Source: a virus (lineage: Duplodnaviria; Caudoviricetes). From it: DNA of 36,700 bases. The stretch is taken from positions 1-36,700 of IMG/VR virus record IMGVR_UViG_3300025718_000124; one strand, 5' to 3'. The translations under genes were made by a program, and so were the position numbers. This document shows positions 1 through 36,700 of the stretch, one piece after another. Under the pieces are notes generated by a model, which ran no database searches, was not told where the DNA came from, and saw nothing but the letters and a program-made list of their open reading frames with translations. Each line of letters opens with the position of its first letter. Position 1 is the first letter of the stretch.

Positions 1-551
1 AGAGGCAAATGGAAAAAGACAAATTCTACTTTTGAATCTGAAATAGAATTCTATGATTATGTTAGATATTGTGTACTAAAAAATAATAATAATATTAACT
101 TTGATGTACCAATTATAATTGTAAGTGATAAAAAGTATAATTTGAGAATTGAAGCTGGATTGCCCCCGGTTAACGCATTTTCTCCTAGTTTAGTTATTCG
201 TATACATAGAAATGATACAAATGTAAATTTAGAAAAGTTATATTTAATAAATGAAATGCTTAATTCTGATATATATAAATTGTTAAATGATTTTGTAATT
301 AAGGAAAAAAATATTGTGATTTGTGGCAAGGGCGGAAGTGGAAAAACTACTTTACTTAGAGCGTTAATAAACAAAATTCCTGACAATATAGCTATAACAA
401 CAAACGAGGAAACCATGGAATTATTTATAGAAGGTAAAAATGTAATTCAAAGAGAAATTTTAGAAAACAGAGAAGAATCTAAGAAGATTACTTTAGATAA
501 GTTAATGAAACACAGCTTAGTCATGTCTAATGATGTAATAATTATAGGTGA
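1..551 (+). CDS. cpaF: Host CpaF/TadA/VirB11-family pilus ATPase, 5' part (begins before window; interrupted by prophage)
   Basis: Frame 1 is open from base 1 (RGKWKKT...). Walker A GKGGSGKTT, Asp-box-like TNEETMEL, Walker B DVIIIG cut at GGTGA 547-551. In the lysogen it reads on into phage DNA to a stop at 588. Confidence 0.88.
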
Positions 552-2136
552 TACGTTCCGCACCAAAAAGCAAATTATTGCCATTTAGTGCAAACTCAAA
601 AAAATCTATATTTACATTTTCTTTATCTATGTTTACACTTTTTACTATACTTCTCAAAATATCTTTCTTTTCTTCAAAATCAGAATTATTATATATTGTT
701 TGAAAATTAAATACTTGCTTAGTTAAAATTTCAATATTCATCTTTTTATTTTCATTTATCCTAACTTGTTCATCTTGCTTTTGTAATTCGTTTATGATCT
801 CTTTTTTTCTAACATCTAATTTTGTTACTTCAGATTTGATATAATCCTTAAGACAGTCATCTTCAATTAATTGTAAAATCAATCTACTTATTTTAGATTC
901 AATAACATCTATTTCAGATATAAGTACGCTTTTTTTAGCATGTATCAAAGAATAATCAATATTATCATTTTTGATGGTTTTTAAGTTTTTAAATTCATTA
1001 CAGTATTTTATCAATTCAGATTCAACTATATTTTCGATTTTACCAGCTTGTATACAACCTTTATTATCACAAGCATTAAGAATACTACTACCACAAGAAA
1101 AATGTATGTATGGCTTGTTTCTGTTTGTTGTAGTTGACTTTGTCATCATTACTTTACCACAGTGTGAACATTTTACTAAACCGCTTAATACACTTAGTTT
1201 AGATTGACCTTCACGTGGGGCAAAAGATTTATTTTTAGATAGTTTCTCCTGGACTTCTATCCATTTATAAGAATCTATAATTCCTTTATGTTTTCCAACA
1301 ACGATAACAACATCTTTTAAATCATTATTTTTTATTGTTTTATTAAAAGCTATAACTCCATTTTCATTATTGAAATCATCTCTAATAGATTCAATCATTA
1401 TATTTCTTGATAAAAAATAGTTATATATATCTTGTCCGGCTTTTACATATAGAGTATTTCTTAATATTTCAGGTAAACGTGTATGATCAAAGTATTTTCC
1501 GCTTTTTGTTTTGTATCCATTATCATTTAACCATATAGCTAGTTTTCTTATAGACATACCAGGATCTAAATATTTATCAAATATCATAGTTATAATTTTA
1601 GATTCTTCTTCGTTAATTTTTAATGTAGGTGTTTTTTTACCATTTATTATCATTTGCTCTTTATCATATCCAAGAACTATTTTACCGCCCACAAAGTTAC
1701 CTTGTAGGGCTCTATATCTAGTACTGTCTTTAATACGTTGTGAAATCGTCTCTCTTTCAAGCTGTGCAAAAGTCATAACTATATTTATCATAGCACGTCC
1801 CATAGGAGAGTTATTATCTATATTTTCAGTTGCACTCATAAATTCAGCATTATTATCATTAAAAATAGTTATTAGATTTACAAAATCAGCAAGACTTCTA
1901 CTTATTCTATCTAATCTATATGCAATAACTTTATTAATCTCACCATCTTTAATAAGGCTCATCATTCTTTTAAATTCTGGCCTGTTAGTATTGCTTCCAG
2001 AGAATCCTTTATCGATAAAAACTTCATATTCCCAATCATTATTATCACAGATATTCTTACAAGAATTAATTTGTGATTCGATTGAAACACTATCTTTTTT
2101 GTCAAGACTTTGTCTTGTGTAGATTGCTACTTTCAT
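517..2136 (-). CDS. Large serine recombinase (integrase), prophage form 539 aa
   Basis: YTRQS catalytic motif, DKGFSG, RLDRISR, recombinase domain, Zn ribbon CSHC...C...C and coiled coil. The ORF runs through attL. Confidence 0.95.
   Translation of the reverse strand: MKVAIYTRQSLDKKDSVSIESQINSCKNICDNNDWEYEVFIDKGFSGSNTNRPEFKRMMSLIKDGEINKVIAYRLDRISRSLADFVNLITIFNDNNAEFMSATENIDNNSPMGRAMINIVMTFAQLERETISQRIKDSTRYRALQGNFVGGKIVLGYDKEQMIINGKKTPTLKINEEESKIITMIFDKYLDPGMSIRKLAIWLNDNGYKTKSGKYFDHTRLPEILRNTLYVKAGQDIYNYFLSRNIMIESIRDDFNNENGVIAFNKTIKNNDLKDVVIVVGKHKGIIDSYKWIEVQEKLSKNKSFAPREGQSKLSVLSGLVKCSHCGKVMMTKSTTTNRNKPYIHFSCGSSILNACDNKGCIQAGKIENIVESELIKYCNEFKNLKTIKNDNIDYSLIHAKKSVLISEIDVIESKISRLILQLIEDDCLKDYIKSEVTKLDVRKKEIINELQKQDEQVRINENKKMNIEILTKQVFNFQTIYNNSDFEEKKDILRSIVKSVNIDKENVNIDFFEFALNGNNLLFGAERITYNYYIIRHD
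541..568. other. attL (core GGTGA 547-551; phage arm CGTTCCGCACCAAAA)
   Basis: The phage-side arm is an imperfect inverted repeat (13/15) of the attR arm TTTTGGTGTAGAACG, as expected for a serine-integrase attP. Confidence 0.9.
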
Positions 2137-2293
2137 AGTTACCTCCTATCAACATGTATTTATTTTAATGTTTACGTAAATGTATTATCAAAGTGTAGGA
2201 TTTTATTTATTATTCTGTAATATTATTTTTTGAAATTATAATTTTTTTATTGTATTTAAGTTTTTTTTGTTATATAATATATTTTAAGGTAAG

Positions 2294-2749
2294 GTGATAA
2301 AAATGGATTTTAAAAAGATACTCTATAATATATTTCAAGATATTAATTCTAAGTTAAGAGTACATTTTATTACTATAATATCTGTATTTATTATAACAAT
2401 ATTTATAATCTTGTTTATGCTTGATGCATATCCTTTGGTTAATAATAATATGCTAAATAATATAATAAATGTATCGGGTGCATTAGCAGGATTTCTTTTT
2501 ACAACTTTTGGAATTATTTTAAGTTTTCCAGATAATAAATTATTTATACAAGGATTAAAAAAGTATGGATATTTAACTAGGATATATACATGTATATTTA
2601 TAGGAATACTTGGATTTATATTAACAACAGTATTAGGAGTATTAAATGTTTTGACTTTTTTGATATTACCATTATTTATAATGAGCTTATCATATACTAT
2701 AATATCTGCGATGTTTTTATTTTTAGTTTCACTTTATATTAGCAAATAA
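2294..2749 (+). CDS. Multi-pass membrane protein (~4 TM), candidate exclusion/defence subunit
   Basis: 151-aa ORF with about four hydrophobic segments. Own RBS (AAGG) and upstream TATAAT. Confidence 0.65.
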   Translation: MIKMDFKKILYNIFQDINSKLRVHFITIISVFIITIFIILFMLDAYPLVNNNMLNNIINVSGALAGFLFTTFGIILSFPDNKLFIQGLKKYGYLTRIYTCIFIGILGFILTTVLGVLNVLTFLILPLFIMSLSYTIISAMFLFLVSLYISK

Positions 2750-3607
2750 TTGATCTCTTAATATGCATTTTACTTTTTGTTCGTATTTTAGAATATCATC
2801 ATTTTCAATTTCAATAATAACTTTTTTAGTTATTATTTTTTTTAATAAATCTACCGTATCTGTAATGTCTTCGTTTGCTGATACTTTACCAGTTATTTTT
2901 AAATTTTCTAGGTCATTATAATTTCTATTGTTTTTAAATTCTTCTAATATTTTATGTGTGGCAATTTCATTTTTAAAAGTCAAAGATAAAGCTACTTTTG
3001 ACAATTGATTATCATATTTTTCGTATATTTCTTTTACAGAAGGTATATATGAATTTTTTTGTTCTGTTTCTTGTAAATGATCCTTATATACTAAATCAAT
3101 TTTACATAGTTCAATGAATTTATTTAATGTACTAGAAATATCTGATATAATCTCGGGATATATATCAAATCTTTGTGTCTTTTCAGATATTTTTCTAACA
3201 TTTTTAAATAAAAGTTTTAAAGTTTTTATGAAATTTGGAGCATCATCATTTCGTAGGACTAAAGCTTTATTATAATTATAATCAATATAGAAATATGTAA
3301 ATTCTTCTAATTTTTGATCTTTAGGTAAATTTATTTCTGATTTATTAAGTGTTTCAATATTTCTTGCTCTAGTTAAAGGATTATGTTTTATATTTCTCAA
3401 TTTACCAATACTTCCAAATAGACATTCTTCTGATTCGATTATATCTACTATAATATCATTATTAAATTTATAAGTTTCAAGTACTGGAAAAGCTTCAATC
3501 ATTAATTTTTGAAAATTATAATCTAATTTTGATTGTGAAAATATTGGCAAAATATTAATATCGATATCGTAAAAATTTATGCTTTTATGTAATTTAGTAT
3601 TATCCAT
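2729..3607 (-). CDS. Hypothetical 292-aa soluble protein, candidate exclusion/defence subunit
   Basis: Long ORF in the immunity region. Its 3' end overlaps the TM gene convergently. Confidence 0.65.
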   Translation of the reverse strand: MDNTKLHKSINFYDIDINILPIFSQSKLDYNFQKLMIEAFPVLETYKFNNDIIVDIIESEECLFGSIGKLRNIKHNPLTRARNIETLNKSEINLPKDQKLEEFTYFYIDYNYNKALVLRNDDAPNFIKTLKLLFKNVRKISEKTQRFDIYPEIISDISSTLNKFIELCKIDLVYKDHLQETEQKNSYIPSVKEIYEKYDNQLSKVALSLTFKNEIATHKILEEFKNNRNYNDLENLKITGKVSANEDITDTVDLLKKIITKKVIIEIENDDILKYEQKVKCILRDQLFANIK

Positions 3608-3690
3608 AATTAACCCTACTTTCTAATTACTTAAATATTTTTTTAAACAAGTTAAAAATACTTACACTTGTTTTTATACTATTGTTAATA

Positions 3691-4116
3691 CTATTTTTTA
3701 CCTGGCTTAAATTGATACCCACAGTTCATACATGTCAGTTTAAGATTATTTGCTCCTAATCCACCGGCTAATACTCCAACATCAAGCATTCCACCTGTTA
3801 TAGTTGTACCAATAACACCTTTTACAAAACCGAAACCTTTTTTATTAGCTGACAAAGAAGTAGAATGACACTTTAAGCAATAAGGTATTTTATCCTTTTT
3901 AAGCTGTTTTAATCTTTGAATTTCTTCTGCTTTCTCATTCTGCTGTCTTTTAGCTTCTTCTTTTACTTTATCCCAAAAACTAAGTTTAGATTTATCAGAT
4001 TGGATAATATTATCAGCTTTTTCTAATTTTAGTTCATTTTCTGATACTTTGCTTCCACATTTCTTGCAAAATACATCTTCCTCGGATGTGAGATTTCCAC
4101 ATTTATTACAATACAT
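3691..4116 (-). CDS. Zinc-ribbon domain protein of the lysogeny module
   Basis: N-terminal CNKC...CKKC and C-terminal CLKC...CMNC flanking a Gly-rich segment. GAGGTG RBS. Confidence 0.8.
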   Translation of the reverse strand: MYCNKCGNLTSEEDVFCKKCGSKVSENELKLEKADNIIQSDKSKLSFWDKVKEEAKRQQNEKAEEIQRLKQLKKDKIPYCLKCHSTSLSANKKGFGFVKGVIGTTITGGMLDVGVLAGGLGANNLKLTCMNCGYQFKPGKK

Positions 4117-4132
4117 TTATAATTCACCTCAC

Positions 4133-4762
4133 TTAACTAAACTTACCTCTTAGTTCTACAACTTTACCTGAAATAATAATAGGTAGTTTTTCTATATCCT
4201 CATTTGAATAAAATTTAGGCATATAGAAGTTGTTCAATGGAATTAGTGTAATTCCATTGCTATCTCTTGAAATACGTTTTATAGTAGCATCTAAACCATT
4301 TATAAGTATCACTGCTATATCACCTGATTCAACATCAGATTGTTTGCGTACTATAACAACATCTCCTTCGACAAATCGAGGTAGCATACTGTCGCCCTTT
4401 ACGACAAGTCCAAAATGTTCACCGTGTGACGCCATTTCTTTAGTTATTTCTTCATAGTCAATAATCTCTTCAAAAGCTTCCATTGGTATGCCTGCTACTA
4501 CTCGTCCAAGTACAGGAATTTTTATTCCTTTAGTAGTAGGATTAATACTAACATCATATCCCATTAACCATGATTCATTTACATTAAGGATCTCTGCAAT
4601 TACTGTAAGTTTATCTTGTTTAGCATTATATTTTCCTGATAGATAATGACTAACTGATGATTTTTCTAATTGATCTTTACTCTTTAAAACTAAGTCTGAT
4701 GGTTTCATATTTCTTAATATTAAAGCCTCGTTTAAACGTTCGGCAAAAGTTTTTGTTTTCAA
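4133..4762 (-). CDS. CI/LexA-like repressor (XRE HTH + S24 autopeptidase)
   Basis: N-terminal HTH, VAG cleavage site, GDSMLP serine motif, TIKR lysine. Confidence 0.93.
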   Translation of the reverse strand: MKTKTFAERLNEALILRNMKPSDLVLKSKDQLEKSSVSHYLSGKYNAKQDKLTVIAEILNVNESWLMGYDVSINPTTKGIKIPVLGRVVAGIPMEAFEEIIDYEEITKEMASHGEHFGLVVKGDSMLPRFVEGDVVIVRKQSDVESGDIAVILINGLDATIKRISRDSNGITLIPLNNFYMPKFYSNEDIEKLPIIISGKVVELRGKFS

Positions 4763-4836
4763 TTCTATTTCCTCCCAAATATTTACATATACAATTATAT
4801 CATAAATTTACTAAAAATCAACATAAATTTACAAAT

Positions 4837-5176
4837 TGTTAACTTTTCTTAACTTTTTTGCAAAAACTGTTGACAAAAAAAAATATACATGGTAAGATTG
4901 ATTTAGTTAAGAAAACTTAACTAGCTGGAGGTGAATTATGAAAAATAAAATTACATACAATTATAATAAATTACGCGGAAAAATAAAAGAAGTGTTTGAA
5001 GACGAGCAGTTATTCGCTCCTGAAATAGGTATGAGTAGAGTATCTTTAAGTTATAAACTTAATAACAAAGTATCCTTTTCACAACATGAAATAAGTAAGT
5101 CAGCAGAGCTATTAAATATAACAGATGAAGAAATCAATCTATATTTTTTTACCCAATGAGTTGAGAAAACTTAACT
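4837..5176. promoter_or_regulatory. Genetic switch: three 18-bp operators AGTTRAGAAAASTTAACW and rightward sigma-A promoter
   Basis: Operator copies at 4837-4854 (reverse), 4905-4922 and 5159-5176. Promoter TTGACA 4870-4875, 17 bp, TG-G-TAAGAT to 4898. Confidence 0.8.
4938..5159 (+). CDS. Cro-like HTH regulator (DUF739-like)
   Basis: YNKLRGKIKE...SLSYKLNNKVSFSQHEI...YFF; divergent from repressor; GGAGGTG RBS. Confidence 0.88.
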   Translation: MKNKITYNYNKLRGKIKEVFEDEQLFAPEIGMSRVSLSYKLNNKVSFSQHEISKSAELLNITDEEINLYFFTQ

Positions 5177-5216
5177 AATCAGGTATACAGTAAATTAAAG
5201 AAGGGAGTAAGGTTAA

Positions 5217-5348
5217 GTGAAAGTAACAATTAGAATAGTAAAACCTGAAACAAATGAAGAAAAAAGAAGAATAAAAAAAGGTGATGAAGTAATATCTAGA
5301 GTTTTAGAAAGAATGATTTTAGAATATCAAAATAGGGAGGTGAGTTAA
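5217..5348 (+). CDS. Small hypothetical protein (43 aa)
   Basis: GTG start, MKVTIRIVKPETNEEKRRIKKG...; abuts the next gene. Confidence 0.55.
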   Translation: MKVTIRIVKPETNEEKRRIKKGDEVISRVLERMILEYQNREVS

Positions 5349-5642
5349 TTGAGAAGAAAAAAAAGTAAAGAATATGAATTTAAGGCCAGTGCAATATGTT
5401 TTATATTACTTGTGTTATTTATACTTATATCATTATTAATAAATAATGTACAAGCCGCAGAAGTAATTACCTATAAAAATTATACGGTTAAACAAGGTGA
5501 AGTTTTAGAAGATATTGCTATGAGATATTATGCAGATACATATTTACCTAAAGCAAAATGTGAAATTAAAAAGTTAAACAATATGATAGAATCAGATATT
5601 TACGAGGGACAAGTTATATTAGTGAAAGTAGAGGTGAAATAA
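5349..5642 (+). CDS. Membrane-anchored LysM protein (YneA-like cell-division inhibitor)
   Basis: N-terminal TM helix, then YTVKQGEVLEDIA...IKKLN...IYEGQVI LysM pattern. Confidence 0.75.
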   Translation: MRRKKSKEYEFKASAICFILLVLFILISLLINNVQAAEVITYKNYTVKQGEVLEDIAMRYYADTYLPKAKCEIKKLNNMIESDIYEGQVILVKVEVK

Positions 5643-5782
5643 AAATGAATAAAGAAATATGTGAATTAATGTTTGCTGAATTAAAAAGAATAGCAGAAAT
5701 AAATAAAAACGAGTCTGACAGTGAAATATTAAATAAAAACACAATAGCTATGTGTTAAATAGCTAAGTTATTTATTGGTTAG

Positions 5783-5935
5783 TTATTGTTTAGGGCGAAA
5801 GGTATCTATATTGTTGTATATTCCATTGTAAATTACAGAAATCCCGTTTGAAATATCTTCATATGTTCCTACTACTTTATTATTTTGAACATATGCAAGT
5901 GTTAGTTGCATTGAAATATCTTCTCTTGATGTCAT
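5783..5935 (-). CDS. Small antisense-oriented hypothetical protein (50 aa)
   Basis: GAGGTG RBS, ATG at 5935, MTSREDISMQLTLAYVQ...RPKQ*. Confidence 0.6.
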   Translation of the reverse strand: MTSREDISMQLTLAYVQNNKVVGTYEDISNGISVIYNGIYNNIDTFRPKQ

Positions 5936-6044
5936 AATATCACCTCATTTCTATGTAGGTCAGACTCAAAAGAATTATACAGCAAATAAATACAAAATTC
6001 AACAATATATACAATGTTTTACTAAAGGAAGCGGTGAAATAAAA

Positions 6045-6140
6045 ATGTTTAGAATTATATTAGTAACTATATTGCCAGGTTTGATAATACTCATATTATT
6101 GTTTTTAGTGGAAATGAGTGAGAAAAGAAGAAAGGGTTGA
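6045..6140 (+). CDS. Hydrophobic peptide (31 aa)
   Basis: GCGGTG RBS; MFRIILVTILPGLIILILLFLVEMSEKRRKG. Confidence 0.5.
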   Translation: MFRIILVTILPGLIILILLFLVEMSEKRRKG

Positions 6141-6145
6141 TAAAA

Positions 6146-6226
6146 ATGTTTGAAATACTATTAGCAGTAATAGGATCACCTATAGCAGCATTAGTATTTG
6201 GAGTATTATTAAAAATTTGTGATTAA
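6146..6226 (+). CDS. Hydrophobic peptide (26 aa)
   Basis: AAGGG RBS; MFEILLAVIGSPIAALVFGVLLKICD. Confidence 0.45.
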   Translation: MFEILLAVIGSPIAALVFGVLLKICD

Positions 6227-6243
6227 ATAATAATTAAAATTAA

Positions 6244-6495
6244 ATGAGAAAGAAGGTGAAAAATATGCCAAAAGTTTACAGTAAAGATGATGTAATAGAA
6301 ATGCAGAAGGAGTTTGCTCAGGATTTAAAGGAGATTCATATATTAGAATCTAATATATTGGATAAGTATACGAGAGGTGGAAATGTAAAACTTGATTTAA
6401 TAAAACTTATGAGAATTACCTACGATAAAAAAACAATAATTAAAAAAGACATAAATATAGAAACGTCTTCAGTCGAAAGTAAACGTTTCCAATAA
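6244..6495 (+). CDS. Hypothetical protein (probable start at second Met, MPKV)
   Basis: ORF track; AAGGTG RBS before the second ATG. Confidence 0.6.
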   Translation: MRKKVKNMPKVYSKDDVIEMQKEFAQDLKEIHILESNILDKYTRGGNVKLDLIKLMRITYDKKTIIKKDINIETSSVESKRFQ

Positions 6496-6654
6496 TGAGT
6501 TTATATAAACATTATAGTAATATTATAACATATTTGTCAAGAGGGGGAAATATTGATATGAGTGAAGAATTTAAAAAAAGAGTTAAAGAAATATGTGATA
6601 GTAAAAACATTGATACAACAATAGTTCTAAAAGAAAATAAGGGGGAACATTCAA

Positions 6655-8608
6655 ATGATATTAAATAAATTAATAATAAAGAATTTTAAAGGTATAAAAA
6701 ATTTGGAAATAAATTTCAACGGTAGAAATACAAATATATATGGAGAAAACGCAACACGGTAAAACAACAGTCTATGACAGTTTCATGTGGTTATTATTTG
6801 ATAAAGACAGTACTAACAGGAAGGATTTCAATATAAAGACTATAGATAAAAAAGGATCTCAAATACATATGCTGGAGCATGAAGTTGAAGCAACTATAGA
6901 AGTAAATGGTAAAGAGATTACTATAAGAAAAGTTATGGAAGAAAAATGGACTAAAAAAAGAGGATCCGCAGAACAAGAATTTTCAGGTCATGAAACAAGT
7001 TGCTATATAGATGAAGTACCTGTTAAGAAATCAGAGTACCAGGATAAGATAAATAACTTAATGGATGAGAATATATTCAAATTACTAACTAATCCAGTTT
7101 ACTTTAATACAATGCTTAAATGGCAAGATAGAAGAACTATGCTATTAAGTATAACTGGTGATATGTCTGATGAACAAGTTATAGATTCAGATATAAAATT
7201 AATTAGTTTAAGAGAAATACTAAATGGTAAATCTACTGAAGACTATGGGAAAATAATAAAAGAAAAAATAAAAAGACTTAATGAAGATATAGAGAAAATT
7301 CCTACTAGAATCGATGAATTAAATCACAATAAAGAAACATTAGAAAAAATAGACTATGAATCAATTGAAAAAGAAAAAGAATTTGAATATATAAAACTTA
7401 ATGCTATAGATGAACAATTAAATAGTGCTGGAGCTGTAAATGAAAAATATAATAATAAGCTTATTGTAATCAGTCAATCAAAAAATAAACTAGCTAATAT
7501 TGAAAGAGAAATTCAAATCAATGCTTCAAGAGAAATTATGGATAAAGAACTTAAATTAAATAATTTTAAATCAGAAAAAAAGAATGTTGAATTTAGAATT
7601 GATACATTAAAACATAGTGTTGATAGTGTTACTAAATATTTAGATGAATGTAGTAAAAGAAGAAAAGAATTATATAAAAAATATGATGAAGCAACTGAAA
7701 CTAAATTTGTTGATCCAGATGAAAATAATTTCAAATGTACTACATGCGGACAATCTCTTCCTGGTGATGATATTAAAACTAAAATTGAAGATATGAAGAA
7801 CAGTTTTAATAAAAATCAACGTGAAACTATAGAAAAAATAAACAAAGAAGGAAAATTTGTAACAGAAGATGCAAAAGCACATGAATTAAAAGTTGACGAA
7901 TACAAGACTGAATTAAAACAAAATGAAGAATTACTAACTATGATTATGAGCGATATAGCAAAAGCTGAAATAGATATCAAAACTATAAATGATAATAAAA
8001 CCGAAATAGATTACACAGGTTCTAAAGAGTACACTCAAATTAAGTCACAAATAGCTCAATTAGAAGCAGAACTTAATAAACCAGTTGAGGATATGTCTTT
8101 AGCTTTAAAACGAGAGAAAATGGAAATACAGAACAAGATAAATGATTTGAATAAGCAATTAGCTAATAAAGAAGTAGAAGAAAAGACTAATGCTAGAATT
8201 GAACAACTTGAGCTTGAAGAAAGAAATCTTGCTGAAAAAATAGCAGAGCTAGAAGGGCATAGATACTTGATCGAAGAATTTATTAAAACAAAAGTAAATA
8301 TGTTAGAGGAGTTTATAAATAGTAAATTTAAAGTAGTTAGGTTTAAATTATTTGATACGCAAATAAATGGTGGTCTTAACGAATGTTGTGAAACTCTTGT
8401 TAATGGAGTACCTTATTCAGATGTAAACAACGCTGGTAAGATAAATGCAGGTATGGATATAATAGCTACATTAATAGAACATTTTAGAAAAAAAACGCCA
8501 ATATTTGTAGATAATGCTGAAAGCATAAATGATTTATACAATTTAGATACACAGATAATAAGATTATTAGTTAGCAGAGATAAACAATTGAAAGTAGAGG
8601 TAATTTAA
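6655..8608 (+). CDS. SbcC/Rad50-like coiled-coil ATPase; needs +1 frameshift at CGG 6757
   Basis: MILNKLIIKNFKGIK...IYGENAT in frame 0 joins GKTTVYD in frame +1 to give the Walker A. CTTC zinc hook; PIFVDNAES Walker B. Confidence 0.9.
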
Positions 8609-8609
8609 T

Positions 8610-8846
8610 ATGAAATCAACAGGAATAATAAGAAAAGTAGACGAGTTAGGTAGAATAGTTATACCTATAGAATTAAGAAAAAATTTAGATATAAATATTA
8701 AGGATCCATTAGAAATATATGTAGATGGTAATAGCATTATTTTAAAAAAGTTTTGTTTAGTAACGTGTAATAACTGCAAAAACCGAATAGATGATCAAGA
8801 TAAATTTTGTAAAAATTGTGGATGTAATTTGAAGGGGGATAAATAA
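8610..8846 (+). CDS. AbrB/MazE/SpoVT-family regulator with C-terminal zinc ribbon
   Basis: MKSTGIIRKVDELGRIVIPIELRK is the AbrB N-terminal signature; CNNC...CKNC. Confidence 0.9.
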   Translation: MKSTGIIRKVDELGRIVIPIELRKNLDINIKDPLEIYVDGNSIILKKFCLVTCNNCKNRIDDQDKFCKNCGCNLKGDK

Positions 8847-8848
8847 TT

Positions 8849-9769
8849 ATGAGTAATGAATTAGAGGTAAAAAAACAAGTAAAAATGAGCGACTATGTTG
8901 ACTCGTTATCAAATAGTGTAGAGGGTGAAATATCAAGATTAACAAATTCAAGAAGATTAGTATTACCTAAAAATTATAGTGCGGAAAATGCACTAAAAGC
9001 AGCATGTTTAATATTACAAGAAACAGTTGATAAAGACAAAAGACCTGTATTACAAGTATGTACAAAAGATAGCATAGCAAATACATTATACAACATGGTT
9101 GTACAAGGATTAAATCCAGCTAAAAAGCAATGTTATTTTATAGCAAATGGCAATAAATTATCATTGATGAGATCTTATTTTGGATCTGTAGCTGTAGCTA
9201 AACAAGTTGATGAAGAATTAGTAGAAATAATAGCTGAAGTAGTATATGAAGGTGACGCTTTTGAATATGAGATTAAAAGAGGTAAAAAGATAGTTACAAA
9301 ACATAGTCAATCAATTCAAAACATTGATAAAAAAAAGATTATTAGTGCATATGCAATAGCAGTTTATAGCGATAATACTGAAAAGACTGAAATAATGACA
9401 ATGGAACAGATTAAAACTGCTTGGACTAAATCTAGAATGAATATATCTGATTCTAAAAGCGTACATTCACAGTTTACAGAGGACATGTCAAAAAGAACTG
9501 TTACTAATAAAATATGTAAAAAAATAATAAATGAATCAGACGATCACAATCTAGCTATCAAAGAAGCTTATAATTTAACAGATAGAGAATTAGCTGAACA
9601 AGAAGTTATTGAGAAAATAGAAACAAATGCTAATAAAGAGCTTATTGATATAGAACCAACATATGAATTAATAGCTGAACCTAATATCAGTGAATCAGGA
9701 GCTAATAATGAGAATAACGAATATGAAGTAAATGAAAATATGGGAGGATTACCAGAGAGGGCGTTTTAA
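8849..9769 (+). CDS. recT: RecT-family ssDNA annealing recombinase
   Basis: QGLNPAKKQCYFI, SYFG, VYEGDAF and DMSKRTV motifs. Confidence 0.9.
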   Translation: MSNELEVKKQVKMSDYVDSLSNSVEGEISRLTNSRRLVLPKNYSAENALKAACLILQETVDKDKRPVLQVCTKDSIANTLYNMVVQGLNPAKKQCYFIANGNKLSLMRSYFGSVAVAKQVDEELVEIIAEVVYEGDAFEYEIKRGKKIVTKHSQSIQNIDKKKIISAYAIAVYSDNTEKTEIMTMEQIKTAWTKSRMNISDSKSVHSQFTEDMSKRTVTNKICKKIINESDDHNLAIKEAYNLTDRELAEQEVIEKIETNANKELIDIEPTYELIAEPNISESGANNENNEYEVNENMGGLPERAF

Positions 9770-9770
9770 T

Positions 9771-10511
9771 ATGAAATTACAAGTATTAGAATCTAGCAGT
9801 GCAGGTAACTGCTACATATTAGAAACAAAAACAGACAAGCTTATAATCGATGCTGGGATATCATATAAGGAAGTTCAAAAAGGTCTAAATTTCAATTTTA
9901 AAGGTGTGGTGGGTACATTAGTTACCCACGAACACCAAGACCATTGTAAAGCAGTTAAGGACCTTATTAAAAATAGTATAAATGTATACATGAGTAAAGG
10001 AACAGCTAAAGCATTAAAATTAGAATCACATCGAATAAAACATGTTAGCAGCTTGAAACAATTTGATATAGGAGATTTTACAATATTACCATTTGAAACA
10101 GAACATGATTGTGCAGAGCCATTAGGATTTTTAATACAATACAAACCTACAGGAGAAAAAGTTCTATATGCAACAGATACATATTACTTAAAATATAAGT
10201 TTAATAATCTAAATTATTTACTATTAGAATGCAACTACATTACCGATATAGTTAAACAAAACCTACAAGATGAGAGTTTACATAGTGGATTATACAAAAG
10301 GACTTTAAGAAGTCACTTCAGCTTAGAAAATGTATTAGAATTTTTAAAAAGTAATGATTTAACTCAGGTAAGGAAGATAGTAATTATTCACTTATCAGAC
10401 CGAAATAGTGATTACAAAAGAATGAAATTAGAAATTGAAAGATTAACAAAAAAAGAGGTTATTGTAGCAGATAAAAACATGGCCATAAATTTAGAATTAT
10501 ATGACTTTTAG
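9771..10511 (+). CDS. Metallo-beta-lactamase-fold hydrolase (phage exonuclease partner of RecT)
   Basis: SSSAGNCY, IDAG, THEHQDH, HDC, ATDT and IHLS motifs. Confidence 0.88.
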   Translation: MKLQVLESSSAGNCYILETKTDKLIIDAGISYKEVQKGLNFNFKGVVGTLVTHEHQDHCKAVKDLIKNSINVYMSKGTAKALKLESHRIKHVSSLKQFDIGDFTILPFETEHDCAEPLGFLIQYKPTGEKVLYATDTYYLKYKFNNLNYLLLECNYITDIVKQNLQDESLHSGLYKRTLRSHFSLENVLEFLKSNDLTQVRKIVIIHLSDRNSDYKRMKLEIERLTKKEVIVADKNMAINLELYDF

Positions 10512-10520
10512 ACAAGAGGT

Positions 10521-11150
10521 GTGATAATGAAAGAGAGTTTTATTTTATATACTAAACAAAAAGAAGTGGTAGATATGCTTACTGATGAAGAAGCAGGAAA
10601 GCTATTCAAAGCAATTTATGAGTATGAAACTTCAGGCGGTATTGTTGAACTATCATATACCTTAAAACTTATATTTATTCCAATCAAACAGACTTTAGAT
10701 AGAAATAAAGAAAAATATGAAAATGTGATTGAAAGAAATAGATTAAACGGACTTAAAGGTGGTAGACCAAAGAAACCCAATGGGTTAGAAGATAACCCAA
10801 AAAACCCAAGTGGTTATTTGGGAACCCAAGAAAACCCAGAAGAACCCAAAAAAGCCGATAATGATAATGATAATGATAATGATAATGATAATGATATTCT
10901 ATGTCACTTTAAAAAAATCGGAATTTTTTGTGGGGATATAAAATTATTAGATTCAATACCTGCAGCTAAAGAAGAAGTATTGCTTTATCAAAGTGTTGTA
11001 AGGGAATTATATATAAATAAAAATATAGATGTGTTAAATACTCTAAATGTTGATATTTTAACTGGTATTTATGAAAAAACAAAAGGCAAAGCCAATAATA
11101 ATCCAGTGGGTTATTTTATATCGACATTGATAGATGAAAATTATAAATAG
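10521..11150 (+). CDS. Replication initiator-like protein (DUF6291-like N-terminus)
   Basis: ESFILY...LTDEEAGKLFKAIYEY...NGLKGGRP; internal repeats; position after recT and MBL genes. Confidence 0.75.
   Translation: MIMKESFILYTKQKEVVDMLTDEEAGKLFKAIYEYETSGGIVELSYTLKLIFIPIKQTLDRNKEKYENVIERNRLNGLKGGRPKKPNGLEDNPKNPSGYLGTQENPEEPKKADNDNDNDNDNDNDILCHFKKIGIFCGDIKLLDSIPAAKEEVLLYQSVVRELYINKNIDVLNTLNVDILTGIYEKTKGKANNNPVGYFISTLIDENYK
10771..10895 (+). repeat. Putative phage origin: clustered AACCCA iterons followed by (GATAAT)6
   Basis: Six AACCCA copies in 10771-10850, then six tandem GATAAT plus GAT at 10857-10895. Confidence 0.65.
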
Positions 11151-11165
11151 AAATGAGGAAATATT

Positions 11166-11429
11166 ATGAGTAATTCATATGAAATTATAGATTATAACTT
11201 AAATGATAATGAGAAAAATATATTAGATCAAATAAATGAGCTTGAAGATGAAAGTCGTGAGTTAAACAAAAATTATTTAGAAATTAAGGACAAATTAAGA
11301 AGTAGTAAGGCAAAAGACAAAGATATTCCTAAACTTGAAGGTAAATTGATAAATATAAAATTTGCACATGGAGCTATAATGAGAAAACGTAACAAGCTGC
11401 AGGAAGAGTTGTATGGTAACGTATCATGA
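11166..11429 (+). CDS. Hypothetical coiled-coil protein
   Basis: ORF track; GAGG RBS. Confidence 0.65.
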   Translation: MSNSYEIIDYNLNDNEKNILDQINELEDESRELNKNYLEIKDKLRSSKAKDKDIPKLEGKLINIKFAHGAIMRKRNKLQEELYGNVS

Positions 11430-11824
11430 GTAGAGCAATAATATGCATAGAAGAAGCAATTGAGATATGCGAAATGTACAGAGCTAACAATAGTAACTTT
11501 GATGAAGAACTAGCAAATGCAATAGATACAGTATTAACTGAATTGTCAAAAAGTTATTCAACTAACTGTAATAAATGTAATTCATTAATAATCTATGATG
11601 GTAAAATAACTAAAAGTGATAAATGTTATTGTGTAAGATGTTTTGATGATAAAGATAAAGTAATAGAAGAGCTAAAAGAAAAATTACATATATCTAAACA
11701 GATAAATAAAATAGCAAAATATACAGTAGATAATAAAGATAAACAAATAGAACAACTACAAAAAGAAAAAATAGAAGCGTATCATTTAGGATATGAAGAT
11801 TGCAACGATATAGAAAAAAATTAG
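11426..11824 (+). CDS. Hypothetical protein with CxxC...CxxC
   Basis: ORF track; ATGA overlap with the previous gene. Confidence 0.65.
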   Translation: MSRAIICIEEAIEICEMYRANNSNFDEELANAIDTVLTELSKSYSTNCNKCNSLIIYDGKITKSDKCYCVRCFDDKDKVIEELKEKLHISKQINKIAKYTVDNKDKQIEQLQKEKIEAYHLGYEDCNDIEKN

Positions 11825-11837
11825 TGGAGGTGTAGAT

Positions 11838-12008
11838 ATGGGTAAAAATGAATTAGATGAAATAAGAAAAAGTTTAGAAAATTTAAAAAGTCATTATATA
11901 AATAAATTTGAATACGAATCTAATGCAATTAATGAAAATAAAATGTTAGATCATATAAAAGAATTAAATAACTTAATAGATGCTACAAATGCAATTAATA
12001 CTTACTAG
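11838..12008 (+). CDS. Hypothetical protein (56 aa)
   Basis: GGAGGTG RBS; MGKNELDEIRKSLENLKS... Confidence 0.6.
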   Translation: MGKNELDEIRKSLENLKSHYINKFEYESNAINENKMLDHIKELNNLIDATNAINTY

Positions 12009-12023
12009 AAATTGGAGACTAAT

Positions 12024-12393
12024 ATGAATAATAGAATGACAGTTGCTGAATATCAAGAGTACCTGGTGAAACAAAAGCCAGGTAAATATAATAACATAAA
12101 GACTGAAATTGATGGAATAAAGTTTGATAGCACTAAAGAAGCTAATCGTTATTGTGAGCTAAAATTGCTATTAAGAGCAGGAAAGATAGCTAATTTACGC
12201 AGACAAGTAAGATTTTTGCTAATACCAGGAAGCATAAAGGAAAGACCAATGTACTATGTAGCTGACTTCGTTTATGATGAAGAGGGACAAACTATAGTCG
12301 AAGATGTAAAGCGGATTTAAAACACAAGTTTACATAAACAAAAGAAAAATATTTAAAGAAAAGTACCCAGATATTGTGTTTAGAGAAACATAA
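12024..12393 (+). CDS. DUF1064-family (PD-(D/E)xK-like) nuclease; needs +1 frameshift at CGG 12312
   Basis: KYNN...DGIKFDSTKEA..Y..L, YVADFVY; VEDVK joins GFKTQVYINKRKIFKEKYP in frame +1. Confidence 0.88.
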
Positions 12394-12440
12394 TGGACTA
12401 ACGATTGCTAACAATGTATATATAAGGAGGAATGAGTTAA

Positions 12441-12581
12441 ATGGATAAAGCAACATTAATAAAAATAATTGAAGATATAGACATGAAGGATATAAATGAA
12501 GTAAAAATAGAGTACGTAGTTGAAAAAAGTTGGTTGTTTAATAATAACGATAAAACTGAAATAATTGAAATTAAAAAATAG
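12441..12581 (+). CDS. Hypothetical protein (46 aa)
   Basis: AAGGAGG RBS; MDKATLIKIIEDID... Confidence 0.55.
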   Translation: MDKATLIKIIEDIDMKDINEVKIEYVVEKSWLFNNNDKTEIIEIKK

Positions 12582-12593
12582 GAGGAAAAGTAT

Positions 12594-12899
12594 ATGGCTA
12601 AATGGCATACAGAGACAGAGTTTCACGGATACACAGATAAAGAATATGAAATAGGACAAGAAGTATGGGGAATTGGATATAACAGTAAAATCAAAAAACA
12701 TATTCCAATTAAAATGATAATAACAGAAAAAAGTATAGAAGCAGGAATATGGAAATATAAATATAGCTTTAAATTTGAAGATAAAAATTTATCAGAAACC
12801 GATTATTTTAATAAAAAACCCGAATATATTAATAAAGAAGATGCAATAAATAGATCAAATAAATTAAATGAATATTATGAAAGTTTCGAGGACAAGTAG
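12594..12899 (+). CDS. Hypothetical protein
   Basis: ORF track; AGGAGG RBS. Confidence 0.7.
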   Translation: MAKWHTETEFHGYTDKEYEIGQEVWGIGYNSKIKKHIPIKMIITEKSIEAGIWKYKYSFKFEDKNLSETDYFNKKPEYINKEDAINRSNKLNEYYESFEDK

Positions 12900-12900
12900 T

Positions 12901-13083
12901 ATGAGTGGATTAATGATATTTATAATAATAGTTGTAGGTATAATATTTACATATGCAGCTATTGTAAATTTAGCTAAAGAAATTACAATACAAAAACTTT
13001 GCGAAGGTAAAACTACCGAAGAGATAAAACAGATCATAATACAATATACAGTGCTAGAAAATAACAGGAACAGAAAGCAATAA
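12901..13083 (+). CDS. Small membrane protein
   Basis: ATG at 12901 after GAGG; one TM segment. Confidence 0.55.
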   Translation: MSGLMIFIIIVVGIIFTYAAIVNLAKEITIQKLCEGKTTEEIKQIIIQYTVLENNRNRKQ

Positions 13084-13103
13084 TTTATAGGAGGTAAATT
13101 AAT

Positions 13104-13298
13104 ATGTTTGATTGTAACAAATGTAAATATCTAAATTTAAAAGAATCTGAACAAACAAGTCGTAAAAAGCTACACGTATGTTTGAAATATAAAAAGAGAG
13201 TTTTACATAGAGATAATACTTATGATTACCATCCAAAATTAGTACCTTGTGAAGAATGTAATCAGCTTATTGCGAGGTTAGCTAATTTAATTAGATAA
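13104..13298 (+). CDS. Cys-rich hypothetical protein
   Basis: GGAGGT RBS; CNKC...C...CEEC. Confidence 0.65.
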   Translation: MFDCNKCKYLNLKESEQTSRKKLHVCLKYKKRVLHRDNTYDYHPKLVPCEECNQLIARLANLIR

Positions 13299-13311
13299 AG
13301 GAGAAGTAGAT

Positions 13312-13464
13312 ATGAATAAACTATTAGATATATTAAAGTATATATTTATAATAATTGTAGCAATGCTGACAATAGTATCTATATTAATAACACTTGGAAT
13401 TAATACATATGATAAATTTGGGTATAAAGTTTTAGAAGCAATAGTTGAGATAGTTGGACAGTAG
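13312..13464 (+). CDS. Small membrane protein (50 aa)
   Basis: AAGGAG RBS; hydrophobic N-terminal half. Confidence 0.55.
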   Translation: MNKLLDILKYIFIIIVAMLTIVSILITLGINTYDKFGYKVLEAIVEIVGQ

Positions 13465-13483
13465 GACAAGCATAGGAGGGTAT

Positions 13484-13636
13484 ATGAAAAGTTGTTCAAA
13501 ATGTAATGAAAAATTATTTTTAAATGATGAATATGACGCTTACTATTGCGCATATTGCAACGAGTGGATTGAAAAGAAATGTAGCTCTGAGAGTTGTGAA
13601 TATTGCCGAGAAAGGCCAGATAAACCGATAAATTAG
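13484..13636 (+). CDS. Cys-rich zinc-finger protein
   Basis: GGAGG RBS; CSKC...YDAYYCAYCNEW...C...CEYC..RP. Confidence 0.7.
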   Translation: MKSCSKCNEKLFLNDEYDAYYCAYCNEWIEKKCSSESCEYCRERPDKPIN

Positions 13637-13651
13637 TAGGAGGATAAATAT

Positions 13652-14074
13652 ATGGATAAAAAAATATTAGCTCAATATTGCGATATCCGTGCAGAGGTTA
13701 AAGATTTAGAAAAAAGGATAAGTACATTTGAAAATCAAAGAAGTAAAATAGTTGTAGATAATGTAAGAGGATCATCTGCTGAATTTCCATATGTAGAACA
13801 TAATTTTGTAATTGAAGGTGTAGCAGCATATAGACCTAATGCTACTTTCAATAAAAATAAAAAGATATTAAAAGAAGCATACCATAAGTTGCTGGAGATG
13901 AAAACGAGTGTAGAAGAATATATAGAAACGATACCATATAGCAGGATTAGAAGGATTTTTAGATACAGATACATAGATGATAAAAACTGGACACAGATAG
14001 GACATATGATGGGTGGAAACTCAACAGTACATAGTGTAAGAATGGAACATAATAGATTTTTAGATAAAATTTGA
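13652..14074 (+). CDS. ArpU/RinA-like late transcriptional activator (sigma region-4-like HTH)
   Basis: RRIFRYRYIDDKNWTQIG pattern; last gene before the late promoter. Confidence 0.8.
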   Translation: MDKKILAQYCDIRAEVKDLEKRISTFENQRSKIVVDNVRGSSAEFPYVEHNFVIEGVAAYRPNATFNKNKKILKEAYHKLLEMKTSVEEYIETIPYSRIRRIFRYRYIDDKNWTQIGHMMGGNSTVHSVRMEHNRFLDKI

Positions 14075-14076
14075 TA

Positions 14077-14111
14077 TTTGTTCACTTTGTTCGGTTGTTA
14101 TATGTTATAAT
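14077..14111 (+). promoter_or_regulatory. Putative late promoter with activator-binding direct repeat
   Basis: TTTGTTC twice (14077, 14086) in place of a -35; extended -10 TG-T-TATAAT 14103-14111. Confidence 0.6.
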
Positions 14112-14160
14112 GTGTATAAGTCGAATTATCGAATATTGATTTCGAAGTTTGGAAATTAAC

Positions 14161-14189
14161 AAAAGTAGTCTTTAATAGGCTACTTTTTT
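14161..14189 (+). terminator. Intrinsic terminator (copy 1 of 3 related hairpins)
   Basis: AAAAGTAGTCT-TTAAT-AGGCTACTTTTTT. Confidence 0.7.
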
Positions 14190-14200
14190 CTTATGTATAT

Positions 14201-14276
14201 GCTTTTTTAGCTCATCTGGTAGAGCAACGGTCTTGTAAACCGTAGGTAGTCTGTTCGAGTCAGACAAGAAGCTCCA
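14201..14276 (+). tRNA. tRNA-Thr(UGU)
   Basis: Full cloverleaf: acceptor GCTTTTT/AAGAAGC, D arm GCTC/GAGC, ACGGT-CT TGT AA-ACCGT, GTCTG-TTCGAGT-CAGAC, encoded CCA. Confidence 0.93.
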
Positions 14277-14514
14277 TAGGTAGGTTGTCAGTATATCATG
14301 AATTTGGGAACTGTCGTCCTGTATATCGAGTACAAGTTATTGTTGCAGAGATATTATAAGTATGTCATAGTAATGAAACAACAGCTTGTACGTACCCTAG
14401 TAGAATGCAGAGAAGATATATAACAAATTAACTAAATAAAAAATAATGATGTTTTATAGGCGTGAAATTTTACTATATAGAAATACAATGGTATAATTAT
14501 GTAGGGTGATTAAT

Positions 14515-14658
14515 ATGAATGAAGAACAAGAATTAAATGAAGAGTTAAAGGAAATAGCTAAAAATTTTCCTAAACAAACAGACTCGATATTTTACTTAAA
14601 AGATGATACTAGTAATATATACTCATTAGGTCAAACTTTAAAAGACAAAAGCAAATAG
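14515..14658 (+). CDS. Moron-type small protein (47 aa)
   Basis: TTTACT-17-TATAAT promoter (14469-14497), AGGGTG RBS, terminator downstream. Confidence 0.6.
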   Translation: MNEEQELNEELKEIAKNFPKQTDSIFYLKDDTSNIYSLGQTLKDKSK

Positions 14659-14667
14659 TAAAAGAAT

Positions 14668-14693
14668 AAAACAGTCTTAACAGGCTGTTTTTT
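14668..14693 (+). terminator. Intrinsic terminator (copy 2)
   Basis: AAAACAGTCT-TAAC-AGGCTGTTTTTT. Confidence 0.7.
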
Positions 14694-14699
14694 ATGTAT

Positions 14700-14772
14700 G
14701 TAGGAGTAGCTCAATAGGTAGAGCATCAATTTTATTGAAAGGAGTAGGATCACATTACCTACCTCTTACCCA
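14700..14772 (+). ncRNA. Aberrant tRNA-like element (collapsed anticodon loop, non-canonical T loop)
   Basis: Acceptor GTAGGAG/CTCTTAC, D arm TAGCTCAATAGGTAGAGC, TCAAT-TTT-ATTGA, GTAGG-ATCACATTA-CCTAC, then CCA. Confidence 0.65.
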
Positions 14773-14894
14773 TTTTTTATGTATTAACCTCTTATGAATA
14801 GTAGAGCAATTTTGAATAGATTGCTATATATATATTATATTTTGACATATTTCGACATAAAAAGTCGAATTGTAGTGTTAAAATGTTATAGGAG

Positions 14895-15188
14895 GTGAGA
14901 AAAATGAATTATCCTGATGAAAAAAATTATGAAAATATAAAAAACAAATATAACTTAGTTCTGGAAAGTTTAAAAAGTGATGAAGTACAGATAATTGAAG
15001 AAATGCTAAATAATCAAGCTGAATATAATATACTATGCGATTTCAAAGATGAAAGTTGTAAAATTAGAGTTGATGAACTGGATAAAGTGCAAGTTGAGCA
15101 AGAAAATAAATTAGAAAATATTAGACTTGAAACAATATTAACTCAGAGAATAGTTAATAATGCCGCAAATAAAATTATGCAGTGTTAA
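14895..15188 (+). CDS. Moron-type acidic hypothetical protein
   Basis: AGGAGGTG RBS (start likely ATG 14904); own promoter and terminator. Confidence 0.65.
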   Translation: MRKMNYPDEKNYENIKNKYNLVLESLKSDEVQIIEEMLNNQAEYNILCDFKDESCKIRVDELDKVQVEQENKLENIRLETILTQRIVNNAANKIMQC

Positions 15189-15190
15189 TT

Positions 15191-15218
15191 AAAGCAGCCT
15201 TAAACAGGCTGTTTTTTT
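15191..15218 (+). terminator. Intrinsic terminator (copy 3)
   Basis: AAAGCAGCCT-TAAAC-AGGCTGTTTTTTT. Confidence 0.7.
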
Positions 15219-15241
15219 ATACCCATTTAGAGGTGATACGA

Positions 15242-15439
15242 ATGAAACAGAGTAGAAATGAAATATATGAAGATATAATTAGAGAAGCAGAATCAAAGAA
15301 AAAACAACAGTTAAACATTATAAATAAGCGTTGTTGTCCAGAATGTGGAAACAGTGGAGAAGGTTGTTTAAACTTAGCACATATACTAAAAGATGGCATT
15401 GAAATATATAAGTGTATAAATTATTTGAAAAATAAATGA
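15242..15439 (+). CDS. Small Cys-containing protein
   Basis: GAGGTG RBS then ATG 15242; CPECG...C...C. Confidence 0.6.
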   Translation: MKQSRNEIYEDIIREAESKKKQQLNIINKRCCPECGNSGEGCLNLAHILKDGIEIYKCINYLKNK

Positions 15440-15448
15440 GGTGATACT

Positions 15449-15697
15449 GTGGAAAATCCAAATGCAATGATAAAGAAATTATTATTTGTATTAAATAGAT
15501 TAGATGTGAACTATAAAATGAGTACAACACAGTATTATAACAAAGATAGAGATAAGATGACAACAAAGTATACAATATATCAGATTCATCCTAAGAGTGA
15601 TGGAGAAGATTTTTATAGTTCTACTGATGTAGTCATATTTTTAGCTAAAGAATATAAATATGAAAAACAAATAAAGGCAGGTGAAGGAAGTGGATAA
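15449..15697 (+). CDS. Hypothetical protein upstream of terminase
   Basis: GAGGTG RBS; ORF track. Confidence 0.65.
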   Translation: MENPNAMIKKLLFVLNRLDVNYKMSTTQYYNKDRDKMTTKYTIYQIHPKSDGEDFYSSTDVVIFLAKEYKYEKQIKAGEGSG

Positions 15698-16119
15698 TGA
15701 AGATAAGAAAATAACCAAGAAGCAGGAGTTGTTCTGTCATTACTATATAGAGACATTAAATCGGTTCTGAAGCTTATTCAAAAGCATATTCTAATGAAAA
15801 TCCAAATTCATGTAAAGTAAATGCTTGCAGACTCCTTAAAAAACCCGAGATAAGATCCTTTATAAAAGAAGTGTTAGCTGAAAAAAGTAATGAGATAGTA
15901 GCTGATCAGAATGAAGTATTAATTTATTTAACTGAAGTAATGAGAGGTAATATCAAGGACCAATTTGAGTTAGATGCACCACTAAAAGAAAGAAACAAAG
16001 CGGCTGAACTATTAGGAAAACGTTATGCGTTATTTGTAGATGTTAAAGATGATAAATCTGAAGAAAAGAAAAATACCATATTAGGCGATATACTTAATCA
16101 AATAAAAAATAAGAAGTAG
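15690..16119 (+). CDS. terS: Terminase small subunit; needs +1 frameshift at CGG 15762
   Basis: ITKKQELFCHYYIETLN (frame 0) plus GSEAYSKAY...ACRLLKKPEI...EVLIYLTEVMRG...KAAELLGKRYALF (frame +1) gives the Terminase_2 pattern. Confidence 0.9.
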
Positions 16120-16128
16120 GCGATAAGA

Positions 16129-17451
16129 TTGAAATTATCACCTAAGTATTTAGATTTTCTTGAAACAAATGCAAAAAAAGAGTTTTTAGAAGGTACTACT
16201 GCTGCAGGTAAAACAACAGTAGGCTCGTTTAAATTTATGTTAGAAGTCGCTAACAGTAATATAAAGCATCATATTATTGCAGCTGATGATTTAGGTACAG
16301 CTGAAAAGAATATAATAAATCCAGAATTAGGTATACTAGACGTATTTAGCGATGAAAATGGAACTGTTAAATATTATTCTAGTGGTAGTGGTGGAATAAA
16401 GATACCTCACATTAAGTATATAACACCAAATGGTATAAAAATAATATATGTTTGTGGCTATGGAGATAAGTCAAGATGGAAAAAAGTTTTAGGTGGACAA
16501 GTTGGATGTGTTTATGTAGATGAAGTAAATATAGCGGATATGGAGTTCATAAGAGAAATATCACATAGATGTAAATATTTTATTGCAACACTTAATCCAG
16601 ACGATCCAAATTTACCAATATACAAAGATTATATAAATTGTAGTAGACCATTAGAAAAATATAAAAAATATTATCCAGAAGAACTATTGAAGCAATTAGA
16701 CGAAGTGGAAAAAGAGGGATGGATACACTGGTATTTTACTTTTACTGATAATATGGGATTAACTGAAGAAGATATAAAAGAAAAGAAAGATGCAGTACCA
16801 CAAGGAACTAAAATGTACAGGAATAAAATTTTAGGATTACGTGGTAAATCAACTGGTCTTGTACTTGACTTACAAAACAAACAAATTATAACTGCAGAGC
16901 AAGCTAAAAAATATGAGTTTGTTCTTTTTTCGTGTGGTGTAGATACATCTTATTCAAAAAATACAAAAGATACATTTGCATTTGTGTTTTCAGGTATAAC
17001 AAAATGTCGTAAAAAAATAACATTAGATGTAAAGGTGTATAACAATAAGGATTTAGTAAAACCAATAGCACCAAGTGATATTCCTGAACTACTTATAATA
17101 TTTTTAGAATACAACAGACTAGTATGGGGATTTGCAAAAGATGTATATATAGATAGTGCAGATCAAGCAACTATAACAGAACTAGAAAAATACAAAAGAT
17201 TGCATGGTAGTATATATAATTTTATTGGTGCTTGGAAAAAGTTAAAAATAATTGATAGATTAAGTTTACAAAGAGGTTGGATGGCACATGGATATTATCT
17301 TATATTAGATATATGTAAACCGAATATAGACGAAATGAATGTTTATAGTTGGAAAGAAGATAAATCTAACGAACCAGAAGATGGAAATGACCATACAATA
17401 AATGCAGACCAGTACAGCTGGATACCTTACAAAGATAAAATAGGGGGATAA
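16129..17451 (+). CDS. terL: Terminase large subunit
   Basis: EGTTAAGKT Walker A, VYVDE Walker B, TLNPD, CGVD and DSAD nuclease motifs, NDHTINA. Confidence 0.92.
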   Translation: MKLSPKYLDFLETNAKKEFLEGTTAAGKTTVGSFKFMLEVANSNIKHHIIAADDLGTAEKNIINPELGILDVFSDENGTVKYYSSGSGGIKIPHIKYITPNGIKIIYVCGYGDKSRWKKVLGGQVGCVYVDEVNIADMEFIREISHRCKYFIATLNPDDPNLPIYKDYINCSRPLEKYKKYYPEELLKQLDEVEKEGWIHWYFTFTDNMGLTEEDIKEKKDAVPQGTKMYRNKILGLRGKSTGLVLDLQNKQIITAEQAKKYEFVLFSCGVDTSYSKNTKDTFAFVFSGITKCRKKITLDVKVYNNKDLVKPIAPSDIPELLIIFLEYNRLVWGFAKDVYIDSADQATITELEKYKRLHGSIYNFIGAWKKLKIIDRLSLQRGWMAHGYYLILDICKPNIDEMNVYSWKEDKSNEPEDGNDHTINADQYSWIPYKDKIGG

Positions 17452-17453
17452 AC

Positions 17454-18932
17454 ATGGGGTGGTTTAAGAATATGATTAAAAGTTGGTTAGAATTACAACC
17501 TGCACAAGATATTGCAGCAGTTATACAAGAGGCTGAAACTCTTGAAACGAATGTTATAAAAAATACTATATGGTATAGAGGTAACGCATCAGAATTACAC
17601 CAGTTTTATACACAAATAGATGATGGAATGGGAAACACTAAATTTTGGTGTGCAAATTCAAGTACAGGCATAAAATTCAGAAAAATCCATTCAGGGTTAC
17701 CATCTTTAATAATAGATACTCTTGCTGATATATCTATAGATGATATGAATGAAATAAAATTAAAAGATACAAAGGAGCAAGAGCTATGGAAAGAAATAGA
17801 ATCAGATAATAATTTTATAGATATAATTAAAGAATCAGCAAAAGAAGCGTTATACAAAGGGGATGGAGCGTTTAAAATATCTATAGATAAGAGTTTATCA
17901 TTGTATCCTATATTAGAGTTCTATGGAACAGATAGAGTAAAATTTAACCATGTTAGGGGAAGATTAAAAAGTATAATATTTTTAACTAGATATGCTAAAA
18001 AAGGAAAAATGTATTGTTTAGAAGAAGAATACTCTAAAGAAAATATAAAATACAAATTATATGATAGTGATGGAAAAGAAGTATTATTAAACACATGTGA
18101 TGAAACTACAAATTTAATTGATATAAAAAATAATGGTAAATTTATGATGGCAATACCTTTAATGTTTTCTAAATCTCCTAAGTTTAAAGGTAGAGGCAAA
18201 AGTTTATTCGATACAAAATCTGATACCTTTGATGCATATGATGAAGCATTTAGTCAATGGATGGATGCATTAAGAGATGGACGAGCTAATAAATATATAC
18301 CTGAAAAACTTATACCTAGAAATCCCGCAACAGGAGCACTCTCTTTTAGTCCTAATCCATTCGATAATAGATTTATAAAAACAGAATCAGATAATAGCGA
18401 AAATGCATCAAATAAAATAGAGGTTGTGCAAGGAGCTATAAATCATGAAGCATTGACTGCAGCATATATAACTGCATTAGATAATGTATTACAAGGATTA
18501 ATCAGTCCCAGCACGCTCGGCATAGATGTTAAAAAACTAGACAACGCAGAAGCACAAAGAGAAAAGGAAAAAATGACATTATACACAAGGACTAGAATAG
18601 TAAGAGTACTAGAAAAAACTATACCTAAAATTGTAGAAGCACTAATAAAAACATACCATAATGATAAAAAGGAGACTGTAAAAGATATAGAAGCAGAAGC
18701 TACATTTGGAGAATATGCAAATCCTAGTTTTGAAGCTGTAGTTGAAACTGTTGGCAAAGGTAAGACTTATGGGGTAATGAGCATAGAGCAATGTGTAGAA
18801 GAAATGTATGGTGACAGTAAAGATGAGGATTGGAAAAAAGCAGAGGTTAATCTCTTAAAGTCAGAACAGGGTATATTAGAAACACAAGAACCATCAGTAA
18901 CAAAAGATATTAAAGATACCGGTGGTGAGTAA
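17454..18932 (+). CDS. Portal protein
   Basis: 492 aa directly after terL; GLISPSTLG motif of A118/SPP1-like portals. Confidence 0.85.
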   Translation: MGWFKNMIKSWLELQPAQDIAAVIQEAETLETNVIKNTIWYRGNASELHQFYTQIDDGMGNTKFWCANSSTGIKFRKIHSGLPSLIIDTLADISIDDMNEIKLKDTKEQELWKEIESDNNFIDIIKESAKEALYKGDGAFKISIDKSLSLYPILEFYGTDRVKFNHVRGRLKSIIFLTRYAKKGKMYCLEEEYSKENIKYKLYDSDGKEVLLNTCDETTNLIDIKNNGKFMMAIPLMFSKSPKFKGRGKSLFDTKSDTFDAYDEAFSQWMDALRDGRANKYIPEKLIPRNPATGALSFSPNPFDNRFIKTESDNSENASNKIEVVQGAINHEALTAAYITALDNVLQGLISPSTLGIDVKKLDNAEAQREKEKMTLYTRTRIVRVLEKTIPKIVEALIKTYHNDKKETVKDIEAEATFGEYANPSFEAVVETVGKGKTYGVMSIEQCVEEMYGDSKDEDWKKAEVNLLKSEQGILETQEPSVTKDIKDTGGE

Positions 18933-18934
18933 TA

Positions 18935-19990
18935 TTGGAAGATTATGATATAGGTAAAATATTTTCTGATATGGAATCAGATTTAATTAGATCTATGCAA
19001 AGAAATTTAAGTAGACACACAAAAGAAGAAATGATAGAAGGTTTTGAGTGGACTCAATGGCAAGCATTAAAACTTAAAGAATTAAAACGATTTCAAAGTG
19101 AAAATAAAGCAATAATGGAAAGTTATATAACATCTATAAATGAAAGTATAACAGAAAGTCTTAAAAGCCAGTTTTTAGAAGGTAAAAGTAAAACTGATAA
19201 AGAAATACAGTCAGTAATAAAAAAAGGTTTCAAGACTACTAAGAATCCAAATAAAGATAGTTTCTTTAGTACAAACGATAAAAAATTAAATACATTAATA
19301 GATGCTGTTAATAACGATTTAGAAACTGCAGAAGCTGCGGCGCTAAGAATGACAAATGATGTATATAGAAAAACTATATTTAGAGCTCAAATAAATTTGA
19401 ATTTTGGAGCAAAGACACTTAAACAATCAATAGATATGGCTACAAAAGATTTCTTAAGTAAAGGTATAAATAGCATTGAATATAAAGATGGTCGAAGAAT
19501 TAATATATCAAGTTACTCAGAAATGGTACTCAGAACTGCAAACAAGAGAGCACATTTACAAGGAGAAGGAGCTAGAAGGCAAGAGTATGGTGTTACAACA
19601 GTATACATTAGTCAATACAATGCTTGCTCTCCTACCTGCATACCATGGCAAGGAAAGGTATATATTGATGATGTATACAGTGGTGGCAAACAAAGTGATG
19701 GACCATATATGCTATTATCTGTCGCAATTAAAGCTGGTTTATTTCATCCAAATTGTAGACATACAATGAGCACGTTTTTCCCTGAGATAAATAATGTAAC
19801 AGAGCCTATAAACAAGTCTGAAATATCTGAAAACTATGAATACCAGCAAAAGCTTAGTTATATAGATAGAAATATACAAAAATATAAAAGGTTAGAAAGT
19901 GGCAGTTTAGACGAACAAAATAAACAAAAGTATAATAGCAAAATTACTGAATGGAAAACCATTAAAAAACAACATATAGAAAGTGTTTAA
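18935..19990 (+). CDS. Minor capsid/head morphogenesis protein
   Basis: CSPTCIPWQGKVY and GLFHPNCRH motifs. Confidence 0.88.
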   Translation: MEDYDIGKIFSDMESDLIRSMQRNLSRHTKEEMIEGFEWTQWQALKLKELKRFQSENKAIMESYITSINESITESLKSQFLEGKSKTDKEIQSVIKKGFKTTKNPNKDSFFSTNDKKLNTLIDAVNNDLETAEAAALRMTNDVYRKTIFRAQINLNFGAKTLKQSIDMATKDFLSKGINSIEYKDGRRINISSYSEMVLRTANKRAHLQGEGARRQEYGVTTVYISQYNACSPTCIPWQGKVYIDDVYSGGKQSDGPYMLLSVAIKAGLFHPNCRHTMSTFFPEINNVTEPINKSEISENYEYQQKLSYIDRNIQKYKRLESGSLDEQNKQKYNSKITEWKTIKKQHIESV

Positions 19991-20042
19991 TTGAAAAATT
20001 AAGCGCATTATTTATGCTTAAAATGATTGCGAGGTGAAGCAG

Positions 20043-20316
20043 TTGGATATGATAGGGTATATTGGAATAATAGCTACAATTATAGGTTCATTCGCAACTT
20101 TATATGGTTTATTATCAAAAAGGGATAGCAAAATAGCTAGCGATAGTGAATGGAAACGGTGAGATAAATACTAAACTTAATATGATATTAGGTATCAATG
20201 ACAATATAGAAAAAATTGATAAAAGATTACAAGATAATACTAATATGTTAATAAGAGTTGATGAAAGTGCAAAGCAAGCACATAAAAGAATTGATAAGTT
20301 AGAGGGGGTGAGGTAA
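20043..20316 (+). CDS. Holin-associated TM + coiled-coil protein (XhlA-like); needs +1 frameshift at CGG 20157
   Basis: GAGGTG RBS. TM N-terminus ...SEWK joins GEINTKL...VDESAKQAHKRIDKLE in frame +1, ending 2 bp before the holin. Confidence 0.8.
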
Positions 20317-20318
20317 TT

Positions 20319-20501
20319 ATGCAAAATAGATTAAAAAGTATACCACTATGGACTGCTATATTAGCATTAGTATATCTAATAGTTAAAAATTGGTTTGGAA
20401 TAGATATACCAGCATGGGCAGATATTAGTACTACAATATTAGCTATATTAGCAAACATATTAGGTGTAGTAAATGATCCAACAAATCCAGATAATATATA
20501 A
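20319..20501 (+). CDS. Small holin (2 TM)
   Basis: NRLKS..LW.AI start and LGVVNDPT end, typical of phi-LC3-like holins. Confidence 0.8.
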   Translation: MQNRLKSIPLWTAILALVYLIVKNWFGIDIPAWADISTTILAILANILGVVNDPTNPDNI

Positions 20502-20653
20502 GCATTATGTAATGAAAACATAGTGTTTTTTTGTGCCCAAAAATGTGTATGGCCATAAACTGCTAGTCATTAAATTACCTAATAGCAAGGATAGATGCTA
20601 TATCTCAGTACCAGGACTGGCTGGATAAAAAGGATAGAGATGAAGGAGTAAAC

Positions 20654-21211
20654 ATGGAATTTTTAAAGGATTTATTAAAAGACTTACCTAACGCCAAAGA
20701 ACTAGAAAAAAGTATTACTGAAGGTATTGGCAAAAATTTTGTATCAAGAACAGATTTTAATACTGTAAATGATACGAAAAAACAGTTAGAGACAGATGTT
20801 AAAGATAGAGATACTCAGCTTAATACATTAAAACAGTCAGCTGGAGATAACGCAACTTTAACAAAAACAATTGAAACATTGCAAGCTGAAAACAAGAAAA
20901 AAGATGATGAGTATCAAGTTAATTTAAAAGATGTGAAGCTTACGAATGCTATTAAACTAGCATTGAATGATAAAGTTCATAACGTAGATATAGCATTAGG
21001 ACAATTTGATAAAACAAAACTTATTCTTGGAGAAGATGGCAAAGTTACAGGATTAGATGAACAATTCAAAACTGTTCAAGAAAGCAATGCATTTTTATTT
21101 AAACAAGAAGGAACACAGAAAACAGGTTTTGAGAAACTTGGAACAGATGGCCAGGGTACTGGTACATCAAATGAACAGATTTCCAATATATTTGGAAACG
21201 TAAAAGAATAG
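20654..21211 (+). CDS. Capsid scaffolding protein (GP20-like)
   Basis: Coiled coil, GLDEQ...FLF motif, directly before the capsid gene. Confidence 0.85.
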   Translation: MEFLKDLLKDLPNAKELEKSITEGIGKNFVSRTDFNTVNDTKKQLETDVKDRDTQLNTLKQSAGDNATLTKTIETLQAENKKKDDEYQVNLKDVKLTNAIKLALNDKVHNVDIALGQFDKTKLILGEDGKVTGLDEQFKTVQESNAFLFKQEGTQKTGFEKLGTDGQGTGTSNEQISNIFGNVKE

Positions 21212-21227
21212 AAGGGTGGAATTATAA

Positions 21228-22109
21228 ATGCCAAATACAGTGAATTATGCTACTAATTTCGAGAAAGATTTAGTACAAAAATATAAAAGAGAATTATTAA
21301 CAAATGATTTAACAACAAACAATGTAAAGTTTGTAAATGCAAAAACAATAAAAATACCTAATTTATTACTAGGTGGTTTTAAAGATCATGGAAGAAATGG
21401 CGGATTTAATAGACAGGATGCAGAAAATCAATATATAACAAAAACTTTATCACATGATAGAGATGTTGAATTTTTTGTAGATACTATGGATGTAGATGAA
21501 AGTAATCAGGCACTTTCTGCAGCAAATTTAACAAATACATTTGAAGAAGAACATGCTATTCCAGAAAAAGATTCATATAGAATGTCAAAAATTTATGCTG
21601 ATTATGTAGCACAAGGTAAAACAGTTGATACAACAGCTTTAACAGTTACAAATATATTAGCTAAATTTGATGAATATATGGAAGCATTAGATGAAGCAGA
21701 AGTTCCTGAAGAGGGAAGAATTTTATATGCAACACCTACTATAAAGACAATGCTTAAAAATGCAGAGAAAATTTCTAGACAAATGGATGTTACAGGAAAT
21801 TCAGGAAATGTTTATAGAATGGTTAAAAGTTTAGATGATGTTAAAATAAAAACAATACCATCTGCAAGAATGAAAACAGCTTATGATTTTACTGATGGAT
21901 GTATACCAGCTGAAACTGCTAAACAAATAAATATGATATTGGTTCATCCAAAATCTGTTATATCAACAGATAAACATAGTTATATAAATTTATGGGCTCC
22001 TGGAAGTCATACTCAAGGGGATGGTTACTTATATCAAAATAGACAATACGGAGATCTATTTGTAATAGAAACAAGAGCAAATGGTATAAAAATTAATACT
22101 GAAGCTTAA
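21228..22109 (+). CDS. Major capsid protein
   Basis: NYA..F...L, HDRDVEFFVDTMDVDESN, IPEKDSYR, YLYQNRQYGDLFV. Confidence 0.88.
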   Translation: MPNTVNYATNFEKDLVQKYKRELLTNDLTTNNVKFVNAKTIKIPNLLLGGFKDHGRNGGFNRQDAENQYITKTLSHDRDVEFFVDTMDVDESNQALSAANLTNTFEEEHAIPEKDSYRMSKIYADYVAQGKTVDTTALTVTNILAKFDEYMEALDEAEVPEEGRILYATPTIKTMLKNAEKISRQMDVTGNSGNVYRMVKSLDDVKIKTIPSARMKTAYDFTDGCIPAETAKQINMILVHPKSVISTDKHSYINLWAPGSHTQGDGYLYQNRQYGDLFVIETRANGIKINTEA

Positions 22110-22137
22110 TAAATTTTAAACGAAAGGATGATTTAAA

Positions 22138-22482
22138 ATGGTAGCAAGAAAAGAAAATAAGGAATATAAAATTCAACCTTCTGAAGTAAATGGTTTTATT
22201 GCAAGAGGGTTTGATATATATGAGAATAATAAACTAGTTAAATATGGTGCTGATAAAAAAATATCATATGCAGAATATGATATAGCAATTAAAAAAATAG
22301 AAGAGCTTGAGTCAAAAGTTTTAAATAATACTGAAGTATCAGAACTAAAAACTAAATTAGATGTAGTTTCTAAAGAACTAAAAGTATCGAATGATAAAAA
22401 TATTTTTTTAGAAAAAGAAAACAAAGAAATCAAAACTGAATTAGATAAAGTTTCTAAAGAACTTGAAAAAATTAAGAAATAG
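22138..22482 (+). CDS. Hypothetical capsid-adjacent coiled-coil protein
   Basis: ORF track; AAAGGA RBS. Confidence 0.7.
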   Translation: MVARKENKEYKIQPSEVNGFIARGFDIYENNKLVKYGADKKISYAEYDIAIKKIEELESKVLNNTEVSELKTKLDVVSKELKVSNDKNIFLEKENKEIKTELDKVSKELEKIKK

Positions 22483-22490
22483 TGAGGTAA

Positions 22491-22856
22491 ATGAATATGT
22501 ATGCAGATATAACTTATTATATAGAAGATTATAAAGGAACTTTAACTGATCCTTCAGAAATAGAAAAATTGCTAAAAAAAGCAAACAGAAAGATTGATGA
22601 AGTAACGTTCAATAGAATAGTTGAGCTTGGTGTTGAAAATCTTAGTGAATTTCAACAGAATTTAGTCAAGGAAGCCGTTTGTTATCAAGCAGACTATATA
22701 AATGAAAATGGTAGTGAAGGTTTTACAGTTGCAAGTTACAGTGTACTTGGTATTAGTATTAACTATAATCAACAAACTGAATCTGAAAAATTAGATATAT
22801 CTGCAGATGCATATAATAATTTGAAGCAAACAGGTCTTATGTGCAGGGTGGTGTAA
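22491..22856 (+). CDS. Head-tail connector/adaptor
   Basis: YADITYY...ID..TFNRI...KEAVC.Q...L..TGL pattern and gene position. Confidence 0.8.
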   Translation: MNMYADITYYIEDYKGTLTDPSEIEKLLKKANRKIDEVTFNRIVELGVENLSEFQQNLVKEAVCYQADYINENGSEGFTVASYSVLGISINYNQQTESEKLDISADAYNNLKQTGLMCRVV

Positions 22857-22861
22857 AATAT

Positions 22862-23200
22862 ATGAGAGCAATGAAACTTAAATTTCCTGACTTTTTAGCT
22901 ATAGTTCCATGTAAAATAATGGTTGAGCAAGAGGGTTTATCTGAAGAAGGTGAGCCCTTAACTGCATTTGAATGGGAAGGTAAATGTATATATTCACAAA
23001 AAGCAAAAAAAGTATTAACTCCTGAACAAAAACTTATAACTTTAGAAGGTATAATAATTATCAAAGGTGATATTGCACCAGGTTATATTATAACTGCAGG
23101 AATTATAGAAATAAGTAATAAAAAGATGAATATATACAGATGTCAACGTCCTAGTAACCCAGATGGAACAATATTTTGTACAGAATTACAGGTATATTGA
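22862..23200 (+). CDS. Head closure (neck) protein
   Basis: NPDGT motif near the C-terminus; synteny. Confidence 0.7.
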   Translation: MRAMKLKFPDFLAIVPCKIMVEQEGLSEEGEPLTAFEWEGKCIYSQKAKKVLTPEQKLITLEGIIIIKGDIAPGYIITAGIIEISNKKMNIYRCQRPSNPDGTIFCTELQVY

Positions 23201-23201
23201 T

Positions 23202-23567
23202 ATGAAGGTTACAGGTAAGATTTTAAAAGCAGGACTTAATAAAGTCAATGCAGAAATGCAAATAGCTTTAGTTAGATCTGTAGAAGCAATGAAAACCGAT
23301 GTTATACAAGCACAAGTTATTCCATTTGATACAGGAACAATGCAAAATGAAAGTGTCTATGTAGATTCTTCAAAGAAAAAAGCAGGAAAAGTTAAACTCA
23401 CTGTTGACACACCATATGCACGTAAAATTTATCATCACCCTGAGTATAACTTTAAAACTGATAAAAATCCGAATGCAAAAGGTATGTATTTTGAAGATTA
23501 TATAACAGGACCAAAGAAAATGTTTTTAAGTAATGCATTTAAGACATTTATGAAAGGAAGATTGTAA
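23202..23567 (+). CDS. Neck/tail completion protein (minor capsid 2-like)
   Basis: PFDTGTMQ, DTPYAR..YHHPEYNF...NPNA motifs. Confidence 0.8.
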   Translation: MKVTGKILKAGLNKVNAEMQIALVRSVEAMKTDVIQAQVIPFDTGTMQNESVYVDSSKKKAGKVKLTVDTPYARKIYHHPEYNFKTDKNPNAKGMYFEDYITGPKKMFLSNAFKTFMKGRL

Positions 23568-23568
23568 T

Positions 23569-23965
23569 ATGACTCTAACACAATTTAAAGATTGGTTTAA
23601 AACTAAAATAACCGATTTAGGTGGAGGAATATCTATTGGTAAAATAGATAAGAATTTAGAAAAGACTATATGTATATATAACTCAAAGCGAAATATTGCA
23701 AAAATAAATGCAATGGGCCGGTGAAAAGAATCACAGCTATAGTATAAAGCCTATTACAATTCTACTTAGATGGACAAAAAATGCAAATACTGCAGAAACA
23801 AAAATAATAGAAATTAATGATTGTCTAAAAAACAATCATTTTTTTCAGTATTTAAATAAAAACAATTGGATAAATATTATATATGAAAATCCTATCGATT
23901 TGGGAACAGATGATAAGAATATATATGAGTATTCTATTGAACTAGATATATATTATGAAAGGTAA
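23569..23965 (+). CDS. Tail terminator (minor capsid 3-like); needs +1 frameshift at CGG 23719
   Basis: MTLTQFKDWFK...IGKID...NAMG joins GEKNHSYSIKPITILLRW...PIDLGTDDKNIYEY in frame +1. Confidence 0.85.
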
Positions 23966-23970
23966 AAAAG

Positions 23971-24414
23971 GTGAATAATATGGAAAATATACCAGTATAT
24001 GATCTTATATTTAAAATTGGAACAGCAGGCGTTGCGAGTGTAACTGCTGATTTTAAAGAAATAAAAGATATTGAAACTTTTAGTGTTTCTATAGATGGAA
24101 GTACTGAAGAATGGAATCCAATGGATGCAAAAGGTTGGATTAAAAGAATGCTTACAGGTAAATCAATGACAGTCTCTTGCAGTGGAAAAAGAAATTACAC
24201 TGATGCAGGTAATAGTTATGTTGCAGGCATGATGCTTAAAACTGGTAATGATTGCAACAGTGTTATGGAAATAACTTTCCCTAATGCGGATAAATTAACA
24301 ATACCTGGTGTTGTAGATCTTAAAACTCCGTTTGGTGGAGATTCTACAGCAGTAGATAGTTTGGAATTTGATTTACTAAGCAGTGGCAAACCTACATATG
24401 TAGAAGGTGTTTAA
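23971..24414 (+). CDS. Major tail tube protein
   Basis: EEWNPMD.KGW..RM.TGK, SGKR, SGKP motifs; synteny. Confidence 0.85.
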   Translation: MNNMENIPVYDLIFKIGTAGVASVTADFKEIKDIETFSVSIDGSTEEWNPMDAKGWIKRMLTGKSMTVSCSGKRNYTDAGNSYVAGMMLKTGNDCNSVMEITFPNADKLTIPGVVDLKTPFGGDSTAVDSLEFDLLSSGKPTYVEGV

Positions 24415-24416
24415 CT

Positions 24417-24447
24417 AAAAGAGGGTAGCAATACCCTCTTATTTTTT
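24417..24447 (+). terminator. Terminator/attenuator after major tail gene
   Basis: AAGAGGGTA-GCAA-TACCCTCTT-ATTTTTT (GNRA loop). Confidence 0.75.
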
Positions 24448-24468
24448 ATATAGAAAGGATGATATAAA

Positions 24469-24777
24469 ATGGCAAAAATATATAGTACAGATGGAAAGAT
24501 TTTAACAGGAGATAATTTCCCACAAATTCAAATAGGAGATAAGTTATATTTAGTTGATAATAGAAAATCTACTTATGACAAAATACAAGACTTATATAAA
24601 AAAGATCCTGGTAATGATAGAGGTATGTTCGAGTTAGCGCTAGGTAAAGAGATGACAAAGGAAGTTGAAAAACTAAATTTATCAGTTGAATCATATAAAA
24701 ATTTAACTTATTTTATTTCAGCTGCAATTCAAGGTATTGAATATGAAGAGGTTATGGAACAAGTAAGAAAAAACTAA
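24469..24777 (+). CDS. Tail assembly chaperone (G-like)
   Basis: Between tail tube and tape measure; ends in slippery A AAA AAC TAA. Confidence 0.8.
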   Translation: MAKIYSTDGKILTGDNFPQIQIGDKLYLVDNRKSTYDKIQDLYKKDPGNDRGMFELALGKEMTKEVEKLNLSVESYKNLTYFISAAIQGIEYEEVMEQVRKN

Positions 24778-24785
24778 CAAACGAG

Positions 24786-25145
24786 GTGTATTACGATGAA
24801 GTTTACGACTGGAATCTAATAGTATCTAGTTTTGCTAAACAGTATGGAATAAGACTACTAAGTAATGATAGTGAGATATTATATCCTGAATATTATAGAC
24901 TTTTAGCAGGGCTTACAGACGATACGCCTCTGGGACATATAGTTTCTATAAGGTCAGAGAAAGATCCTAAAACAATAAAAACATATGGAAATAACGAAAA
25001 GAGAATACGCAGGGAATGGCAGAAGTTTAGAAGTAAACAAATTAACAAAGTATTAACTGATGAAGAGAAGAAACAAAGAATTTCTGCTTTCCAACAAGCT
25101 ATGAAACAAGCTTTCGGAACAAAAAAGGCAGGTGATATTAAATGA
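24786..25145 (+). CDS. Tail assembly chaperone T/Gp15-like part (-1 frame)
   Basis: DWNLIVSSFAKQYGIRL...LL.GL..DTPLG..VSIRSEKD (Gp15-like). Confidence 0.8.
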   Translation: MYYDEVYDWNLIVSSFAKQYGIRLLSNDSEILYPEYYRLLAGLTDDTPLGHIVSIRSEKDPKTIKTYGNNEKRIRREWQKFRSKQINKVLTDEEKKQRISAFQQAMKQAFGTKKAGDIK

Positions 25146-27337
25146 GTACAACAGTAGGGGCAGTAGATGTATTAGCAAATCTAAATACAGGAGCATTTAA
25201 TAATCAAATTAAAAACACAGTAAATGGTGCCTCTAATGCTTTTTCAACTGGTTTTGGTAAAATAGGTGGAATTATAGCAGGTGCATTTGCTATAGGTAAA
25301 ATAATAGATTTTGGTAAGACAACAGTATCTGTTGCAAGTCAAAGTCAGAATGCATTTATAGGATTAAATAGTATATTAACTGGACAAGGTAAAAGTTTTA
25401 GTGCAGCGAAATCATTTTTAAATGATTATATAGATGATGGATTAGTTCCATTACAAAATGCTGTAACATCATATAAAAACTTAGCTTCAAGGGGTTATAA
25501 TGATACACAAGTTATGGATACAATGACTAAGTTAAAAGATGCTGCATCTTTTGGTAGACAAGCATCTTATAGTTTAGGTGATGCAGTGCAGACTGCTACA
25601 GAAGGTTTAAAAAATGAGAATAGTATTCTTGTAGATAATGCAGGTGTTACAAAAAATGTATCTGTGATGTGGGCAGATTACGCAAAAAGTATAGGCGTAG
25701 GTGCAATGAGTTTAACAAAACAACAAAAAATACAAGCTGAAGTTAATGGAATAATGGAAGAAACTAAATTTCAAACTGGTGATGCTATTAAGTATTCACA
25801 AACATTTAGTGGATCAGTAGCACGAGTAGGAGCTACATTTACACAATTAAAAACATCCATTGGAAATGTAATAATACCAATAGCTCAATTATTTATACCA
25901 GTAGTTCAAAGTGCTACAAGTGGAATGGTAACATTTTTTAACACAGTTGGTTCTGTAATGGGCGCATTTGGACTTAAAGTAAGTACTCCAGTATCCAGTG
26001 CCAGTACAGATATGTCAAGTTTAGCAACCAATGCCACAGATGCAGGAAACGCAGTAGCTAAAGCAGGAAAACAAGCAAGTAAAGCAACAGCTCCATTTGA
26101 TGAAATAAGTAATATACAACTAGATAAAGATTCGTCTTCGGATAGTGGAAGTTCTACAGCAGGAGGTATATCAACACCGGTTGTAGATGCTACAGTAACA
26201 GATTCAATTAGTCCAAAAGTACAAGAAATGGTTAATAAAATAAATACATTTTTTAAACCTATTACAAATTCTTTTAATAGACTTAAAGAGTCATCTCAAC
26301 CGTTTATAGACAATGTAGGTGGTGGTTTAAAATGGGTATGGGACAATGTATTGGTACCTCTTGGAAGATGGACTATAAGTACAGCAATACCAACATTTTT
26401 AGATACTTTATCTAGTACATTTACAATATTAAATCCTTTATTAGATGGTTTTAAAGTTGTAGGTGGATGGCTATGGACTAACTTTTTACAACCTATAGCA
26501 GTTTGGACTGGTGGAGTCATTGTTAGTGTATTAACTGAAGTTGGAAATAAACTTAGTGACTTTGGTACATGGATGAATGAAAATCCATCTAAAGTACAAG
26601 ATTTCATAATAGTAATTGGTAGTTTTGCAGCTGCATGGGGATTAGTAAATCTAGTAGTAGGAATATGGAGTTTCGTAGCTGGAGTTGCAACAGGAGCAAC
26701 TACTGCATTTGGCGCAGCAGTAGCATTTTTAACTAGCCCATTTGGAATAGCAGTGATAATTATTGGAGGCTTAATTGCTGCAGGATTATTATTAGCTAAG
26801 AATTGGGATACAGTTAAAGCTATAGCTGGAAGCTTAGGTAATAGTTTAGGAATAATATTTGGTAATGTAGGCGTAATTATAGGAGTTATATTTAAAGGTA
26901 TAGTAAATACAATATCTACTGCAATAAATGCAGTAACTAGAATTTTAAATGTATTTATGGCTGGTATATTATTACCGTTCAATGCGATAATATGGGGACT
27001 AAATCAAATTCCAGGTGTATCAATACCCACTTTAAGTTTAAACATACCAAGAATACCTATGCTAGCACAAGGTGGTTTTGTACCTGCAAATAGTCCACAA
27101 CTAGCTATTGTTGGTGATAATAAACGTGAGGGTGAAATTATATCACCTGAGAGTAAAATGAAGCAGAGTTTTAAAGATGCCTTACTAGAAATGGGAGGAT
27201 CTGGCGGACAAAGTGGTCCAATAACTCTAATATTACAAACTATTTTAAATGGTAAGACAATAGCTAAAGAAATATTAGATGATTTAGATGCAGAGCTAAT
27301 AAGAAAAGGTTATAAAGGCCTATACCAAAGGGGGTAA
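25142..27337 (+). CDS. Tape measure protein
   Basis: 731 aa, Ala/Gly-rich, periodic W/F repeats, TM stretch, IP.LA.GG C-terminal motif. Confidence 0.9.
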   Translation: MSTTVGAVDVLANLNTGAFNNQIKNTVNGASNAFSTGFGKIGGIIAGAFAIGKIIDFGKTTVSVASQSQNAFIGLNSILTGQGKSFSAAKSFLNDYIDDGLVPLQNAVTSYKNLASRGYNDTQVMDTMTKLKDAASFGRQASYSLGDAVQTATEGLKNENSILVDNAGVTKNVSVMWADYAKSIGVGAMSLTKQQKIQAEVNGIMEETKFQTGDAIKYSQTFSGSVARVGATFTQLKTSIGNVIIPIAQLFIPVVQSATSGMVTFFNTVGSVMGAFGLKVSTPVSSASTDMSSLATNATDAGNAVAKAGKQASKATAPFDEISNIQLDKDSSSDSGSSTAGGISTPVVDATVTDSISPKVQEMVNKINTFFKPITNSFNRLKESSQPFIDNVGGGLKWVWDNVLVPLGRWTISTAIPTFLDTLSSTFTILNPLLDGFKVVGGWLWTNFLQPIAVWTGGVIVSVLTEVGNKLSDFGTWMNENPSKVQDFIIVIGSFAAAWGLVNLVVGIWSFVAGVATGATTAFGAAVAFLTSPFGIAVIIIGGLIAAGLLLAKNWDTVKAIAGSLGNSLGIIFGNVGVIIGVIFKGIVNTISTAINAVTRILNVFMAGILLPFNAIIWGLNQIPGVSIPTLSLNIPRIPMLAQGGFVPANSPQLAIVGDNKREGEIISPESKMKQSFKDALLEMGGSGGQSGPITLILQTILNGKTIAKEILDDLDAELIRKGYKGLYQRG

Positions 27338-27344
27338 GTAAAAT

Positions 27345-27752
27345 ATGGCACTAGTAGAAGTTGAAATAAATGGATCATGGGTAGCATTACCAAGTCCTGA
27401 TGTTGGAGCATATAATGCTTACCCAAATATAAGAGAAGATTCAAGTGAAAATGGTGTAGGTAGTTTGATAAGAAAAATAATAGGTATAAGATGGAAAATA
27501 GAGCAATCTTGGAGCCAGCTTACTGATGATGAATATCAACTACTTATGTCTTTAAAATATTTTTCGGAATTTAATTGTAAATTTTGGTGTCCAGCTACAA
27601 AGTCATTTTTAACTAAAAAAATGATGGCTGGAGATATAACAGGTAATGGAACAATACAAAATACTAATTATAATATAACTCAATATTCTGGTGGAAAACT
27701 AAATTTTGTTCAAACTAAAGCAGACAAGTTTAGAGAAGGTATTATATTATGA
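27345..27752 (+). CDS. Distal tail protein
   Basis: Size and position after the tape measure gene; ING...LP.P start. Confidence 0.65.
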   Translation: MALVEVEINGSWVALPSPDVGAYNAYPNIREDSSENGVGSLIRKIIGIRWKIEQSWSQLTDDEYQLLMSLKYFSEFNCKFWCPATKSFLTKKMMAGDITGNGTIQNTNYNITQYSGGKLNFVQTKADKFREGIIL

Positions 27753-29626
27753 TTGACATGGGCCAAGAATTTAAAAATTTAATGCAAATTACAAACGGGC
27801 AGGTAATATCTGCTCGTTTAAATATATTAAATTCGCCACAAATGGCTGATTACGGATTCTTAACTAATTCAATTGAACAATATTTAATAGATAATGGTTA
27901 TGCAACATTGAAATCTGATTCAGAATATTGGATTAGACAAATGAACAATTGTATAACAAATGAAACAGCACAATATGGAATCTTTGAGAGTGATGGCATA
28001 TCTTTAGATGGTAGTATAAAACTACTATCTAAAACAGCATCACAAAACGAAATGGGTTGGTATAGTTCTAGTTTATCAAACGGCATTGGAGTTTATTCAA
28101 CATATCCATATTTACAATGGAATTATGGAGTGGGTGCAATATCTAATTTTAATATAGTATTTTCTAAAATGAGAAATGAATATGCAGTTGATTTTGATAT
28201 TGTATTTGAAAATTACACAAGTGATTTTGAAAACATGGTTGATCCAGTTACTTATTTAATAACTGGAAATACAGAAACAATATATAAGTTAGCAAACGTA
28301 CCAGTTAGTATGGATATGGGAAGTAGTATTAAAATAATTGTAAAAAAATGGTCTGTGGCAAATGCTAGAGCCAAAATAATAGATTTATTCTTTGGTGAAA
28401 TGTTAATCTATACTGATGAAGAAATAGTATCTATAAATGGCAGTAAAGCAGTTGATTTGACTAATAATGATATAACTAGCAAGCAAATTGATTTTACAGT
28501 TCAGGATATGAATGGTGATTATAATATTTTTAACCCACAAGGTGGACTAGCAAATTTGAATAAAGCGTCTAGAGTAGCATTAGAATTAGGCCCAGTAACA
28601 GACAATGGAGATGTATTATTTTGCAAAATAGATGAGTATATTTTAGGCAAACCAAGGAAAAATAAGAATTCTTTAGAAGTTAGCTTGACTGGCTATGGTA
28701 GATTAAATTCATACAATAATATAAGTTTTGGAAATGGACATTATGATAAGTTTGATGCTGATTTAATATTAGAAAGTTTTTTTACTTATGACTTAAATTC
28801 ACATATGGCAGTATCAGAACAGATCAAAAATGAAGCATTAACATTTAGAACACAGTATGGAGATATTAGTGTGTCAGAAGCATTAAGACAAATTGCAACA
28901 GTAGTTAGAGGCAATGTAGTAGAAACAATAGATAATGACATATTAATTACTAGAATTATAGAAAAAACACCAGTTTCAATTATAACATTAGATAACATGT
29001 GGGACACACCAGACATAACAAAAATAGATAAACCAAAGAGTATAAATATAAAAACATATTATTCAACAGTAAAATCTACTAATACAGAATTATTCAGACA
29101 ATATTATGATAAACTAATTCCTGGAAATATGATGATGAATTATAATGTAGACCATACAAAAGGAGATTATCATATATATTTTTGGGTAGGGACAATGGCA
29201 GAAACAGAAGCATATGCAGTAATGTTTTTTGATAATTATGCACTATTTACTATATCTGGTCCATGGAATGATGAAATCGAAATGAATTTTAGAATAACAG
29301 GTAGTGTAGTAGAAATATCAAGTTCAGATAATAATTTTATTTTAGATATAAATGCAACTGATGCTGAAAATATAGATAATAAAAGTATCGAAACATCAGT
29401 TATAGCACAACAAGTTTTTGATTGGTTATCAATCAATTATAATAAAGAGTTTGAATATAAAGTAGAAATTCAAGATACATGTACTTATGAATTAGGCGAT
29501 ACAGTAACAATTGAAAGTAATATATATGTAAATGGTGTACAAGTTGTAAGAAATGCAATAATTACTGGTATAGATTTTGGATATGAAGGAAGTTTACATT
29601 ATATTTTAACTTTAAGGGGGGCTTGA
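27749..29626 (+). CDS. Baseplate hub/minor tail protein
   Basis: 625 aa; C-terminal ELGDTVTI motif; synteny. Confidence 0.7.
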   Translation: MIDMGQEFKNLMQITNGQVISARLNILNSPQMADYGFLTNSIEQYLIDNGYATLKSDSEYWIRQMNNCITNETAQYGIFESDGISLDGSIKLLSKTASQNEMGWYSSSLSNGIGVYSTYPYLQWNYGVGAISNFNIVFSKMRNEYAVDFDIVFENYTSDFENMVDPVTYLITGNTETIYKLANVPVSMDMGSSIKIIVKKWSVANARAKIIDLFFGEMLIYTDEEIVSINGSKAVDLTNNDITSKQIDFTVQDMNGDYNIFNPQGGLANLNKASRVALELGPVTDNGDVLFCKIDEYILGKPRKNKNSLEVSLTGYGRLNSYNNISFGNGHYDKFDADLILESFFTYDLNSHMAVSEQIKNEALTFRTQYGDISVSEALRQIATVVRGNVVETIDNDILITRIIEKTPVSIITLDNMWDTPDITKIDKPKSINIKTYYSTVKSTNTELFRQYYDKLIPGNMMMNYNVDHTKGDYHIYFWVGTMAETEAYAVMFFDNYALFTISGPWNDEIEMNFRITGSVVEISSSDNNFILDINATDAENIDNKSIETSVIAQQVFDWLSINYNKEFEYKVEIQDTCTYELGDTVTIESNIYVNGVQVVRNAIITGIDFGYEGSLHYILTLRGA

Positions 29627-29630
29627 TATT

Positions 29631-29993
29631 ATGCTTAAAACAAATTGGACAAGTGCGGAAAAAATAACATTTACACAATTAAATGCTTTAATAGATGATT
29701 TTTCAAATATGAGATTATCAATCATTGGAATAGATTTTTTATATACACCATATTCCATAGGAAAATTTTGGTTTTCAGAAGATTTAGAAAATTTTGAATC
29801 AGCAATAAATGAATTAGCAATTTCATTAAATATTCCATATATAAAAAAAGATTGGTATAACTTAACAGATATAAGTTACAAAGATATAAATAGATGGAGT
29901 TCAATGATAAATTCAGTTTCCGAAACATTATTCTTTTTATTATATACATCAACAAATACATATGCAAGTAGCAATACTTATATGACAAAGTAG
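29631..29993 (+). CDS. Minor tail protein
   Basis: KTNWT...LN and K.W...Y.DINRW repeats typical of baseplate proteins. Confidence 0.6.
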   Translation: MLKTNWTSAEKITFTQLNALIDDFSNMRLSIIGIDFLYTPYSIGKFWFSEDLENFESAINELAISLNIPYIKKDWYNLTDISYKDINRWSSMINSVSETLFFLLYTSTNTYASSNTYMTK

Positions 29994-30006
29994 TAGGAGG
30001 TTATTT

Positions 30007-30843
30007 ATGACTTGGATAGATAGGATTTTATTTAATCCTAAAAAATTATTATTAAAAAATATTACAACAGGAGCAATACAAGAATATGAAATACAACCAG
30101 ATTTATCAAATGTGCAAGTAGATGGCACACCAATTCAAGCTATCTCAATGAATGCAATAGAAAACAGATTAAATCTAGGTTGGATAGATTTACCATCATT
30201 AACATATTTAAGCACAGATGGACCGATGGTTACAGTCATAACAGCATCAGATTTAACAGGCATAGTATCTGTAGGTCAAAAATTTAGATATATACAAGGT
30301 GGAGTTACAAAATACGGTATAATACATGCAGTTACAGCAACAACACTTTTAATATATGGTGGTACAGACTATACATTAGCTAATTCTGCAATATCAAATC
30401 CATGTTTTAGTATGGTAAAATCTCCATTTGGATTTCCAATGAATCCTGACAAATGGACAATAACTGTAATATCAAGCGGAGGAACTAAAGCATCACCAAC
30501 ACAAAATACTTGGTATTATACCGAATTTGGTTCTGTAAATATTCCGTTACATATAGGAAGTTGGAATGTATCGTATCAATTGACACAAGGGTGCAATAGA
30601 AGCGCTTCAAGTGATTTAGATAATTTAACTGCCTTGTCTTTATCAAGTACAGCTCAAAGTGGTGGTATTTCAACAAGAATATACACAATAGGATTAAATA
30701 TAACATTAAATCAATTTGCTAATATACCAATTACAGTAACGGCAAAAACACTATATTATTTAATAGGAAAAACACAGATGTCTTCTGTTGCAGGTATAGC
30801 AATTCAAACAATCACACTAAAAGCAGTATGTGCTTATTTATAA
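30007..30843 (+). CDS. Tail fibre/receptor-binding protein
   Basis: W.DR...GTPI.A..MN.IE N-terminus; Thr/Ser-rich beta C-terminus. Confidence 0.7.
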   Translation: MTWIDRILFNPKKLLLKNITTGAIQEYEIQPDLSNVQVDGTPIQAISMNAIENRLNLGWIDLPSLTYLSTDGPMVTVITASDLTGIVSVGQKFRYIQGGVTKYGIIHAVTATTLLIYGGTDYTLANSAISNPCFSMVKSPFGFPMNPDKWTITVISSGGTKASPTQNTWYYTEFGSVNIPLHIGSWNVSYQLTQGCNRSASSDLDNLTALSLSSTAQSGGISTRIYTIGLNITLNQFANIPITVTAKTLYYLIGKTQMSSVAGIAIQTITLKAVCAYL

Positions 30844-30973
30844 TATAGTCTTTAGACTACCAAATAACAGATGTAAAATAACACGGACAAGCTAATCTAA
30901 AAGCCTTAAAACGGCGCATATGTCGTCGTTTTTTGTCATGTTTTATTAAGAAGTAATGGAAGGAATGATTTAA

Positions 30974-31642
30974 ATGAAAATAACACATTTACCATTTGAT
31001 GGGGAATTTAAAGTAACATGGCCATATGGAGCAATAGGAGATTTTGCGGGAACAAATGATAATAAACATCATGGTATTGACTTAGTAGGAATAACTAATA
31101 AAAATGTTTATGCAACTTGCGAAGGTGTAGTAGTTGCTGCAATGTTTGACAAAACTGGTTTTGGAAACTATGTAAAAATAATTGAAGATTCAACAGGATT
31201 AGCACATTATTTTGCACATTTAGAAAGTATAAGTGTAGTATTAAATCAAAGGGTAAAGTATACAACTAAACTTGGAGTTATGGGTGCAACTGGAAATGTA
31301 ACAGGACCTCATACGCACTATGAAATAAGACAGAATGGTGTTGCAATAAATCCTACACCTTATATGAGAATACCAAATGTTGAGGGCATATATAATGCTA
31401 AAAACTATTTAATTGACCTTAATCCGCCAGTTGCAGTTGCTCCAGCACAGCCTGCAGTATTAAAACATAAGGTTGGTGAATTGGTAAAATATTCAACAGC
31501 ATATAAGGAAGCAAATGGCACGAAATATTGCTCTTTAAATCCTTGGCAAAGACAATATATTAGTGCTATTACACCAGGAGCTAGACAACCATATAAACTT
31601 AGAAATGGTTGGTATGTTAATGATGGAGATATAAGAGGTTAA
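30974..31642 (+). CDS. Endolysin, M23 peptidase + C-terminal cell-wall-binding domain
   Basis: HHGIDL, FAHL, TGPHTHYE; Pro/Ala linker; SH3-like PY....GW.V end. Confidence 0.88.
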   Translation: MKITHLPFDGEFKVTWPYGAIGDFAGTNDNKHHGIDLVGITNKNVYATCEGVVVAAMFDKTGFGNYVKIIEDSTGLAHYFAHLESISVVLNQRVKYTTKLGVMGATGNVTGPHTHYEIRQNGVAINPTPYMRIPNVEGIYNAKNYLIDLNPPVAVAPAQPAVLKHKVGELVKYSTAYKEANGTKYCSLNPWQRQYISAITPGARQPYKLRNGWYVNDGDIRG

Positions 31643-31643
31643 T

Positions 31644-31668
31644 AAAGGCGGAGAATTAACTCCGCTTT
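31644..31668. terminator. Bidirectional terminator
   Basis: AAAGGCGGAG-AATTAA-CTCCGCTTT between convergent genes. Confidence 0.7.
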
Positions 31669-31673
31669 GTATG

Positions 31674-32570
31674 TTATTCATATATATCGTCTATTGTAAA
31701 TATATTATAATTCATAGTGTATTCATATCTTATAAATTCTACATCGCTTTTAGTAATCTTACAGTCTTTTAATAGTAGATGATATGTACCTGTTGTAGTT
31801 AGTTTAAAAATATTTTTAAATTCGATATTAGTTTCAATCCAAAGCGTGTCATATGATTTACTATGAATAAAATTTAATTGTTCATCTGTTAAAATACAAT
31901 TCATTGTTATGTAAGTATTGATATCATTCATAGGAACAGATTTAAAATCTGCGCAAAAATTTTCTGTTTTGATAGTATAAATACTTATTCCATTTGATAG
32001 AAATTCGAAATTTAAATATTTCAAGTGTACTCCTGAGGGAAAAATTGACGTAAAACTCTTTATATATATGTTTATAGATAATATTTTACTTGTATTTTCA
32101 TTAATATCGCTTTGTACTTTTAATAAATTGAATCTTTTAATAACAGATTCTTCATATAAGTTTTCTATTATATCTACATTTAGTGTCACTGGTAAAGAAT
32201 CATTAAATTCAACATGTGAATATAGTTTTGCTTTTCTTTCGATAGAAAATAATTCATTATTCTTCTTTTTTTCTTCATCAAGTAATTTATCTGTATTTTC
32301 TTTTTCAATTTTATTTCTTTTATCTCGTTTTTTACTTTCTATGATCGTAATAATTGTTACAACTACAGGTATAGCACATGTTCCAATAGCTGTTATCCAA
32401 TCTGTTAAATGTTCATATTTTAGAATTTTAATTATATTACTTTTATATTGGCAGAATATAAATAACAGAATCAGTAATATAAATATAATATATCTTATAA
32501 AAAGTTTTAAATATAATTTGGACATATCATCACCTGGTAATATTATACATATATATATTCTGAAAATCAA
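31674..32570 (-). CDS. Membrane-anchored hypothetical cargo protein (2 N-terminal TM; start probably 32525)
   Basis: TM, TDWITAIGT TM, charged coiled coil, then a soluble domain. Confidence 0.65.
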   Translation of the reverse strand: MIFRIYICIILPGDDMSKLYLKLFIRYIIFILLILLFIFCQYKSNIIKILKYEHLTDWITAIGTCAIPVVVTIITIIESKKRDKRNKIEKENTDKLLDEEKKKNNELFSIERKAKLYSHVEFNDSLPVTLNVDIIENLYEESVIKRFNLLKVQSDINENTSKILSINIYIKSFTSIFPSGVHLKYLNFEFLSNGISIYTIKTENFCADFKSVPMNDINTYITMNCILTDEQLNFIHSKSYDTLWIETNIEFKNIFKLTTTGTYHLLLKDCKITKSDVEFIRYEYTMNYNIFTIDDIYE

Positions 32571-32671
32571 GAAATAAGTTAAAATACTTAGAAATACATA
32601 TATTTATGTTGAAATACTATATAAACTATGATACAATTAAATCAAACAAGTGTTTGTTTTAGAAAGAAGGA

Positions 32672-33427
32672 ATGTACAATATGAATAGTTTTATATCATG
32701 GGTAGGAGGCAAAAAACTTTTACGAAAAGAAATATGTAATATGATACCTGACAAAATAGATAGATATATTGAAGTGTTTGGAGGTGCTGGTTGGGTATTA
32801 TTTAACAAAGAAAGGCATGCATCAATAGAAATATACAATGATTATAATTCAGAACTAGTGAATTTGTTTAGATGTGCTAAATTTCATACACCAGAACTTC
32901 AAAGAGAGTTAAAATATATTTTAAATTCAAGAGAAGTTTTTCAAAATTTTAGAGAAGAATATCAAGCTAAAGGTTTAACTGATATACAAAGAGCTGTTAG
33001 ATTTTTAATGATCGTAAAAACAAGTTATGGAAGCAAGACAACTACATTTGGAGGTAAACCTACTAATTTAAATAATTTGCCTGAATATTTAGAATTAGTT
33101 TCAGAGAGATTAAGTAGAGTAGCAATAGAAAATAAAGATTTTGAAGATTTGATAATTTCACAAGACAGAGAGAAATCATTATTTTATTTAGATCCTCCAT
33201 ATTATGAAACAGAAAATTATTATAAAAATGTTGAATTTAAAAGAGAAGATCATGAAAGATTATATAATTGCATAAGAAACATTAAAGGTAAATTTATATT
33301 AAGTTATAACGACTGTGAATACATTAGAGAATTATACAAAGACTATTGTATAAAAGAAGTTAGTAGATTTAACAATTTATCTTTTAAAGTAAAAGAATTT
33401 AAAGAACTAATAATAACAAATTATTAA
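32672..33427 (+). CDS. Orphan DNA adenine methyltransferase (Dam/D12 class)
   Basis: WVGGKK, YIEVFGGAG, YLDPPY, ELIITNY. Confidence 0.93.
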   Translation: MYNMNSFISWVGGKKLLRKEICNMIPDKIDRYIEVFGGAGWVLFNKERHASIEIYNDYNSELVNLFRCAKFHTPELQRELKYILNSREVFQNFREEYQAKGLTDIQRAVRFLMIVKTSYGSKTTTFGGKPTNLNNLPEYLELVSERLSRVAIENKDFEDLIISQDREKSLFYLDPPYYETENYYKNVEFKREDHERLYNCIRNIKGKFILSYNDCEYIRELYKDYCIKEVSRFNNLSFKVKEFKELIITNY

Positions 33428-33655
33428 TTTATTTTAATATTACAGCTATATTACATTTGTGTTAAAACAGTGTAAAAACGATAAAATATTTAGTTAAAAT
33501 TGATAAAAATACTTGCACTTATTGATTTTTTTTTTAATACAATATATAATACAGATAATAAAAATTATCATGACATGGGAAAGTTTGCTTGTTTTCATTG
33601 ACAAATTATGTAAACTGTGGTACAATATATCAATATAAAAAAGGAAGTGATTAAA

Positions 33656-34099
33656 ATGTTTAGTGTTTTTGACGTTGCAAATGAATTTTTGAGTATAAAT
33701 AGTGTAAGTCATAAAAAATTACAAAAATTATGTTATTATGCACAAGGTTGGAATTTAGGATTACTAGGTACTGAACTTTTTAACGAAGAAATACAAGCAT
33801 GGATACACGGTCCAGTATGTCCCACTTTATATAATAAATATAGAGGTTATGGTTATGAAGAAATACCTAAAGAAGAATCTAATAATACAGATGAAAATTT
33901 TAAAAGATCAATTGGACAAATATATAGAATTTATGAAGATTTAGATGGTGATGATTTAGAAGCGAAAACACATAATGAATTTCCATGGAAAAATGCCAGA
34001 CATGGATTACAATCTTGGGAATCATGTAATAGAGAAATAACAAAATTATCTATGAAGTTATATTTTAAAGAAGAGTTTAGTAAAATTGCAAGCGCTTAA
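33656..34099 (+). CDS. Panacea (DUF4065/SocA-like) antitoxin
   Basis: KLQKLCYYAQG, QAWIHGPV, TH.E.PW. Promoter TTGACA-17-TACAAT at 33598-33626. Confidence 0.9.
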   Translation: MFSVFDVANEFLSINSVSHKKLQKLCYYAQGWNLGLLGTELFNEEIQAWIHGPVCPTLYNKYRGYGYEEIPKEESNNTDENFKRSIGQIYRIYEDLDGDDLEAKTHNEFPWKNARHGLQSWESCNREITKLSMKLYFKEEFSKIASA

Positions 34100-34739
34100 T
34101 ATTAATGAGATACAAAAACTTACTAAATCACAAATAGAAAGCATAAAATCATATAGTTTGTTAGGTACAATTGAAAAAGAAAAGTCAGATAACACTAAAA
34201 ATAAGAAAATAGTGATATCATTTGTGTTTTTTGATAGAGATAATCCATTATTTAATTTAGGTGAAATACAAGATAGTTGGTACTTAGCTTTAATTGATTT
34301 GATTACAGATATATCAAAAATAACAAAATCTGAATTACGTAGTGGGGAATATAAAAACAGATACGATCCACACAATTATATAGATGACATAGAAAAATTA
34401 AATTATCTGCATCCTCTACTAATTGATGTACAAAGAGAAGCATGTCAAATCAGAATTACTAAAGGGAAAGGTAGAATACATGGATTTTTTATTGATAATA
34501 TATACTATATTGTATTTCTGGACAACCATCATAATATGTATGATAGCCCTCATTATGAAAAATCCCGAAAATTGATCCAACCAAAAACAGAATATGAAAT
34601 ATTAGAAGAAGATTATAATGAATTATGCAGTAATTTGGTCCTATCAAAACAAACTTATTTGAAAATTGATGAATTTATGTATAAAAATTGTATTGAATGT
34701 GAAAAAGGTGAAAAATTTATAAATGACATAAAAATTTAA
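34086..34739 (+). CDS. Putative cognate toxin (RelE-like fold + coiled tail)
   Basis: Overlaps the antitoxin stop; GRIHGF....YYIVFLD..H..Y motif. Confidence 0.65.
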   Translation: MQALNINEIQKLTKSQIESIKSYSLLGTIEKEKSDNTKNKKIVISFVFFDRDNPLFNLGEIQDSWYLALIDLITDISKITKSELRSGEYKNRYDPHNYIDDIEKLNYLHPLLIDVQREACQIRITKGKGRIHGFFIDNIYYIVFLDNHHNMYDSPHYEKSRKLIQPKTEYEILEEDYNELCSNLVLSKQTYLKIDEFMYKNCIECEKGEKFINDIKI

Positions 34740-34770
34740 AGAAGTGGAGATTAATTCTCTACTTCTTTTA
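34738..34770 (+). terminator. Terminator after TA operon
   Basis: AAAGAAGTGGAGA-TTAAT-TCTCTACTTCTTTT. Confidence 0.7.
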
Positions 34771-34884
34771 TGCTTCTTCCATTTCATGATATTTTATTAC
34801 TATTATTCTATAAAAGTTTTTTAAATAAGGACTTTTCAGTACAATATAACAACATATAATGAACATTAAAAAGTAGTGAAATTA

Positions 34885-34943
34885 GACTTAAAATCCTGCG
34901 ACCTTTAAAAGCCGTATCGGTTCGATTCCGATCATTCCCACCA
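34885..34943 (+). pseudogene. 3' half of tRNA-Leu(UAA), relic att site
   Basis: GACTTAAAATCCTGCG...CGT-ATCGG-TTCGATT-CCGAT-CATTCCC-ACCA; no D arm or 5' acceptor strand upstream. Confidence 0.85.
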
Positions 34944-34953
34944 GTAATGCCAG

Positions 34954-34988
34954 GCAGTTATACATATTTTGTATAACTGCTTCTTTTT
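34954..34988 (+). terminator. Terminator after tRNA fragment
   Basis: GCAGTTATACA-TATTT-TGTATAACTGC-TTCTTTTT. Confidence 0.8.
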
Positions 34989-35072
34989 GTTTTTATGACA
35001 ATTTCTAACATTTTTCTAACTAAATATTTATTTTGTTTGTTTTGTGTGATATAATAGTATAAGGTGATTTAG

Positions 35073-35978
35073 ATGTTTGAGATTAATTCATACTATATAA
35101 ATAGACAAGATAATGCTGATAATAGATTTGATATTGATAGATTAAGAAAAGCAATTGCCCTATTTTATGTTAATCAATCTGATGAGAATGGAATATTAAA
35201 TTTTAAATTAAATGGTGGAGAAATTAATCATAAAGGTAAAAAATGTATAAGTAAATCAAAATTATCTATAATTAACACTAGTTTTCAAGTTCAAACAGGA
35301 ATTGAAAAAGATATATATCCTTTTGATAATTATTTAATGCATGATAGGGGCTGGACAATAGAGCAACTATATACAGTAATAGAATTTATGTATATGTTTT
35401 CAATAATTGGTGTTTCTCAGTCAGAAAGGCAATCATATAATACTATTGAAGATCTGATTGCAGAAATTGAAAAAAGAGGAAGAGCATATTATGTTGAAGC
35501 TATAAATTATTATTTACAAAATTATGATAAGTCAATACAATTATCTATAGATGGATATGTATGTAATGTTGATAGTAACGCTGAAGAGTTAATAAATACA
35601 GTTATAGAGACAAATGCAACTGATAATATAGATAGTCTAATAATTAGAGCTAAAAGTAAATTTACAAAGATAAACAGTACAATAGAGGATAAAAAGGATG
35701 CTATTAAAGATTTAGGGGATGTATTAGAAAGAATAAGAGATGTTATTTATAATGAACTTTTACCAAACGAGAAGATATTATTTAATACAATAATAAATAA
35801 AAGTGAAAATCTTTCCTTTGAATTTCTAAATAATTATAATATAAGACATAATAACCTGAGACAAAAAAATCTTGTTGATAAAGAAATTTTTTACAAGTAT
35901 ATGTTCTATGAGATATTAAATTTGATTATTATGAAAATAGAACTTAAGCAGTTGCAAGATTCAAATTATGAATTTTAG
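35073..35978 (+). CDS. AbiJ-like abortive infection/defence protein
   Basis: C-terminal KKDAI..L.DVLE..R...N.YNIRH, seen in Abi/HEPN-like domains; own TG-A-TATAAT promoter. Confidence 0.55.
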   Translation: MFEINSYYINRQDNADNRFDIDRLRKAIALFYVNQSDENGILNFKLNGGEINHKGKKCISKSKLSIINTSFQVQTGIEKDIYPFDNYLMHDRGWTIEQLYTVIEFMYMFSIIGVSQSERQSYNTIEDLIAEIEKRGRAYYVEAINYYLQNYDKSIQLSIDGYVCNVDSNAEELINTVIETNATDNIDSLIIRAKSKFTKINSTIEDKKDAIKDLGDVLERIRDVIYNELLPNEKILFNTIINKSENLSFEFLNNYNIRHNNLRQKNLVDKEIFYKYMFYEILNLIIMKIELKQLQDSNYEF

Positions 35979-36014
35979 ATAATGTATTCTTTATTTAAAG
36001 AATACATTATCTAA
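35975..36014. repeat. Perfect 19-bp inverted repeat (bidirectional terminator-like)
   Basis: TTAGATAATGTATTCTTTA-TT-TAAAGAATACATTATCTAA. Confidence 0.8.
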
Positions 36015-36107
36015 TTTATTGTTAACTTCTTTATGCATATCTAGTAATACATGAGAATATATATCTAACATTATTACAGTAATAGCATTTTTAACCTTTA
36101 AAAACAT
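35991..36107 (-). pseudogene. C-terminal remnant of a tyrosine integrase
   Basis: ITVIMLDIYSHVLLDMHKEVNNKLDNVF resembles the TLDIYSHV..DMQ.EA..KL catalytic-Tyr C-terminus. Confidence 0.7.
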
Positions 36108-36165
36108 ATGACAATATAGAAAACATTCCCGTTTACTCAATGTAAACAGGATCGTTTTTATTTAT

Positions 36166-36402
36166 TCATATTAATATCTTTTCTAGTTTCATATGATGTT
36201 TTTTTCTTGGAAGCTCTAAATCATTTTCCCACCTATGTATAGTTCTAATTTGTACTCCTAATAGTTCAGATAATTTCTTATATGAAATACCATTTTTTAT
36301 AATAGTATATTTTATCTTACCACCTAAAGTATTCGTGTCTATGATATCTAATGTGTTTTGCTTAATTTCAATACGTTTATTGATTGTATTTTGGTGTAGA
36401 AC
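36166..36402 (-). CDS. Start-less XRE-HTH reading frame; becomes integrase C-terminus after excision
   Basis: 78 sense codons: TLGGKIK....KNGISYKKLSELLGVQIRTIHRWENDLELP. In frame with integrase Thr530 across attP. Confidence 0.8.
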   Translation of the reverse strand, partial: VLHQNTINKRIEIKQNTLDIIDTNTLGGKIKYTIIKNGISYKKLSELLGVQIRTIHRWENDLELPRKKHHMKLEKILI

Positions 36403-36416
36403 GGTGAGTTAAAAGG
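36389..36416. other. attR (phage arm TTTTGGTGTAGAACG; core GGTGA 36403-36407)
   Basis: Core shared with attL; the host ATPase frame resumes at GGT GAG. Confidence 0.9.
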
Positions 36417-36700
36417 AGCCGAAGCTTTAGTGTTCTTTGATGGCATAGCAACAGGACACATGGGCCTTACAACAGTGCATTCAGATAGTGTATATAATAC
36501 GTTAGATAGACTTACAACGTTGATTAAAAGAGATCCTAAGGCACAATCATATAAAGAAGAATTTGTAAATCAAATGCTTTCAAGTAGTATTAATTATATA
36601 ATATTTATGAAGGACTATAAAGTAAATGAAATAGCAGAAGTTTATTATGACAGACACATACAAAAAACAATAATTAAAGCTATATTAACATATACAAAAA
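36403..36700 (+). CDS. cpaF: Host CpaF/TadA ATPase, 3' part (runs off window)
   Basis: GELKGAEA...TGHMGLTTVHSDS....DRL is the Walker B end plus His box. Confidence 0.88.

Follow-up and report, generated by a model that had tools for sequence, protein, structure and literature searches.

Which integrase does a temperate phage make before and after integration when its attachment site lies inside the integrase gene itself? The question is raised by a 36.7-kb virus record, here called the window (the whole stretch of DNA analysed, 36,700 nucleotides), which contains a complete-looking temperate phage, a clostridial prophage inside a pilus-ATPase gene. The following features are relevant.

1..551, plus strand: 5′ part of the host TadA/CpaF-type pilus ATPase gene (T2SSE profile 86–217)
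517..2136, minus strand: large serine recombinase, 539-aa prophage form (Resolvase, Recombinase and Zn-ribbon domains)
547..575, plus strand: left junction, core GGTGA (547–551) and attP half-site within the integrase ORF
4133..4762, minus strand: phage repressor, HTH and S24 peptidase (profile match), intact and far from att
36127..36151, minus strand: terminator-like hairpin, 15 nt beyond the TGA of the tail
36166..36402, minus strand: stranded integrase tail, 78 codons and TGA (stop at 36168–36166)
36382..36407, plus strand: right junction, attP half-site and core GGTGA (36403–36407)
36403..36700, plus strand: 3′ part of the host TadA/CpaF ATPase gene (T2SSE profile 218–273)

The host gene is split at its Walker B motif (DVIIIG-E) and its two arms match consecutive stretches of the T2SSE profile; their reciprocal join, made in silico by coordinate, yields a continuous TadA/CpaF ATPase. 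An intact CpaF homolog (P0284) is 98% identical to the left arm, and other homologs are annotated as CpaF and come from Clostridia-like records. Among the 120 CpaF homologs listed, two are interrupted at the codon where the host gene of the window is cut, and their contigs are equal in length to those of two short integrases. In public run X2, a contig from a related strain has an empty attB precisely at the junction of the window. The attP reconstructed by in silico joining is symmetric about the GA dinucleotide at 16 of 24 positions, compared with at most 9 of 24 at the nine other centres tested and at most 8 for attB. The window thus displays the symmetric attP, short common core and reconstructable attB that are features of large serine integrases. 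In two public runs, where contigs show presence only, no contig with the attP junction of this phage was found.

The phage carries an integrase, the S24 repressor, a cro-like gene, a RecT module, head and tail genes (labelled from a reading of their translations) and an M23 peptidase. A 17-bp operator-like motif occurs three times with 0–1 mismatch around the repressor/cro region (4838–4854, 4905–4921 and 5159–5175). Upstream of recT, a gene for an SMC-like ATPase has an apparent frameshift inside its Walker A motif (6655–6762 vs 6740–8608), with the N-terminus on a 35-aa ORF and a 622-aa ORF that begins at GKTT; this may be an assembly error or a real lesion. Cargo 3′ of the lysis gene (32672–35978) comprises an adenine methyltransferase, a Panacea/SocA-like antitoxin (33617–34099), a possible toxin partner for it in the next ORF (217 aa), and an ORF of 301 aa that matches nothing in Pfam. 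A perfect hairpin with 19-bp arms (35975–36014) lies at the end of the 301-aa ORF and faces the terminator-like hairpin of the tail.

The original prediction held that the integrase has no stop before attL, and this is confirmed: the ORF runs through the core, which encodes residue T530, and ends in host DNA, with the last nine residues and the stop (517–546) derived from antisense cpaF. At attR, the predicted 78 stop-free codons are present on the minus strand (36402–36169; p ~0.001 at local composition), as is the in-frame TAA just beyond the core (36411–36409, minus strand). The tail was also said to have no usable start before its HTH, and indeed no ATG, GTG or TTG is available there, the sole ATG being near the end of the frame; the ribosome-binding words GGAG, AGGA and GAGG do not occur in the first 130 nt. 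Without a start codon, the tail could be produced only as an integrase fusion. Joining the two halves at GGTGA in silico is in frame and reproduces the proposed 608-aa circle form alongside the 539-aa prophage form. The tail features a linker and a predicted β-strand, followed by an XRE HTH at approximately 36175–36312, with the fold taken from a model of the natural long form P0004. This HTH had been described as clear, which is only partly borne out: it does match HTH_3 (PF01381), but it only just passes, with 23.8 bits against a cut-off of 23. Terminator-like hairpins were found at two sites in the 800 bases scanned, compared with a shuffle mean of 0.0, and on the circle the one behind the tail would provide the integrase transcript with its 3′ end.

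The enzyme has the domains of a large serine integrase, namely Resolvase, Recombinase and a zinc ribbon with coiled coil, and a catalytic serine near residue 10; R8, S10 and four cysteines are invariant in the alignment. All three core domains are retained within the 539-aa form, and suicidal inactivation was rejected on this basis. A profile search recognized no candidate for a recombination directionality factor (RDF) among the ORFs near the integrase, although this says little because RDFs are not conserved.

Both states of the gene are found in the closest relatives. The six nearest of the 120 homologs listed are all either long and HTH-fused or short and ending in antisense cpaF: P0004, P0005, P0006 and P0007 (615, 615, 688 and 695 aa) carry one or two HTHs, whereas P0002 and P0003 (539 and 537 aa) have the cpaF-derived C-terminus. 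In a quick tree, from which P0148 and P0181 were omitted, P0003, P0004, P0127, P0006, P0007 and the window enzyme form one clade with 99% SH-aLRT support. Three 90% protein clusters contain long and short forms together. One of these holds 615-aa and 539-aa forms that diverge at the junction, and the other two have long (714–718 aa), short (570–575 aa) and stand-alone tail (151 aa) members. This clade shows none of the arrangements that would contradict a state-dependent fusion, namely an early stop, an out-of-frame HTH or an HTH with its own start. A phage contig (L167) encodes a long form with a symmetric attP within the ORF and the same module order as the window; besides the window's own record, it was the one long form among the 80 loci listed in a metagenome scan, which, like the other collection scans, amounts to a sample. 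Most of the 120 homologs listed have a normal C-terminus with no extension. A viral-contig scan with a single integrase query returned no relative, an alignment-based scan returned only ordinary enzymes of ~500 aa with no extension, and a region search with the P0006 tail matched P0006 alone.

The layout extends to elements in other genes. In comM, in-frame double-HTH forms of 698, 707 and 711 aa can be reconstructed in three of three genomes, and the join restores comM. Carriers available as non-pathogenic cultures are Maledivibacter halophilus for a comM element and Sellimonas caecigallum for a sigK element. For sigK, a scan of 30 genomes (7 with no pattern match) gave 32 matches, of which 20 sigma-factor regions were analysed; exclusion of 10 intact genes left 10 split genes with both ends, some of the paired ends being on different contigs of one genome assembly. 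In-frame forms of 784–807 aa result in six of these ten, and in the other four the tail is lost after a few codons. Five more long forms were among the best 150 of a representative search. The record of phiCP51, which has been named as a temperate phage (PMC5027557), encodes a 655-aa integrase–HTH whose ORF contains an inverted repeat of 19 nt; in two proviruses that are 99% identical to phiCP51 the integrase ends at residue 570, and in provirus G034 the tail is located at the far end. A search for the tail gave a match in three of five provirus records, one match being weak and interrupted, and none in the other two.

Conservation of the fused frame is therefore mixed farther out: it holds in comM, sigK and phiCP51 elements, but lost tails, −1-frame tails and start codons in the core also occur. 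In L306, L329 and L331 (near 4090–4110 and 5380) the HTH tail follows a run of 9–10 A at the integrase end and is in the −1 frame, which suggests programmed slippage; L306 has an additional break, and in L348 there is an HTH frame in +1. The comM and phiCP51 groups have an in-frame ATG within the core, so that the tail might be made alone. Strong hairpins follow the tails at five sigK loci, and those after some comM tails are weak.

Several further arrangements were observed in this family. The sigK-group tails of L247, L248, L253, L261 and L262 have an extra conserved segment of 60 residues before the HTH pair. In P0147, L303, L304 and L103, all integrated forms, the integrase frame continues into the C-terminal half of ComM or SigK, and a sister protein, P0152, has a double-HTH tail in place of that half. 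The 112-kb provirus record G039 (L280 and L292) has a long form mid-record and another integrase at the end, an arrangement that tandem elements separated by an intact attP would produce. Phage phiS63 is inserted in sigK (PMC3442830). Serine-integrase elements of S. suis are reported to lie inside an HTH-XRE gene (PMC7168690), and this could be the present split layout seen from the opposite side.

The tails of relatives have dN/dS values of 0.29–0.37 in four pairs, compared with 0.26 for the integrase body. Silent changes have reached saturation in three more sigK tail pairs, and a very close sigK pair goes the other way, with six replacement changes and one silent change. Purifying selection on relatives' tails is thereby shown, and the DNA anatomy and the existence of both states in relatives are also established. 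The bodies of phiCP51 and G034 differ by two changes in 510 codons and their tails are only 71% alike, so any interface between body and tail must be tolerant. An alignment that combines the window tail, the repressor and 24 other tails shows recognition helices that are highly variable and specific to each element. The window's HTH has no arginine in helix 1, a residue that is usual in XRE HTHs.

The model of P0004 (pLDDT 82, pTM 0.44) features a disordered att-encoded linker (519–532), a strand (534–541) and an XRE helix bundle, and in a Foldseek search it matched solved complexes of serine integrases best. Assignment of the tail to the XRE class thus draws on the HTH_3 match, the tail alignment and the helical fold in this model. 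Complex prediction for the zinc-ribbon/coiled-coil part with the tail scored 0.53 (best control 0.27), which is weak support, as scores of up to 0.60 take in only 18 of 157 solved complexes along with both passing mismatches (2 of 215), and the test pairs two halves of one protein; predicted contacts agree to at least 86% and partner pLDDT is at least 79. Searches near attP found no arm-type repeats above shuffles, and repeat searches found no operator common to the int promoter and other phage regions above shuffles.

A mechanism is proposed in which attP sits in the 3′ end of the phage's own serine-integrase gene and integration into cpaF would sever the 78-codon HTH tail together with its hairpin; excision would rejoin the tail and the terminator-like hairpin to the gene. 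On the circle, whether infecting or excised, the long form would act as a high-activity integrase, and in the prophage the short form would be an attenuated, stabilizing enzyme, an assignment to which we give slightly less than an even chance. We infer that the long form must integrate, because the infecting phage can encode only that form, and that the short form must excise, because the prophage can encode only the short one; excision by the short form would probably involve a separate directionality factor, and until induction the short form would keep the prophage stable. The first β-strand of the tail is predicted to dock on the zinc-ribbon domain and to set the HTH beside DNA beyond the core site, where it could raise affinity for attP or target DNA or help to lock attL/attR. 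The tail is deleted in four of ten sigK elements that presumably still excise, so it is likely to serve a function in the attP state; if those elements do excise, the tail would seem dispensable for excision. With a −1-frame tail the circle would yield mostly short enzyme, hence the tail would not be essential for integration there, and these variants suggest that integration is not strictly dependent on it. Since both reactions seem possible without it, the tail is most likely a modulator of the attP state, acting on affinity or as a product lock. A lower activity of the integrated form has been reported for the Mx8 integrase (PMC4701971). Against the assignment of high and low activity to the two forms stand the lack of arm-type repeats, the variable recognition helices, the missing helix-1 arginine in the window, the divergent tails on near-identical bodies, the −1-frame tails, the core ATG of the comM and phiCP51 groups, the extension-less homologs, the close sigK pair with an excess of replacement changes and the provirus records with no tail match.

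Some of the same observations would suit a transcriptional role. The tail could be a circle-specific regulator, an XRE HTH dimerized by the integrase that represses int or an early promoter while attP is intact and so reports the recombination state to the lysis–lysogeny decision; we consider this possible, if on the unlikely side. The canonical XRE fold, the sub-threshold matches of relatives' tails to repressor models (RstR and DicA among them), the element-specific recognition helices and the exchange of tails between identical bodies are consistent with such a role, and the coexistence of in-frame, −1-frame and core-ATG tails would be expected if dose matters. A state-specific repressor also has a precedent in BPs (PMC4557955). 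However, no operator shared with the int promoter rises above shuffles, the sole clear operator-like motif is confined to the cI/cro region, and the phage has its separate S24 repressor. Because of that repressor, a reading of the tail as the main phage repressor was rejected.

A built-in directionality factor near the coiled-coil hinge is improbable. The long form would block re-integration or, where the core holds an ATG, the free tail would trigger excision in trans. The zinc-ribbon domain and the coiled-coil hinge are where RDFs bind, and integrases with a C-terminally fused RDF are functional (PMC11722253); the docking score, although weak, the stand-alone 151-aa tails called in two clusters and the lack of a recognizable RDF candidate beside the integrase point the same way. 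Yet a long form locked into excision could not integrate a phage that encodes that form alone, the tail in the window has no start codon and sigK elements without a tail exist. Still less probable is a switch of stability only, in which tail and terminator set the half-life of protein or mRNA and the HTH surface has no role on DNA. It would account for a hairpin that is acquired only on the circle and for the strong hairpins 3′ of five sigK tails, and the removed part of the BPs repressor is a C-terminal degradation tag (PMC4557955), but a whole folded HTH, often doubled and under purifying selection, is hard to reconcile with it, as are the weak hairpins after some comM tails. Chance read-through into a decayed HTH gene in frame beside attR, for which the marginal Pfam score and the lack of an attP contig in two runs might speak, is very improbable and was rejected as largely refuted by conservation, given natural long forms in the closest clade, at three target genes and in the phiCP51 record.

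The preferred reading, a tail that modulates the integrase in the attP state, can be set against known systems. The window shares its domain order, symmetric attP, short core and insertion in a host gene with phiC31, Bxb1, A118/LI, SPbeta SprA and the sigK-intervening elements. In model serine integrases attP is outside the integrase ORF and directionality comes from a separate RDF.

The original prediction drew its analogy from mycobacteriophages with attP within the repressor gene. The analogy is apt for state-specific forms, which BPs also makes from an attP inside a gene (PMC4557955), but the split gene there is the repressor and the removed part a degradation tag, whereas the window phage has a separate, unsplit repressor and no attP within it. 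Closer parallels are Mx8 and the streptococcal rumA ICEs, in which the att site is inside the integrase gene. In Mx8 and Mx9 attP is within int (PMC6070905, PMC4383910), and as in the window, integration of Mx8 replaces the C-terminus by a short host-encoded stretch, 13 residues in place of 112 (PMC6070905, PMC4701971); the resulting enzyme is described as altered or lower in activity. Mx8, however, encodes a tyrosine recombinase, a family to which the window integrase does not belong, and the accessible text mentions no HTH domain, whereas the window has a serine integrase that loses a folded XRE domain on insertion in a protein-coding gene. The rumA ICEs do have a serine integrase with attR in its gene and an excised form that differs in length and C-terminus, and a functional difference between the forms has been proposed (Ambroset et al., PMC4701971). 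In the available text, no added domain is described for these conjugative elements, which reciprocally exchange 3′ ends with rumA, whereas the window holds a tailed-phage-like prophage with its integrase antisense to cpaF. Archaeal suicidal integrases (SSV1, pTN3, pT26-2) likewise have the recombination site in the integrase gene, with N- and C-parts at opposite ends of the element that can be reassorted (PMC8371274, accessible text). They belong to the tyrosine family, and their split separates the catalytic part and inactivates the enzyme, in contrast to the intact domains in the window. That an integrase is altered by its own integration is thus a published principle, as the available texts on Mx8, archaeal suicidal integrases and rumA ICEs attest. 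A search of the full-text literature, subscription papers and supplements lying outside it, found no account of a serine integrase that gains an HTH domain on excision, and the available main texts of Durrant et al. (PMC10083194), ProBord (PMC13626063) and Integrase-On-Demand (PMC12884075), supplements aside, mention neither HTH nor helix-turn-helix.

The layout in the window is real and conserved. The claim that recombination rewrites the recombinase stands as far as a state-dependent fusion is concerned, on the evidence of the clusters, the reconstructions and phiCP51, and the closest clade is free of the arrangements that would contradict it; the activities assigned to the two forms are more tentative, as are the roles suggested for the HTH in directionality, autoregulation or target choice. 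This instance is distinguished by an entire phage, by cpaF as the target and by a tail that lacks a start of its own. Directionality control is a central question for serine integrases, for most of which, to our knowledge, no RDF is known, and here the state of the recombination product decides which integrase protein is made. On a broader reading that we regard as rather unlikely, directionality in a widespread clostridial branch of serine integrases would be set by a domain that recombination adds or removes: the circle would make an integration-committed integrase–HTH, the prophage enzyme would excise with little or no RDF, and lineages would tune the tail through fusion in frame, a −1 frameshift or a core start codon. 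For integrase mining, enzymes taken from integrated copies in this branch are truncated and end in a host-encoded tail, and their activity may be misstated. Through its targets cpaF (a pilus ATPase), comM and sigK, the switch is linked to host functions that excision probably restores.
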